DNA of 62,811 nucleotides, the filler included, from Stramenopiles sp. TOSAG23-3 (taxonomy: Eukaryota): assembly GCA_900128585.1 (NCBI GenBank). It is 5 parts of 5 records of this genome, joined end to end, with 100 filler letters (N's around TTAATTAATTAA, not from the genome) between each part and the next. Parts side by side here need not be neighbours in the genome. Positions count along the whole stretch, not along the records: positions 45,752 to 60,863 come from LT642536.1; 4 more parts are not named here. One strand, 5' to 3'. The first letter of the stretch is position 1. Every line of letters begins with the position of its first letter. This document shows, piece after piece, positions 1 through 62,811 of this stretch. The notes beneath the pieces are model-generated. The model was not told the origin of the DNA and did no database searches. It saw only the letters and a program-made list of their open reading frames with translations. The translations under genes and the position numbers were made by a program.

Positions 1-21
1 ATATCAAAAACGAATTAAATT

Positions 22-95
22 GGCTGTTATTAAGTAATTAAAATGTATCGTCTTCATGTACCGCGAAAAAGAATCTGCTCCTTTTGTCCATTAAA
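22..95 (+). repeat. Dispersed repeat family B; inverted homolog at about 52234-52310
   Basis: ggctgttatt...gaatctgctccttttgtccattaaa shared in reverse complement. Confidence 0.8.
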
Positions 96-1041
96 AATAA
101 ATATTATCAATTAGTAAAATATTTCGTAATACCGCTTCTTCACAATTGTTTTTCTTACATATAGGGAGTACATTCTTCAACTTCAAACTTCAACGCCACA
201 TAACCTCCACTTTTTACGTATTTTGCTTCCTCATCTAGAATTAAGTACTCCCTATATGTTTATACTTAAATGTTGTATACGCTATGCTGTGTGCATTAAA
301 AGTTCATACGGCCGATACCTGCAACCTCCATACCGGGGTACCGCACCAGCATTAAAAAATTTAGACAAAATTAGACTTATAATTCTAATATATATTCAAA
401 TAATACATATACAGTATTGAATTATTAGAATTATTGAGATAGATTTATTTAAAGACACCACCTCTTTTTTTGGTGTGATGATTGGAAGGAAGAAAAAAGA
501 CGACGAAAACGAAGGAAGAAAAAAGACGACGAAGTCTTTCTTCTGTGTAACAGTAAAATTATACCCTCCTATGGTATTGCCATGTAGTAAGAAGTGCGGA
601 GGCGACGGGTGGTATTGTTGTTGTGGCCGGCCGATATGGCGCGGTGGTGGTGTGCTTTTTATAATACTGGTACAGCAGCAGGATAATTAGCTAATAAAAA
701 ATAAGAGGACGAATATAATAATAAAAAAATATTAATATAATAATAATATAATAATAAATGAATAGATGTGTGTTACTACGATAATTTATTATATTATTAT
801 TTACTCTTTTGTTGTTTGTGGATTACTTTAATTGTTGCTTCGTTTCAATACAGTGTACTTGCAGGTAACAAGGGTACGCGTTCACAACACCCAAGATAAT
901 TATTAGAACTTCAACGAGTGTTGAAAGGGACGAAAGAGCGTGCTACGTTTCCTACACTTACCCCTTGGTAGTCTTTATCACTTGCGGAGTAAGTAACGAG
1001 GCTGTTGCCACCACGCGTTGGTGTCTTCTACCATAAGCAGT

Positions 1042-3708
1042 ATGTCTGACGGGGGGGCTAATCCTGCCATGAGCGTGGCCCTTGCTGCTTCTGTCGTTGC
1101 AGGGGCAATGTCGTGGTACAATACAACAAAAAACATGAAGATGATTGAGGAAAATACGGAAAACATTGTTGTCGCAGCAGATGGTGCGTACCAGGAACGA
1201 CTTAAGGCTGAGCTTGGCAAAGTCGAAGACGTCCACAAAGATCGCTTGAAAGTTCACGAAGACAAGGCCGAGAATCTCAAATTCGACATTGAGAGAGAGC
1301 GGGAATTCTCCGAAAAGTTGCGCGCGGACATGGATGCAGAAGTACAAAAACGACAGGAGTGCGAGCGTAAAATAGAAGAGTTAAAAATTGCAATGGAGGA
1401 AGCCTTGAAGGTTCAAAAGGCTGTTTTATCGAAAAAGTTCGCCGAAAAGCTGGAAAAGGCGGCGGCAGACCATGCGCGAACGCTGGAGGCAGTGCAGCAA
1501 GACCACGACACAAAAATTATAGGATTAATGAAAGAGAAGTCAGAGATGGTAGAGTACTACAATCAGCAAACAAATGATTTGGCGGAGAGTCAGCAAAATT
1601 TACGGGAAACTCACACAGAAGAAATAGCAGCGAGGAGACGCCAGTTCGAGCTTCTGCAGCAGTCTTTGAAAGACTTGGCTGAAACTTTGGAGCTAGAGCG
1701 TGCGGCTCACGCCAAGGCAAAAGTGGAGCACGAAAGGTCCCTGCAAGTGCATGCAGAGAGCTTGGTGAACATAAAACATTCACACGCCGAGCACATGAGG
1801 AGTGTAAAGGAATCTCACGGGGAGGCAATCACAAAATTAGAAGCCCAGACAAATGCCCACAACAGCCACTTGGAGGAAATCCACGACCACCACAACCGAA
1901 AAATTGATGCGAAGCACGAGGAGATGCAAGGCGTGCATGTTATACATTCGAAAAAAATGGACGCGTTGCAGAAAAATCATGAACTTGACATCGCATCATT
2001 AAAGAGCAATCATAAAATGGAGATAGAACAAGCGTTCGACAGCAGGAGGGCTCTTGAAGTGGAGCACCGAAAGGCTTTGGAAGGGGCCAAAGGCGAGTGC
2101 GACCGTGCATTGCAAGACCTGGAAACTTTGCACAAAAGCTCGATAGCAAAGAAAGATAGGGAAATAAAAGAATTAAACGAGTTGCACAATTCTGTGGTCT
2201 CCAAGTATAGCCAAAAGCACGACGAAATTTTGCAAGAGGAACGCGACAGCCACGACAAGTACGTCGAGCGAGCGGAAAGCAAGAGGGCACAGCTCGAGGC
2301 CGAGCTCGAAGCCGAACACAAAAAGTGCAAAGCGTTGCAGTCCGTGCATGAAAGTGCCTTGGAGGACGTTCGGGACGAGCTCGAGAAAAAAATGAAGCAG
2401 CTGCGAAACCAGCTAAAAACCGCTAAATCCATGCACGCAGAGGAATTGGAAGAGTTGGAAAGCAGCCATTCTATAAAACTAAAGAATACTGACACGGCCC
2501 ACAAGTCGCTGTTAGAAACAATTGACGGTTTGAACATTACGTTGAAGCAGAGGGAGGCAGACTATGTCGTTTTGAAGCAGTCCATAGAATTTCGTTGGAA
2601 AGAATCAGAGGAAATACACGGCGAGGAGATTGCGCAAGTGAAGGCCCAGCGAGATAAGTTAAAGCAGATGCACCAAGAAGCTAGAGAAGAGCTCGAGTTG
2701 CGGCACAAGATGGAAGTGGACAGGATCAGGAGCGCACACGCGGAGAGCCAGTCCAAAGCCGAGCTCCTGGAAACGGAGTTGAAGGACGCAGAATCTAGAG
2801 TAGATTCCCTCAAGGGCACAGCGGAGGGTCTCCGCAACAGTCTGGAGGAGAGCAACGAAAAAAACGAAAATGTACAGAAACAAATCATGTCAGACCGAGA
2901 AACCCATAGGCAGAAGCTGGAGGTAGCCGCGCAGCAGGAGACCTTATTTATGGACACCATTGTAAATATAAAGGCTGAAAATGAGGGGCTTCATGCCAAG
3001 ATAAATTCCTTGGTCCAGCAGACCGAACAGCTTGAGCAATTGGCGACGGAGCTGAAGGCAAACTCCGTTCGAGACGCTAGGAAGGCCATCGAAAGCGTTA
3101 AAAAGTTGCAATTCGTAAAAACAGACGCAGAAGCAAGACTCGAGGAGGTGAAAAAGAAGCACGAGAACGATTTGGCAGAGCAGACAAAACAGTACTCGGC
3201 ACAGTTGCTGAAAATTTTTCCACGGGAACGGTTGGAAGACGAGGAGCACCCAGCAGCTCGGGTCTCGCTGTTCATTGCAATGCTGCTAGCGGGAGAAACG
3301 ATTTGTCAGGGGGTGGGAACAATTAAGGAAAAACGGCTAGTCTCATTTTTGAAACAGATCAACTCACCGTTGTTTCTGCCAAGCCAAGATGCAGCTTCTT
3401 TGGCGTCGTCCCTGGTGACCGAACTCAGTCCAGCTTCCAACCGGGGGTCCCGAACGGTCGGAGCGAGCCAGTTTGCACAGTACTTGCTTGCGAAGTTGAG
3501 TAACCACCCTTTAAGTTTGGAAAAGTTGCGAACTATTGCACTTGCAAGCTACTTGTCCCTCGATAAGAGCTCTCCAAAAACTGTTGTCGACATGTCACCG
3601 GCCAGCAAAGCGGCAAAACGGGAGTTTTACGAAAACAACATAAGGCTTCATCGAAAGAAAGCGGAAGAAAGCGGAGAAATAAAGTTGGCACTCGAAGAAA
3701 TCGAGTGA
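1042..3708 (+). CDS. Long coiled-coil protein with N-terminal hydrophobic anchor, function unknown
   Basis: 896-aa ORF (first ATG 1042); hydrophobic VALAASVVAGAMSWY, then about 700 aa of E/K/Q/H-rich heptad sequence. Confidence 0.8.
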   Translation: MSDGGANPAMSVALAASVVAGAMSWYNTTKNMKMIEENTENIVVAADGAYQERLKAELGKVEDVHKDRLKVHEDKAENLKFDIEREREFSEKLRADMDAEVQKRQECERKIEELKIAMEEALKVQKAVLSKKFAEKLEKAAADHARTLEAVQQDHDTKIIGLMKEKSEMVEYYNQQTNDLAESQQNLRETHTEEIAARRRQFELLQQSLKDLAETLELERAAHAKAKVEHERSLQVHAESLVNIKHSHAEHMRSVKESHGEAITKLEAQTNAHNSHLEEIHDHHNRKIDAKHEEMQGVHVIHSKKMDALQKNHELDIASLKSNHKMEIEQAFDSRRALEVEHRKALEGAKGECDRALQDLETLHKSSIAKKDREIKELNELHNSVVSKYSQKHDEILQEERDSHDKYVERAESKRAQLEAELEAEHKKCKALQSVHESALEDVRDELEKKMKQLRNQLKTAKSMHAEELEELESSHSIKLKNTDTAHKSLLETIDGLNITLKQREADYVVLKQSIEFRWKESEEIHGEEIAQVKAQRDKLKQMHQEAREELELRHKMEVDRIRSAHAESQSKAELLETELKDAESRVDSLKGTAEGLRNSLEESNEKNENVQKQIMSDRETHRQKLEVAAQQETLFMDTIVNIKAENEGLHAKINSLVQQTEQLEQLATELKANSVRDARKAIESVKKLQFVKTDAEARLEEVKKKHENDLAEQTKQYSAQLLKIFPRERLEDEEHPAARVSLFIAMLLAGETICQGVGTIKEKRLVSFLKQINSPLFLPSQDAASLASSLVTELSPASNRGSRTVGASQFAQYLLAKLSNHPLSLEKLRTIALASYLSLDKSSPKTVVDMSPASKAAKREFYENNIRLHRKKAEESGEIKLALEEIE

Positions 3709-3924
3709 GTGAGATGAAGAGAGTTCAAAATGTAAGAATTGGACAAAGGAACAAACTCGCGCTAACTAAATTGAAAACCTGCGACAACGTGTTTCACTGT
3801 TCTAAAAACCCTTTAAATCGAGATGTTTCTAACTTTCACTGTGTAGCTAATAAATAAATGTGCGTGAATTTATAAATGTGTTAAAAAACAAATTATTAAA
3901 TATTAATAGTAACATATGCTAATC

Positions 3925-3988
3925 TTGAGAGTCTTAAAACATACTATATAATTAGTTTTTTTTTAATAGTATGCTTTAAGACTCTCAA
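3925..3988. repeat. Palindromic dispersed element, family A (hairpin)
   Basis: ttgagagtcttaaaacatactat / atagtatgctttaagactctcaa inverted arms. Confidence 0.85.
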
Positions 3989-4174
3989 AGGATATATATT
4001 AAAGAGGTCTAATATAATTTTTTTTTGTTTTGTTTAAAGTCAACATATTGCCAATCGCTAAAAGTCTGGCCAAAATTATTTATCGAAGAGTGTTCCGCGC
4101 TGCTTCCTATTGCTCTTCAATACTTTAAAATTGAGAAAATGTTTAATTATGTACACGCCAAACCGTCCAGCTCT

Positions 4175-4780
4175 TTATACTTCCCCGTTGCAGCAGCCCT
4201 GCTCGCGACACCAGACCGCACTCGCGCCGAATAGAGGGCCGTACATTTCGTACAGTTTTCCAATGTCATCTTTGGCCGCTTTTGCTCCACTCGCAATGTC
4301 TTCGCAGACACCTTTTGCTCCCATCATATACTGCTGGCAAGAATCCACATCAGGCTGCCAGTAAGCCGCCCACGCTGCGTTCATACAAAACCCGCAGAGT
4401 GCAGTCTTGGGGGCACATTTTGCCGTGCTACCAACAATTTTAGTCGCCGAAACACCCGCCAAAAAGTCACACTTGCACCCACCGATCTTCATCTTTTGTT
4501 TCAAATGTTGTGCTATTGAATGGTCTACTGTGTGTTTGTTTGCAAATCTGACGTCTTTCAATATTTCCGAGGCAGATTGCGGCAATACTTTCGAGAAAGG
4601 CTTTGGGGGATGGAACTCCTTCTCTTTCTTGACCATTTCTCTATAGGCACTTATTTGTCGTTTATGATGTTTCCGAATTGAAAAGTGTTTCAGAAAAGCC
4701 ATGGAGCCCCGGGCCTGCTGTACGCAGCCGAACAGAAAGACGACAAAAAGAACGCACGGAAGTGTTCCTATCACCTTCAT
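4175..4780 (-). CDS. Secreted Cys-rich protein with C-terminal saposin-like (SAPLIP) domain
   Basis: ATG 4780 gives signal peptide MKVIGTLPCVLFVVFLFGCVQQARG; C-terminal pattern CGFC-x15-C-x10-C-x~31-C-x5-C. Confidence 0.65.
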   Translation of the reverse strand: MKVIGTLPCVLFVVFLFGCVQQARGSMAFLKHFSIRKHHKRQISAYREMVKKEKEFHPPKPFSKVLPQSASEILKDVRFANKHTVDHSIAQHLKQKMKIGGCKCDFLAGVSATKIVGSTAKCAPKTALCGFCMNAAWAAYWQPDVDSCQQYMMGAKGVCEDIASGAKAAKDDIGKLYEMYGPLFGASAVWCREQGCCNGEV

Positions 4781-6298
4781 GATTATGTACTGAGCCACAA
4801 GGCAATGGATACCAATACCAACAACGCAGTAGTAAAATGCACCTTGTTCAAACAACAATCGTTTTCTTCTTACCCTCCTCCCTTCTCTTACAATATTTCA
4901 ATTTCTAAAATTCTTCAAAACAAGAGAAGTGCAATATATTCTAAATCGTAAAACGTAAATATTCTCATAAGAAGAATTTCTACAAATGACAAAACAAAAA
5001 AGAAGCAACCACCACGCACGAACCATCATACTAAATATGAAATATTGTACACTACATATTTACTTCATAAACAATACAATATTATATAAATTATAGCAAT
5101 CATATAGTCGTATACCTACCTCTACATAATTATATAAAAAAATCTAAAATCATCATATAAGCATAATAAATACATTTCACATTCATATTTAATCGTATAA
5201 CATATAATTTAGACTCCGCCCTGCCCCTGCTGCCCTTATTCCCTCATATTTTTTGTCTTCTACTATTTTTTTCCCCTTCTCCTTCTCCTTTCTCCCTTCC
5301 TCTTCTCCTTCTCCTTTCTCCCTTCCTTTTTCTTCCCTTTCCTTTCCTTTCCTTCTTTTGATTTATGATATAGGATTATTTTTATTACAAGTATATAATT
5401 ATATTATAGTTATAGTATGTTAGCTCATACCATAAATGGATTTGCATCTTCTGTGAACACAACACTTTTTTCTTCTTCTCATTCTCAACTGTAGCGCTAT
5501 ATACCAGTAATATAATGTACAATAATATAAATTACATATTTTAAATTAATATTTATATTGAGTACTGTTTTATTCACACTGTGTACACCTTAATTATATA
5601 TTATAATAGTAAAGGATTTACGATCCAACCTAAATGATTTCTATGCTGTGTGATGTATAACTTATTAGTTATTAGCATCAATTCCAATAATTTCTTTGTG
5701 TTTCGTTTATTTATTGTTTTTAAATCATCACGTTCCGTAGTAGTAGTATTAATACCTTGTAGTGCCCTCCTCCTCCTCCTCCTCCTCTCTCTCGGTTGTT
5801 GTAGTACCGTACCGTACCGTAATAATAGACTATAATAGCGTATTTTTTTATTATTATTATTATATAATTTATTATTTTTTTTTTTACTATTACTTTTTTT
5901 TTGTGTTTGTTTTTGTTTTTTCTCTTCGTTCTTTCCCGTTCCGTTTTATTTGTATTGATTAACCAATCAACGTACAAATGAATTACTAGGAAGAAGTGTA
6001 CCGACGCAGTATTTACGCGCGAAAACAGTTATCGTTCGTTATTAGCCGAACGTTATCTGTTGAAAATAACGGGAGTATAAGGTTCGGAATCAATACCCCC
6101 CCGGCCCGGCACGTTTGAGTTTACTGTATACCGAGGAGAAGACCGTTTACAGACGGCCGGTGGCGTTTGAGGACATTTGAATAGGTTGCCCGTAGGCGCG
6201 GTAACGTAGCACCTTGGTCTCGCACATACACAAGCTGTGGCGTTTGTGGCTTGCCAATAGACAAATACAAGTACATTATTTTTTCGTAGGGGGGTAAG

Positions 6299-7321
6299 AT
6301 GGCTCATAAGGCATTGGACTCTGGGGAAGAAAAGTCCAAATTTTTATTTCCTCTCAGCACACGCGTTCAAGAGGGCCACGAGCCCTGCACGGCGGAGGCT
6401 TTGGTGAAAGCCGCTGGCCTGGGGGCCGAAGATTTGTTGGTGGACAATAGAATGCGCCGCGGCAAGTGGACGAAGGAGGAAGAGGATTATGCAAATAAAA
6501 TAATAAAGAATTTTCACGAGGGGTTGATCCCGGATGCCCAGACGGGGATCACCTTGCGTAGTCTGCTAGCGGATAGACTGCTCTGCGATCCGATGAGGAT
6601 AAGCAAGAAGTTTGCGGGCGACTCGTGCGTCGGAAAGCAGGTGTACTCCGAAAATAAGAAGGCGGTGCCCGCGGAAAAACTGAATGCACGGAAGATCGTC
6701 CAGGAAGCGGCTCGCCAGGTGTTTTTCGCAAAGGTAAGGAATCAGAACAAAAGGGCGTCGAGTGCCCGGAATAGGACGGGAGCAAAGAAGCGTTCCCCCG
6801 CAGTGAAGGGTCGACAGGGCAAGAGAGCCGCTCTCGGCTCCGCCCGAGCCAGCGCGGAAAAAGATCGTGGGGAGGCGAAGCACGCGTCGAAGACAAAGTC
6901 GTTCAATCCTTTGCTAGGTGGTAACTTGTTACAATACACGGACCATGAAATAGAAGCGGACGGGATCGCACCCCCCGAAACCAAACCGACGAAACAAACG
7001 AAGAAGCGGCGGAACGCGAACGGCCAGACAAAACCTCGGGGGGCAGCCGGGGGAAGCAGCGCCCAGGCGACGGGCTCGGGGAAGGCCGCCACTCATCCCG
7101 GGGCGAAGAAGAAGCGCGCAGGGAATGCCACTAGTGGTTCAAAAAAGAAGGGAAAATCTGTTAGCAAAAAACTGGGGGAAGTAAAGGGAAGCATGATACA
7201 AAGTGAGAGTGTCTTGTGTTTACAATCCTACATTGGAAAACGAAAGGCTCGCGACCTTGACGTGGACACGACGATGTTCCACCCAGACAACGAAGAAGAA
7301 ATCCTTGGTGTGCAATTTTGA
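6299..7321 (+). CDS. Myb-like/stramenopile-type putative transcription factor
   Basis: RRGKWTKEEEDYANKII...TLRSLLADRLLCDPMRISKKFAG motif that I recognise from diatom/oomycete proteins; basic NLS-like tail. Confidence 0.75.
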   Translation: MAHKALDSGEEKSKFLFPLSTRVQEGHEPCTAEALVKAAGLGAEDLLVDNRMRRGKWTKEEEDYANKIIKNFHEGLIPDAQTGITLRSLLADRLLCDPMRISKKFAGDSCVGKQVYSENKKAVPAEKLNARKIVQEAARQVFFAKVRNQNKRASSARNRTGAKKRSPAVKGRQGKRAALGSARASAEKDRGEAKHASKTKSFNPLLGGNLLQYTDHEIEADGIAPPETKPTKQTKKRRNANGQTKPRGAAGGSSAQATGSGKAATHPGAKKKRAGNATSGSKKKGKSVSKKLGEVKGSMIQSESVLCLQSYIGKRKARDLDVDTTMFHPDNEEEILGVQF

Positions 7322-7669
7322 TAATAAAACCATTATATAGGCAATGTGTACTTATATTATCTCTTATATATAAAGGATAGCAACATCAAAACTTGTTTTT
7401 CTTCTCACAATTGTAGTGTAGAGTATTTTACAAGTACGTAAATAAGCATACATTAGATAGGCACATCTGTTCGAAAATAAAATCTCAAAACAATAACAGG
7501 CAATAGCATACAAAATAAGAAAATAAGAGAAAAATATATATTTTTAGGTTTTTTTTTCCTTCTTTTTTTCCAACAAAATTATACTGTACTAGCTGCTGCT
7601 GCCTGTCGGGATTTTATGATGATTGATGATTCTTTTTTCTCTACGATAATCTTCTCTCTCCGCCTCTTC

Positions 7670-7737
7670 TTCTTTCTTTCTTTCTTTTTTAGATTTCTTT
7701 CTTTCTTTTTTAGATTTCTTTGTTTCTTTTTTAGATT

Positions 7738-7813
<76 letters not shown>

Positions 7814-7850
7814 TTCGACTCTTTCTTTCGACTCTTTCTTTCGACCTCTT
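7670..7850. repeat. (TTTC)n microsatellite with TTCGACTCT units
   Basis: Directly visible tandem tetranucleotide run. Confidence 0.9.
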
Positions 7851-8197
7851 TTTTTTTCTTTCTTCTTTTTTTTCTTTTTTTTTTCTTTTTTATTAGTTAT
7901 TCTACCAAACTATAATATACTTACTATACTATTATTATGTAATTAATTGTTAAATTATATGATATTATTTATTAATATCTATTTATTATTATTATTATTA
8001 CTGGCAATTACACCACACTCTAAAATTCGGTACCGGTATAATATTAATACTGGTGCCCGTGTGTGGAAATAATGTTGATTCGTAATTCACCACTAGGCAC
8101 GGTTTGCATTTACCCCGTCTTTTGTCAGCCGGTTTTCCCATTCTGTGTATTAGAAGTTCGGACTTGGCTTTATAAGTATAGTAGCGTGATAAACAAT

Positions 8198-8749
8198 ATG
8201 TCGGAGCACGAGGTCCTTGAAAAGGACAAATGTGAACACCCTGAATGCACGTACTCGACAAGCGAAAGTGTCAACTGTTCGAACGTTAACGGCAATTTCA
8301 GGTGTGAAAAGTTGAGAAGAATTTTTCGGCAATGCCCTAATAAACCAAGGACCGAGGTCTTTCGATCGAGAAAAAGTGATGAAGGGAGCGATGAAATGCT
8401 TGGGGAAGCTGAGAGTGCTGGGAGGGAGTTGATGGAGGGCTTGTTGCCGCCTGGCTTTGGTCGCATTTTTGGACGGGGGGATAGAGGGGACGAGGCCGGA
8501 GGTGGTTTTTTTGGCGGGGGGATGAGCCCATTCAGAATGTTCGAAGAATTTGAAAGGGCCATATCAGGCCAAATGGAGGAGCATAGGAAACGCGGCGGTG
8601 GGCACGACGGGGGCGAGGAACGGGAGTACCAGCGGGGGTTCCACGTGCGGCCTCCTCACGCCACGCAAGGCGCCGAGGGGAACACGAACCGCGCCAAGGT
8701 CCCTCCGACACACTACCGGCAGTATGAAAAGGGTGCTACTGAGTTATGA
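8198..8749 (+). CDS. Small protein resembling plant Mal d 1/Fra a 1-associated protein
   Basis: C-x-rich N-terminus with RCEKLRRIFRQCPNKPRTEV, then Gly/Phe-rich region; ATG 8198; family call from memory. Confidence 0.5.
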   Translation: MSEHEVLEKDKCEHPECTYSTSESVNCSNVNGNFRCEKLRRIFRQCPNKPRTEVFRSRKSDEGSDEMLGEAESAGRELMEGLLPPGFGRIFGRGDRGDEAGGGFFGGGMSPFRMFEEFERAISGQMEEHRKRGGGHDGGEEREYQRGFHVRPPHATQGAEGNTNRAKVPPTHYRQYEKGATEL

Positions 8750-8753
8750 CACA

Positions 8754-8887
8754 TACGACATTAATTTTCTACTAAAGACGATTGTACATTTACATGAGAG
8801 GTTAATTTTTTTGGCGCGTGTATGACTTTAATTTTCTACTAAATACGATTGTACATTTACAGGAGAGGTTAATTTTTTTGGCGCGTG
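8754..8887. repeat. 67-bp tandem duplication between convergent genes
   Basis: 8754-8820 and 8821-8887 near-identical (a few substitutions). Confidence 0.9.
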
Positions 8888-8898
8888 TGTTTTGTTCT

Positions 8899-11166
8899 TC
8901 ATTTCTCGTGTTTCTGCCAGTTCGGGGACACTTCCGTGAGCAAATCGATGTACTTCTTCTTCGCATCGTTAGGGGACATTCCCTTGTACTTCTTCCACCC
9001 ATCCCACTTTGCCGCACCCACAGGGTCAACGAAGCCGCTGGGTCTTGAAGTTCCCTTGTTATCCCCCACACTAGCCTGCTTGAAAAGGCCATAGAAATCA
9101 ACTTTTTGTGCATTTGACAACGACTTCTCTTTACGAACCCGAAGCGTAGCCAAGGCGAACAGGGCCTGCCAATCTGCGAGTTTTTCTTCCCTCGGGCTGC
9201 TCTGCGATTCCACTTCTCTTTTGCTTACGGAACGTTTTGACCCCGCACCCGAGTACGGTTCTTCTTCCCTCTGCACGCTATCTTTCGCAACTTCGTCCTC
9301 ACTCTTTACTACCGTGCACCCTTCTGGGGCAACGAAACCTTCAGGGTCCGGCAGGCCTCCGTCTTTCCCATCCAGAAAAGAGCCTTCAACGGGGGGCGTC
9401 TTGCGCACCTTAATGAGGTCACAAACCGTTGGCTCTTTCCCTTGCGCATATGTCTTAATCACCTGACTGATCCATTTCCCCCCGTTCTTTAGTACCTGGT
9501 GGTCCACAATCCGAATCTGTTTGGTTGTGTTGTTCGTGTCCGATATAATAAGCCCTTTCTCTGGCACAAACGAATGGGTGAGAAAAACGTCGCTGCCCTC
9601 TTTGTCCTTCAAATGGTAGGTTTTCCCGTCCAGAGGGTACGTGCGGTCTTCATTGTCCGGGGTAATCTTTTTCCCACCATTTCCAAGGTGCAAAGTACGC
9701 TTTATGCCGTAAAGGGTGTGCTGCGTCTTGGTCTCTGTGGCCATGGCAAGGGCAATTTTACGCATAGCCCAATTCAGACCGATGGCAATCATCATCGGCT
9801 CTGTCGTGGTTTTCGATAGCTTTCGGTCAATGGCCCAGGTCCCGGAGTGGTTCATATACACTGGGTCGGCCTGCGGCACGACGAGGATTTCCGCGCTGGA
9901 GCCCATTTGCTCTTCGTATGCATTGAATATTACGGCATATTGACTATTTACATTCTTTGAACCTTCCGGATTTTCAGATCCCGGGACTGGCGGGGTGGTG
10001 GCACCCTCGGACTTTATCAGAACGCTGGCGGACACAACAAAAACGGCCATTCCGACGGACACCTTCTCCACCGAGTAGTCGGTGATCAGGATGTACACGG
10101 CAACGAGCAGGGGCAAGAGAATCCCCAGATAGACCAACGAGCCGAATGATGTCGATTCAATCGTGTCGGCGTCGCCGTTGGCCTGGCCCGGCCCAGTCGT
10201 TTTCCGAAACGACACACTCACTTGCCCCGCCCTGCCAGTACCGTCTGGGCCCCCGGCTTGGTACGCGTCCAGCCACACTTCCCCTGCGAACAGCGCCCGG
10301 TTGCTGTCCAGATTCATGGGCATGTCTACCAAAATGGTCGTCGTGGAAAGGGTGAGCAGCATTTGCTGATCAGGATTAATACTCTCTGCGCCCCCAAGGG
10401 GCAATACACTTCCCCACCGGGCTTCCAAGGCGTTGTTTTCGCTCCCATCGATGCTCACAGACATCAGGCGCACTGCACTGTTTCTGGTGGTGCCAAACGA
10501 CGACGACCTCCCTCCCGAGGCTTGCGGGGTAGTGCTGGGAGTTGGCGCCGACGGGCTTGGGATCAAGCTTACGTGCTGGCCAAGCCGGCTTCGTGCACGG
10601 CTGGAAACCACAGAGACGCTGCCGCTCGAATCCTGTGATCCCTGGGCCAAGGACGCCCCGTCGGACCCAGCCGCTCGACTTCCCGCCAAGGACTTGAGTT
10701 TGTAGAACTCGGACGTTTTCAAAAAATACCGCACAAGTCGCGTTTTGAAAAGGGGTTTGTCCAAAATGATTGCGTTCATGAAGCTGGCAAGGGATATTTT
10801 TCTAGTTGCGATTAATTTTTCGTCTAGGCGATCGGTTAGCCACGTCTTTGGTGGCAGTGCGGGCAAACTGGCGAAGCCGCAAAGGGCTAGCTCACTCTTT
10901 AACTTTACAAAATCACTGTAGCGCCTCGACACCGTCCAGGCGACCTTCCCCCCCTGTCCCCGTGGCGGCAGCGCGTCCAATTGAAGCACATAGTACACGA
11001 CCGATTTATTCTTGTTTTCTTTATCAATGACGACGTCAGAAATGGACACGGAAAACTCATACGATGACTGCACGTTGGGAGTCGGTGCCAGAGACGATGG
11101 TGTGTAGAGCTGCTGGTTTTGTCCACCGAAAGGCCCGTCCGGGGTGTCGGAGCCACCACTGGGCAT
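8899..11166 (-). CDS. PX domain - 2 TM - FABP/lipocalin-like - acyl-CoA-binding (ACBP) protein
   Basis: PX: WTVSRRYSDFVKL...LPALPPK; two hydrophobic helices; NHSGTW...IGLNWAMRKIA; ACBP: FYGLFKQASVGD...KWDGWKKYKGMSPNDAKKKYI. Confidence 0.85.
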   Translation of the reverse strand: MPSGGSDTPDGPFGGQNQQLYTPSSLAPTPNVQSSYEFSVSISDVVIDKENKNKSVVYYVLQLDALPPRGQGGKVAWTVSRRYSDFVKLKSELALCGFASLPALPPKTWLTDRLDEKLIATRKISLASFMNAIILDKPLFKTRLVRYFLKTSEFYKLKSLAGSRAAGSDGASLAQGSQDSSGSVSVVSSRARSRLGQHVSLIPSPSAPTPSTTPQASGGRSSSFGTTRNSAVRLMSVSIDGSENNALEARWGSVLPLGGAESINPDQQMLLTLSTTTILVDMPMNLDSNRALFAGEVWLDAYQAGGPDGTGRAGQVSVSFRKTTGPGQANGDADTIESTSFGSLVYLGILLPLLVAVYILITDYSVEKVSVGMAVFVVSASVLIKSEGATTPPVPGSENPEGSKNVNSQYAVIFNAYEEQMGSSAEILVVPQADPVYMNHSGTWAIDRKLSKTTTEPMMIAIGLNWAMRKIALAMATETKTQHTLYGIKRTLHLGNGGKKITPDNEDRTYPLDGKTYHLKDKEGSDVFLTHSFVPEKGLIISDTNNTTKQIRIVDHQVLKNGGKWISQVIKTYAQGKEPTVCDLIKVRKTPPVEGSFLDGKDGGLPDPEGFVAPEGCTVVKSEDEVAKDSVQREEEPYSGAGSKRSVSKREVESQSSPREEKLADWQALFALATLRVRKEKSLSNAQKVDFYGLFKQASVGDNKGTSRPSGFVDPVGAAKWDGWKKYKGMSPNDAKKKYIDLLTEVSPNWQKHEK

Positions 11167-11621
11167 TGTGCTCTTCGTATTTGTATAAGTTGCACGTACG
11201 TTCCTGGCGAGATGCCTTACAGTTCCGTAACGCAAGAAAGTATACCCTTTCCTTTTTACCACCAATCGAAAGATATGTTCAGAACTGGCGAATTACAATT
11301 AAATATCCACAAAAGCATAAAAATTGATTTTTTTATTTTAATTAAAAAATTTCTTTTTTCTTTCTTTTTTTTTCTTTCTTCTTCTTCTTCTTTTCTTCTT
11401 CTTCTCTTTTTTTTTTCTTCTTCTGGTTGGTCGGTCAGAAGAACGAAGAAGAAGAAAAAACCAGGCGAATACCAGGCAGGCAAACTAAAAACACAATAAA
11501 ATAATACATTGTAATAGCATTGGAACTGATTTACCAAGGGGGTTATCGACGACTATTAATAAAAAATATTATTATTATTATTTTTTTATATTTCGAAATA
11601 AAATAATAATAAAAGTAAAAA

Positions 11622-11654
<33 letters not shown>

Positions 11655-12992
11655 AGTCAAAAAAAAAAAGATTAGCCCTAATGTAATAATAATCCACCAA
11701 AAAAAAATAGTAGAAGTGGGGGGTGGGGGGGCATCGCATCGCATCTCATCGCATTCGCATGGCAAACATTATTTAGTCCTAAATAATAATAATAATGTGG
11801 ATGTTCAGATAGGATTTGTACTGAATACATTACAATTAATAAGTATATTACAATATTCAAAAAAAAATCACTTCATTCTTCTTCTTTCTTCCTTCATTTT
11901 CGCCTTCTTCGCCACAATTCTTTTCTTTTTTTTCTTCTTTCAAAACACAACGTCATCAATTTAAATAATAAATATAAATTAAGATGACACATGGTGGTGA
12001 GAGAGAGACAAAAGACGAAACCATTTTCTGAATAATCTGTAGTAATAAAAGAACAACTACAGCGGAGTCATTTTGATAGAAACAATATTAATTATATAAT
12101 ACTTGTATTTGTATTGTAAAATATAATTGATGTTGTATTCATGTACCTGTTTACTCGATTAGTTGAAGTAGTAGAACAAAAAAACGTTTTATTGGTCCAA
12201 AATTAAAATGGAGGACTATGGAAAACAAAACGAACAAACTACTTTCACCATTTCGATATTTAATGTTGTGATAGTGCTATTTTTTTAATTCCATTATTCG
12301 ATAGAATAAAAAACAGATAATTTTAATCCCACTATTCGCCTGTAAACCAAACATAAAAAAATCGCTGTTTATTATCATCATATTCGTCTATTTCTCAATG
12401 CTGTGAGATGTCCTTCTTGATGTATCCAAGACTAACACTCTGCCCCCATAGAAAAAAGATCGAAGAAGGACAACACATTCTCGCTTTCTTGGCTTCGTAC
12501 TACCTGGTATTTTGTGCCTGTTACCAACTTGTATTACGTATAATATATGTGGTGCTCCCCGTGTCATAAAACAACGCACCATGACGACGAAGAAGAATCC
12601 TCCTGCTGCCTCACTCACTCATCATCATCGATCACAACAACAATATATTTATCACAAAAACAAGCAACAACAAGAACACACGATAGAGAAGAAAAAAAAT
12701 GAAGAAGAAGAAAAAGAAGAGGTGTAAGAGACTTTTTTTCATTCTTCTTTCTGAAATTTCTTAGTGTTTAGTCGACTTCTATTTGTATTGAAGAGGTGGT
12801 TGAATCAAAAAGGTGTAGGAATGAAGGGATTGATTTGAAAGGATAGGCCAGAGAGGTATTCATTGTCCATTGGTATATCTAAATTTGTTCAAGCCTTTTG
12901 TTGTTTCTTAGTTTTGACATCGTCGCACCTTCTGTTTCTGTAGGGGATACATACAATCACGTGTTTGGACGCGAATCGAAGGCTTTCCGACC

Positions 12993-14828
12993 ATGAAACG
13001 TCGCCTCAGCAAAGGAAACGGGCGCCCCGACGCTACGGGCGCAATGCCGATTCCAGGGCGAATGAAAATAAACCTAGGCAACAAACGCCACCATTATGCA
13101 CCTCCTAGCCCGCAAGTTAATTTTGGGTTTGTCCCTGGGCCAGCACTGAAAGCGTCTTCCGCCTCGTCCGGGAGTGGCGGCAGCAGCCACGGGAACGGGA
13201 GCTTGCTGTCAAATAGTTTTAGGGAACCGACTCCCACCACAGGATCATTCGCTCCAGGGACCACCCCCATTCAGACGTCCCCCATGCGGTTTATGGAGCG
13301 CCGCACCAACGGCAAGGGCGGCACGGGACCGTCCAAAAACATCGCGTCCATGCGGAACGGTAGGAACGGTGGACGAGTTGGACTCAGCGATTTTGAACGG
13401 ATTCGTGTGTTGGGGAAAGGCGCTTTTGGCAAAGTGCTTTTGGTCCGGAACAAGCTGACGAAAAAAGTGTACGCGATGAAGATTTTAAAGAAGCACCATG
13501 TCATCAACAAGCGGCAAGTGGCCCACACCATGTCGGAGCGTAACGTGCTGGGGCATACCCAGCACCCGTTCGTTGTTGGGATGCACTACGCCTTTCAGAC
13601 CGTCGACAAGCTTATATTTGTTTTAGATTATTGCGCGGGCGGCGACTTGTACTATCACATTTCACGGGGCGGCCGCCTTTCGGAAGAGCGGTGCAAATTT
13701 TACGCGGCCGAACTCGCAGAGGCTTTGGCCCATTTGCACGCCCACGGCGTCGTCTACCGCGATTTGAAGCCGGAGAACGTTATGATGGACGACGAGGGCC
13801 ACGTGAAACTTGTTGATTTTGGGCTTTCGAAGCAAAACGTGCGCAGCGCGGTGGAGGGGGCATCGAGCTACTGTGGGACCCCGGAGTACTTGGCCCCGGA
13901 GGTCATGACGGACCCGGCAAACCGATCTTATGGCACGGCCATCGATTGGTGGAGCTTGGGAGCCCTGGTGTACGAAATGTTGACGGGTTTGCCGCCGTGG
14001 TACAGCCGCGACCGAGAAACGCTGTTCAATGGAATCAAGCACGGCGAGCTGACGTTTCCCGCGGCCGTCTCCGAGAACGCGCGGGAGATCCTGAGGGCAT
14101 TTTTGTGTCGAAATCCGTTGAAGCGGCTGGGAGTCCAGGGCGGCATTGATCAGATTAGAAAGCACCAATTTTTCGCTGGTTTGGACTGGAAAAAATTGGT
14201 TGCGCGGGAACTGACACCTCCGTGGCTGCCCTCGAGCAAGGCAGAGGATGTCGAGCAAATGAGTACCCTGTACTTCGACAAAGTTTTCACTCGGCTTCCC
14301 GTGCAAAGCGAAGCCCATGGTTCGCACCAGCAGGATACTGACAGTACAATGGCGGAGAGTGAAGATGGGATGTTCAATGGGTTCAGTTACGTCTCTCGTA
14401 AAATGACGCACGGAAAGAGTTTCAGCGCTGGCAGTAGTGGGAGCAACGGAAGCCCGAAGATGGGAACGAAACCCTCCCCGTCGTGCTCTCCGCCAATTTT
14501 TCCTTCTTCCTCCCCCCCTAGAGATGCGTTTGGGAACAATTTAAATGTATTGACGCATGAAAATCACAGTTCATCGCAGAGCAATGGGGGTTCACAAGGG
14601 TTCAAAGTTGGTTCAAACACGGGCAGTTACAACCCCAACGCGATGCCGTGGGCACCGTCTTTCTCCGCCACCTCAGAAAATGCCAGCGGAGTTGCGAGTG
14701 CTTTGAGCAAACTCCCGGAGGGCCAAAAGTCTCTCTCTTCGCTGGCCTCGGCATGGGAGGTCCCTGTAGAAGAAGATAATCGAAGGGGGTCGGACGAGAT
14801 GTTTGACCTTGATGACATGAGCTTGTAG
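12993..14828 (+). CDS. AGC-family Ser/Thr kinase (S6K/SGK/Ypk-like, no PH domain)
   Basis: GKGAFGKV, YAMK, YRDLKPEN, DFG, CGTPEYLAPE, hydrophobic motif FNGFSY. Confidence 0.95.
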   Translation: MKRRLSKGNGRPDATGAMPIPGRMKINLGNKRHHYAPPSPQVNFGFVPGPALKASSASSGSGGSSHGNGSLLSNSFREPTPTTGSFAPGTTPIQTSPMRFMERRTNGKGGTGPSKNIASMRNGRNGGRVGLSDFERIRVLGKGAFGKVLLVRNKLTKKVYAMKILKKHHVINKRQVAHTMSERNVLGHTQHPFVVGMHYAFQTVDKLIFVLDYCAGGDLYYHISRGGRLSEERCKFYAAELAEALAHLHAHGVVYRDLKPENVMMDDEGHVKLVDFGLSKQNVRSAVEGASSYCGTPEYLAPEVMTDPANRSYGTAIDWWSLGALVYEMLTGLPPWYSRDRETLFNGIKHGELTFPAAVSENAREILRAFLCRNPLKRLGVQGGIDQIRKHQFFAGLDWKKLVARELTPPWLPSSKAEDVEQMSTLYFDKVFTRLPVQSEAHGSHQQDTDSTMAESEDGMFNGFSYVSRKMTHGKSFSAGSSGSNGSPKMGTKPSPSCSPPIFPSSSPPRDAFGNNLNVLTHENHSSSQSNGGSQGFKVGSNTGSYNPNAMPWAPSFSATSENASGVASALSKLPEGQKSLSSLASAWEVPVEEDNRRGSDEMFDLDDMSL

Positions 14829-15156
14829 CGCCTAAAATGGATTAATTTTAAAATGTGCCTAAGAAAAGAAGAAGTGTGTGTAGAATTCTTATAGAATGCG
14901 TGCACATTCATTTTATTTACGAAATATCTGTGTTTTTCTGAGCAAATAACTAACTCCGTTTTGCGGTACACGCGAGGAAGATAAATTTTAAATTTTGACG
15001 TAAATAACTCAGCAAATTTTTTGTTTTTAAAGAACTAACTCCTAAAGCCACAAGAGCGTAAGAGTGTAAATTTATTTGCGCCATTGAACCCTGGATCGAA
15101 GGATTTTTAATAAATCTCTTCCACACCCTTAAATTTACTATCCCGGCTATGAGTTA

Positions 15157-15256
15157 NNNNNNNNNNNNNNNNNNNNNNNNNNNNNNNNNNNNNNNNNNNN
15201 TTAATTAATTAANNNNNNNNNNNNNNNNNNNNNNNNNNNNNNNNNNNNNNNNNNNN
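15157..15256. other. Artificial contig linker N44-TTAATTAATTAA-N44
   Basis: Six-frame stop spacer flanked by 44 N on each side. Confidence 0.97.
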
Positions 15257-15330
15257 CGTTTGCATCTGGCTGTGGATGTTTTTCACCGCGGCCTGGCCCT
15301 TGTTGTAGATTTCCCCGACTTTCTTTTTCC
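15257..15330 (-). repeat. 74-bp inverted copy of 16492-16565 at contig start (probable chimera)
   Basis: Exact reverse complement of an internal part of the downstream ORF. Confidence 0.9.
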
Positions 15331-17628
15331 TTGGACTTGTGCTGTTGTGCATCCTCGTATGGGGGTCCTCGGCGGACCGGTTGCGTGCGCAATCGAAGCA
15401 TTCGAAGGCCGTGTTTGGAAGAAAATTGGGAGAAGGCGAGATGGGGAAGGAAGAACTGGTAGAGCTCGAGTGCCCGACGGACGAGGCGTGCACGGTACCG
15501 ACGAAGGTGTCGTTACTGAACCCGCAAACGATGAAGGCGCTGCGCTCCGTAAAGGTTGAAAAGATAGAGGACGAAGTCACCGTGGGGGCGGTCGAGGACA
15601 GCGAGGGCGAGCTCCCGATGTTTCAACGGCCAACGTTCAAAGTCACGTTCAAGCACAAGGTCATCGGGCTCCGGGTGGTCTCGTCGTCCGCAGTCCTTGT
15701 GTTCCGGCAACAGGCGAACAATGGCGAAAAGCATTTGCCCGAGCTGTACATCAGCCGGCACAAACCAACGAGCGGGCTCTCGCCCACCGCGCTGATCTCC
15801 ATCACCCAACGCTTACTCGCACTGTACGAGGCCGCGTTGGTCGACGCCGCCCGAGGCTCCGACGACGTGTTCGATTCTGGGGCGCTTGCGACGTACGTGT
15901 TCGCTCCGGCCGTCAAGTACTGGAAGCAAACGGTCATGCACACGCTCAAGCATCTGGGGGAGAAAGGATACAGAGACTCGGAGGGGAAGTGGCAGAAGGT
16001 CCAGGCGGCCGACCTTGACCTGGCACAGCATGTCCCTGTGGCACTGTGCGACACCTTCACGGAGTACCAATACTGGTCGTCGGCGATCGAAGAGATATTC
16101 ATCACGTCCCGGTCGGTGAAAGAGCGGGACGAGCGGGTCAAGAAACTCTTCGAAGTGGGGGCACCGGACAAGCTTCCTGAAAAATGGAGCCTTCCCGCCG
16201 AGTTCGAGCCTTGCAGGGACGACGGGGAGTTCGCAGCGGGGGGCATCGCAAATGTTCTGTCTCTTCGCGAAAACGGTATGTTGGCCCCTGGGGAATCCGT
16301 CGTCGCGACGAACCTCGTCGAGGCGTACGAAACCGGTGCCCTGCTCCCGGAGATCTTGACCGCTCCGCTGCAGTCCGGGCCGAACCGAAAGCTGCAGCCC
16401 CACGAGACGCCACCCGCGGCGTCGAACCTGGACGACTTGGACGGCGGCCTGATGGTCGCGTTCGTGGAAAAGAATGCCTTCTTGGACGATGGGAAAAAGA
16501 AAGTCGGGGAAATCTACAACAAGGGCCAGGCCGCGGTGAAAAACATCCACAGCCAGATGCAAACGGACGCAGGTCGCAAGAACTTGATGGACAACGCCAA
16601 GAAGCACTTGCTCACCGAGAAGCACCAGGACGACTCGAAAGGGTTTAAGATCGGGATGTCGTACGAACAGTACCAGATGGGCGCCGGAAAGGGCAGGCAC
16701 CAGGTGGCGTACCTCAACATGGACGTCATGCGGCGGCACGACAAAAAACACAAACAGCTCATGGAGGCCTCCAAAGGATTCGGGAGGTTTAGCAAAGAGG
16801 CAAAACGGCTCCGGAACGAGCTCGTCGACCTGCGGGACCCTTTGACCGGTTGGCACGTTGACATCGACAAGATGGTCAAAGGAAACCTGAAAGCAGGCAA
16901 GGCATCAATGGCAAGGTGTGGCATTACGCTGAAGCGCGGAGCGTTCAAGGGAGGCTTTACCGTGACCGGGCAAGCCCAAGTGGTGGACATTTTCCAGAAA
17001 GACCCGGAGACGGGGAAACGGAACATCAAGGACAAACTGTCAAACCTCGCGAGCATCGCCCCCAAGGCGTCGTTTCTAGGGTTTTTCTCGTTCGACAAAG
17101 TATTGAAGAGCGGGACCAAAATAACGTGCGGCGTGTACGTCGCGAAAACCGTGAAGGCATTCGGGTTAGGGCATTCCACCGAGGTTCGCGGGCAGGTGGA
17201 TATTAGAGGGAAGGACGGGTGGTGGGTGTCTACGAAATACGGCACGGAAACGGACGGCGTAACGGGGGAGAAGACGGAATTCGTCAAAGGGAAGTTCAGG
17301 GACACCAACGCCTTTGGTATCACTGGCTTGTTGGTCGATGCCAACCTTGGGTTCCAAGTAAATAGAAACGCACAAGGGCACATTGACCTGAAGAAAACGA
17401 GAGGAGGGGAAATCGCCGATTTATGTTAGTTACCACCCTACCTTTGAGCCCAAATGGTTGAAAGATTATAGGAACTTCCAGGATTTGGGGACGACTTCTT
17501 TCACATCTTTTAAGCAGTCAGCAGGGGCGAACTTGGCAATCGAAGCGTACCACAAATCCACGCACCAAATCCGCGATTGGACCAATGATGTGAAGCAGCA
17601 TTGGAAGTCCGTGAAGCTGGGGGCGTAA
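15331..17628 (+). CDS. Large putative secreted protein of unknown function; 5'-truncated, probable frameshift near 17400
   Basis: ORF 15339-17429 begins with remnant signal peptide (GLVLLCILVWGSSA); shifted frame continues EGKSPIYVSYHPTF...KLGA to TAA 17628. Confidence 0.7.
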
Positions 17629-17722
17629 GACAAGTGCCCCCTAGACGGAGAATAGATTGCGTTTTAAAGTGCCAACTGGAAAAAAGAGACTCAAACCTTC
17701 ACTAAAAAAAAAATTATAAAGT

Positions 17723-17950
17723 TATGCTTTAAGACTCTTATTTTATATCACTTATATGAGTTCTGTTCCAACCCTATCTAATTGAAAATTCAGCTGTAAC
17801 CATATTTAAACTATGATAACAATGCTTTAAAATGAGAGTCTTAAAACATACTCTATGTAATTTGTTTGATTTGTTTTTTTCTAAACCAACATAGGAAAGT
17901 TTTAAAAGTTTTATTTTAAAAACAAGAAAAATTGGCTGTTATTTTATAGT
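17723..17950. repeat. Family A inverted arms plus family B motif
   Basis: tatgctttaagactct (17723), aaaatgagagtcttaaaacatact (to 17852), aaaacaagaaaaattggctgtt (about 17919). Confidence 0.8.
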
Positions 17951-18077
17951 TTTATTTTATAAATTGGTTCACACCACTCGTACCAAAATATGTGTCAAAT
18001 CTCAATTCTTATTTACCAATTCAACGCATAAACACAGCATACAAAGTAGATGCAAGGATACACCCCTTACACGATCC

Positions 18078-18866
18078 TTAACGCCTCGCGGTGATGATGG
18101 GTTTCTGTGAGTCGTCGTCGTCGTCTTCGTCTTCGTCGTCCTGCAGAATGCCCCCAGTGGCCCAATCGTAGTCCCTCGCATCTTGCCCACCGCGAAGGAA
18201 CTCCAAAGTCCCCCGCACGATTTTCGCTTCAGCCCGAACGCGCAACTCCTCCCGGTACTTGCGCCGCCGCGTCGTTGGTTTCTCGTAGTACCCTCGGTTG
18301 TGGCGTTTCATGCTTCGCTGCTGGAACTTTTTCAGAAACCCTTCGTTTCTGAGCGTACGCTGCACCCTGCTCTCCATAAAAAATGGGTTCGGCATTCTCT
18401 TTTTCCCGCTCTGTTCAACGCCGGCGCGACCTGTAAAGATCAACCGTTGCAACTTATTCCCTGGGACAGTATTTTCCCATTTCTCCTGGAGGTGCCCCTC
18501 GTAAACTTCTTTCGGGGTTCGGTGCACCTTCGCCGCATATCGAACGATCCGCTCCGAGTGCGGCTTACTAAGCTGCGAGTCCAGCAGCTCAGCCTCGCTC
18601 CTCTGATCCGTTCGATTTTCAAACAGCGTCACTAGCTCCCGCCGCTTCCCCCTTCGGTTCTCCTTTCTCCTTCTGCCTTGCTTTGCGAGTTCCTTCCTCC
18701 CCGTCGCTCGTTGGTTTTGCTGCGGTATTTTCTGCTTCTTTTTTGCGAACCCTCGCGTCTGTTGTAGTTGCACGCACTCGGCGCTCCTCGCCAGGGAGGC
18801 GACGGCGCCGGGCGCAACCGGACGCCGGCCCAAGACGCCAGCGGCCGTGAACACCAGCTTGAACAT
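18078..18866 (-). CDS. MRPS21: Mitochondrial ribosomal protein bS21m-like with N-terminal extension
   Basis: Presequence-like MFKLVF...QQTRGFAKKK from ATG 18866; C-terminal RTLRNEGFLKKF...YYEKPTTRRRK matches the S21 motif. Confidence 0.65.
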   Translation of the reverse strand: MFKLVFTAAGVLGRRPVAPGAVASLARSAECVQLQQTRGFAKKKQKIPQQNQRATGRKELAKQGRRRKENRRGKRRELVTLFENRTDQRSEAELLDSQLSKPHSERIVRYAAKVHRTPKEVYEGHLQEKWENTVPGNKLQRLIFTGRAGVEQSGKKRMPNPFFMESRVQRTLRNEGFLKKFQQRSMKRHNRGYYEKPTTRRRKYREELRVRAEAKIVRGTLEFLRGGQDARDYDWATGGILQDDEDEDDDDDSQKPIITARR

Positions 18867-20355
18867 TGATAAGAGTAAACTTACAACGTTTCTATCCCCG
18901 AGTTCAAAAATGGTACTCTTCGTCCACAACCTAACGTTCTGTCGCAATTGGAAATCGAATCCATGGTTGGTTGATTGTTTGTCACTCATTTCTTCTCATC
19001 GGAATTGGAGAAGAATTGGAGATGATTTGGAAAAAAAGATGATGATTTTTTTATTATTAATAAAAAAATAATTATTAAATAATAAAAAAAAGATGCTAGG
19101 GTTAGTGTGAGGGTAAGACGCACAAGAAAAATGACTGGAGGGGGAACTAAGTAAGGATTCATTTACATTTTAGTAATCTCATAAATACAAAATTCATCAT
19201 TAAACGTATATTCAAATGAAAACAACAATACCCTTACCCTTAATACTGATAACGTATAAAACATAATAATGTCTTATTAATACGTATTATAAAATGAGTT
19301 AATATTATAGATAGTTAATGTAATATTATTATAAAAGACCTTTAAGTCGAAAGAATTGAATCGTCACTTCTTTTTTTGGTTCAATTCTTTTGGTGACTTT
19401 GTGACCACTCAGTATTGAAATTGAAATTGAAATCCATCCAATCGAATCGAATTATATTTGAACATTTAGACTATGATTTATTGTGTTATAATTAATTTTA
19501 TTATATTTAGACTATGCCTAAATGTAATATTTAAAATATATTTACCTATTTGATGTTCTTTTGAAGAATATTTAATGAAATATAAAATGAGTTTTATTCA
19601 TATTTTATTTGATATTTTGTCCTATATAATATATCTTCTTCCTTTTTTTCATTTAATTGGCGAATTAAGCCATTTTATTAAGGAATGCTTGTTTATCTTG
19701 TATCGCTACTGTGTTCATACCAATGGATTTCACCGAAATTGTATGTTTATTTTATTCAATGAAAAAAGAGACAAAGTATTCAAACTAAACAATACATCTC
19801 ACACCATACGAAAAGAGGACATGATTATAAAGATGCATTTTAATCCTTAAATAGTAGATGATTTCGCATGAAATCGCGATCTTTTTTGACTGGACTGGAA
19901 AATATTTAAATGTTACTTAATTATACTTTTAAATCCAAATATGTTTTGTTCGTCGATAATTGTAGAAACGTTTTGTTTATAATGATTAGTTTAGTCATGC
20001 GTTTAACCTTGGTTTGAAAAAGTATCTTTTTTTTTTGCCCCTCCTCCTCCTCCTTTTTCGAGGAATCAAGTGAAGGCAAAACAACCGACCTGGCCTGACA
20101 TCCTGACATTAGTTACGTATCTAGTATCGGTAGATTGTAAGGTTTAACGAAACAGTAGTCTTTCTAAGATACGTTTCGATGTATAGATGGTATAAGAAAA
20201 GAAACCGTCTTGTTTTCATACATCATACATAGTTATATTTTCCTGCATTAGGTTTAGGACCAACGCAGCCAGAACCACAGCCACAAACGCACATACGTAA
20301 GCACCGTCGTCCTGGCACAGTCAAATACACACACTACGCAACACGGAACATCAAT

Positions 20356-21602
20356 ATGAACAAGCTCTTTAAAATAGGAACAATTAACAACATATCCCGC
20401 ATCGGGTTGAACCGTTTCGAACGCTCGAGGTACATTGTACACGCGTTGGACGGGGACGACGACTTCGTAGAGGATCCGATGGCCCTTATGCTTCGCAGCC
20501 ACAAGCTGCAACCGGACCAAGTGTCCAGGAGCGTCACCGCGATTGCCCGCTGTGGGGCTGGGACGAACAACATCCCAGTCAACGAGATGACCGCCCGCGG
20601 CATCCCAGTCTTTAACACCCCTGGCGCAAATGCCAACTCTGTGAAAGAGCTTGTCCTTACCGGTCTCTTCTTGTCTTCTCGTAATATCGTCGGTGGGATC
20701 AACCACGTCCAGCAACTGACCGACACCAAAGGGTTCGAGCACGCCGGCTCCAGGGTAGAAAAGGACAAGAAAATGTTTGCCGGCCAAGAGGTGAAAGGGA
20801 AGACCCTCGGGGTCGTTGGGTTGGGGGCCATTGTGTAGGGTACGACCCTGCCCTGACGGTGGAAGCCGCGTGGAACCTGAGCGGGGAGAAGGTCAAGCGG
20901 TACAGCGACATCGAATCGGTCATCGCCGCCGCCGACTACGTGTCCCTTCATTTGCCCGTCATCAAGGGCGTCACGGAAAAGATTATTGGTGCCGACCTGA
21001 TTCGCCAAATGCGCCCGAACTGTAACCTGTTGAACTTCTCTCGAGGGGAGCTTGTCGACCACGATGCCCTTCGGGCCGCATTCGACAGTGGGGCCCTCCA
21101 GGGGACCTACGTCACCGATTTCCCCCACGGCAGTGTGCAAGGCCACTCGCAGTGCATTGGTATCCCCCACTTGGGTGCAAGCACGGAAGAGGCCGAAGAA
21201 AACAGCGCCGCCATGGCTGCCGACACGATCACCGACTTTTTGGAGACAGGAACCATTAAAAATAGTGTGAACTTCCCGACGACCATCTTGAAGAAGCGAA
21301 AGCCAGAAACGAGCCGCATCTGCTTGGTCAACGAGAACCAGTCCGGTATGTTGGCCAAAGTCAACAACGTTATCTCAGACATTGGCCTGAACATTGATCA
21401 GCAAATCAATACAAGTCGAGAAAAGGTTGCGTACAACGTCATCGATGTGGACGACGACATTTCAAAGGAACAGTTTACTCCTATTCACGACACCCTGAAC
21501 GCCATTGAAGGGGTATTGTCCGTGCGCATTATTGCTGGCGATGACCGTACCGCGCACTCGTACCGGGCGGAGGCCTTCCCCCGCGAACTTAGCCGCATCT
21601 AA
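20356..21602 (+). pseudogene. PHGDH: D-3-phosphoglycerate dehydrogenase with ACT domain, interrupted by a frameshifting deletion at about 20833
   Basis: IARCGAGTNNI, FNTPGANANSVKEL, KTLGVVGLGAI | VGYDPALTVEAAW, SLHLP, NFSRGELVD, PHLGASTEEAE, C-terminal ACT; may be an assembly error rather than a true pseudogene. Confidence 0.85.
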
Positions 21603-22115
21603 GTGTCCATATGCGGCGCGCTGTGCCTGGGAAATGTGCTGTATTTGTCATGCACTACGTTTCCCCGCGTGCCCACAAGTTCAGACGAAAGTTAGTAAGT
21701 ACCCTACCCCATTATCGCTCCCTTCCTCCTCGGTTTGCGGCGTCCGTATGATGAAAATCCTGTTTAATCGACAACGAACACGACGGCTTCACGGCCATTG
21801 GGTATTAAATACCACATGAGATTTCTTTGATGGATCGATCCGCTTTCACTGAACCCTCTTCTTTCGCTGCTTGTATTCAAGCCAACTAACACATCATTCG
21901 TAATTTCAAAATTATGCAGCCCCGTATGTGTACGTGAAAACAGTAGACTAGTCGGTCGCGTGTAATATATTAAGGAAGACAAGAAGCCCCCGAATTCGCG
22001 AGTCGGAGTGAAGCATCCTTTATTAAAAATTGAAAACTTATTCCAATATTTCATGTACTGCAGTTAAACTTATGTGAATATGAAAACAAATTAAAAATAT
22101 TAAAAAACATATTAT

Positions 22116-22410
22116 AAAAAAAAACTAATTATATAGTATTGTTTTAAGACTCTCATTTTCAATCAAATACTATATATAACTTTAAAAAAAAAACTAATGC
22201 TACTATATAACACTTATACCAAGTCAATTATGGAACACCACAAGACGAGATGGTACGAAGTTTTGAAGATTATAAATTGGGAACTGGGTCGAATGATACG
22301 ATATCGTAGGAACGACAAAGGAGGTACCGACCGACTTTAAGTGATATGATATGAATAATTTGGGATAATCCTGAGAGTCTTAAAACATACTATATCATTA
22401 GTTTTTTTTT
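22116..22410. repeat. Family A inverted arms about 200 bp apart (MITE-like)
   Basis: aaaactaattatatagtattgttttaagactctca ... tgagagtcttaaaacatactatatcattagtttt. Confidence 0.8.
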
Positions 22411-22661
22411 GTAAGAATACACTTCATGATATTCATCAGGATGCGTTTATTTAATTAAGTTTTTTATCTTCCTCTTAAGCTAAGCTTTATATCCCTAAAA
22501 TATAACTGCCATGTTAATGTTTTCTTTTTTTAAATCTTTATTGAAGAGAGGTTTAAGAATCTTACGCGTATGATAATATTAAGAATTTACGGAACTGTAA
22601 AAGGTACGATATACGATTTTACGAATTAATTACCCGAGTGGTTTCACAGTATACATCTCAG

Positions 22662-25600
22662 CTAGGACTGCACTTTGTCCGTGTTTACCACTGTCAACTT
22701 CTTTTGCTTCTGGTCGTATACGTAAAACAAAGGACCATCGGGATGTTTTGAGTACAGCTTGGTGGTTTCGTTGAAGTACAATTTAGTGCCTGGGTTATAC
22801 CACAGTTCGGAAGTTTCGTCGAAAATAAACTTGCCTTTCGTCTTTCTTTGTGGGGACGCTATTTGCAAGGAGGGAGAAAGCTTTTCGTGGATGGCAACAG
22901 GACTGGCGACAGGTGGACTCGACTGCACGTCCATTACTCTGCCGTTTCCAGGGGCGGGCGTTGGGCTCTTTTGCTGCGCTTTCTTTGGGGAATGGTTGCG
23001 CAAAATCAACGCCAACGAGGAAGGCAAAGTGGGGGGGAGCTCGCACTTCCTTGAGTGGACCGTGTGGACCATGTGAAACAGTACGCCGAACACCCTTGGC
23101 GACAACGGACTCCTTGGGTTTTGCTGACACAAAGTGTAAATAGACTTGAGCGTGGCTTTCTGGATTTTCGACTTGGCAAAGAACCCTATCGCGTCTTCGG
23201 AGCGACAGTACCCCTGACCTTTGGCCACTTGATTGAAGAAATCCATGTAACGACTCGCCTGCACCTTGGATATCTTCCACATGCCCTCTTCCGCTGCGCG
23301 CCGCGTCTCTTCTGCCAACCGCTCCTCTTCCGTCACTCGCTCCTCTTCCGCCAACCGTTTCTTCTCGGCCATTCGATTCTCCTCCGCCAACCGTTTCTCC
23401 TCATCCATTCGCTTCTCTTCCGCCAACCGCTTCTCCTCCGCCAACTGTTTTTCCTCCGCCAACCGTTTTTCCTCCGCCAACCGTTTTTCCTCCGCCAACC
23501 GTTTTTCCTCCGCCAACCGTTTTTCCTCCGCCAAGCGCTTCTCCTCCGCCAACCGTTTTTCCTCCGCCAAGCGCTTCTCCTGTTCCTTTCGTGCAAGAAT
23601 GTCTGCTTCCCGCTTCTTCATGTCCTCTTCCAACTTTTTCTGCAGAACCCGCACTTTCTCTTCTGCTTCTGCTTGTGCAGAAGCGTTGGTCATATTTTCA
23701 GCCGCCGTGTCTGGGACGGGCTCGGCAGGGTTGGGTTCGGTATTGGGGACTTCAGTGACAATTTCTTGAGTTTCTTTTGGTTTTATAGAATCAACCTCGT
23801 GCACTTCAAACGGCTTATCCTTTCGTTTCTTCTTTTTCTTTGTTTTTCTTTTTTTCTGCTTCTTTGCCCCAGGGGTGTTGAAGGCATTGTCATTGCTGTC
23901 CGCTGCATCTGGTACCCCTTCCCCGGGCGTCTGCGAATCCCAGCCTGTTGCCCCATTATCAAAACCAGCAGTATCCCACGACGGGGCCTCCCCGAAATTC
24001 TGCCCCCAGCTACCACTGTCGTCGGTTTTGCTGTTGGCGACGCCGCTGGTATCGTCTTGATCATTCGATGCCCCCTTCCATTCCTCATCGTTAAAACCAC
24101 CGCCAGGGGCACTGAATGCATCATCGGTGTTCCAACTATTATCATCATTGGTATTGACGATTGGGCTGTCCCAATTCATCGCAGCGTTGCCCAGCTCGCT
24201 AGCAAACAGGTCTCCCTGATTGTCATTGGCGCCCGTAACAGCATCTGCAAACACAGATGTCCCAGCATTGGACGCCATGTCACCCGCAAAAACGTCGTTC
24301 CCATCGTTTTTCCCTCCTGTTTTGGCGTCATCTGCGGCTGACTCGGTTGAAAAGTTGGGGGCCACGTCGCTTGCGAAGAAGTCGTCATCCTTTTTTACCT
24401 TATCTGCGGCAGGTGGAATCGGCTCGGCGGCGACCGTGGTGCTGGGATTGTCGTTGTCATCTAGGCTGGTGAATCCTCTGTCCTTTTGTAGCTCTTCCAA
24501 TTTGAGCTCGTCTTGAGCAGCTTCTTCGTCGCTGCTGCTCCCCATTTGTGCCCCCCCGATATCATTTTCAGGGACCGGGATGCCTTTAAACTTCCCGTAC
24601 GGCAAGTTTTCGCAACGGGCAATTTTGAGGTTCGACACGGAGATTGGCAGCCCCGCTTGCGCCATTCCAATTAAGCGCATGGCAACGTAAAACTTCTCCA
24701 AAGTCAAGGAACCCTGCTGGTCGTAGTCTGTGATGTCCCATATCAACCGAAGGTCTTCCATGGCCACGCCAGCTTGTGGCAAAAACGCGATTGCAGCCTC
24801 CCCCGTTAAAATTTCGTTGACGGCCCCAGCACGCTGAAAGAGCCCGTCGTAGTAGGACCGTTCTACATCGCTTTGGGGTGTGTAAAACGTGCCTTGGGCG
24901 TCGTCGCGCTCGACCAACGAGGCGACGTCTTCATTTTGCTGTATAAGAGCATCGTTCCTCAGTTTTTGGGCCTTGGTCTGGTTCAACTCCGTCGATGCCG
25001 TGCGGCTGCGCGGCTCGTCTTGGTTGAACATCGAGCCGACCAACGCCCTTGAGAGGGTATCGCTTCGTTCGCGGTCTCCGGGAGAGTCTCCGCTCTCGGT
25101 CCCAGACTTCAAAATGTCCGCCAGCGCGTCATCAAACGAGCTCTCAATAGCAGCATTTGACACCATTTCGTTCTGGATGTCAATATTGTCATTGTTGCGG
25201 TCCCCAAAATTGCCCCCCCCGGACTGCAGAAGGGTCGCCACCTGCTTTGTCAGGCCCGGCGGGAGCTCTCCTTTCGCTTCCGTGCGGCCGAGCGTGCTCA
25301 ACAGCGCGGCTACTTCTTCCTCTGAGGTCTGAACGGGGAGTGGGCTATTTGGCGGAGACGACCGGCGGTTCCCCTTGTACTCGCTGAAGCGATCGTTTTG
25401 GTACGTTACGCCGCGCGCAAAGGCACCGGCGCGCATCAGCGAAGCTATGCCTCGCTGTGCGTTTTCGACTGTTTTTAAGTTCTGCAACACGCTGAGCTTT
25501 CCTGCGCTCCGATACACGCGCATCAGCAAGACCAAGGTGTCTCGAAACATAGGCTTCTTTACGTCCATCGTGTACCGATGGTCCTTCATCCGAACGTGCA

Positions 25601-26582
25601 GGGTGCTTGAACTTGTGCGGTCCGAAAACGCCATAACTTTTCCGAAGTGCGGCTCTTTTTTGGTCGTCCTATTTGATTGTCGCAGTTTGACTTTCGTCTT
25701 CGTTATTACGATGCTCAGCCTCTCGGTGTCCTCCTCCTGTTTCCCCCAGCCTTTTCCGCGGACCACGGTATCGAAGGAGATGTCCTTCCGGCTTTTAAAT
25801 ATATCGAACACGTTTATGGCCAGCTTTTGGTGGGGCAGCACGGGGGAGGAGAATGCGGAGAAGGACGATTTCCCCCCGTTCACACTAACTTCTACCCGTA
25901 GGCTTTCCCCCACTTCGTCTACCAGAGGAACGTACATCCGCTTCTTTGACACCAGGATCCCTGTCCCGTTGAACCATTGCACGGATACAATCCGGTCCTC
26001 GTTCGCGTTCTCTGGCATGCCCTCGATGCTCAGTACGACGTTGGACACTTTCCCCGCAACAGGGGCAGGCTGTATTTTCAAGTTTGTCACGTAAATTCCT
26101 GGACTATTGCGCAGGCTGTCTATGTCCCCGAGCGTCGATAGGACGTTGTGAAGCGTTTTTTGTTTGGAGGCCAGCAGCTGTACGATTTTCTTCACCTCTG
26201 GCTTCAGTGCCTTAGTCGGTGGCGTTTCCGACCGGTCTCGCTTGAGATCGTTGAAGTTGTCAGTGGAAATGTTCGCGTTGCGGTGCTGAGGCGTGATCTG
26301 GCTCATGGGTCCTGGCGTTTCCTCCCGCTGCTTCTGCGCTGGCGGCCTTGGTGGGTGGGTCATGGCTTCATTGTACGGTGGCGGGACCGCATTCCCTGGC
26401 GTGCTCGCACCGGCTGTGCTCCCGTTGGCTGCCGGGTCCGGGTTTCCGCCCAAGTTAAAGTAGTGCTCTATTGCTGCTTCTAAGTTACCATTTACGTGTT
26501 GCAAGTAACTCATTGCTACTGGCTCGGTACAACCCGTTAGCTCTCTAAAATTTTGAACGAGCTTCTGCACATTGTTGCTCAT
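22662..26582 (-). CDS. Multidomain endocytic/actin adaptor: UBA-like, SCAB-like Ig-PH, EH, EEKRLA repeats, EH, OCRE-like
   Basis: FRELTGC..AMSYL..NGNLEAAIEHYF (UBA); LTGEAAIAFL...LRLIWDITDYDQQGSLTLEKFYVAMRL (EH); second EH; aromatic FDETSELWYNPGTKLYFN (OCRE). Confidence 0.85.
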   Translation of the reverse strand: MSNNVQKLVQNFRELTGCTEPVAMSYLQHVNGNLEAAIEHYFNLGGNPDPAANGSTAGASTPGNAVPPPYNEAMTHPPRPPAQKQREETPGPMSQITPQHRNANISTDNFNDLKRDRSETPPTKALKPEVKKIVQLLASKQKTLHNVLSTLGDIDSLRNSPGIYVTNLKIQPAPVAGKVSNVVLSIEGMPENANEDRIVSVQWFNGTGILVSKKRMYVPLVDEVGESLRVEVSVNGGKSSFSAFSSPVLPHQKLAINVFDIFKSRKDISFDTVVRGKGWGKQEEDTERLSIVITKTKVKLRQSNRTTKKEPHFGKVMAFSDRTSSSTLHVRMKDHRYTMDVKKPMFRDTLVLLMRVYRSAGKLSVLQNLKTVENAQRGIASLMRAGAFARGVTYQNDRFSEYKGNRRSSPPNSPLPVQTSEEEVAALLSTLGRTEAKGELPPGLTKQVATLLQSGGGNFGDRNNDNIDIQNEMVSNAAIESSFDDALADILKSGTESGDSPGDRERSDTLSRALVGSMFNQDEPRSRTASTELNQTKAQKLRNDALIQQNEDVASLVERDDAQGTFYTPQSDVERSYYDGLFQRAGAVNEILTGEAAIAFLPQAGVAMEDLRLIWDITDYDQQGSLTLEKFYVAMRLIGMAQAGLPISVSNLKIARCENLPYGKFKGIPVPENDIGGAQMGSSSDEEAAQDELKLEELQKDRGFTSLDDNDNPSTTVAAEPIPPAADKVKKDDDFFASDVAPNFSTESAADDAKTGGKNDGNDVFAGDMASNAGTSVFADAVTGANDNQGDLFASELGNAAMNWDSPIVNTNDDNSWNTDDAFSAPGGGFNDEEWKGASNDQDDTSGVANSKTDDSGSWGQNFGEAPSWDTAGFDNGATGWDSQTPGEGVPDAADSNDNAFNTPGAKKQKKRKTKKKKKRKDKPFEVHEVDSIKPKETQEIVTEVPNTEPNPAEPVPDTAAENMTNASAQAEAEEKVRVLQKKLEEDMKKREADILARKEQEKRLAEEKRLAEEKRLAEEKRLAEEKRLAEEKRLAEEKRLAEEKQLAEEKRLAEEKRMDEEKRLAEENRMAEKKRLAEEERVTEEERLAEETRRAAEEGMWKISKVQASRYMDFFNQVAKGQGYCRSEDAIGFFAKSKIQKATLKSIYTLCQQNPRSPLSPRVFGVLFHMVHTVHSRKCELPPTLPSSLALILRNHSPKKAQQKSPTPAPGNGRVMDVQSSPPVASPVAIHEKLSPSLQIASPQRKTKGKFIFDETSELWYNPGTKLYFNETTKLYSKHPDGPLFYVYDQKQKKLTVVNTDKVQS
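23300..23580 (-). repeat. 18-bp coding minisatellite (EEKRLA)n
   Basis: About 15 tandem copies of ttcctccgccaaccgttt-like units. Confidence 0.9.
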
Positions 26583-26882
26583 TGTGCCGGCACCTAATTA
26601 CCCTTATAGACAAGAAAAAGCAAAGGAAAAAAATGGACCTCTCCCTTACAAACACACTCGTACCAGACGACGGAAGAAGTTTACCACACACGACTAAATG
26701 AAAGAACCTGTGTGTGTGTGAGTATATACGTCGTTGCAATGTTTCACGAAATTAATTCTCTGTCTCTCTCCTTCTCGCTCTCTCTCTCTCTCTCTACTGC
26801 GTCTTCACTGTCATCTGACAGAACCATCGGTGACAACTATCTTCTTCTTTAGAACTTTCTCGATCCCCAATGATCAAATGCA

Positions 26883-26920
26883 GAAGAAGAAGAAGAAGAA
26901 GAAGAAGAAGAAGAAGAAGA
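26883..26920. repeat. (GAA)n microsatellite
   Basis: Directly visible. Confidence 0.9.
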
Positions 26921-27370
26921 AAAGAGAAAAATAATCCTTCTTCTTTCTTTTGTCGGGGCTTGAGGCTTGAGGATGCTTAAGGCTTAAGTAATAAGGAAAT
27001 TATATTATTACATTATTAATAAATACAAAAATAACTCATTTTGTATATATTATATAAATTTCATACAAATAATAATTATTTGGTAATATTCCTTACGTTG
27101 TTATGTTATTTAAAGATATTTTTTTATATCTATGATATATGTAAATAGCATGGACATCCAGCTTTGTTAGTTGGTGGACTGAGAAGCTGAAAAGAAAGAG
27201 AGAAGAAGACTTGAGACTTGAGAGCTTGAGAGCTTGAGAGCTTGAGAGCAAAGCTAGAAAGTAGAAGGACTGAATTTTAAAACAAACCTTTTGTATTAAC
27301 ACAGCAAGACTCAAACCTTTGAAACTTGTTTAACTACTCACACACGGCACTGTGTACTTTTAGTTTACAC

Positions 27371-30300
27371 CTACTTTGAACTTTTTTTTTGTTCCTTCCC
27401 CTTTGTTTCCCCGTTTGTTTCAATTCCTACAGAACTTGCTTTCTGTGCAATTTTGTTCCGTTTGGATATTTTGTCGGCGACGGCTTTTTGCAACGAAAAC
27501 CGGTAGTTCTTGCATTTGTCAGCACCCTCTAACCCTTCCAAGAGCAGGATAACAGCTTTGTTGGTAAGCCCGAAGAAGTTGGGGCCGGAGATAAGAATGC
27601 CGCTGGGAGGCATCCCGAGCTCCTTCTTTTTGGCTTCGATCATTTGCAAGCACATGTTCCACGCCCGGGTGGAAGTGGAGTCGGAGACGATTGGGGCACC
27701 GGGGGCGTCTTCGGCTGTCAATGTAAAGCTTGGGGTTTGGAACCCATTCGACGCCATCGGCGCACCGATCTCCTGCGTATACCACACCCGTTTCGTGGGG
27801 TCCGTGAAACTTTGGTGCATGCGTTTGCTTTTGTACCCTATTGGAAATATGTAGCGTTTGGTACAAAGGGGCGGGTCCGAGAGCTTTCCCGTTCCCAGCA
27901 CCGTTGTCCCCCCTCGTAATTCGACGGGAAACTTGGTCTGGCTCAATATTTTCTGAGACACCGACTGGCACACTCCTGGCGTCACCACAGCGGTCGACCC
28001 GGTCGCGGCCGCCTCGTTTGCGAGGCGTTCGGCGGCCTCCAAAAAATCTGGGTACTGAGTCGTCTTCCTCGCCCCCGTTGGTTTCCTCTTCGGCGCCTTC
28101 TTCCTTTTGATCGTCGCTTTTTGCAGTGGGGCCGCTCGTTTATTGGACAACTCGGCTTTCTTGTCAATTTTCCCCCCGCTGAGGAACGAGGACAGGCTGA
28201 CCTGCTGCTTTGCGGCGCCTGGCGGCTTTGGCCCACCGACGGCTGCCTTTTTGAATATGGCCGCAGGCCGCAGGGGGGCGAGCGGGTTGTAGCGGCTGAT
28301 GGTGTTGCAAAGGAGTTCAAACCGCGCACGCAGGACCAGGTGGGGTTTGTCCATGGAGGAGGCGATGGTCATCCCGTTTCCGAGATTATTGAACCCGTCC
28401 AGAGCGACGTTCTCCAACAGTTTCTTGTCGCTCGCGCTTTCGTACCAGCCTTTTTCGGGGACTTTCATTCGGGAATTGGCAGTTCTCAATCTATTCGGCC
28501 CTTTGGCAAGGCGTACCATCGCTTTCTCCACCAGCTCTGCCTTCTTGCCTAGCACGCGCTCGCGGAATCGGACGAGCGCCTGGTGCCGTTGTCGCAACTC
28601 CTTCTGCACACGCACGGATATCTCCAGCGTTCCAAACTTGAACGCTCTTTCTTCGTCATCGTCGTCATCGCTACCGTCCAGGAGGCGTTTCAATTCCATC
28701 ACTTTCCCGAGAACCTCGTCGTCCGTCTTTCCCCCAAGCCCGTAATCGGATGCCTCTGCGTGCGCAACAATCATTTTGAGCGTGCTCGGCACGCTGGCGT
28801 AGTTTGGAATTTCCATGCGGTACAGTTTGTCCCCACGCTGCTGGTGTTGGTCGTCCTTGTTCTCGCCCTTGCATGGGAACCCGTAGCACTTTGTTGCATG
28901 AACGAGCGCGCGATAGTGGTCCTTGATCCACTGCTTTGTCCCTCCCGCCTTTTTCACTTTTGGCACGCCAACGTTCACCAAGGGAATTATTCCCTCGCTG
29001 CCGCTGTAGGACCCATCGTCCGCGTCCGTGCTGTCGTCTTCGGAGGACGACGAACTGTCCGAGGACGACGAACTGCTGGATGACGACGAACTGTCGCCTT
29101 CGCTGTCGTTCTGGCCGTCCGGAAACAAATAATCGTACTGCGACGGCGCACTCTTGGAACGCTTGGCGGTGCTGGGTTTGTCGTTGGTGGCCTCGTTGGT
29201 TTTGGCGGCTTCTGCTGCCGTTTTCATTTTTGCCAACTTTGCCAATGTTTTCTTCGCAACAAGCTTCTGACGCTTTCGTTTCGTTGGCTCCGCGGCTTGG
29301 ACCGTTTTCTCTGGGCTGGGCGTCGCAGTTCGTTTCGCAGGAGTCGCTTTCGCACCCTTCTTCTTCGCAGAAGTCAGTGCCGCGCTCTCTGTTTTCTCAG
29401 GAGTCGCTTTCGCGGTCTTCTTTTTCACAAGGGTCGTTTTCGCATTTTTTTTTGCAGGGCTTGCGGAACTTGTTTTTGCCTTCTTCTTTGCAGGCGTTTG
29501 CTTCGGCTGTGCTTGCTTGCGACGCACGAACCGCTCAGGAACGTTTTCGCAAACCATCCCGTCCGACAATATTTTAAGTTTGCACACGTTGCTTTCCCGT
29601 TTCAACAGCAGACACTCCTCCCAATCCCCCTTCCACTCGCCTTCATGGTCGGCATCACATGCGGCAACTTCGTATACACCTTCTAATGGGACGTCCACTG
29701 GCGGACGTTTTCGTGCGCGGCGGGGACGTTGGTTTGCCGCGGGAGGCGACACTTTCGATTTGGCCGCCGCGAGGGGCGCCTTTTTCTTCGATTTCCCTGA
29801 CGACGAGGGTGTTGCAGACGCCGCTGTCGGCGCGAGTGTCGATTCCGCCGTTGGAGTCGCTGGGACAGATGCAGGTTTCACCGAAGCTTTCGGTTTCTTC
29901 AACGCTGGCACAGCGCGCTTTCTTCCCTTCTTCTTCTTGGTGGCGGGTGTTTTTGTCCCTGCCGTTTGTTTTTTTTGGGTGGCGAGCTTCTCCGACTCTG
30001 CCGTTTCGGCCTGCAAGAGGCTGAGCGCGTGGGCAGTGTTCACGCGCACGAACCGCCCTGGTACTCGTGAACAGACCATCCCATCCGACAATATTTTCAC
30101 CGTGCAATGGCCAGACGGCGACTTTCTTAGCAAGTCACAGGCCTCCCAAGCCCCTGCCCACTCCCCGATGTGCGACGCGTCGCAGGCGGCGACTTCAAAT
30201 CCCGGCATGGGGTACTCGTTCCCGCGAAAGGACGACGGGGACGGGGCGTTGGCGGCGAGGTTCACCGCGACGGCTTTCCCCTGATCGTACGCTTTAACCG

Positions 30301-30404
30301 TTCTGTTGAACTCCTTGTCCCCGTTTTTTTCAGAATAATTGACGGCATTGCGTTCTCTAGAGGACCGTCGTTTGACGACGCTTCCATGCTGGTGTTCCTC
30401 TTTG
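27371..30404 (-). CDS. Chromatin-associated protein with two Tudor/Agenet-like repeats and C-terminal FYRN/FYRC; 5'-truncated
   Basis: YIFPIGYKSKR and ISGPNFFGLTNKAV..LEGL..ADKC (FYR); duplicated EVAACDA.H.GEW...KILSDGMVC..VP.RFVR; frame stays open to contig end 30404. Confidence 0.85.
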
Positions 30405-30504
30405 NNNNNNNNNNNNNNNNNNNNNNNNNNNNNNNNNNNNNNNNNNNNTTAATTAATTAANNNNNNNNNNNNNNNNNNNNNNNNNNNNNNNNNNNNNNNN
30501 NNNN
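30405..30504. other. Artificial contig linker
   Basis: N44-TTAATTAATTAA-N44. Confidence 0.97.
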
Positions 30505-31231
30505 AGACCGTATCCATAAGGCAACAACAATGAAGGAAAAGTGGAGAATGGTTCGTTCGAGGGGTGTGGTCTCTGGTCGGCTGTTTTACGAAGGAGTGTC
30601 CGTGCTGTAACTGTTCCCTACCTACCGTACCTCTGCTCGTATATATATTTCTGTTCGTTATTTATTATTAGCTATGAAATCGTCCTGGATTTTAGGGGAC
30701 ACACTCTGGAACGCGAGCTTCAAGCTGCGCATGATGATGTAGGGCAGCACAACACGAGGACAAAAAAACCAAAGCAATTCTGCGTGAACAAAACTACGCA
30801 CAGTACGTATTCTTCAACTAACTCCTAATAATTGGCATGTACGGAAGGAAGAAAAAGGGCACACCACAGTAAGAGAACTTGAGTTTACGCAAGCAAAGTG
30901 ATTTAATATACACAAATGAAGAATTCCTGCCTGCTGCGTGTAGCATGCGCGTTGGGGAACGCTACGGCGGCGGTGGTGGTTTCATAAAAATTATTATTAT
31001 TAGTACGGTAATCAACTGCTTCTTCTTGTTGTTGTGCTGCTGCTGCAGCAGTATAGTACAGTTGTACGCACCACATTAAAACAAAAAACTATTGAGCAGT
31101 TTGGCCTAGGCGAGCGATTCGGTTCGATCCGTCGCAACGCAGACCTAACACCAAATTGCACAAATCTGTGCACAAGCCGAAACGTTTTACTAGGAAGGGC
31201 AGCTGTTGAACAGTAAACGTTCATAGACATT

Positions 31232-32782
31232 ATGGGAATTCACCAAATTGGGGGCGCAGGGGCCCCCCACGTCAAGCGGGACAAGAAATTTGTAAACCGA
31301 CAAAACAAAAACAAGGCTAGCTTTTTTGGACCGGACATTCTGGATCCATTTGTCCGTGTTAGAGTTGGAAAGACCGGGGAGTCACAAGAAACCGAGGAGG
31401 TAGACGACGGCGGGCGCAACTGCGTTTGGGAGGAGAAGCACAAGAACAAGTTGACCTTTGAGATCGAAAACGCGACCGACTTGGCAGAGAACCCGGACGC
31501 CCTGGACATTTTGGTGACTGTGCTGGACAAAGACTTGCTGGACGACGATCTGATCGGCTTTGGAAGAATTAAGTTGAGCGACTTCATCATGAGGTTTGGG
31601 GCCAAGCCGTTGACAGAAGTTGCCGTCGAAGTTCCCGTGAAGAGCAACAACAAATTCACAGGCATCCTGCACTTGGCAATTTCCACGGTGCACAAGGACG
31701 GGAACGTTCCCGACGGGTCCAGGGTGCCCCCGTTTACCCTGATCGTCCACGTGCAGCATGGGGAAGAGTTGACGACCCCGATGACTGCCATCGACGACGA
31801 CGACCAGTCGTTTGCACAGTTCGCCCTCTACACCTTCGTCCTGCTGGCGTACATGGCCGGCTACTCAGCATTTTTCCACTATTGGGAAAAATGGTCGTGG
31901 AGCGACGGGATCTACTTTTCCATCGTCACCTTCTCCACGGTTGGCTTTGGAGACTTGAAGCCGACCTCGGACGGCGGAAAGTGGTTCATCATAGGGACTG
32001 GGCTGTTTGGGGTAGGCGTGGGGGGCGTGTGTCTGAACAACATGCTGTCTTACTTTATTGCCCTGTACTTTCGCATCGTGAAAGGCTGCCGAAAAGCAAG
32101 CACGCGGAAGAAGAAGAAGAAGGCAAGTGGCGGCGGCACGAAGGTTGCCCCCACCGACTACCACGACGACAACATTGTTCACGCCGACACGGACGCGCTG
32201 GAGTTGGCACTGCGCCAAAAACGAAAAGCGACGGAGGGGTTGAAGAAGAACATACTCAAAATCGTTGGCATGTTTCTGATCGTCCTGGTGCTGTGGGTCC
32301 TCGGCGCGTTGTTTTTCATGCAAACCGAAGGTTGGAGCCTCATCGATGCCCTGTACGTGTGCATGGTCACGATCCTTACCATAGGGTACGGGGACATGTC
32401 GCCCACCACTGAGATCGGGCGCTTATTTTGTTCTGTATGGTTAGCCGTAGGATTTACGTTTGTGGCGCGGCTAATCTCCAAAGTCTCGGAGACGTACATT
32501 AATTATCGGACCAAGAAACTTCGTGCCAAAATATTAAATTCAGAAGTCAGCAAAGTCACCATCCTGAACATGGACGAGAACGGGGACGGCGATTTGGATC
32601 GTCTCGAGTTCCTTACGAACATGATGATGATGCTCGGGATGTGCGAGCGGGAAGAGATAGACGCCATTTTAAGGCGCTACGACGTGTACGAAGCCCACCG
32701 CAACAAGGGCCAGACGACACTAAGCAGCCGGAAGTTTAGTTTAGAAGAGGAGGAACTCCGCCGCGCCAGAGGGACTGGGTAA
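31232..32782 (+). CDS. C2-domain two-pore (TPK/K2P-like) potassium channel with C-terminal EF-hand
   Basis: C2 (DPFVRV...VLDKDLLDDDLIG); pores STVGFGD and LTIGYGD; 4 TM; DENGDGDLDRLE. Confidence 0.92.
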   Translation: MGIHQIGGAGAPHVKRDKKFVNRQNKNKASFFGPDILDPFVRVRVGKTGESQETEEVDDGGRNCVWEEKHKNKLTFEIENATDLAENPDALDILVTVLDKDLLDDDLIGFGRIKLSDFIMRFGAKPLTEVAVEVPVKSNNKFTGILHLAISTVHKDGNVPDGSRVPPFTLIVHVQHGEELTTPMTAIDDDDQSFAQFALYTFVLLAYMAGYSAFFHYWEKWSWSDGIYFSIVTFSTVGFGDLKPTSDGGKWFIIGTGLFGVGVGGVCLNNMLSYFIALYFRIVKGCRKASTRKKKKKASGGGTKVAPTDYHDDNIVHADTDALELALRQKRKATEGLKKNILKIVGMFLIVLVLWVLGALFFMQTEGWSLIDALYVCMVTILTIGYGDMSPTTEIGRLFCSVWLAVGFTFVARLISKVSETYINYRTKKLRAKILNSEVSKVTILNMDENGDGDLDRLEFLTNMMMMLGMCEREEIDAILRRYDVYEAHRNKGQTTLSSRKFSLEEEELRRARGTG

Positions 32783-33156
32783 GCAGTAGTTGTGCGAACG
32801 CCCGCTTAATTTTGTATGGTAAAAGAACAAAATGTAATTGGGCTGTTCTTTTGATATTTAGAAAACATATTTTAGGACTACTGAAATTTCCAATTCAATT
32901 ATTTATAGTTTAAACTTAAAAGTAAGTAAAAAATAACAAATCTGCCTTGGTGCAGAGAAATAATCACATTATTTTTTTACGAAGTATACTTCTTTCTCCT
33001 ATCTTTTTACGTTCACTGGCACCTCTTTACTTGAACTGATGAAACCGAAAGCAATATCCGCCACAGGTTGTGCACGACCGTTGGGTGATTGAATCAAAAC
33101 TTTCTTCTCACCGTGGCCAGTTTTGTGGGGTCTTTACAGACGACGACCGGGACTAC

Positions 33157-34038
33157 TTACATTCCGTTGTAGGCATGGGCAGACATGGCAATTTGCAGAC
33201 CATTGACAACGTAGTTCACGATGGCCATGTCCGTGCCGGTGGCAGCAAGGCTTGGGCCACTGAAGGTCAAGTACATTCCGACGAGGGAAACCGCAATCTG
33301 GATCACGTACGAGTTTTTCCTTACGGTACCGGTGCAGTTCATCCAGTAGTTCCCGTCCATGATGGTGAGGAAGATGGAAACTCCCAGAAAGCCGCACATT
33401 GCTTGGCAGGACGCACTTGGGGTTTCCCCCGCGGCCTCCCAGTACCCACGACCCCCCATGACGCCAACGTTGAAGGTGTTGAAGAGGACCATGAAGTTCA
33501 GGAATGCGGTGACTTTGTTTTGCGTGGTGTTGAGGACTTGGGAGACCGGGTCCAAGGAGGCGCCGTCACCCCCCATGCGAGATATCATCATGCCGAGGAA
33601 GATGCACGCCAGGCCCATGTAGTACTCGTTGTCGACGAGCAGGCCGCCCGCGCCCTTGGCGCCGGTGGTAATCATCCAGACGAACCATCCCATCCATTGG
33701 ATCGACATTGTGAAAAGGTGCCTTTTCTTGTCGCTGGCACTTCCGTTTCGCAGGGTGTTGAACGCGCTTGCGGCGAAGGTCAGGTTGATCAGCCCCATCC
33801 ACTTTGGAAGTTCCTGGCAGAGCGCCGTGCCGCACTCTTCGCCGTAGAATTTCGTGCAAGCGTCGCCTTGGACGCCAAGGAACGTTAGCCCGTACAGGGC
33901 TTTCGTGGCAATATTGAAGTAAAGCGCTTGGTCGGCGTTCACGAAAGGCTTCCATAGGGTGAGGTCACCACCGGACTTTTTCTTTGCGGCCGCCTTTTTC
34001 GTTGGGGTTCGCTTGGTTCTGGACTTGCTACGGGGCAT
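33157..34038 (-). CDS. Multi-pass membrane protein, unknown function
   Basis: 293-aa GC-rich ORF, about 7-8 hydrophobic segments, basic N-terminus. Confidence 0.75.
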   Translation of the reverse strand: MPRSKSRTKRTPTKKAAAKKKSGGDLTLWKPFVNADQALYFNIATKALYGLTFLGVQGDACTKFYGEECGTALCQELPKWMGLINLTFAASAFNTLRNGSASDKKRHLFTMSIQWMGWFVWMITTGAKGAGGLLVDNEYYMGLACIFLGMMISRMGGDGASLDPVSQVLNTTQNKVTAFLNFMVLFNTFNVGVMGGRGYWEAAGETPSASCQAMCGFLGVSIFLTIMDGNYWMNCTGTVRKNSYVIQIAVSLVGMYLTFSGPSLAATGTDMAIVNYVVNGLQIAMSAHAYNGM

Positions 34039-34729
34039 GATTAGTGGTGGTGTTTACTTGATTGCGTGAAATGTACGATGTGTTGATATCAGCGTTTGTT
34101 AAAAAACAATGGTTGTTTAATGTTGATGGAAATGAATAAGAATAGTTTGTTTTTCTTCGTTTTCTTTCTCTTTCGATTACGTATGTATCTTGAAGATTCC
34201 TACTTTAACCTGATATCTAAAAAGAAAGGAATGTGCGGCAGAAGAATGATGAAGAATGAATGTGTATAGTACATGCTGTGATGGTATTGTGATGATGTTG
34301 AAGATATTTACAAAGCAATGTCCCTCTGCTGTCGTATGCTGTGTCTATGTTCTCTTTTTTTAATTTTTATAAATATTAGATTTTAAACATTCTATGCTGT
34401 GTGTATGTATATATTTAAAGGATCGATATAACGTTGAGATTTTTTCTTTCTTTTTCTTTTTACTTTTTGGATATAATATAGAAATAGCATTGAAACAATG
34501 ACAAAAAATGGAGGCAAAATATTGACAGAGGGGAGGTGGTTTTATTGTATACTGTGTCTATGTATAGAAATGTACAAAATGATACAACTTCGATTTTGAA
34601 CTTTTTTTAAACGAATGTCTTAATGCTATTTCTATGTTATTTATGAAATTGGTTATCGCTTGTTGTTTTTTTTCTTTTTTCTTTTATATTTAGACTTCTG
34701 TGATGATGGCTCTATATTTTAAAACCAAA

Positions 34730-34763
34730 AGAAGAAGAAGAAGAAGAAGAAGAAGAAGAAGAA
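34730..34763. repeat. (GAA)n microsatellite
   Basis: Directly visible. Confidence 0.9.
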
Positions 34764-35733
34764 AAGGTTCTTCTAATTAAAACATCAATGAGAGGATTCA
34801 TTTTAATTTTAATTGTAGTTCAACTATACGTACGCGTAGGGATGGGAAAAAAAATGGGAACTTCTTCTCCATTCTTCTTCTTTTAATTCTTCTTCTTTTT
34901 CTTCTTCTTCTTTTATAATTCTTCTTCTTTTTATTTCTTCTTCTTTTGTGGAGGTAATGAAGAATGGGGGCAGCAAAATGCAATCACAGAAGAAAGAAAA
35001 AGAAATGTAATTTTTTTAATTTTTCTTTTCTTTTTTTCTTTTCTTTTTTTTTTTCTTTTCTTTTTTGCGTCCGGTTGAAGAAATGAAGAATTTATTTTGA
35101 TAATATAAATATTATATAGGAATAATTTAAATATTAGTATTATATTAATGTATAGTAAAATAAATTAGATTATATGATATTATAGGAAAAGTAGAGGATT
35201 GATGATTTTAATATACCTATATTATTTTGTAGTTTAATATTTGTACTTGTTTATTGGTTTTTAAATGTTCATCTTTTGAAGTTGTCGTTCTTCTTTGTTG
35301 CAGTGTGTTTTTTTTCTTCTTCTTTTTTATTTTGTTCTTCTTCTTTCTTTGCCACCAAAAACTAGAAGAGGAACGTAGCATTGTACTTCCTCGCTTTTTC
35401 TTCTTCTTTCTTCTTCTTCTTCTTCTTCTTCTCATCGTTTTTTGAAAGAACCTACCTGGACTATGAATACCAATACACATTGAATTGGCCCGCCATTACC
35501 ATTTCGTCTGCCACAACAACAACAACAACGACGAATTAACCACCAAACGTTTCACGATAAAGCTAGCCCGCAATCTGCCACCCTACAGAGACCATTCTTT
35601 CCCAGCACTTCCAGACAGCAACAGAAAGCGCACGCCTCCGTCACCCCCGTCACCCCCGTCCAACTCGTCCTTTTTTCAAACCAGGCCCTCGTTGCAGACC
35701 CGCCCAAACGCAGTTGAACGTCTCATAGAAACG

Positions 35734-37707
35734 ATGAGCGGGACCGTGGACCAGAAAGGGGTGGAAATCGAAATGCTGGCAACCTCCACCGAGGCCAAGA
35801 GCAAGAACTCCATCGATTACCTTATTCACAAGGCCGAAGTGAAGCGGGCCGTGTTTACCCTGTTCCAGAAGCTGGACACGAACGCGAGCGGGTTTCTATC
35901 GACAAAGGAAGTGACTATTGGGTTTTTCTTGGCCGGCGTCCAGATCGAAGCCGGCTACCTCATGGAGTGCATTTTCAACGTCGGGGCGACCGAGGGAGTT
36001 ATGGCGCCAAGGCAATTTTACCACCTCTTGGAACGCTTGGGGAAGACCAAAGACCTAACGGCCCTGTCGAATTTTGCAGAGGCCCTGTCCAACAGCAAAC
36101 GAAGCGGCCACTTGAAGCGGAAAGTGACCGCGCTGGAGGCGCTGGCCCAGGACTCCCTGGAGAAAGCGTACGAGGAAGTCTCCGACCAAAAGAGGAAAAG
36201 CGAGCGGCTAAGCAGCAGTGGTAACCCGGAAGACTCGGACGACATGTTTGTGGAGAATGTTGTTTGGTACAAAAAGTGTTGGAACACGTTCATGACCGGC
36301 AAGGCCTTTTACATCACCACGGTCGTCCTCTGGATCCTTGCCCACGCCGTGCTCATGACGGCCATGAACGGGTGGGCGATTGGGCGGGCGTTTTACTACT
36401 CGATACAGAGCGGGCTGTCGGTTGGATATGGGTCCCTGAGCGAAGACAAGGTCTCCGGGACGGACCTGTGGGGCGTCTGCGGCGAGGGCAACATTACCGA
36501 GGTCCTCACGAAAGCGTACGAGAAGTTTCCGGACGGGGCTTTGCCCACGGGTGCCGGGGGAACGCTGTGCCTGGGCTACTCCGAGCCCAACAAGTACTCG
36601 GAAATCTCAAAGCTGTACACCGTCATTCACCTGTACCTCGGCGCGTCCATCATTTCCGGCGTTCTCGGGCTGTTCGCGACCATGGCAGTAGAGCAGAGCG
36701 AGACGTGGTACGACGAGGTCGAGGCGAACGCCCAGGCGGACAGGCAAACGGCCGGGCAGGCCAGGGAAACGAGCTTCCTCAAAAAGGTCCTGAACGTCTA
36801 CAACGGGCCGCACGGGTCTACCATTCGCGCCGCGCTGGCACTGTTTTTGTGGCTAACGATAGGCGTGCTCTACGGCGTGCTGAAAGAGAAATGGACGTTT
36901 GTCTCGAGCCTGTACTTTGCGAGCGCGGCGTGCTCCACGGGAGGGTTGCAGGGGCCGACCCCGGACGAAGCGGGGGTATGGTTCACGGCAGCGTTCACCA
37001 TCATCGGCGTCCCGCTGTACGGTTACACCCTGGGCCAGTTTGCGAACGGCCTGAGCGAGTCGTACGTGAAGCGAAAGAAGAAAGAGACCATGACGGCGGC
37101 GATATCGGCGGCAGAGTTCAACGTCGCCTCTCATCTGCGAAAAGGGACGAACGACGGGAACATCGACCTGTTCAGTTTCACTCTCTTGCAGCTGTACAGG
37201 CTCCGAAAGACCGACGAGCAAGAGATTCAAGAGATATGGAACGATTTCGAAGACCTGGACGCGGACAAGAACGGGCAGTTCAGCCGATCGGAAATGCAGG
37301 CCTCCATCGCGTTTGCAAGGTTAGACACCGACCAGTCCTACAATTTAAACTTGAACGAAATGTTAGAGCTGGTGAAATGCCTCCAGGCTGAACCGTGCTG
37401 CCAGTACCCAGAAATATTCATGATCGACCCCGACGTGCACTACACGGTCAAGAACATCAAGGAAGCCATGAAGCGCTACAACGACGACACTGAGATCGGC
37501 GACGACCCTTTGATCTTGATGGAACGCGGGGAATTCATGAAATTTTGGGGGGAAGAGTTTCAAAAGTACCGGGAAAAGGCTCGCGTGACCTACTCGCATC
37601 ACATGGTGGAGTTGTCCGTGCTTTTGAAACGGTGCGAAGCAGAGGGCGAGAAAGGCAGCCCTGGCAAGAAAGAGGGGACACCGGAGGCAACCACTGGTAG
37701 TAAATAG
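35734..37707 (+). CDS. EF-hand two-pore potassium-channel-like protein with degenerate second filter
   Basis: N-terminal EF-hand DTNASGFLSTKE; P1 LSVGYG; P2 CSTGGLQG; C-terminal EF-hands DADKNGQFSRSE and DTDQSYNLNLNE; ATG 35734. Confidence 0.85.
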   Translation: MSGTVDQKGVEIEMLATSTEAKSKNSIDYLIHKAEVKRAVFTLFQKLDTNASGFLSTKEVTIGFFLAGVQIEAGYLMECIFNVGATEGVMAPRQFYHLLERLGKTKDLTALSNFAEALSNSKRSGHLKRKVTALEALAQDSLEKAYEEVSDQKRKSERLSSSGNPEDSDDMFVENVVWYKKCWNTFMTGKAFYITTVVLWILAHAVLMTAMNGWAIGRAFYYSIQSGLSVGYGSLSEDKVSGTDLWGVCGEGNITEVLTKAYEKFPDGALPTGAGGTLCLGYSEPNKYSEISKLYTVIHLYLGASIISGVLGLFATMAVEQSETWYDEVEANAQADRQTAGQARETSFLKKVLNVYNGPHGSTIRAALALFLWLTIGVLYGVLKEKWTFVSSLYFASAACSTGGLQGPTPDEAGVWFTAAFTIIGVPLYGYTLGQFANGLSESYVKRKKKETMTAAISAAEFNVASHLRKGTNDGNIDLFSFTLLQLYRLRKTDEQEIQEIWNDFEDLDADKNGQFSRSEMQASIAFARLDTDQSYNLNLNEMLELVKCLQAEPCCQYPEIFMIDPDVHYTVKNIKEAMKRYNDDTEIGDDPLILMERGEFMKFWGEEFQKYREKARVTYSHHMVELSVLLKRCEAEGEKGSPGKKEGTPEATTGSK

Positions 37708-37920
37708 AGAACGCTCCGAAGGGTGTAATCTTGGGAATAAATTCAATTTTTTCCGACGACCTGTAAAATTTAAAACCCTAACATTTCGTATAATGAATGA
37801 CCTCTTACACCTCGCTGAGATAGATGTTCTTTGTCTTAATTTTGAACTCCCTCAGATCACGCGTGACGTTTCTACAACGGCACGTGCGACCCGTTTGTTC
37901 TTTTTACAGCACTTTTCAGC

Positions 37921-40788
37921 TTACTTGTCGTACAAGTACTTTCGCTCGCACGCGTTCACTTTCTTGGCAAACCTCAAGGAGCACAACGATTCTCCAGTAC
38001 TGAAGGTCTGCGGGGAGAGGTTGCAGAACATGAGCGCTTTGCAATCCCCGCCCAGGGAGCGTTGCAGCAAGTACGTCAGTTTGGAGTCGCGGAACGGAAC
38101 GTGGCCGTTCTGGCTGGCTACTGCGGAGATTACGTTGCCCAGCGTGGACAAACTTTTGTTGATGTTCTGGGCTTCCTTCAACAGTTTTGGGTCTTTGGCG
38201 CTCCCGCTCTGGCTGAGGCGCTCGGACCCTGCCAAATCGACAAGGTTCAACTTTCCAACACGGCGCTTCCCTTCTTTCGAGTCGAAGCCGTTGATTTTCA
38301 TCGAGAAAACGGTGTGACTACGACTGGACTGCGCGTTGCAGTGGGTTGCGGCAGTTTGGCGGATCTGGCCTGCTTTTCTCAGCAACTTCAAGATCTCTCC
38401 GGCGTTGGTGACGGTGTGCTCGCTCAAACCGTCGACGACGGTGTCCGCTTCTTCGCCGTCAGCTGGTTTCAGGTGGTGGTGAATTTCAAGGGACGCCTTC
38501 GAGTTGGGGTTCAGCAGGTCGCGCAATTTTTCATTGTATATTTCTACCATGCTGACGCTGACGGAGAACGTCCACCCTTGCGTCTCAAGCTTTTCGCAGT
38601 ACTCAAAAATGTGCGATGCCGCACGGGGGATGATGCCGCGGTCGTCGCCGTGCAGGGGACCGTGCATCGTGTGCGTTTTTCCGGACCCCGTCTGCCCGTA
38701 CGCAAAAATGCACACCCGGTACCCGTCTGCCGCACTCTGCACCATGTTGCCCACCTCATTGTAAACCTCTTCCTGCTTTTCCCGCGGGGTAAAGACACGG
38801 TCAAAGACGAACTTGGACGGTTTGTTCGACGCTCGCGTGACGCCGTCGTACTTCAGCCCGCCTTCTGCCACGTGGATAATGCTTCGCTGCTCTATGTTCG
38901 TGTCCGGAAAGCGGAAGACTTTGTGCTTGTTGCCGGTCTTTTCGTTTTCCAGAAACGGGCGCACGCGGCAGTACACTCGGATGTTTCCTTTCAGCTCCAT
39001 GACCTGGTTGTGCAGCTTGCGACGAAGGGTTTCGTCCGATCGGGCCTTGCCATGGTAGTAAGATATTTGGGACTCCCACGTCTTGGCGTTTGCGGTCGCC
39101 TTTTCGCACTCCTGAAGCGCTCCGGTGACCTGCGTCCTCCACGATTCGGCGTTCGTGCGGGTCTTCTGAAGATCCTTCTGAAGGGTTTCGTTCTCGTCGC
39201 ACGCGGCGGCGTAGCTGTCGTTCAGCTGCATGAATTCCATCTCCTTCTTGGACATCATCTCTTTGATGGCCTTCAGCTCTGCCTCTGCTTTTTCTGCGCG
39301 GTCCTTCTCTTCCTTTAGCTGCGCAACGCTTTGGTTTGTGCGCGACCGCATGACTTGAACCATTTTCTGGACTTCTTTGGACGCCTCGAGCTGGGAGTTC
39401 ATTTGCTCGGACATTTGCTGAATCTTAGCCTGGCACCCTTCCGACTCCGTTTTCCATTTCAACCCTTCGGCTTTGCAGGTGTCGAAGCGCTTGGACAGAT
39501 CGTCGAACTGGTCGACCTTTTCGTTTGCAGCGCCCAGCTTTTCTTCAAGCAGGCACGCCGATTTGATGTACCCCTCCAATAATTTCTTTTGCGTTTCGAC
39601 GGTCTCCTTCGCCTGGTCAAACTCCGCTTTCATGGTCTCGTACTCTGCTTTGATTTCTTGAAACTCGCCGGCCACCTCCTTCATTCGTGCTTCCGCATGG
39701 TCCCGCTCGGTCGTCATCGCGGCCAGCAACGCATCTTTCTCGTCGCCTTCCTCTGCTTTGTTTGCCGTGTCTTTCATTTGAGCCAACAAGCTTGCCTTTT
39801 GCTTTTGCGCAAGGTCCAGCTTTCTCTGCAGGTCCAGTTTGTCATTGTCGGATTTTTCCAAGCGGATGGACAGTTCCTTCTGCTTCAAGGAGTTGGACTC
39901 CACCTTTGTGGTCAGCTTCGACATTGCCTTTTCCATAATGTTTGCAGAGTGTTGCGCGCTGCGAAACATGTTTTGCGTGTCTTCCAACTCTTGCAAGGTC
40001 TGCTCGTGCCTGCTCTTGATGTTGGACAGCTCGTTCTTGAGGGTGCCGATGACGCTCTCGTGCCGGGTGACTTCGTCGTGGGCAATCTTTGACGACTTGA
40101 GGGCATCGTCCAGTTCCGTAAGCTTGACTTTGGAAGTTGCCAGCTCGTCTTCTTTGTCGTCGCAGGACTTTTCCAACGCTTTGCACATTCCCTCCAGCGC
40201 GGCCATTCGCTCGGCGGCCTCCTTCAGTTGGGTCTGAAGGTTGTTCACCTCTTCGGAGTCCTTGTCGTTTTCGGTGGCGGGCGACGCCACGGTGGACAGG
40301 TCTTCGAACCGTATCGAGGACGACTCGTCCACGGTGTCCTCCGGCTCGGTCTCTTGGTCTTCGGACGTATCGAACGATGCGTGGTCCGACGGTTTTCCAT
40401 TCCCTGGAGAAAACGCCATGACGAACATCCCGCCTTTTTTTCGCTTCATGTGGGAAATCGCGGCGTTCTCAACGTACCCGAATGGCTTCTTCGAGAGGTC
40501 GATCTTGGACTTGATCAGGGACCGTTTGGAGCGCGACAGGGACTGGTCCAAGTTGGCAATGCCGCTGGAGGGCGGCGGCGGCATGCTGGTGCTAACGCTC
40601 AACTGCGGTGCCTTTGGCGCTTCCTTGGTCGCGGCCTGCTCTTTTTTAAATTTTTTCCACCGCGCGAGCCTGTCCCCCCGGGTCTCGTTATGCACCTCTT
40701 CGAATTTTGGCAAATTCTTACGTTTGTGCACGTTCGCGCGACTTCGCCTGTTCTCGTCCGCCCCGCCTGTAATAAAACCTCCAATCAT
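37921..40788 (-). CDS. Kinesin-14 (C-terminal motor, KIFC1/Kar3-type)
   Basis: Coiled-coil stalk, neck RRKLHNQVMELKGNIRVYCRVRP, GQTGSGKT, SSRSH, LVDLAGSE, HVPFRDSKLT. Confidence 0.96.
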   Translation of the reverse strand: MIGGFITGGADENRRSRANVHKRKNLPKFEEVHNETRGDRLARWKKFKKEQAATKEAPKAPQLSVSTSMPPPPSSGIANLDQSLSRSKRSLIKSKIDLSKKPFGYVENAAISHMKRKKGGMFVMAFSPGNGKPSDHASFDTSEDQETEPEDTVDESSSIRFEDLSTVASPATENDKDSEEVNNLQTQLKEAAERMAALEGMCKALEKSCDDKEDELATSKVKLTELDDALKSSKIAHDEVTRHESVIGTLKNELSNIKSRHEQTLQELEDTQNMFRSAQHSANIMEKAMSKLTTKVESNSLKQKELSIRLEKSDNDKLDLQRKLDLAQKQKASLLAQMKDTANKAEEGDEKDALLAAMTTERDHAEARMKEVAGEFQEIKAEYETMKAEFDQAKETVETQKKLLEGYIKSACLLEEKLGAANEKVDQFDDLSKRFDTCKAEGLKWKTESEGCQAKIQQMSEQMNSQLEASKEVQKMVQVMRSRTNQSVAQLKEEKDRAEKAEAELKAIKEMMSKKEMEFMQLNDSYAAACDENETLQKDLQKTRTNAESWRTQVTGALQECEKATANAKTWESQISYYHGKARSDETLRRKLHNQVMELKGNIRVYCRVRPFLENEKTGNKHKVFRFPDTNIEQRSIIHVAEGGLKYDGVTRASNKPSKFVFDRVFTPREKQEEVYNEVGNMVQSAADGYRVCIFAYGQTGSGKTHTMHGPLHGDDRGIIPRAASHIFEYCEKLETQGWTFSVSVSMVEIYNEKLRDLLNPNSKASLEIHHHLKPADGEEADTVVDGLSEHTVTNAGEILKLLRKAGQIRQTAATHCNAQSSRSHTVFSMKINGFDSKEGKRRVGKLNLVDLAGSERLSQSGSAKDPKLLKEAQNINKSLSTLGNVISAVASQNGHVPFRDSKLTYLLQRSLGGDCKALMFCNLSPQTFSTGESLCSLRFAKKVNACERKYLYDK

Positions 40789-41908
40789 GGTGTTGTTATT
40801 CTTGTCGTTGTTGGTACGATTGTTTCCGTTTACTTACTGTCTCTTCAAAGCAGTGGTGAAAAGTATAAACTAAACGTTATGAATGAATGATGGATGGGTG
40901 GGTTTGTGTTAAACACAAAAGAAAAGTTTACTTCTTTCGGTGTGTGTTGTATTCAATATGTTCTATATTGAAGAAACGTTTTTTCCTTTTCTTTTTCTTT
41001 CAGCGCCCTTTTATCAAAGGAAGCAAAATGCAGAAAATGGAAAAAAGAAGAAGAATCTTTTAATAAATAAAATAACATAAGAATAGCATAGGATTAATAA
41101 TTAAAGAAGGAAGAATGGGTTAAAGAATAAAATAAAGTGTATGGTATGCAATGTATTAGGGAATTAGAAATATACTTAGGAATATACCTATATATACTAT
41201 ACAAGTTACTTATACTTATAAATACTAACTAACAATGCATCCTTTCATCTTTTCAATTTAAAGTGGATTGTATTCTTATGTAATGATAATATAATACATA
41301 GCAATAGCATACAACGTTCATTTGGAAGGATGATTCTGGAAGAAAGGAAGGATTGGAATTGTATAGTTGTATTTGTTGATTTGTACTGTATTGATAGGAG
41401 AATTGGAGTCCGTTTGAGTTGGATGAAGAAAGAAAGGAAGCATTGATAGGAATATGTATGTTGTGTATATGTATTTGTATTAATAGGTTAATAGTATGGA
41501 AATTGACGAATGGCCCGACGGTTAGAATTCATGGGTTTGTGTCTATGTTAAATAAGAAAAATAGGTTTTTTAATTTTTTTGTTTTATTATTTTTATTAAC
41601 ATCAAGATAGGATAGAATTAAAATGGAATTAAAATGAAAATAGAATTTAGAAAAGGAATTGGTGAATTGTTTCTGTGGGAAATTGGGATTGAAGGGATTG
41701 GTTTAAGTGTTTAATGGGATTGAATTTAATGATTGTGAGAAGAAGTTGGGAAGGGTTTGAGATTTAGTTCAACGTTGAATTGGGATTGGAAGAATTTTTA
41801 GTGTTTGGTGGGGTTTGAGAATATTTTAGCAAGGAATACTTAGTGTGCTTTGGGTCGGACGTTAACTTGCAATATACGGCTTGCCTTCCTTCCCCTTTTT
41901 TGAATAGA

Positions 41909-43522
41909 ATGAATAACTCGGAGAATATTGTACCGTCCGTTGCGAACATTCAACAGGACAATGTATATACAAAGGAACGGAAAGAATTGGCTGCAAAGAA
42001 TGAGACCGTTTTGAAGCAAACGAATGCAACTGCTACTACCGCTAACATCGGTAGTAATCGAAGTCCCGCCTCGTCCATAGACTATACTGCCGCTCTGAAT
42101 TTTGGAGTTTTTGAAGACGCACGGGCAGAGTTCAGCGTGGAGAAGATTAGGGAACAGAACATTTTTACCAACCATGCCGAGGAGAGCCCCGAAACCCTCG
42201 CATCGTTTACCCAGACAACCCAAAACCTCGACGACGACAAAGTGTATGCGAAATTAGAAAAGGCCTTCCGAATAGAATGTTTGCACGCAAACATGAAAAA
42301 GCATATTAAACGTCAGGAACGGGAAATGATCAAGCTCAGGGGGCAGCTCATAAAGCTGCGCACTCGCGACGCAATCATGCAGACGAAAATGAACGATACG
42401 AACGAGCAGTTGCAGTCGCAAACGATGCGGTACAACGACTTATGCCAAGAGATTCAACAGGTCGTTTCGATGGCGGCATGCGTCAGTGTGGTGCCTACCA
42501 ACCAACCATTTCTATCGCCGCAGCGGACGACGCGGTACAGTTTTTCTGCGACCATGGAGGGTGCATCAACGCCAAAGTTGCCCATGCTGCCGCACCACGA
42601 CGATTCGTTCGACAGCCCGGTGAAAAGTCGACGGTCGGACAGCGAAGAAGACGACAGCGTCGTTTCGCCGGTCAAAAAGTCCACGACGACAAGCGCCATT
42701 TCTATCCCAACAAGAAAGTACGGGATGGACTCTCCCGACGTACCCCTGACGCCGAGCGTGAGGATTGTGGGAGGAATGAAAATTAAGAAGGAAGACGCTT
42801 CGGATTTGAGCATGCCGCCGCCGCCGTTGCCGAACCAGCGGGTACGGTTTGCAGCGTCAGCAACGAATTATGAGGCGGAGAGCTACGGTGGGTTTTCCTA
42901 CGTAGACGCTATGAGGATGTTGATGTCGCCGAATACGATTCCCGAGCAATCGTTCGTTCAGAAAACGATCCACGCGTACGGGACCACCCCGCTGACGAAC
43001 GAGCAGAACGATTTTAAAACGATTATCGCAAAGGCAGAGGTGAACAACATGAACAAGAAGATTAGTGTCATCAAGAAAATGTACCAGCAAGAGAACAGCG
43101 AGTTGAAGCGACGCATGGAAGTGTTGGAAAGCCATTTGAGCGATAAAGATTCGGAAGTGCTGCGGTTGAAGCAGGAGTTGGCACAAGCCCGGGAAATGAT
43201 TCGGGAGCAGGACCGTGTGTTGAAGAGTACCAAGACGGTTATGAGCGCTTTCAGTTACGATGGGAGCACGAGCAGTGGCACGGAGGAGGGTACCCCGCAG
43301 ACGAGAATGCGCGGGGGGAGTGGAAGTTCTGGTGTTTTTCCACGTCAGAGAAGGTTCTCTGGGAAAAGAGCTGGGCCGTTGCCAGCAAGTGGTGGAAACA
43401 AAGTTACGGGACCACGTGCAGAGGTCAGCAGCAGCGTGAGCCCGGCGAATACGAGCGCTTCGAATATTTTGGGCCGCCGGAGGAACAGGCGGTCGTTCTA
43501 CTCGAAGATTGGGGTATTGTAA
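41909..43522 (+). CDS. Coiled-coil / Ser-Pro-rich protein, unknown function
   Basis: Long ORF with two heptad regions and many S/TP sites; first ATG 41909. Confidence 0.75.
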   Translation: MNNSENIVPSVANIQQDNVYTKERKELAAKNETVLKQTNATATTANIGSNRSPASSIDYTAALNFGVFEDARAEFSVEKIREQNIFTNHAEESPETLASFTQTTQNLDDDKVYAKLEKAFRIECLHANMKKHIKRQEREMIKLRGQLIKLRTRDAIMQTKMNDTNEQLQSQTMRYNDLCQEIQQVVSMAACVSVVPTNQPFLSPQRTTRYSFSATMEGASTPKLPMLPHHDDSFDSPVKSRRSDSEEDDSVVSPVKKSTTTSAISIPTRKYGMDSPDVPLTPSVRIVGGMKIKKEDASDLSMPPPPLPNQRVRFAASATNYEAESYGGFSYVDAMRMLMSPNTIPEQSFVQKTIHAYGTTPLTNEQNDFKTIIAKAEVNNMNKKISVIKKMYQQENSELKRRMEVLESHLSDKDSEVLRLKQELAQAREMIREQDRVLKSTKTVMSAFSYDGSTSSGTEEGTPQTRMRGGSGSSGVFPRQRRFSGKRAGPLPASGGNKVTGPRAEVSSSVSPANTSASNILGRRRNRRSFYSKIGVL

Positions 43523-43620
43523 GAGGAAAATGAATGGTGAGTAATGATAACTAACGTATTAGGCACAATTTTTTATTACTTTTAAGGAATTAGTGAGATG
43601 GCGACGCGCTGAGTGAGTCT

Positions 43621-45348
43621 CTAAAAGAAAACATCTGTCAAGGGATCGACTCGTGGTGTGTTACGATATGGAGCGGATCGTGGAATGTTGAAAACATTGA
43701 AATTACCATTTTGGTCTGTCGCCCCAATAGCATTCCCGTGGGAAAATGGGATAAGATCTCCGTCTAGCTCAGTGCTAGACTGTGACACATTTGTCACCAC
43801 ATCATTACTGCTGCACATTAGTTGTGTATGATCAGCTTGAACGACTCCATCCCAGACTGAAAACCCGGGGTTCCCAAATACTATGTACCGGGATCGTCGT
43901 GAGTCTAATTTTGAAACGCAGATGTTGCCGACAGCGTCCATGTGGCGGTCAGATTTGTCGCACATAAACTCTGCTTCGTACCCTTTCCGAACCATTCTCA
44001 ACTCGACAAACTCCATGCTTGCATCCTGCGGCCTGACTTTTTCATAACCGCAAACCACTTTATTGGGCCCATCGTATGCGTGGGTAAACATCCCAGATCG
44101 AAGAGAATTGTATGTAAGCACCACTTTATTCGTCCTCACATCGTACAATTTCAAGTTTCCGGAATCCTCCGTGAAGCTCACCACATTTTCCCTCTCCTTG
44201 TGAGAGCACACGCTTCCCACAACTTCATTTTTCCCGTTGTATTTTGACATTTGCGTTTTCATCCCGCTTGCCCTAATTTTCGACACGACCATTGTCCCAT
44301 CGAACCCGCCACTGGCTATCATCAAATTAGCCTTTCGGTTGTTTGTTTTCCCCGAGACAACATGGATTGCCCGGATGTCATCCGTGTGAATGTCGTTGTA
44401 CTTGAACAGATCTATTTCGGCATTGTTCAGAGGCGAAAGCGAGCTCCCTCGGTGGTTCCCAATGTACGCATCCAAGGGTACCAGAGACAATGTTTTTCCA
44501 GACGCTATTGCAACGCTCGTCATACTCGTCCACTTCATGTCTCGTACCGCACCGGGGACAGGGAAGACATTGCTGACGTAGCACGAGTATTTATTTGTGT
44601 CTGGGTGAAACTGTGGAATTTCGCTGAAAATCCCTTTGTCCGTCGAGTGCGGGCTTCCAGTAGTATTTATCAGACGGGAAACGATGGCGTAGTACCCTTC
44701 GTCCGTTGACGACGATCCTCTTGTCAAGTTAACTGGCTGCTGCGTTCCACACACAAACAGCCCGTTCTCTTCAAATATTGGCTTTGACAACGGAACATGA
44801 TAGCCTAGCGCTTCCTGCGACAAGGGCGCAGTCTGCGTCGGTGTGATACCAATCGCTGCGTGCTCCTGCGGCCCTCGGTAACTTGACGACATCATTTTCT
44901 CGTCCACGGAAAGCATCTCCAGACTGTTCTTTCGCACTTTTCCATCATCAATTGTAGGAAGTTCATTTTTCACATGGCCGTCGTTTTCTTTGTCAAAGAA
45001 ATCGTTGTACCCAAGCGGAAAGTTCGTGTCGTCGTCGCTGTCACTGAACAAGAGACCAGCGTAGGAGTGTACATCGTCTTGGCCGTCGAACGTCGGGTCG
45101 ACCGCTCCCAAATATTGCTCCATTAGGTCTTTGGAACTTCTTCGTCGTTCCAAGACCTGTTTCTCCATTCCATTTACATCACTCGGACCAGCAGCCAAAT
45201 CTTTCTCGTTAAAACTAAGCAAAGGCGTACTTTCCCCCAGAGCATCGCTTGCGAGGAACGTGGTCGGGAGTATGACCTCGGTAGACAATGAGCATGGCGA
45301 TCGACTGCCTTGCCGTGCCGTAAAATCTTTATCGTTTAGAAAATTCAT
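43621..45348 (-). CDS. WD40-repeat protein with acidic N-terminal region
   Basis: HTDDIRAI...IASGGFDGTM; SFTEDSGNLKLYDVR. Confidence 0.75.
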   Translation of the reverse strand: MNFLNDKDFTARQGSRSPCSLSTEVILPTTFLASDALGESTPLLSFNEKDLAAGPSDVNGMEKQVLERRRSSKDLMEQYLGAVDPTFDGQDDVHSYAGLLFSDSDDDTNFPLGYNDFFDKENDGHVKNELPTIDDGKVRKNSLEMLSVDEKMMSSSYRGPQEHAAIGITPTQTAPLSQEALGYHVPLSKPIFEENGLFVCGTQQPVNLTRGSSSTDEGYYAIVSRLINTTGSPHSTDKGIFSEIPQFHPDTNKYSCYVSNVFPVPGAVRDMKWTSMTSVAIASGKTLSLVPLDAYIGNHRGSSLSPLNNAEIDLFKYNDIHTDDIRAIHVVSGKTNNRKANLMIASGGFDGTMVVSKIRASGMKTQMSKYNGKNEVVGSVCSHKERENVVSFTEDSGNLKLYDVRTNKVVLTYNSLRSGMFTHAYDGPNKVVCGYEKVRPQDASMEFVELRMVRKGYEAEFMCDKSDRHMDAVGNICVSKLDSRRSRYIVFGNPGFSVWDGVVQADHTQLMCSSNDVVTNVSQSSTELDGDLIPFSHGNAIGATDQNGNFNVFNIPRSAPYRNTPRVDPLTDVFF

Positions 45349-45651
45349 GTATGTTCGTTTATAATGTACAGATATATTGTATGTATTTTGTTGAATAAAT
45401 ACGTTGCATTATCATTCTTATCTTACACTTTCTTTTCTTACTTCTTTCCTTTCTTAAACTCTTCCGTACGTGTAAACAAAGTCTCTTTCCCTCCTGTTGT
45501 AACCAGAGTTAAAAAGTACTGCAAGAAAAGAAAAAAGAAGAACCAAAATACATTAATATGAACACACCATAGCGTTTTATTTTCCAAAACCTGATGGACG
45601 CGCAGTCTTCTATTGTTTCCTAAAATACATAAACACAGCATAGAATACCCA

Positions 45652-45751
45652 NNNNNNNNNNNNNNNNNNNNNNNNNNNNNNNNNNNNNNNNNNNNTTAAT
45701 TAATTAANNNNNNNNNNNNNNNNNNNNNNNNNNNNNNNNNNNNNNNNNNNN
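45652..45751. other. Artificial contig linker
   Basis: N44-TTAATTAATTAA-N44. Confidence 0.97.
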
Positions 45752-45761
45752 GTGTAATGAC

Positions 45762-46388
45762 ATGGCAATCTTACGTTTTGCTAGGGCGCGGGACTTGGAC
45801 CCCGACGAGGCCATTTTGATGATTGAAAAGTGGAGGCTGTGGAGATTGGAGGCTGAGATCGATAGTATAACGGAGGAGACCGTGAAGAATGAGATAGGCA
45901 GCGGGAAGGCTTACTTTCATGGGTTCGACCGGAAAGGGCGGGCTTGTTTGATCGTGCGGCCGAGGCTCCATGATCCAAACAAGCGCGACATTAACGAAGT
46001 AATGCGATTTGGGGTGTACATGTTGGAAAAAGGAATTCAGCTCAGCGAGACCAAGGGCGAAAGCGACCAGATTTGCGTCCTCTACGACCGCAATGGTTTC
46101 GAGTACAAAAATTTTGACAGACAATTGTTTGGCGCTGGCCGTAACCTGTTGTCAATGTTACAGGACAATTACGCGGAACGATTGGGGGTGTTTTACGTCC
46201 TTGGGGCAAATTGGTTGTACTGGATGCTGTTCAAGATCATTAGTGTATTCTTGACGCAACGATCGAGGGATAAGATAATATTAATCTACAGCATGGAAGA
46301 AATGGCTAAACATTTCGAACAAGAGGAGTTGGAACTGGAATACAGGCTTCCTGTTGTACCCAAAACAGACGACGAGGCGGACAAGTAA
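45762..46388 (+). CDS. CRAL-TRIO/Sec14 lipid-binding protein (probably 5'-truncated)
   Basis: ILRFARAR, GKAYFHGFDRKGR, LQDNYAERLG; starts 10 bp from contig end. Confidence 0.9.
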   Translation: MAILRFARARDLDPDEAILMIEKWRLWRLEAEIDSITEETVKNEIGSGKAYFHGFDRKGRACLIVRPRLHDPNKRDINEVMRFGVYMLEKGIQLSETKGESDQICVLYDRNGFEYKNFDRQLFGAGRNLLSMLQDNYAERLGVFYVLGANWLYWMLFKIISVFLTQRSRDKIILIYSMEEMAKHFEQEELELEYRLPVVPKTDDEADK

Positions 46389-46668
46389 GTATAACCGTTT
46401 GTAATAAAAAAATAAAAAGAGCCTTTGCTTCTTTTTTTTGTCACTGCTTGTTTGTCAATTCTATAAAAACAAGACAATTGGCTGTTATTTAAGTAAAAAA
46501 CATACTGTATAATTTGTTTTTTTAAAAATTAATTCTAAAAATATCTTCAAAAAAAAGTCCATGTTGCGTAGAAAAAATCTCACGGTGGCCATGTGAGGGA
46601 CGAAAGGGTTGGCCCTCGAGACGAGTTTCGAGTCTCCTTCCCAGGGCGTCACGCTGAACATGGTAATT

Positions 46669-47349
46669 TTATCGGTAATCGTCAATTTTGATAAACAATT
46701 TTTTGTCATTTGGAGTCTTCCGAACAATTTTTTTCCCGAAACGACTGAAAGGGTAAACGCAGTATTCAACTGTCCCCGTTACAACCCCCAGCGGTATCGG
46801 CCCGAAGCTGTTGGAATCTTCCGAGGGCACAGGGCTGTCCCCTTCTACCCAGCAATACCCCGCAGGTATTGGAACGAGATCCCCCGCAGGATCTTTAACC
46901 ACCGAAGAATGGACTTTCTTCTCCCCATCCCAAGAGCCTTCCTCCTCGGAATCTTTTCGGTTGGACCGGATCCAGTCCCCGCCCAACCCCACGATCCGCT
47001 TGACTATCCGTTTATTGGGGTGCAAATCGATCGTCACAACGTCCCCCCGCTCAAAATCATACGTCATACACTTACGCTTATCCACCAGAACAATGTCCCT
47101 CTCGTCCCACCGCCCACTTGGATTTAGGGTCGGTTGCATTGACACACCTTCTACCTTCACTATATTGAAAAACCTGTCCGTCACTAACAAAGTCACAGCC
47201 CCCCCCACCAAGAAAACAGCGCAGGTACTGCATGACGACACTCCAAGCAACGAAAGTAGTTACTATGGCACAGTGGTTAGACAAGCAAGCTGGTTCAAAA
47301 TATCTTACACAACGTTTCTTATCGGCCTGAAGTGTTGATTTGTTTCCAT
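46669..47349 (-). CDS. IMP2: Mitochondrial inner membrane peptidase (S26, IMP2-like); two exons 47349-47309 and 47227-46669
   Basis: VEGVSMQPTL (catalytic Ser), IVKRIVG (Lys), WVEGD...DSNSFGPI; GTAAG...CAG 81-bp intron joins in frame. Confidence 0.85.
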
Positions 47350-47440
47350 AAAATCTCTCCCACCCCGCTGATCAGCGATTATTGTTTACATAATAATAGA
47401 CGACTATGTAATTGTCTATAAATAATTAATATATCTACTA

Positions 47441-47480
47441 NNNNNNNNNNNNNNNNNNNNNNNNNNNNNNNNNNNNNNNN
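47441..47480. other. Scaffold gap (40 N)
   Basis: N run without linker. Confidence 0.95.
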
Positions 47481-47705
47481 GTAGTAGAAGACGACTAGTA
47501 CTTCAACAACCACAACTTACCTTTTGAATATTGTAATTTGTGGATAATTTAATGTCATAATGATGTAGTTAATTTAATCCTTCTTTCCTTCCCCTTCCTA
47601 GATTTCCGCGAAAAGGAAAAGACAAGAAATTATCTATAGCATCACAATTTATTCATTCATATAAATAATTCATATAAATAGTGTATATTTCCACTCTTGT
47701 GCAAC

Positions 47706-50180
47706 ATGACAAGCACTGTCGCGCGGACGGACAGTCACACGAGCTGGGAGGCGGAGAGCTCCGACGGATCGTCGTATGTTTACGAAAGTGGAAGCGATGA
47801 CTACGTGTTTGAGGACGATGAGGAGGTCGCGGACATATCCCCGCGAGGTAATGGGCTGCTGCAGCGGTTGGAGTCCTACAACATAGTGGACGAGACGAAA
47901 CTGACAAAGTTCGTTTCGGACGCCATCGAAAAGGTGGAGAGCATGTGCGGCGTGAACCGCTCGACCGCAGGGCTATTGCTGATAGTTTTCGATTGGGACT
48001 CGGACTTGATATGCGAGCGCTGGTGGGAAGGAAAGGACGATACCGAAATCCAGGCATCGAGGGATAAGGTTTGTAAGTCTGCCGGCATTCCCAGGCACGG
48101 TCCGGTGTACGAAGAGAAGGGCCCGGAGCCCAGCAGCCAGGTGTGCGTGGGGTGCTCGGCCTGCCCCAAAAGCTTGCTGAACCGAGCTGCTCAGGGCGCC
48201 AAGGGAGAGGGGCAGTCGGGAAAACGGACCCGGCCACCCGAGGAGAGTCCAAAAAAACGGCAGAAGAAGAAAATCAAGAAAAGCAAAGGGTTCAAAAAAG
48301 GAATCAAGGCCGTCTTTTCGCAACTGCGCACCGTGAAGAAGTTCTACGAAGCTTCCGTTCCCGACGAGACCGATATCTCCGTCATTGAAGTAGCAATCAA
48401 GTGCAAAGGAATGTGGACCGGAGTGGAGGCATTCTTTCGAATTGTCCTGCCCAACGTTCAAACTTTCCCGTTGGAGGCCCCGAAGAAGGTTCTTGCGGTA
48501 AACCCATCAAAAATGTTTCACCCGAACGTTGACCCAACGGACGGAACAGTCTGCCTCAGCCTGCTTTCCACGGACTGGTCGCCGCTGACAACTTTGAAAG
48601 ATGTCTGCGATGCATTGCAAACACTGTTCGTATGCCCAAATTGGGGGCATTCCTTGAACGCAGAGTGCAACACACTGCACGAAAAGGCCCACACGGGCGA
48701 ATTCTACCAAAGGTTGAGGCAGCTGGGCGCAACAGACCCTGAGGCGTGCAGTTCTTTGACTGCGAAAATAAATTCTCTGACGCTGGCAGCCTCTCCCCAA
48801 GTGAACGAAGACCGGGCAGCTGAGTCGTCCCCGGCTGCGTTGTTCGACGCTCCGTCGCTGATGAAGCTGCCTTCGACAAGCTCGACCCACGCCATGGCGT
48901 GCGGCCATTTCTTTTGCAAAAACTGCTGGTCGATGTTCATCGAGGCAAAGCTTAAGTCTAGCGTTGCGGGAGCTCACGGTTTTGTTTTCATGATGTGCCC
49001 CGCAAAAGGATGCAACACGTTGATCACAGAGGACATCGTCCGGGAGGTCTCCCCTGAGAACTTGGGGTTGTTCCACAAAGGTTTTCTCGAGACGTTTGTG
49101 CAGAAGACGGAGAGAATCAAATACTGCCCTCGCGGCTGCGGAAACTACGTCTCTTACCCATCGCAGAGGGCCATAAACCGGGAAATCAAGTGCAATTGTG
49201 GAGCCCGGTACTGCTGGGGCTGCGAGGACGATGTTCACATCCCAATCTCGTGCCAAACGAAACAGAAATGGCTGAAGGGGGAAAAAGCTCATTTTTGTGG
49301 ACAGAGCAGGGACGATATATGGATGGCAACGAACGTAAAACCTTGCCCATACTGCAAGAGAAGCATTTATAAGGACGGCGGCTGTATGCACATGACGTGT
49401 CGCAAGCACGAAGGTGGCTGCGGCAAGGAATTCTGTTGGCTTTGTCTCGAAAGCTGGAAGAGCCATGGCAGTGGCAGTGGGGGGTACTATGCCTGCACCA
49501 AATACAAGAAAGCCAAAGATTCCGGAAATGTCGGTGGTCTGAAAGGCGCCGCTGCTACAGCTGCCATGGCGGAGAATCTTGCGGAGAAAAGAAAGGCGCT
49601 CATTGATCGGTACGAATTTCACGCCCAACGCTTTACATTTTCGCAAAGTAGCAGCAAGAGCGCGCTGGGGCGGGAGGAAGCTTTCAAGGTTTGGATCCTT
49701 GAGTCAGGGTGCGAGAACGAGAAGGCTGCGCAGCAGGCTTATGCCTTGGCAGACGCAGCAAGCACCATCGCGAAGTGTCGAAACGCGCTGGCGTACGTAT
49801 ATGTGACTAAATATTACATGCCAGAGAGTGCCGTGTACAAGAATTTGTTCGAAAATACCCACCATGAGTTCGAGGGATTGGTCGACAAATTGCAATCTTT
49901 GGTCGAAGGGTTTGCATTTATGGATGGACTGGGCAAAGTGGACCAGGAGTGCGAGAACACCTTGACAACGATAAAAACTTTGGTGTCCCAGGCGGAGAAA
50001 TTCTATGATGACCTGTCCCGGCCGGAAGACTTTAAATCTAAGTATTTGGGACGTGTGGAGGACGAGGCCATTCAGGGATTGGAATTTTTCACCGACCAAG
50101 TCATTTCCCCCGTCGAGATATGGGAAGCAAAAGAAGGCAGAAAATTTGCTGGGTTTCTTCATGGGAAGATAAAGAAGTGA
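47706..50180 (+). CDS. Ariadne-family RBR E3 ubiquitin ligase with inserted UBC (E2) domain
   Basis: Acidic N-terminus, UBA-like, split RING1 (CVGC ... CGHFFCKNC...CPAKGC), UBC (FHPNVD...VCLSLL..DWSP), IBR, RING2 (CPYC...GGCMHMTC...FCWLC), Ariadne domain (RYEFHAQRF). Confidence 0.92.
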   Translation: MTSTVARTDSHTSWEAESSDGSSYVYESGSDDYVFEDDEEVADISPRGNGLLQRLESYNIVDETKLTKFVSDAIEKVESMCGVNRSTAGLLLIVFDWDSDLICERWWEGKDDTEIQASRDKVCKSAGIPRHGPVYEEKGPEPSSQVCVGCSACPKSLLNRAAQGAKGEGQSGKRTRPPEESPKKRQKKKIKKSKGFKKGIKAVFSQLRTVKKFYEASVPDETDISVIEVAIKCKGMWTGVEAFFRIVLPNVQTFPLEAPKKVLAVNPSKMFHPNVDPTDGTVCLSLLSTDWSPLTTLKDVCDALQTLFVCPNWGHSLNAECNTLHEKAHTGEFYQRLRQLGATDPEACSSLTAKINSLTLAASPQVNEDRAAESSPAALFDAPSLMKLPSTSSTHAMACGHFFCKNCWSMFIEAKLKSSVAGAHGFVFMMCPAKGCNTLITEDIVREVSPENLGLFHKGFLETFVQKTERIKYCPRGCGNYVSYPSQRAINREIKCNCGARYCWGCEDDVHIPISCQTKQKWLKGEKAHFCGQSRDDIWMATNVKPCPYCKRSIYKDGGCMHMTCRKHEGGCGKEFCWLCLESWKSHGSGSGGYYACTKYKKAKDSGNVGGLKGAAATAAMAENLAEKRKALIDRYEFHAQRFTFSQSSSKSALGREEAFKVWILESGCENEKAAQQAYALADAASTIAKCRNALAYVYVTKYYMPESAVYKNLFENTHHEFEGLVDKLQSLVEGFAFMDGLGKVDQECENTLTTIKTLVSQAEKFYDDLSRPEDFKSKYLGRVEDEAIQGLEFFTDQVISPVEIWEAKEGRKFAGFLHGKIKK

Positions 50181-50504
50181 TTTTCAACTGATGACAATAT
50201 CATTCCTATCATAATAATATACCAGGTATTATAATACTAAAATAACAGACAATTTTTTTTTCGTTTTTAATATTAATAAATACTCGGCGGCGGCGGGATG
50301 ATGATAATAATATTTTTTTAATAATAATCCGTGTCGTATGTATATATTTATTATAATAATAATTATATATATAGACGATTCAGAGAATGGTTTGGAGTTT
50401 TGGGGAGCTCACGCGACCCGTTTGAAAGAATCGCAAACGGCAGCAAGTAATACCCCGCCCCCTCCCCCCCTTAGCCTAGGTTGCCCGAGCGTAACTTAAA
50501 AAAA

Positions 50505-51965
50505 ATGTTTTGGAAAAAGGGAAGGAATGGAAAACCCGTGGTGGGGGTGGGCCTCGGGGGCCTGGGTAATTTTTCAAATGTTAGAGCCGTTCCTGTCGTT
50601 GGTCTTGTCTTACGGATTTTTTGTGGCTTGTTCTGTGTAGGGCTGGTAGGTCACATAATATTTTTGCACTTATCCGTTTCGAGTGACTTTTACGAGGATA
50701 ACAGAGAGCTGAGGCGTGGGTCCGAGTTGGCAGACGCCGTAAGCGTTCTGTACGGGGTAGTCCCCTCCTCACGAAGGGTGCACCGTTGCATAATAATGCC
50801 ACACTTGCGAATTCCAAACCCCAACAACCCTTGGTACAAGGAGCGAGACTTTGTCCAGTGCCTGAACCGAGAACGGTGCACGCGTGGAGAATCCTTGACG
50901 ATCTCTGTGTACCCAAAGGATCCAGTGGAGATCGTCTTACTGAACGGCAAGAAGCTGAAGCGGACAAAGTATTTTGAAAAGCTTCTGGTGGGCGTTCGCT
51001 CGAGCCCGTATTTTGTCAATAACCCCGAGGACGCCTGTTTGTTGGTGCCCAATTTCGACCATACCCTGGTGGACTCCGACTCCGACGCTGCTTTTAAAAT
51101 CTCCAAAGCCCTGCGAGATTTGCCGTTCTGGGACCAGGGACGGAACCATTTGCTGTTCAACAAGCACGATCACCCAACAGTCCAGTTCGACCCTGGGATG
51201 GCGATGGTCGCGAAAGTTGGGTTTGCGTGGCCCCACTACCGGCCTGGGTTCGACATTTCTCTGCCCCCACCGACTGGTTGGGAAGCCGACAACTGGCGAG
51301 AAGCAAAGTTGTGCGGCTGGGCGGGCAAGGATGGCCTGGACCGTAGGACCAAGTACTTGCTGACCTTCAAAGGCAGGCTGACCAGCGGCTTGCGCCATGC
51401 AATGATGTTCCTGCACAACGACAAGGACATAATCGTCATGCACTCCAAATGGGACATTCGTGGGAGGTACGATTACGACGATCTGATGCTCCACACAGAG
51501 TTTGCCCTCATTCCTCGAGGGAACGGTATGTACAGCTACCGCCTGGCAGAAGCAGTTGCGGCCGGGGCTATTCCAGTGGTCGTTTCGGACCACTACATTC
51601 TTCCGTTCAGTGAGTTTTTAAACTGGAAGGATTTTGCCGTGATAATCCCCGAGCACGAAACTATGGACATACCGGACATCCTACGGTCCATTACGGTGGA
51701 CCAACGGAAGATTTTGCGGTGCAACCTGTTCAAGGTTTGGCGGCACCATTTTTACAACATAAAATCCCACACGTTCACCGCGCTGGAGCTGTTGAACAGG
51801 AGGATTTACGGTTTTCGGGGCAAAAAGAAGGTAACGGCGGGGTTTCTGAGCAGGGCAGGTACGTATTCGACAGCATTTCGGGCGACAGAGGACGAAGACC
51901 TTGCGGTCGGGATGTGCTTTGAGCTGGACAATACGGACGCACGGGGCTTGTGCGAACGCGCTTGA
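50505..51965 (+). CDS. Exostosin-family glycosyltransferase (GT47), type II membrane protein
   Basis: N-terminal TM; NPEDACLLVP, LPFWDQGRNHL, FALIPRG..SYRLAEAVAAGAIPV, LPFSEFLNW. Confidence 0.92.
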   Translation: MFWKKGRNGKPVVGVGLGGLGNFSNVRAVPVVGLVLRIFCGLFCVGLVGHIIFLHLSVSSDFYEDNRELRRGSELADAVSVLYGVVPSSRRVHRCIIMPHLRIPNPNNPWYKERDFVQCLNRERCTRGESLTISVYPKDPVEIVLLNGKKLKRTKYFEKLLVGVRSSPYFVNNPEDACLLVPNFDHTLVDSDSDAAFKISKALRDLPFWDQGRNHLLFNKHDHPTVQFDPGMAMVAKVGFAWPHYRPGFDISLPPPTGWEADNWREAKLCGWAGKDGLDRRTKYLLTFKGRLTSGLRHAMMFLHNDKDIIVMHSKWDIRGRYDYDDLMLHTEFALIPRGNGMYSYRLAEAVAAGAIPVVVSDHYILPFSEFLNWKDFAVIIPEHETMDIPDILRSITVDQRKILRCNLFKVWRHHFYNIKSHTFTALELLNRRIYGFRGKKKVTAGFLSRAGTYSTAFRATEDEDLAVGMCFELDNTDARGLCERA

Positions 51966-52149
51966 AAAGAACGTGGGTGGTGCTGTGGAGAGGAGGAGAA
52001 AAGGGGTGTTGTAAGGTGAAAATGTATATATAGAGGAGTGTGTTAAGTAGTGTATTTTGCACTAAGAGTAGATGACGCGTCCTCGTCGCGCGCCGCCAAA
52101 CTGTAAATTCGGAAAAAAAGTATCTTTTGTGGAAAGAGAGAGATTGTTT

Positions 52150-52415
52150 TTTTAAAACAAGAAAATTGGCTGTTTTTTTTAATAAAAACTACTGGTACAG
52201 ATCATTTCGCAGTACATGAAGGAACGTATAACCTTTAATGGACAAAAGGAGCAGATTCATTTTCGAGGTACACGAGAAAGCTAGATTTTAATTTTACTTA
52301 AATAACAGCCTTTTTTGTTTTTTTAAAAACTACTTCGTATGATGAACCTTTTTTTTGGCATCAAATTGAAACTTTTACTACTTAAAAAACAAGAAAATTG
52401 GCTTGTAATTTTTAT
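52150..52415. repeat. Cluster of three family B copies
   Basis: aaaacaagaaaattggct at about 52154 and 52386; inverted long copy between them. Confidence 0.8.
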
Positions 52416-52559
52416 AGATAAACTGAATTAGGTTTTTAAATTAAAAAAAAAAGACTTTCGTAGATGGGTTTGTTAATATATTCAATTTTCAAATAATTCT
52501 GTGCACACTTCCGACTTTAATATATTGAGAATGGAATATAATCGAAAATCGTTCGACAG

Positions 52560-53828
52560 TTACAGACTTAATTCATTTTTGAATTTCCACACTTCTCTCA
52601 ATAAATGTTCCCCTTCAGCACCAATAATGTTATCGTACAAATGAATCTCCATCAACGAAGTGTTCACTTTCAACGCCTCTGCAACATATTTTGCCCCTTC
52701 ATCACCAATATTGTTAACGCTCAAATGGATCTTTGTCAACGAAGTATTCACTTTCAACGCCTCTGCAACATATTTTGCCCCTTCAGCACCAATGTAGTTC
52801 CCTCTCAAATCAATCTCTATCAACGAAGTATTCACTTTCAACGCCTCTGCAACATATTCTGCCCCTTCATCACCAATGTTGTTAGAATGCAAATTAATCC
52901 TTGTTGTCAACGAAGTATTCACTTTCAACGCCTCTGCAACATATTTTGCCCCTTCAGCACCAATGTTGTTACCGTTCAAATGAATCTTTGTCAACGAAGT
53001 ATTCACTTTCAACGCCTCTGCAGCATATTTTGCCCCTTCATCACCAATATTGTTACCGTTCAAATGCATCTCTGTCAACGAAGTATTCACTATCAATGCC
53101 TTTGCAACATATATTGCCCCTTCATCACCAATGAAGTTACCTTCCAAATGAATCATTGTCAACGAAGTATTCACTTTCAACGCCTCTGCAATATATTTTG
53201 CCCCTTCAGCACCAACGTCGTTATAGCGCAACCTAATATCTGTCAACGAGGTATTCACTTTCAACGCCTCTGCAAGATATTTTGCGTCTTCAGCTTCAAT
53301 GTTGTTACGGTCAAAATCAATCTTTGTCAACGAAGTATTCACTTTCAACGCCTCTGCAATATATTTTGCCTCTTCAGCACCAATGTTGTTCCCTTTGAAA
53401 TTAACCTCTCTCAACGAAGTATTCACTTTCAACGCCTCTGCAACATATTTTGCCGCTTCAGCACGAATGTTGTTACTTCCCAAATTAATCTCTGTCAACG
53501 AAGTATTCACTTTCAACGCCTCTGCAACGTATTTTGCCCCTGCAGCACCAATGTAGTTAGCCCAGAGATTAATCGTGGTATAAAAATAGCAGTTATACAG
53601 TGCTCTTTTTCCTTTGTCCGAACACTCAATACTTTGTGCCTTTTCCCATAATGTTTTCAGTTTTGCCAAGTTATCGACATGATGGTTGTGAACATATTTA
53701 CAGGTTCCCAAAAGACTTGCCCAACACTTAAAGTCATAACGAAGAAAGTCCATTATAAATACAAGCAAGTCATCCGGGAGCTCCTTCAGTGTCTTGATAC
53801 CGTCCTCCTCCTCACTCGTCTTCCTCAT
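52560..53828 (-). CDS. F-box-like plus RI-type (NLRC3-like) leucine-rich repeat protein
   Basis: LKELPDDLLVFIMDFL; 12 repeats of about 28 aa (xxIxLxxNxIGxEGAKYVAEALKVNTSL). Confidence 0.9.
   Translation of the reverse strand: MRKTSEEEDGIKTLKELPDDLLVFIMDFLRYDFKCWASLLGTCKYVHNHHVDNLAKLKTLWEKAQSIECSDKGKRALYNCYFYTTINLWANYIGAAGAKYVAEALKVNTSLTEINLGSNNIRAEAAKYVAEALKVNTSLREVNFKGNNIGAEEAKYIAEALKVNTSLTKIDFDRNNIEAEDAKYLAEALKVNTSLTDIRLRYNDVGAEGAKYIAEALKVNTSLTMIHLEGNFIGDEGAIYVAKALIVNTSLTEMHLNGNNIGDEGAKYAAEALKVNTSLTKIHLNGNNIGAEGAKYVAEALKVNTSLTTRINLHSNNIGDEGAEYVAEALKVNTSLIEIDLRGNYIGAEGAKYVAEALKVNTSLTKIHLSVNNIGDEGAKYVAEALKVNTSLMEIHLYDNIIGAEGEHLLREVWKFKNELSL
52600..53580 (-). repeat. 84-bp coding tandem repeat (LRR units)
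   Basis: Repeated tcaacgaagtattcactttcaacgcctctgcaac core. Confidence 0.92.
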
Positions 53829-54363
53829 TTTCTCACCACTCTCAACTGATAAACTTGCAATAATTCTCCTTTTAATTTTGAACTGTTATCGGTTATGAAT
53901 AAAGAATATGTTGATTTTAAATTTCAGTTTGTTTCTTTTGTAAATTGGTTTGTTTCGTTTCTTAACGTTTTTCTTTTCTTATTATAGAAAGAAAAGAAAG
54001 TGAATTTTTCTTTCTTGTGTGATAATTATTTATTAATTATTTTATTAATTATGATGAATAATAATATATAATTATTAGAATAATAATAAGAAGAACGACG
54101 AAGGAAGAAGGAGATTGTTTTTGGTTGGTGCAGCGCTAGCTAGCAGCTGTGCAGCATCGTAGTATACGACGGGGTATAATAATAATACAGGTAATAATAA
54201 AAAAAAAGGAAAAAAATGTGTTGTAGCAACATACCAACTCGTACAACGAACGACGAAGTGATGGAATGTAATAGAAATGCGTATAATAAGGTAAGCATGA
54301 CCCCTCCTCGCCTTCAAAACAATAAGAAAGCTTTCTCCGTTTCTCCCAGCTCTTTTCCACGAC

Positions 54364-55176
54364 CTATTCCGCCCCCTCATCAAGGTCAGTGCTCAACTCG
54401 TCTAGGTGGGAAATCCTCCACATCAGCGGATCGTCCCCACGGAGGCACCCCAAGAACGTACACTCGACATTGGTCGGGTAGAAATTCAACGGCTGCTCTG
54501 GGTGCACTAGTCTAAACTCATACTTGACGCCGATCGCAGCATAAAGGTGCCGGTTCAGCATACTTTCATGGTGACGATGTGTGCTGCTTTCATCGAAAAA
54601 ATCAGTATCGTGTGGTGGTTTGCACGGGTAAGTTTGAAATTCCGAGATGCCGTTCACCTTGACCAACTCATACTTCGCGTTCGCCCATTCCGTAAGTTCT
54701 CCCTCGTCAAACTCTTCCGCAGACTCCGCCGTATTTTTCAACCAGTCCTCTAGCATCTTGTCAGAAACCACCATTTCCCTCAAATGGCTTTTCGTCTCCT
54801 CGCTAATTTCGGGCTGAAAAGGGTGGGTCATCTCCAAAAACGAAAGCAAGGCCTCCCCAGAATCCTGGACGAACGTGACTGGGTTCCAAGTGTCGAGGTC
54901 GTGGTGCTCTACCGGCGGCAGGCCATTCCGTGCGGTGTTCCGCAGCAACATGTGCAGAAAAAACCCATTGAGCACCGCGTAGAATATACCCTTTTGGGCA
55001 TCAAAGATTTGGATAAGTTCGGAAAAAGATGGGGCAGAAACGCTGGCCTCCCCGTCCCCTTCCGTCCCGGACGAGAACGGTCGGACGGGCACCGCTCCCA
55101 GCATCCTACCGAACGTTGCGGCAAGCCTGCGAGGGAACCCACCACGCTTACTCAACAATGCAGCACGTCGCAGCAT
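54364..55176 (-). CDS. Mitochondrial protein, possibly Tim44-like/MAIP1-like domain
   Basis: Arg-rich presequence ending RPFSS; C-terminal ECTF...WRISHL resembles the end of a Tim44-like fold. Confidence 0.55.
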   Translation of the reverse strand: MLRRAALLSKRGGFPRRLAATFGRMLGAVPVRPFSSGTEGDGEASVSAPSFSELIQIFDAQKGIFYAVLNGFFLHMLLRNTARNGLPPVEHHDLDTWNPVTFVQDSGEALLSFLEMTHPFQPEISEETKSHLREMVVSDKMLEDWLKNTAESAEEFDEGELTEWANAKYELVKVNGISEFQTYPCKPPHDTDFFDESSTHRHHESMLNRHLYAAIGVKYEFRLVHPEQPLNFYPTNVECTFLGCLRGDDPLMWRISHLDELSTDLDEGAE

Positions 55177-55353
55177 AATTTATTTACTTACGCTAAAAAA
55201 AGTAATAAACACAACACTGTTGTTTGAAATATTCCCATACACACACACCTTGCAATTTGTAAAAACATTGTTCCTCTTCCTTTCGTTTTCATTCAATACA
55301 CGTAGTCGTCGTCTAGTCATCGATTAAAAAATACGATTTAAATAAAAAAACAA

Positions 55354-55441
55354 NNNNNNNNNNNNNNNNNNNNNNNNNNNNNNNNNNNNNNNNNNNNNNN
55401 NNNNNNNNNNNNNNNNNNNNNNNNNNNNNNNNNNNNNNNNN
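55354..55441. other. Scaffold gap (88 N) next to microsatellite
   Basis: N run. Confidence 0.95.
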
Positions 55442-55443
55442 TT

Positions 55444-55491
<48 letters not shown>

Positions 55492-55530
55492 TCGACTCTT
55501 TCGACTCTTTCGACTCTTTCGACTCTTTCT
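55442..55530. repeat. (TTTC)n followed by (TTCGACTCT)x4
   Basis: Directly visible. Confidence 0.9.
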
Positions 55531-55825
55531 TCCTTTCTTCCTTTCTTCCTCCTTTCTTCCTTTATTATTCCTACGTACCTCTCCTCGTTGGTGTGTGCTG
55601 TTCTCCAACAAAAAAAAAATAATATTAATAATATGATAATGAAGAAGAAGAATGTGTTTTTTTTGGTGGCCTTTCTTATAAAATTGAATTTAGTAACAAT
55701 TGATAATTTGAAACAAAAGGAAGATTATTTCTTTTTGACTCTCTCTATCTATGCATCTACATATAAATATAAATCTTTTTATCTGCCTTTCTTTTTCTTT
55801 TTTTGTTGGTGTATGGTTTGTAAAT

Positions 55826-56590
55826 ATGAGCGATCAGTTGGAGGATGAAGAAGCGCGTTTGCTGCGGGAGCAAATGAGTGCTTTGATGCAACAGTACATG
55901 GGGAAGCCGGTTTCGGATACGCAAGAGGAGGCTTCCCCGAAGGAAGAAGGCGCTATGAAACCTTCTGGGGCAGTTGAAGGTCTCATGAACAAGTACATGA
56001 ATTTTGAAGCGAGCAAGGATGCACCGCCTGCGCCGCAAGATTTATTTGCAAAATATAGTAGTGGTAGTAGTAGTAGTGGTACGGCCAGTGCTGGCGGGAC
56101 CTTGAAGGACGACGGCGAGCCTGCTGCACCTGCACCTGCGGCCCCGGCCGTTCCCCCGGCCTTTGCATTGCCCACGCTGGAGAAGGAGCGGGGAGCCGAC
56201 GTGCCCAAAATGGACGATTTCGCCCCCGCACCGACGACGGAGGTGCAAGAGAAAGTGGAGCCAGCGCTGGTCGTGGCGCCTGTACCAGTTTCTGCGATGG
56301 GGACAAAAATGACGGGCCTGTTCGGCGGGCACAACCTGGTAAACGAGAAGGATTTAGACACTATTCAAAGCAACCAAGCGGACATTACGTCGAACATGAG
56401 GCTTCTTTCGACAATGTTGCGGGGGCAGAACGCCCAGAGCGAACGAATATTTAAAGAAGCGTCCCACGAGTTGGAGGAGTTGATCTCGTTGATTTATACT
56501 ATGGGAAAGGACATGAGAGTGATCGAGACGAAATTAGAAAACATCAAGCGGGTTTTGCCGGAACCGGAAGCGGCGAAAACTGAGAATTAG
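55826..56590 (+). CDS. KXD1: KxDL-domain protein (KXD1/BORC subunit-like)
   Basis: C-terminal LVNEKDLDTIQSNQ...NAQSERIF...MGKDMRVIETKL helical pattern; low-complexity N-terminus. Confidence 0.6.
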   Translation: MSDQLEDEEARLLREQMSALMQQYMGKPVSDTQEEASPKEEGAMKPSGAVEGLMNKYMNFEASKDAPPAPQDLFAKYSSGSSSSGTASAGGTLKDDGEPAAPAPAAPAVPPAFALPTLEKERGADVPKMDDFAPAPTTEVQEKVEPALVVAPVPVSAMGTKMTGLFGGHNLVNEKDLDTIQSNQADITSNMRLLSTMLRGQNAQSERIFKEASHELEELISLIYTMGKDMRVIETKLENIKRVLPEPEAAKTEN

Positions 56591-56787
56591 TTATTACGCT
56601 TGCTGTGTGTGGTGGGGGAACGCGCGAGAAGTGATATTAAAGAAAAGCGCAAAGTTGATTCACGCACAAGCAGAGGTGGGTTAGATGCGTTTAATGTTAT
56701 TCCTTAAAAGCTCTGTATACTTCCTTCGTCCTAGGATTACCAATGCCAAAAATAAATTGTCGCGAATCGTAATTGATATAAAATATA

Positions 56788-56862
56788 AAAAATGAGAGTT
56801 TTAAAGCATACTATGATATCTTATTAATATATCATTAGTTTTTTTAAAGCATACTATGATAT
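56788..56862. repeat. Family A copies (direct, partial)
   Basis: aaaatgagagttttaaagcatactatg and a second ttttaaagcatactatg. Confidence 0.75.
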
Positions 56863-56881
56863 ATAATTTTTTTTTAACATT

Positions 56882-58384
56882 TTACCGGCTGGGCTCGTCG
56901 CTGATGGGAACGCCGCTCGGCTGCTTGTCCTTAATCTCCATGCCGGTAGCTTCTGGAAGCGCCTTTTCTTTCCCTGCACCGCCGCTCCCTCCGCTCTCGT
57001 CTGGCGTCGCCCCGCTCTCTTCCTCGTCCGCCGTATCAGCAGGCTTGTTGTTCTTCAAAAACTCTTTGCCGAGGAGCTCGTTCTCCGCCTCCTTTGAGAC
57101 CTTTTGCCGCTTGTCCGCCTTGTCCCCTTCCTCCGTTACCTTCTTCTCGCGTTGCTCAAACACAAGTTCCCTGTTACGTCGTTTGTACGCCAGGCCCAGG
57201 TCCCAATCCTTTCGCCATTCTTCCGTCCGATCAAAGTGCGTTTGGTCGCTAAAGACCTCGTTGTTTCCAACGTTCTTCACCTCGTTCCCAAAATCGTTCT
57301 CCTCAAACCGCATGTTCTTAATCTTGGTCCATTTGCGGACGCCGATGGGGAGGACACCCTGGAGCCGGTTATGGTTGATGTAGAACGTTTGCAGCTGCGA
57401 CATTCGCCATATCGACGTCGGGACGGTCCCGTCGAGATGGTTGAAGGACACGTCGAACATGAGCAGGGAGTCAAAGAGGTACCCAATCGACGACGGGATC
57501 CCACCGGTCAGCCGGTTTCCGTAGAGGACGATGTTGATCAGATGGGTCCTGGACAGGGTGGTTGGGATTCTCCCGACCAGGTTGTTTTTGTACAGTAGCA
57601 AGTTCTCCAGCTCGGTGCACTTTCCAATTGCCTCCGGTATGGTTCCACGAATCATGTTGTTGTTCAGCGCCAAGTCCCTGAGGTGAGAAAACTGGCCAAT
57701 GGCGTCGGAAATCGTCCCCGTCAGCTGCATGCGGCCAAAGTCGATGGAGGTCACGTACCCTTCCGCGTTGCACCCCACGAGAAGGAACCCTCGGGGGTTC
57801 CTCCACTGGGCTAGGCATGGGTCCCCTGGGGGGGACTTGACCCCCAGGCCCCGCATGACAATCTGCAGCGCTCGGAGGTCGTGCTTTCTAATAGGTTTCT
57901 TGTAAAAATGCTTGACGTTCTTTGACCGCCCCGCGGCGTCGCTTCCGCCCTCTGGGTCCGGCACCACGTTCGCTGGGCCTTTCCCCCAGTGGTTGTTGCA
58001 CTGGCACTCGTACTTGGACGTGCAGGCCCCCCCGAACGCGCAAAGCTCGCTGCAGTCGCGATATTTACAAGTTGCCAAGTCTTCCGACAAAAGCTTTGCA
58101 ATGGCATCTAATTTCATCGAGCGCTTCGTTACCTTGTCGTCTCCCTTTCCGACGGAGCAGTCCACGCCGGAAAACCCCCGAAAACAGTGGCACTCCCCTT
58201 TCACGCAAACCCCGCGCCGGCGCGCCGGGGCGACAGTGTGGTTGTCTAGGCCACTGCTACAATCGTTTAAACACGGCAGCGCGTTCGTTCTGGTACGCGC
58301 AGGACGACAGGAAAAAATAAAAGACAGGAACAATATAGCCATTGTGCTGATGCACCATCGCGACGGAAGCCCAACGCGCCCCAT
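56882..58384 (-). CDS. Signal-anchored EGF-like plus plant-type LRR protein
   Basis: Hydrophobic N-terminus; CLNDCS...GVCVKGECHCFRGFSGVDCS; second EGF; LRRNT cap; about 6 LxLxxNxLxGxIP repeats. Confidence 0.88.
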   Translation of the reverse strand: MGRVGLPSRWCISTMAILFLSFIFSCRPARTRTNALPCLNDCSSGLDNHTVAPARRRGVCVKGECHCFRGFSGVDCSVGKGDDKVTKRSMKLDAIAKLLSEDLATCKYRDCSELCAFGGACTSKYECQCNNHWGKGPANVVPDPEGGSDAAGRSKNVKHFYKKPIRKHDLRALQIVMRGLGVKSPPGDPCLAQWRNPRGFLLVGCNAEGYVTSIDFGRMQLTGTISDAIGQFSHLRDLALNNNMIRGTIPEAIGKCTELENLLLYKNNLVGRIPTTLSRTHLINIVLYGNRLTGGIPSSIGYLFDSLLMFDVSFNHLDGTVPTSIWRMSQLQTFYINHNRLQGVLPIGVRKWTKIKNMRFEENDFGNEVKNVGNNEVFSDQTHFDRTEEWRKDWDLGLAYKRRNRELVFEQREKKVTEEGDKADKRQKVSKEAENELLGKEFLKNNKPADTADEEESGATPDESGGSGGAGKEKALPEATGMEIKDKQPSGVPISDEPSR

Positions 58385-59026
58385 TCCGTTCCCTTCGTTC
58401 GCCCGGTAGAAACAAGCAACCCCCCACGTCCGGCACCCAAACTTCTAAACGCACACGGTTGGTTCTCTCAGCGAAAGAACGAACGACGGAACAAACGGGA
58501 CAACTTGAGTAAACCTTCGAACAACAAGAAAAGGATTTCCGACCAGATATTCTCTATCTCTCTATCTCAGGTTTAATGCTAATTTCGATGCCTATCGTTG
58601 TTCGATTTTATATTAATTAACACTAAAATGCGTCTCCTCTCCCTCGTCTTAATATAGTATTAATTTATTTATTCCTCTCCCTCCCTTCTTTTCGTTTCTT
58701 CGTTTCGTTTCGTTTTTTCGTTTCGTTTCTTCCATCTTCTTCTTCTCTAAAAAAAATTCGGCAGTGCAACTCAAGGAAGAAGTACAAAATTATACTATTT
58801 AAAAACCTATATAGTCTGATTAAATTTTATTATTAGTATACTAAAAAGTCGTAATATACCTATATTTGATAGGATTTATCCGAACAGAGATGAACCCCCC
58901 CTCTTTTTTAATTTATTTTTACTATAGCGATTATTATACTTAATTAATTTAATTTTGATAGGTGATTGTGATTATTAAAATAGACGATGCGACGAGAAGG
59001 AGAAGAAGATTCTCTTTGTGTGTTTC

Positions 59027-59450
59027 TTTCTTCTTCCTTCTTCTTGTTCTTGTTCTTCTTCTTTCTTCTTCTTTCTTCTTCTTTCTTCTTCTTTCTTCTT
59101 CCTTCTTCTTCTTGTTGTTCTTCTTCTTTCTTCTTTCTTCTTCTTTCTTCTTCTTTCTTGTTCTTCTTCTTTCTTGTTCTTCTTGTTCTTCTTCTTTCTT
59201 TTTCTTTCTTCTTCTTCTTCTTTCTTCTTCTTTCTTCTTTCTTCTTCTTCTTCTTTCTTCTTCTTTCTTCTTCTTCTTCTTCTTCTTCTTCTTCTTCTTC
59301 TTCTTCTTCTTTTATTTCTTCTTCTTTTTAATTCTTCTTCTTCGTTCTTCTTTCTTCTTTCTTCTTTCTTCTTCTTTTATTTCTTCTTCTTCTTCTTCTT
59401 CTTCTTCTAAATTATTATTATTTCTTCTTCTGTCTTCTTCTTCTAAATTA
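59027..59450. repeat. Long CTT/TTC-rich polypyrimidine microsatellite
   Basis: Directly visible; explains the spurious poly-F/L/S ORFs. Confidence 0.92.
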
Positions 59451-59872
59451 TTTCTTCAATATACAGTGTATTCAATAATACTGTACGGTACTATAATACT
59501 GTAATAAATATTTTTTAAAAATATTTTTTTCACCACCAACAACAACAACCGCGCGGGTGACACTGTGACACTTCTCTAAAAAAAGAAAGAAAAACTTCTT
59601 TTATTATATATATTATAGAGAATGATTTTGATTTTTTTAAACGACGAGGCAAGAGAAATACTTTGTAGAACAGTGAAAAAGAAGGAAGATAAGTTCAGTT
59701 TATATGTATATATAGAAATACATTCTCGGCGCGATTGATACGTTTACATTGAATTTGTTTGTATCGAAAAGAGATTTACGTACCATAGGTGTCCAGGGTG
59801 TTATTTGTCCTGCAAGTACACCTCCCCGCTCCGTATAGCTCTCTGTATCTCTTCCTTTTCCGTTTGCGAAGT

Positions 59873-60736
59873 ATGAAGGAAGGAAATGGTGTTTCTAAAA
59901 GGGGGTCGAAGAGTGAGGGGAGAAGTTTCTTGGAAAAGTATGGGTTTTGGCTCTTGGTCTTGCCCCTTATTATTATACTGTTTGTTTTTTTTCTCCCTCG
60001 CATTTCGTCCCTTATAAATTCCCTGGTGGTCTACGGCCAAGGGAAAGGGGCGACGACCGTGTTTTTGGTTCTGGGAGGCTTGATGACTCTTTGCGCCGGT
60101 CTTCCCCTTCCTGGGTTCATGTTTTTGGTGTTCGCGGCAGGAATACTGTACGGGGTGTTCTACGGGTTTTTAATGGCGTACGGGATAAGCTTTGTGGCAT
60201 CGTGCTCCTGGTTTTTGTTTTACAGAAATTGCTGCGGGAAGGCTGTCGTGAAGTATTTTGGGGCGATATCGGAACGGACAAAACTTTGGTTGGAACTCGC
60301 CGAGAAAGACGGCATTCGAATCGTTTTCTTGGTGAAGATGCTTCCGTTCGGGGGCGGGGGCACCGCGAATGTCCTCTTCGCTGTGTTGACCAAAGTTTCT
60401 TTGTTCGACTTTGCGGCCGGCCTCTCCATTGCGCATTTAAAATTCCTCTTGTTCACCTTTGTAAGTTCGAGCGCGGGAAGTTTGGCAAATTTGCATCCTT
60501 CCCCCAGCGTCAAGCCCGCCAATGCCCAGTACAAGCAGCGCAGCAGGACATTGCACGTTGTCATGGGCACTGTCGGCGCGCTTGTGCTCATTGCCTTGTG
60601 CTGGTGGGCGTACAAAACGTACAGTGAAATAGAACGGCAGTTGGATGAAACAGAACGGAGGAGAAAAGAGGCAAAGAATACGGACAAAGATTCAACGAAG
60701 GAGACGGACAGACTCCTCGGAGGGGCAAGCGTGTAG
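59873..60736 (+). CDS. TVP38/TMEM64 (DedA/VTT, SNARE-associated) membrane protein
   Basis: PLPGFMFLVFAAGILYG, DGIRIVFLVKMLPF...NVLFA; multiple TMs. Confidence 0.85.
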   Translation: MKEGNGVSKRGSKSEGRSFLEKYGFWLLVLPLIIILFVFFLPRISSLINSLVVYGQGKGATTVFLVLGGLMTLCAGLPLPGFMFLVFAAGILYGVFYGFLMAYGISFVASCSWFLFYRNCCGKAVVKYFGAISERTKLWLELAEKDGIRIVFLVKMLPFGGGGTANVLFAVLTKVSLFDFAAGLSIAHLKFLLFTFVSSSAGSLANLHPSPSVKPANAQYKQRSRTLHVVMGTVGALVLIALCWWAYKTYSEIERQLDETERRRKEAKNTDKDSTKETDRLLGGASV

Positions 60737-60863
60737 AAGAACGATCGATCTGAGAGCTGAGAGCGATATAGATTACTTTTCATCCACCACTTATTTGAAA
60801 CAAAACTAAGAATTATTGATGAAAAAGAGAGTAATACTGCATTTCTACCCTTCTAAATAGAAT

Positions 60864-60963
60864 NNNNNNNNNNNNNNNNNNNNNNNNNNNNNNNNNNNNN
60901 NNNNNNNTTAATTAATTAANNNNNNNNNNNNNNNNNNNNNNNNNNNNNNNNNNNNNNNNNNNN
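60864..60963. other. Artificial contig linker
   Basis: N44-TTAATTAATTAA-N44. Confidence 0.97.
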
Positions 60964-61271
60964 ATTAAATTAATGTACTGCGAACTGAAATCTAGATTTA
61001 GACATTCTAGGTTTACATTCCTTCATGAACTGCGAACTTATCGTTGCTCTTTTTTTATATATACATATTTTAAATACTTGAATAACAGCCAAATTTTTCG
61101 TTTTTAAAAAACAAATTATATAGTCTAAACGATTGATTCACCTGCCGGAACCTCCAAAACTTGGACCAAATTCAGGGACGCTGATAATCTAGCCCCCCCC
61201 CCCCAACATCGCAAGAGTCGAACAGATCGGGGTCTTTGTTCCGCACACGTTGGCGCCCAAACATTGGTCTC

Positions 61272-62465
61272 ATGTCGAAACGTGCCCGTACCTCGCGTTC
61301 AAAGGATGTTGTCCAAATTGAGGCGCTTGAATTCGCACCGAAAAAGGACTTGCCGATAAACGTCATCGGAACAGACGGGAGGAAATACATTGTCGACGAA
61401 TACGTGACGACTTCCGAGGAGGAGGAAGAGGAGGAAGGAGGTTACCGCCAATTTAATGAAGAATACTTTGGGCAGTTGTTTGAGCACGAGAAAATGCTGG
61501 CGGACAAAAAACGAATGAATTTTTATTATAATCTTATCCAGGACAACGTCCCTCGTGGGGCGACGGTGCTAGACGTAGGGACTGGCACGGGCGTACTCGC
61601 AGCCTGGGCGAGCAAGAAAGTTGGCGAAGAGGGCACGGTCTATGCTATAGATCACTCAGACAAGTGTCTGGCCATGGCTGCCACATTGGCACAGGCAAAT
61701 GCGTGCAAAAATATCCAGTTTTTCCAATGCCATAGTTCTCAGTTCAAGTCGCCAGACACGAAGAACCCTGGGGTTGACGTGATTCTGCACGAACAAATAG
61801 GGGACGTCTTGTTTGACGAAGACATCGTCCGCACCATTACAGATTTGCGAGAGCGATGCTTGCGACCAGGCGGATTAATATTGCCAGCATACTTTCGTCT
61901 GCATATCGAGCCTGTGCAGCTCGATACAGTGCGCCACGTTCCGATGATATCCGGACTGCAGAATGCGCCGGAAACTCATGGTCTGGATTTTTCTTGCCTC
62001 GTCCAAGATCATCTTAAATCACAAGAGGACGATCCAAACTACCATCACTTTCGGTCGTCGGACGCGTCATTGGTCAAGAAACTCCTTCAATCGTCCACAT
62101 TAGCAATGTCAGGGCTGGATGTTAATTTGTTTAAAGATAGCGAAGAGACGTTGGGGAAGGAGTACCGTGTTACGAGGGTCGTCCCGGAACACTCCGACTT
62201 CCGGTTTGACGCATTTTGTGTGTGGTTTACCGTGCGTGGACAGAATGGAAGTGAGCTGAACACTACTTCCGATGGGGGCCTTCATAATGGTCCTTTTGCA
62301 GATCGTGCGCCACACTGGGGATTCCGTTTACTTCGTGTTAAAGGCACAGAACTCAGCGCGGGTGACGTGATTGAATTTGTCGTCCGTATCGGGGAGCAGG
62401 ATTCTTGGCAGGATTTGAACCGGTGGCGGTGGGAATGGAAAGTTATGCCGAATAAAAAAGAGTGA
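61272..62465 (+). CDS. Protein arginine N-methyltransferase (PRMT family)
   Basis: YF...HEKMLADKKR, VLDVGTGTGVL, double-E loop EQIGDVLFDE, LRPGG, PHW (THW-loop equivalent). Confidence 0.92.
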   Translation: MSKRARTSRSKDVVQIEALEFAPKKDLPINVIGTDGRKYIVDEYVTTSEEEEEEEGGYRQFNEEYFGQLFEHEKMLADKKRMNFYYNLIQDNVPRGATVLDVGTGTGVLAAWASKKVGEEGTVYAIDHSDKCLAMAATLAQANACKNIQFFQCHSSQFKSPDTKNPGVDVILHEQIGDVLFDEDIVRTITDLRERCLRPGGLILPAYFRLHIEPVQLDTVRHVPMISGLQNAPETHGLDFSCLVQDHLKSQEDDPNYHHFRSSDASLVKKLLQSSTLAMSGLDVNLFKDSEETLGKEYRVTRVVPEHSDFRFDAFCVWFTVRGQNGSELNTTSDGGLHNGPFADRAPHWGFRLLRVKGTELSAGDVIEFVVRIGEQDSWQDLNRWRWEWKVMPNKKE

Positions 62466-62665
62466 AAAACAAGATAGCGACGAAGATGGTGGGGATTTAA
62501 CGACTCTGAAACGCATGTTTTGTGTCATTTACGGCAGTCGTTATGATGAATATAATATAGATGGGGAAAAGGATTAATAAATGTCATATTGATTAGAATA
62601 TATGAGGATTATGATTGGGATGAAGATCGAAAAGTGGAGCACAGGTTTATCAATTGACGATGAAA

Positions 62666-62761
62666 TAGTAATTGATTTAAAATGAGAGTCTTAAAACATA
62701 CTATAAAAAAATTATACAGTATGTTTTAAGACTTAAGACTCTCATTTTAAATCAAATACTA
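62666..62761. repeat. Family A long hairpin
   Basis: About 37-bp arms tagtaattgatttaaaatgagagtcttaaaacatact / agtatgttttaag(acttaag)actctcattttaaatcaaatacta. Confidence 0.88.
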
Positions 62762-62811
62762 CTTCAAATCCAACCCTAATCCTATCTCGATTTTTTAATT
62801 TGATTTTTAGT

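Follow-up and report, generated by a model that had tools for sequence, protein, structure and literature searches.

SNX-RGS proteins (SNX13, SNX14, SNX19, SNX25 and Mdm1) unite a membrane anchor, a PX domain and a lipid pocket in one chain and have been proposed to be lipid transfer proteins at membrane contacts; their anchor is N-terminal, and they provide a precedent for the coupling of a PX domain with a lipid pocket (PMC8864675). Mdm1 has been linked to fatty acids and to Faa1, and its PXA domain is reported to bind fatty acids (PMC6446837). A PX domain and a predicted lipid cavity are also found together in yeast Lec1/Ypr097w; there, the cavity is a helical PXYn-PXYc unit, and the passages of PMC8864675 that deal with Lec1 describe neither a barrel nor an ACBP. 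ACBD4 and ACBD5, which are described at contacts, carry an ACBP on a membrane-anchored protein. ACBD5 tethers via its FFAT motif and VAP. Proteins of the FABP family are regarded as animal proteins that are small and soluble. PMC3483278 assigns the iLBPs to animals and reports that plants and fungi have none.

Here we describe P0001, a protist protein of 755 residues encoded in a DNA stretch of 62,811 nucleotides from Stramenopiles sp. TOSAG23-3, in the following called the window. With the SNX-RGS proteins it shares a membrane anchor, a PX domain and a (predicted) lipid pocket in one chain. In contrast to them, it has no PXA, PXC or RGS domain, its anchor is internal (residues 342-385), its pocket is predicted to be an iLBP β-barrel instead of a helical PXA-PXC cavity, and an ACBP can be built into the family. 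Due to the absence of PXA, PXC, RGS and an N-terminal anchor, P0001 is not a member of the SNX-RGS/Mdm1 family. The original prediction had proposed an analogue of SNX14/Mdm1 assembled from different parts, and Pfam matches to PXA and RGS are indeed absent from P0001. Searches of its own, incomplete genome with PXA and Lipocalin gave no match, the PXA control matching nowhere either. A viral structure library contained no meaningful match. P0001 resembles Lec1 in combining PX with a predicted cavity, and ACBD4 and ACBD5 in having an ACBP on a membrane-anchored protein; unlike ACBD5, it gave no match to a simple pattern for an FFAT motif, acidic FFAT-like motifs included. A membrane-anchored PX-barrel-ACBP architecture was not found described in a literature search lying outside most subscription journals, and the ACBD review PMC7057175 contains none of the terms phox, FABP, stramenopile or protist. 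What appears to be undescribed is a barrel that serves as a domain of membrane-anchored, PI3P-targeted proteins and that has repeatedly been combined with an ACBP.

Reading frame, copies and transcription

The window consists of several contigs joined at N runs; the contig of P0001 covers positions 1-15156 only, and the joins begin at 15157. P0001 is encoded on the minus strand (11166..8899) in an uninterrupted, intronless frame, which contains no internal stop and requires no intron. The PX motif (about 10710-11055), the two TM helices, the FABP/lipocalin-like segment (about 9405-9852) and the ACBP (about 8905-9170) of the original prediction all lie in this single frame, and their coordinates proved accurate to within a few codons. 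What that list of parts overlooked is a β-rich region (residues 230-323) and a strand that follows the hairpin.

P0001 belongs to a 12-member cluster, in which seven further full-length records are 99.7-100% identical to it from end to end. These copies, some of which may share source data, argue against an assembly chimera. The remaining four members are C-terminal fragments, as one would expect if two genes had been read as one ORF, though all of them are located on short contigs. The PX-hairpin-barrel part is continuous in two further species, and at locus L003 hairpin, barrel and ACBP lie in one frame; together with the intact frame of P0001, these data make an artefact of either kind very improbable. 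The interval 8700-11400 occurs, whole or in part, in 20 of the 24 runs listed, and 12 of these 20 are recorded as RNA. The highest share of sampled words in an RNA run was 0.79; four RNA-kind rows with shares of 0.00-0.04 and a further row with 0.20 were left unused. As judged from this word sampling, the two halves of P0001 are transcribed in the same samples. The architecture of P0001 is real, expressed, under selection and apparently undescribed.

The PX domain and its linkers

The PX domain (10696..11061, minus strand; residues 36-157) is supported by Pfam PF00787 at residues 75-151 (E 1.7e-12) and by PDB matches to PX domains over residues 39-151. With 29 PX matches in this genome, the domain alone is ordinary. 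According to PMC6449406, four residues are needed for the binding of PI3P by PX domains, a rule said to be valid for any species; in the PI3P-binding groups II and IV these are an Arg-Tyr pair, a lysine of the PPK loop and an arginine of helix 2. In P0001 the sequence pattern of this canonical site is intact (R82, Y83, K107, R122), so that the postulated reading of PI3P membranes is plausible at the level of residues. All four residues are kept in six of the seven family members examined, and P0031 has a phenylalanine in place of the tyrosine.

The PX domain is followed by a low-complexity linker of about 70 residues (10480..10695, minus strand; residues 158-229), whose composition suggests disorder. 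A short motif at about residues 192-207 of the linker is shared by the three species that make up the clade of P0001. Two short Ser/Thr-Pro-rich motifs flanking the PX domain on the minus strand, at 10546-10593 and 11077-11103, are kept in the three clade species and, being conserved despite low-complexity surroundings, are candidate regulatory motifs.

Membrane hairpin and β-rich region

For the membrane segments, Kyte-Doolittle hydropathy was computed with a 19-residue window. The two predicted TM helices coincide with peaks of 2.59 at residue 344 and 1.88 at residue 366, which belong to hydrophobic helix 1 (10081..10143, minus strand; residues 342-362) and hydrophobic helix 2 (10012..10068, minus strand; residues 367-385). 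The AlphaFold model places helices at the hairpin, with a pLDDT of only about 50. A hairpin is found at the equivalent place in all seven PX-barrel proteins examined. The turn between the helices is short and polar; outside residues 342-385 P0001 contains no hydrophobic helix, and its N-terminus has no hydrophobic segment. Because of the short turn and the missing N-terminal hydrophobic segment, the soluble domains would all lie on one side of the membrane, in the cytosol. A hairpin of the lipid-droplet type was ranked low, as the turn appears to be polar or charged in all members.

The hairpin is flanked by the β-rich region (10198..10479, minus strand; residues 230-323) and a hydrophobic strand (9919..9942, minus strand; residues 409-416), which are both conserved in the clade. 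The AlphaFold model contains strands in the β-rich region at a pLDDT below 50, and strand 409-416 may complete this domain. PDB and Pfam profile searches with residues 230-323, C2 included, gave no useful match, and no paralogue of the region was found in this genome. In the Atlas, the equivalent region of the relative P0057 is linked to C2 clusters at 0.80, a value that shuffled proteins reach one third of the time. A C2-like sandwich formed by residues 230-323 and 409-416 and interrupted by the hairpin is a weak lead and not a result.

Fold of the middle domain

The barrel occupies positions 9400..9855 on the minus strand (residues 438-589) and is followed by a tail (9292..9399, minus strand; residues 590-625), which is conserved in the clade and also present in a K+ channel fusion described below. 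Residues 438-589 have no Pfam match up to E 10 (on the whole of P0001, Pfam recognizes PX and ACBP and nothing further up to E 1), and a PDB search with the single sequence was also empty. With a profile of six barrel sequences, all 60 of the PDB matches listed were iLBPs, the best being CRBP-IV (E 2.5e-4); these matches cover mostly the N-terminal third. Atlas leads pointed to unnamed clusters (0.92-0.94) and to FABP-type clusters (0.85-0.87).

A structure prediction of the middle domain, by which a calycin fold could be recognized, was carried out for residues 225-635 with an alignment of 17 sequences; a model of the whole chain from the single sequence had a mean pLDDT of 33 and was left unused. 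The barrel was modelled at pLDDT values of 80-94 and consists of one strand, two helices and nine more strand elements, one of which has only three residues. Foldseek assigned the model to CRABP, FABP and P2 proteins (E 6.8e-7 to 9e-6, target TM 0.69-0.78). In a wide structural search the best match was CRBP-IV (6at8_A), with a Z-score of 13.5, an rmsd of 2.4 and 129 of 133 residues aligned; the next nine matches, at Z 10.8-12.6, have the common fold, and unrelated barrels reach Z values of about 7 or below. We therefore predict the FABP/iLBP (calycin) fold for the middle domain with high confidence, in line with the segment that had originally been named FABP/lipocalin-like. The ranking of the matches names no ligand, since solved iLBPs are 7-19% identical to the barrel and since UnaG, SAHS and nanoKAZ, which bind ligands other than fatty acids, score close by (Z 11.7-12.4, at most about 2 below the best).

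The barrel shares with the iLBPs (FABP, CRBP, CRABP) the predicted fold of ten strand elements, the helix-turn-helix lid, the G-x-W motif and a weak sequence homology. It differs from them by its length of about 150 residues, by an extended loop behind strand three, by its occurrence in a protist and by being a domain of a 755-residue hairpin protein, whereas iLBPs are small soluble single-domain proteins. G442 and W444, which form the G-x-W motif of the first strand, are invariant in the family alignment; the motif has been described before (PMC4156332). With the invariant Arg588 as the reference for the register of the last strand, P0001 has Leu584-x-Lys586 where the distant subfamily introduced below has Arg-x-Leu. 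Presumably, these positions correspond to the carboxylate site Arg126/Tyr128 of FABP4, with Leu584 at the place of the canonical arginine. A basic residue is thus kept at one of two alternating positions of this strand, namely an arginine in the subfamily with N-terminal ACBP and Lys586, which is invariant, in the P0001 clade. In our reading, Lys586 might be a shifted anion anchor.

Relatives and other fusions of the barrel

The syntenic orthologue P0003 at locus L004, whose barrel is 66% identical, ends past the barrel tail in all seven aligned records, and the orthologue of the third species (L005, L006; barrel 44% identical) also stops after the tail; no ACBP match was found at the orthologue loci of these two other clade species. 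In a more distant subfamily the barrel is 27-34% identical, with a profile probability of 99.7; P0026, P0027 and P0059 carry an N-terminal ACBP, which is absent in P0031. A profile-profile comparison of the two subfamilies aligned them from the post-hairpin strand onwards only, the β-rich region remaining outside the alignment. As judged from these sequences, the conserved core of the family consists of PX domain, β-rich region, hairpin and barrel, and the ACBP is optional. The four-part chain of the original prediction is not what the family has conserved.

With phmmer, 15 barrel relatives were retrieved at E up to 0.001 from 1.84 billion representative sequences. Five are PX-hairpin-barrel proteins (three full and two fragments, one of which belongs to a cluster with a full-length ACBP-PX protein), and two go with FYVE domains: P0033 has four barrels and two FYVE domains, and P0038 is a fragment of the FYVE-barrel-hairpin protein P0061. 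The others are six multi-barrel proteins without a recognized partner, one small stand-alone barrel that begins with a hydrophobic stretch, and one K+ channel. A PI3P reader is present in six of the 15, either directly or via a longer cluster member, probable in one and not seen in eight.

Tandem barrels, two to four in number, were observed in P0028, P0030, P0032, P0033, P0034, P0035, P0037 and P0062; P0032, P0035 and P0062 have hydrophobic helices at their end, where P0033 has its two FYVE domains. P0036 and P0063 are small stand-alone barrels with a signal-peptide-like N-terminus and Arg-x-Phe in the last strand, and are possibly bacterial. In P0065, a member of the P0061 cluster, the FYVE-barrel-hairpin part is followed by a Pho88-like stretch, which was seen in this one record only and is below the cut-off (E 0.0012).

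The channel is represented by P0024, P0039 and P0040, which combine a two-pore-domain K+ channel with EF hands, two TIGFG filter motifs and a C-terminal barrel plus tail. This barrel and tail are 55% identical to those of P0001. On contig C2888 of the same genome (L002:35-979) the last helix of the channel, the barrel and the tail lie in one frame that is 99% identical to P0040; the rest of the gene lies beyond the contig. In a tree built with tight barrel bounds, the channel barrel groups with the P0001 clade with a support of 100/100, and a tree forcing all PX-fused barrels together without it was rejected (p-AU 0.002). Based on these two results, the channel barrel most likely came from the lineage of the PX gene; a test of whether it nests among the three clade orthologues gave a p-AU value of 0.10. 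The channel with its barrel is a candidate for a built-in lipid sensor.

Gain of the ACBP domain

The C-terminal ACBP of P0001 (8911..9177, minus strand; residues 664-752) confirms the expected domain: PF00887 matches at residues 668-743 (window 8938-9165) with E 5.2e-23 and 81.5 bits, the cut-off being 28.3, and the match covers model positions 2-76 of 76. Four ACBP matches occur in this genome. One belongs to a PRELI-ACBP gene (L009:1471-2796, minus strand, contig C5172), the product of which combines a hydrophobic stretch at the N-terminus with a basic run, a PRELI domain (E 7.8e-14) and an ACBP at the C-terminus. Its ACBP is identical to that of P0001 at 211 of 250 bases (84%), and the match is confined to the coding sequence of the domain. 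Between the two copies we found pS 0.38, dS 0.53 and dN 0.09; the resulting dN/dS of about 0.18 indicates purifying selection. The two domains are a recent duplicate pair to judge by their sequences, and copying is possible in either direction.

Synonymous sites between the species of P0001 and that of L004 are saturated, with pS values of 0.83-0.91 for barrel, PX domain and a neighbouring kinase gene. Compared with these values, the pS of 0.38 implies that the ACBP of P0001 is younger than the split from the L004 species; it is thus a recent gain, unless gene conversion has reset the divergence. The domain shares 34% identity with the N-terminal ACBPs of P0026, P0027 and P0059. Its opposite position, this identity and the dS value support the conclusion that an ACBP was added to the PX-barrel family on two or more occasions, to opposite ends of the chain. 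The corresponding ACBP tree comprised seven rows only and left P0027 unplaced. Two other ACBP fusions of this genome are a protein kinase domain with a divergent ACBP (L010:46-2376, plus strand, contig C6003; Pfam E 6e-15 and 1e-12) and an ACBP with ankyrin repeats (L007:976-1968, minus strand, contig C7), an arrangement that we take to be ACBD6-like.

Possible function

The reading that we favour, with a probability of roughly 0.4, is that P0001 is a PI3P-steered, membrane-anchored protein for the handling of acyl lipids, which has its anchor in the ER and works in an SNX14/Mdm1-like manner at contacts with endosomes or food vacuoles. The hairpin would anchor the protein in a bilayer, most likely that of the ER. 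The PX domain on its linker would, given its binding-site residues, bind PI3P on an endosome or food vacuole, and such binding in trans would hold two membranes close. The barrel, standing where SNX14/Mdm1 has PXA-PXC, would load an anionic lipid with a single chain, most probably a fatty acid set free by the digestion of prey, and unload it at the anchoring membrane; the optional ACBP would hold acyl-CoA formed after activation. Since an ACBP is missing in both other clade species and in P0031, this acyl-CoA step would not be essential. In favour of this reading, P0061 and P0033 combine barrel and PI3P reader in other forms, the two ACBP fusions point to acyl-chain metabolism, and the sister copy of the ACBP sits on a PRELI lipid-transfer protein. 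Note that the shared iLBP fold by itself shows no function. The presence of Leu584 at what is presumably the canonical arginine position counts against a fatty acid as ligand, and the eight of 15 barrel relatives in which no PI3P reader was seen count against the reading as well. In addition, the barrel may be only about 20 residues away from the post-hairpin strand and about 50 from helix 2; this leash is short for a wide gap and counts against a tether. Taken as a whole, the original interpretation is partly supported.

The short leash fits better with a protein that acts without tethering: The hairpin might reside in the endosome or food-vacuole membrane itself, the PX domain might serve sorting or retention by binding PI3P in cis, and barrel and ACBP might gather fatty acids and acyl-CoA where the digesting vacuole faces the cytosol. 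P0001 has no ER mark in its sequence, and its hairpin is internal, other than the anchor of the SNX-RGS proteins. Nevertheless, the length of the PX linker seems suited for binding in trans. Pho88/Snd3 is an ER protein, and the Pho88-like end of the relative P0065 is a weak hint to the ER. We consider the cis arrangement an unlikely, if serious, competitor of the contact-site reading.

Two further explanations, both of which we regard as rather improbable, concern the barrel. It could be a lipid sensor and not a carrier, ligand binding altering the state of P0001 and regulating endosomal traffic or signalling. That the related barrel ends a K+ channel with EF hands suits sensing better than carrying, the more so as the separation of the PX-fused barrels from the channel barrel was rejected; yet no effector domain is recognized in P0001 by Pfam, and tandem arrays of three or four barrels as well as the two ACBP fusions are more in keeping with binding capacity. 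The other explanation, no more probable than the sensor, is that the barrel holds a retinoid, carotenoid, bilin, sterol, lysolipid or no ligand at all, and that the ACBP is a passenger peculiar to this lineage, whose genome shuffles domains freely. The best sequence and structure matches are retinoid binders, an FABP-like carotenoid binder has been reported (PMC4156332), Leu584 presumably replaces the canonical arginine, and the ACBP of P0001 is recent. The Z differences among iLBPs are small and the identities low, so the ranking is of little help for this proposal, and both the purifying selection on the ACBP copies and the independent ACBP fusion of the second subfamily speak against a mere passenger.

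More speculative than this reading is the generalization that the FABP-type barrel is a mobile module for lipid transfer and lipid sensing in protist membrane proteins and defines a new contact-site class, which would have repeatedly joined PI3P readers and hairpins, acquired an ACBP twice and been copied from the PX gene to a K+ channel as a fatty-acid sensor. According to our predictions, marine protists use the FABP fold as one domain of proteins that are anchored in a membrane and targeted to PI3P. If the barrel carries fatty acids, the iLBP barrel joins the folds used for lipid transfer at contact sites, and a testable exit route for prey lipids from the food vacuole of abundant marine bacterivores can be proposed. 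One member of the sister-species cluster (the species of L004) bears the source label Stramenopile MAST-4. On the strength of this label and of the head-to-head kinase gene that the two species share, the window probably stems from MAST-4 or a near relative; MAST-4 are described as marine grazers with phagocytosis functions (PMC8237690). Convergence in domain architecture is cleanly exemplified by the two ACBP gains, and the K+ channel that bears the barrel lends itself to studying how such channels are gated by fatty acids.

Genomic context

An AGC-type kinase gene (12918..14828, plus strand; Pfam Pkinase and Pkinase_C) is located head-to-head with the gene of P0001 and was used as a synteny marker only. 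The arrangement is repeated in L004, where the kinase is 92% identical at the amino acid level over 300 codons; in the third species (L005/L006), the kinase gene does not adjoin the PX-barrel gene. Just downstream of the stop codon of P0001, at window positions 8760-8890, a direct repeat, imperfect and about 60 bases long, was noticed by eye.

What the first reader, a model, noticed from the sequence alone, without database searches (positions are those of the whole stretch)
47706..50180. Ariadne RBR E3 ligase carrying a full E2 (UBC) domain inserted inside RING1
Seen: one uninterrupted ORF in Ariadne order (acidic tract, UBA-like, RING1, IBR, RING2 with catalytic Cys in GGCMHMTC, Ariadne domain). 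The first RING1 Zn pair (CVGC, about 48144-48155) is separated from CGHFFCKNC (48900 onward) by about 250 aa. That insert holds a basic linker and a UBC fold (about 48300-48730) with intact HPN (48519) and active-site Cys (48552). Established: RING1 is the E2~Ub docking site, and ARIH1/2 are activated by neddylated cullins. Inference: GTVCLSLL..DWSP..TLKDV..L.TLF..PN...LN looks most like NEDD8 E2s (UBE2F/UBC12). This could be a self-contained E2-E3 relay, or a coupled neddylation/ubiquitylation enzyme. I do not know this architecture from model organisms.
Basis: partly seen in the sequence, partly recalled or inferred. Interest (0 to 1): 0.9.

Follow-up and report, generated by a model that had tools for sequence, protein, structure and literature searches.

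The report
Ariadne ubiquitin ligase with built-in E2
A marine protist gene encodes an Ariadne-type ubiquitin ligase that carries a complete, apparently active ubiquitin-conjugating (E2) domain spliced into the very loop that normally docks a separate E2, an arrangement conserved in about ten related proteins and not found described in print.

Summary
Window 47706-50180 (+) is one uninterrupted 824-aa ORF. It reads acidic tract, UBA-like region, first RING1 Zn pair (C147/C150), a roughly 248-aa insert, the rest of RING1 (C399-H401-C404-C407...C431-C436), IBR, RING2 (catalytic C560) and an Ariadne domain. The insert holds a Pfam UQ_con domain (E 1e-16) with HPN and C283 intact.

Canonical Ariadne proteins have 4-15 residues where this protein has about 240. 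The same architecture recurs in 10 protein clusters (25-49% identical). HPN, the E2 cysteine and the RING1 ligands never vary, and the linkers are free to vary. The RBR parts are compatible with a single origin. AlphaFold2 folds both RING1 halves and the UBC domain confidently and leaves the two linkers disordered. Metatranscriptome contigs cover parts of the gene, and none shows a splice across the insert.

The most likely mechanism is inferred: E1 charges C283, and the tethered E2 passes ubiquitin in cis to C560. UBC12/UBE2M ranks first in 3 of 5 PDB searches by 1-3 bits, and two UBC12 features are missing.

Six literature searches found no description. I rate it a new variant of a known kind, with high interest.

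The parts
47706..50180 (+). Whole gene: uninterrupted 824-aa ORF (stop codon included), an Ariadne-type RBR E3 with an embedded E2 domain
   Evidence: Identical or 99% identical 824-aa proteins occur on independent contigs.
47706..47870 (+). Acidic, disordered N-terminal tract (residues 1-55)
   Evidence: The sequence shows it directly. AF2 pLDDT is below 50 for residues 1-50.
47871..48095 (+). UBA-like helical domain (residues 56-130)
   Evidence: Pfam UBA_ARI1 at 71-108, 23.2 bits, below the cut-off of 26.9. BLAST matches to the N-terminal parts of 23 of 141 canonical Ariadne proteins. AF2 helices at 63-125 with pLDDT 93-97.
48123..48173 (+). RING1 first half (residues 140-156) with Zn ligands C147 and C150 (48144-48155)
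   Evidence: It aligns on the CxxC of canonical Ariadne RING1. The CxxC is present in 9 of 9 clusters that reach it. AF2 pLDDT is 91-92 for residues 141-160.
48174..48287 (+). Linker 1 (residues 157-194), whose K/R-rich tail runs into helix 1 of the UBC domain
   Evidence: AF2 pLDDT is below 50 for residues 167-194. Mean family identity is 15%. The basic KKGxKA-like stretch is seen in the alignment.
48288..48740 (+). UBC (E2) domain (residues 195-345), with HPN at 272-274 (48519-48527) and active-site C283 (48552-48554)
   Evidence: Pfam UQ_con E 1e-16. Profile against PDB gives E2s at 69-87 bits. Foldseek E2 hits have TM 0.75-0.82. HPN and C283 are invariant in 10 of 10 clusters.
48741..48881 (+). 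Linker 2 (residues 346-392), low complexity
   Evidence: AF2 pLDDT is below 50 for residues 355-374. Mean family identity is 11%.
48882..49025 (+). RING1 second half (residues 393-440): C399, H401, C404, C407, C431, C436
   Evidence: It aligns to ARIH1 from residue 192.
49077..49253 (+). IBR domain (residues 458-516)
   Evidence: Pfam IBR E 2.9e-14.
49332..49463 (+). RING2 (residues 543-586) with catalytic C560 (49383-49385) in DGGCMHMTC
   Evidence: Pfam IBR_1 and IBR_2. C560 aligns on the Cys of DGGCNHMVC in ARIH1. It is conserved in 7 of 7 clusters that reach it.
49506..50177 (+). Helical Ariadne domain (residues 601-824)
   Evidence: The alignment to ARIH1 runs to residue 526. Foldseek hits ARIH1 and ARIH2 at E about 1e-15. 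AF2 shows long helices at 614-823.

Best explanation
The gene encodes a single-chain E2-E3 enzyme. It is an Ariadne-family RBR ligase in which a catalytically intact UBC domain sits on two flexible linkers inside the first zinc loop of RING1, the loop that normally helps dock a free E2. The proposed mechanism is inferred. An E1 charges C283 of the embedded E2 with ubiquitin, or possibly another ubiquitin-like protein. The tethered E2~Ub folds back onto the reassembled RING1 and passes ubiquitin by transthiolation to C560 of RING2. RING2 then modifies the substrate. The retained UBA-like and Ariadne domains probably keep the ligase autoinhibited and dependent on a cullin-RING partner, as in ARIH1. 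The tether replaces diffusion-limited recruitment of an E2 with an intramolecular step, and it dedicates one E2 to one E3.
For: What is shown: UQ_con lies above the Pfam cut-off inside a split RING1. Canonical Ariadne proteins have 4-15 residues at the site of the roughly 240-aa insert. The same architecture occurs in 10 clusters totalling 128 member sequences, and in 8 of the 150 listed hits of a full HMMER scan. It also occurs as an uninterrupted 847-aa ORF on a separate metagenome contig.

HPN, C283, C399, H401, C404 and C407 are invariant. C147/C150 are present in 9 of 9 clusters that reach them, and C560 in 7 of 7. The UBC domain is as conserved (37%) as RING1b (32%) and more conserved than the Ariadne domain (26%), while the linkers are at 11-15%. 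So selection acts on the E2 active site and on both RING1 halves.

The AF2 model has mean pLDDT 82.1 and pTM 0.65. RING1a scores 91-92, the UBC domain 85-97, and the linkers 167-194 and 355-374 score below 50. Foldseek finds ARIH1/ARIH2 and E2 folds separately.

For the RBR part, six fused members form a clade (SH-aLRT 98). Holding all seven together gives a likelihood 12.55 units better, with p-AU 0.736.

The position aligned to the Asp of UBE2M's NPEDPLN is His in 8 of 10 clusters. UBE2L3, the cysteine-only E2 of RBR ligases, has His119 at the D117 position (passage of PMC8899012). For UbcH7, simply bringing ubiquitin near the RING2 cysteine is said to suffice (passages of PMC5758712).

RNA-library contigs at 99% identity or more cover 47625-48148, 48716-49035, 48835-49495 and 49494-50161, with no joint across the insert.
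Against: No thioester, charging or transfer has been observed; every step of the relay is inference. I could not see model coordinates, so the geometry of the UBC domain relative to RING1 and RING2 is untested. The E2 subfamily, and therefore the modifier, is unresolved. In this protein and in P0003 the residue two after the first RING1 cysteine, hydrophobic in the 8 canonical Ariadne proteins and in 7 of 9 fused clusters, is Gly, so the RING1 docking surface may be weakened. The contigs of the three RNA-labelled runs that I laid do not cover 48149-48715. That stretch is covered only by a run of unknown kind. His at the D117-equivalent position is suggestive at best, and it is missing in 2 of 10 clusters.
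Confidence: 0.55

Rival explanations
1. The embedded E2 is a NEDD8 E2 related to UBC12. Either it neddylates the cullin to which the Ariadne part then binds, coupling neddylation with ubiquitylation, or it hands NEDD8 to RING2 so that the protein acts as a NEDD8 RBR ligase.
For: UBE2M/UBC12 is the best PDB match for the family profile (86.9 bits against 84.1 for the next), for this protein (43.6 against 42.4) and for P0008 (51.7 against 48.3). The alignment runs from helix 1 to the C-terminal helices. It is established knowledge that ARIH1/2 act with neddylated cullins (abstracts of PMC7904520 and PMC6393609 in the listing).
Against: The margins are 1-3 bits. For P0003 a ubiquitin E2 (5v0r) leads by 2.5 bits. 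For P0005, UBE2D1 leads UBE2M by 5.1 bits. In Foldseek, Ubc12 chains score lower (TM 0.65-0.67) than other E2s (0.75-0.82). The language-model look-alikes are archaeal UQ_con clusters and UBE2L6, not UBC12, and they are a lead only. The domain is internal, so it has no free N-terminus for the UBC12-type N-terminal extension; that role is recalled knowledge. The Asp aligned in UBE2M is His in 8 of 10 clusters, which argues against direct transfer to a cullin lysine.
Confidence: 0.15
2. The two catalytic modules work side by side and not in series. The E2 domain transfers ubiquitin directly to lysines together with another RING, for example RBX1 of a bound cullin-RING ligase, as a chain extender. 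The RBR part primes substrates using a free E2.
For: Both active sites are conserved. RING1 keeps all its Zn ligands and could still dock a free E2. It is established knowledge that ARIH1 primes and other E2s extend on cullin-RING ligases.
Against: Placing the insert exactly in the E2-docking loop of RING1 is hard to explain if the two modules do not meet. His replaces the Asp that helps aminolysis in most E2s in 8 of 10 clusters, and the residue two after the E2 cysteine varies freely (S, S, G, D, Y, H, D, T, P, S). Both points fit an E2 that is not under selection for lysine chemistry.
Confidence: 0.12
3. The UBC domain is mainly regulatory. It acts as an intramolecular plug or pseudo-E2 that occupies RING1, or as a binding module for a partner RING or for ubiquitin, and does not relay ubiquitin.
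For: Tethered domains often autoinhibit. The E2-contact residue of RING1 is Gly here and in P0003.
Against: HPN and the active-site Cys are invariant in 10 of 10 clusters at 25-49% overall identity. Pseudo-E2 folds such as UEV and RWD typically lose them; that is recalled knowledge.
Confidence: 0.1
4. It is an artefact: an assembly or gene-model chimera, or an insert that is an intron removed from the mature mRNA.
For: The RNA-labelled contigs that I laid do not cover 48149-48715. A scaffold gap (N run) lies 226 bases upstream of the ATG.
Against: The insert is in frame and free of stops. It encodes a UBC domain under purifying selection and is present in 10 clusters from several sources (ENA, JGI, Logan, NCBI, EukProt), including an independent contig of a 49%-identical orthologue. 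An RNA contig bridges the 3' junction (48716-49035). No joint across the insert was seen in any of the 4 runs laid.
Confidence: 0.03

Closest known systems
ARIH1/HHARI and ARIH2 (Ariadne subfamily of RBR E3 ligases)
   Same: The order is UBA-like, RING1, IBR, RING2 with a catalytic Cys, then Ariadne domain. phmmer gives E 5e-42 to ARIH1 and 1e-31 to ARIH2 over query 387-751. Foldseek gives E about 1e-15.
   Different: RING1 is split by about 248 residues carrying a full E2 domain, where canonical Ariadne proteins have 4-15 residues. ARIH1 recruits a free E2, UBE2L3.
The UBE2L3(UbcH7)~Ub-ARIH1 complex (PDB 5udh, 5tte)
   Same: It is the same pair of folds, an E2 and an Ariadne RBR, and presumably the same E2-to-RING2 transthiolation. 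His stands at the position of UBE2L3 His119 in 8 of 10 clusters.
   Different: There the two are separate polypeptides. Here they are one chain. The insert is not an orthologue of UBE2L3, which is absent from the best 60 PDB hits.
Natural E2/E3 hybrids UBE2O and BIRC6
   Same: They are large proteins with an embedded, E1-chargeable UBC domain (passage of PMC11354881; abstract of PMC13623948).
   Different: Those proteins use the UBC domain as their only catalytic centre and have no RBR, HECT or RING ligase module in series. Here a second catalytic cysteine (RING2) follows.
Engineered single-chain E3-E2 fusions used in structural work (e.g. PDB 4r8p RING-UBE2D3, 8v0d UbcH5B-MIB1 RING3, 8uq8 RNF168-UBE2D3-H2B)
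   Same: An E2 is covalently tethered to its RING to raise the effective concentration. These entries turned up as hits.
   Different: They are artificial end-to-end fusions with canonical RINGs. This one is natural, the E2 is inserted inside the RING, and the E3 is an RBR.
RNF14/ARA54-type RBRs with an N-terminal RWD domain (recalled, not tested here)
   Same: An RBR ligase carrying a UBC-like fold.
   Different: RWD lacks the catalytic Cys and HPN, and it lies outside RING1.

Membership tests
Ariadne subfamily of RBR E3 ligases | RING1-IBR-RING2 in this order with complete Zn ligand sets | tested here: met
   All eight RING1 ligands are present (C147, C150, C399, H401, C404, C407, C431, C436).
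Ariadne subfamily of RBR E3 ligases | Catalytic cysteine in RING2 | tested here: met
   C560 aligns with the Cys of DGGCNHMVC in ARIH1. It is conserved in 7 of 7 clusters that reach it.
Ariadne subfamily of RBR E3 ligases | C-terminal helical Ariadne domain | tested here: met
   The alignment to ARIH1 runs through residue 526. Foldseek hits ARIH1/2. AF2 shows helices at 614-823.
Ariadne subfamily of RBR E3 ligases | N-terminal acidic tract and UBA-like domain | tested here: inconclusive
   UBA_ARI1 scores 23.2 bits, under its cut-off of 26.9. However, 23 of 141 canonical Ariadne proteins give N-terminal BLAST matches, and AF2 folds residues 63-125 confidently.
Ariadne subfamily of RBR E3 ligases | Compact, contiguous RING1 | tested here: not met
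   It is split by about 248 residues between ligands 2 and 3. I therefore file it as a variant.
Ariadne subfamily of RBR E3 ligases | Autoinhibition by the Ariadne domain, relieved by a neddylated cullin-RBX | not testable with these tools
   This needs biochemistry or a complex structure.
UBC / E2 conjugating enzymes (Pfam UQ_con) | UBC fold | tested here: met
   UQ_con 61.3 bits against a cut-off of 27. Foldseek TM is 0.75-0.82 to solved E2s, with rmsd about 2 A.
UBC / E2 conjugating enzymes (Pfam UQ_con) | HPN motif and active-site cysteine | tested here: met
   H272-P273-N274 and C283 are invariant in 10 of 10 clusters.
UBC / E2 conjugating enzymes (Pfam UQ_con) | Forms a thioester with ubiquitin or a ubiquitin-like protein after E1 | not testable with these tools
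   This needs an in vitro charging assay.
NEDD8 E2s (UBC12/UBE2M, UBE2F) | Closer in sequence to UBC12/UBE2F than to other E2 families | tested here: inconclusive
   UBC12/UBE2M ranks first in 3 of 5 searches that gave a ranking, by 1.2-3.4 bits. It ranks second in one and fifteenth in one. Two more searches returned nothing at the thresholds I set.
NEDD8 E2s (UBC12/UBE2M, UBE2F) | Free N-terminal extension that docks to the NEDD8 E1 and DCN1 (recalled knowledge) | tested here: not met
   The domain is internal (residues 195-345), so it has no free N-terminus; the sequence shows this directly.
NEDD8 E2s (UBC12/UBE2M, UBE2F) | Asp in the loop after the PN motif (NPEDPLN in UBE2M) | tested here: not met
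   His315 aligns to that Asp. The position is His in 8 of 10 clusters, Ser in one and a gap in one.
E2/E3 hybrids (UBE2O, BIRC6) | The UBC domain is the only catalytic centre, with no separate E3 catalytic module | tested here: not met
   A complete RBR with a catalytic Cys follows the UBC domain.

The most novel reading that the evidence does not exclude
A clade of marine protists has replaced the free-E2 step of the Ariadne/cullin pathway with a single polypeptide that holds two thioester stations, E2 C283 and RBR C560. The embedded E2 may be derived from UBC12. If so, one enzyme could both neddylate its cullin partner and then use that NEDD8 to switch on its own ubiquitin ligase. That would be a self-priming E2-E3-E3 machine and a natural single-chain system for trapping the E2-to-RBR transfer state.
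Probability: 0.15. Interest if true: 0.9.

Novelty: new variant of a known kind. Interest (0 to 1): 0.72.

Why it matters
RBR ligases are defined by a two-step relay from a separately recruited E2 to the RING2 cysteine. How RING1 positions E2~Ub for that step is still studied with engineered traps and fusions. Here nature has fused the E2 into the docking loop itself and kept both active sites under selection across about ten divergent lineages.

If the cis relay is real, it gives three things. First, a compact and genetically encoded model for the E2-to-RBR transthiolation state. Second, a case of an E3 that has freed itself from the cellular E2 pool. Third, a testable prediction about which free E2s and Ariadne paralogues those lineages have lost. 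It also extends the short list of natural E2-E3 hybrids (UBE2O, BIRC6) with one that keeps a true E3 catalytic module.

Tried and rejected
1. Assembly or gene-model artefact: rejected, see the rival explanations.

2. UBE2C-like identity of the insert. The word-indexed search listed mostly UBE2C names. That search scores only candidates that share 5-residue words (990 candidates). No UBE2C reaches the best 60 of the profile-against-PDB search. I take this as a bias of the index.

3. A third homologue search with the 13-row family alignment returned only P0002. This was probably because low-complexity words filled the 8000 candidates. It added nothing.

4. Complex prediction of the UBC domain with the two RING1 halves and IBR-RING2. 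There was no verdict, so the docking geometry stays open.

5. Giant-virus origin of the insert. One giant-virus MAG locus (L001) has two free E2 genes. The better one scores 78.7 bits against the insert profile, no closer than cellular free E2s at up to 81.5 bits.

6. Independent origin of the most divergent member (P0203). The free trees place it elsewhere on a very long branch. The tree with all fused proteins held together is better by 12.55 log-likelihood units. Its UBC domain scores 97.5 bits against a profile built without it, compared with at most 81.5 for the 120 free E2s that I held.

7. Two PDB searches (P0004 and P0092 UBC parts) returned nothing at the strict thresholds I set, so they give no ranking.

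8. The RNA-labelled runs that I laid give no cover for 48149-48715. This is no evidence of absence.

9. The protein Atlas lists only plain Ariadne clusters for the whole protein. It holds only clusters of 50 or more members, so this shows nothing about novelty.

I could not ask whether the organism also has a canonical Ariadne or a free UBE2L3-like E2, and I could not name its lineage.
Full report
**Observation.** Window 47706-50180 (+) is a single open reading frame of 824 codons. It lies in a gene-dense stretch of long intronless ORFs, about 53% G+C inside the gene and 36-43% in nearby spacers. Pfam finds UQ_con at residues 212-338 (E 1e-16, 61.3 bits against a cut-off of 27), IBR at 458-516, IBR_1/IBR_2 (RING2) at 543-586, and UBA_ARI1 at 71-108 just under its cut-off. 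The RING models match only residues 388-413, which is the middle of those models.

**The insertion site.** In a local alignment with eight canonical Ariadne proteins, C147-x2-C150 falls on their RING1 CxxC and C399-G-H401 on their CxH. I compared the protein by BLAST with 141 canonical hits, and 23 gave matches on both flanks. In the seven whose N-terminal match reaches the CxxC region without overlap, 4-15 residues stand where this protein has 238-255. The UBC domain therefore lies in the first zinc loop of RING1, between ligands 2 and 3.

**Is it real, and is it conserved?**
- A full HMMER scan of 1.84 billion cluster representatives gave 6312 hits. I examined the 150 listed, and 8 of them carry the UBC insert.
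- With P0003 from the word-indexed search, the family comprises 10 clusters at 90% identity, holding 128 member sequences from ENA, JGI, Logan, NCBI and EukProt.
- Members are 25-49% identical to the query.
- HPN, C283, C399, H401, C404 and C407 never vary. C147/C150 are present in 9 of 9 clusters that reach them, and the RING2 cysteine C560 in 7 of 7. Three clusters are known only as truncated models.
- Mean pairwise identity is 37% in the UBC domain, 32% in RING1b, 43% in IBR, 47% in RING2, 26% in the Ariadne domain, and 11-15% in the two linkers.
- A separate 4017-base metagenome contig carries the orthologue as an uninterrupted 847-aa ORF. The other 14 loci of that scan have no UBC part.

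**RNA evidence.** I laid three RNA-labelled runs, and their contigs match at 99% or more. They cover 47625-48148, 48716-49035 (bridging the 3' junction of the insert), 48835-49495 and 49494-50161. A run of unknown kind tiles 47691-50261. No run shows a joint across the insert. The stretch 48149-48715 has no RNA-labelled cover in these runs, which proves nothing either way.

**Origin of the fusion.** On the RBR-Ariadne columns, six fused proteins form a clade (FastTree support 0.96; IQ-TREE SH-aLRT 98). The most divergent member, P0203, sits elsewhere on a branch of length 4. The best tree that holds all seven together is 12.55 log-likelihood units better than the free tree (p-AU 0.736). The UBC domain of P0092, from the same cluster as P0203, scores 97.5 bits against a profile built without it, compared with at most 81.5 bits for the 120 free E2s that I held. 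One origin is compatible with the data and is the simpler reading.

**Structure.** AlphaFold2 was run on a 150-row alignment made of 10 other fused members, 97 canonical Ariadne proteins and 42 free E2s. It gives mean pLDDT 82.1 and pTM 0.65. Residues 141-160 (RING1a) score 91-92, the UBC domain 85-97, and the RBR and Ariadne parts mostly above 85. Residues 167-194 and 355-374 score below 50. Foldseek finds ARIH2 and ARIH1 (E about 1e-15, about 384 columns) and, separately, many E2s (TM 0.75-0.82). phmmer gives ARIH1 at E 5e-42 over query 387-751. I could not see coordinates, and the complex job was not folded, so the position of the E2 relative to RING1 and RING2 remains open. The two disordered linkers of about 28 and 20 residues are long enough, by simple geometry, for the E2 to dock on RING1 and to leave it for recharging. 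That is inference.

**Which E2?** The family profile ranks UBE2M first in the PDB (86.9 bits). A Naegleria ubiquitin E2 follows (84.1), then Ubc12 entries (81.9-76.8), plant UBC (76), UBE2D1 (about 75) and UBE2F (74.9). The single-sequence searches disagree with each other:
- This protein: yeast UBC12 first, by 1.2 bits.
- P0008: UBE2M first, by 3.4 bits.
- P0003: UBE2M second, 2.5 bits behind.
- P0005: UBE2D1 first and UBE2M fifteenth, 5.1 bits behind.

The Atlas look-alikes of the domain are archaeal UQ_con clusters and UBE2L6, and they are leads only. The NEDD8-E2 reading is therefore a weak lean, not a finding. Two UBC12 features are absent. There is no free N-terminus, because the domain is internal. 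The Asp of UBE2M's NPEDPLN is His315 here and His in 8 of 10 clusters. UBE2L3, the cysteine-only E2 that serves RBR and HECT ligases, has His119 at the D117 position (passage of PMC8899012; passages of PMC4822130). The residue two after the E2 cysteine varies freely across the family. Both points fit an E2 selected for transthiolation and not for lysine chemistry, but this is inference.

**Mechanism.** I propose, with confidence 0.55, a cis relay from E1 to C283 to C560 to the substrate. RING1 serves as the landing pad for its own tethered E2, and the UBA-like and Ariadne domains keep ARIH1-like regulation. Passages of PMC5758712 state that RING1 holds E2~Ub open. They also state that for UbcH7, proximity of ubiquitin to the RING2 cysteine is sufficient. 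A covalent tether would provide exactly that proximity. The rival readings are NEDD8 specificity (0.15), two modules working in parallel with a cullin-RING partner (0.12), a regulatory pseudo-E2 role (0.10) and an artefact (0.03).

**Novelty.** Six full-text searches and passages of PMC4327156, PMC11354881 and PMC2408969 gave no description of a UBC domain inside an RBR ligase. The supplements of these papers were not open to me. The nearest known things are:
- the two-chain UBE2L3-ARIH1 complex;
- the E2/E3 hybrids UBE2O and BIRC6, which have no separate E3 catalytic module;
- engineered RING-E2 fusions, which turned up among my PDB hits (4r8p, 8v0d, 8uq8).

I file the gene as a new variant of a known kind. 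The runs that hold the sequence are marine or seawater metagenomes and metatranscriptomes.

Noticed in passing
window 47441-47480: A run of 40 N, a scaffold gap, lies 226 bases upstream of the start codon in an A+T-rich spacer. It does not touch the ORF. An RNA contig starts at 47625, downstream of the gap.
   Followed up: partly
window 47706-51965 (protein P0159): A EukProt gene model of 1243 aa in the same 90% cluster is this 824-aa protein joined to residues 66-486 of the neighbouring GT47 glycosyltransferase gene (99.5% identity). This is an over-merged gene model, not a longer protein.
   Followed up: yes
window 48507-49466 (-): A 319-aa antisense ORF lies wholly inside the gene. It is Arg/Ala/Cys-rich and is most likely a by-product of the coding strand's composition.
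   Followed up: no
L001 3286-5423: A giant-virus MAG contig carries two tandem free E2 genes (188 and 179 aa) followed by an ankyrin-repeat RING protein (303 aa). The second E2 has the same HPNxxPxxG spacing and a DH-G-LN motif like the insert. It scores only 78.7 bits against the insert profile, no closer than cellular E2s.
   Followed up: partly
window 35734-58384: Neighbouring genes are ordinary eukaryotic ones with no ubiquitin-pathway link: an EF-hand ion channel, a C-terminal-motor kinesin, an S26 signal-peptidase-like protein (46672-47139, -), a GT47 exostosin-like glycosyltransferase (50505-51965, +), two LRR proteins and a KxDL protein.
   Followed up: partly
window 48835-49495 (run X6): One metatranscriptome contig joins 48835-49128 on the minus strand to 49167-49495 on the plus strand, an 'opposite strands' joint. 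It looks like a fold-back assembly artefact and not biology.
   Followed up: no
window 47655 and 47694-49912: The RNA contigs differ from the window by a 13-base deletion in the 5' leader (47655) and a few single-base changes. P0002 differs from the window protein at 6 residues. These look like strain-level variants of the same species.
   Followed up: no
proteins P0015, P0020, P0017, P0092/P0203: Several family members are truncated or end in odd hydrophobic or Cys/Tyr-rich tails. This suggests gene models that run into introns or contig ends, so some lineages probably have introns in this gene, unlike the window.
   Followed up: no
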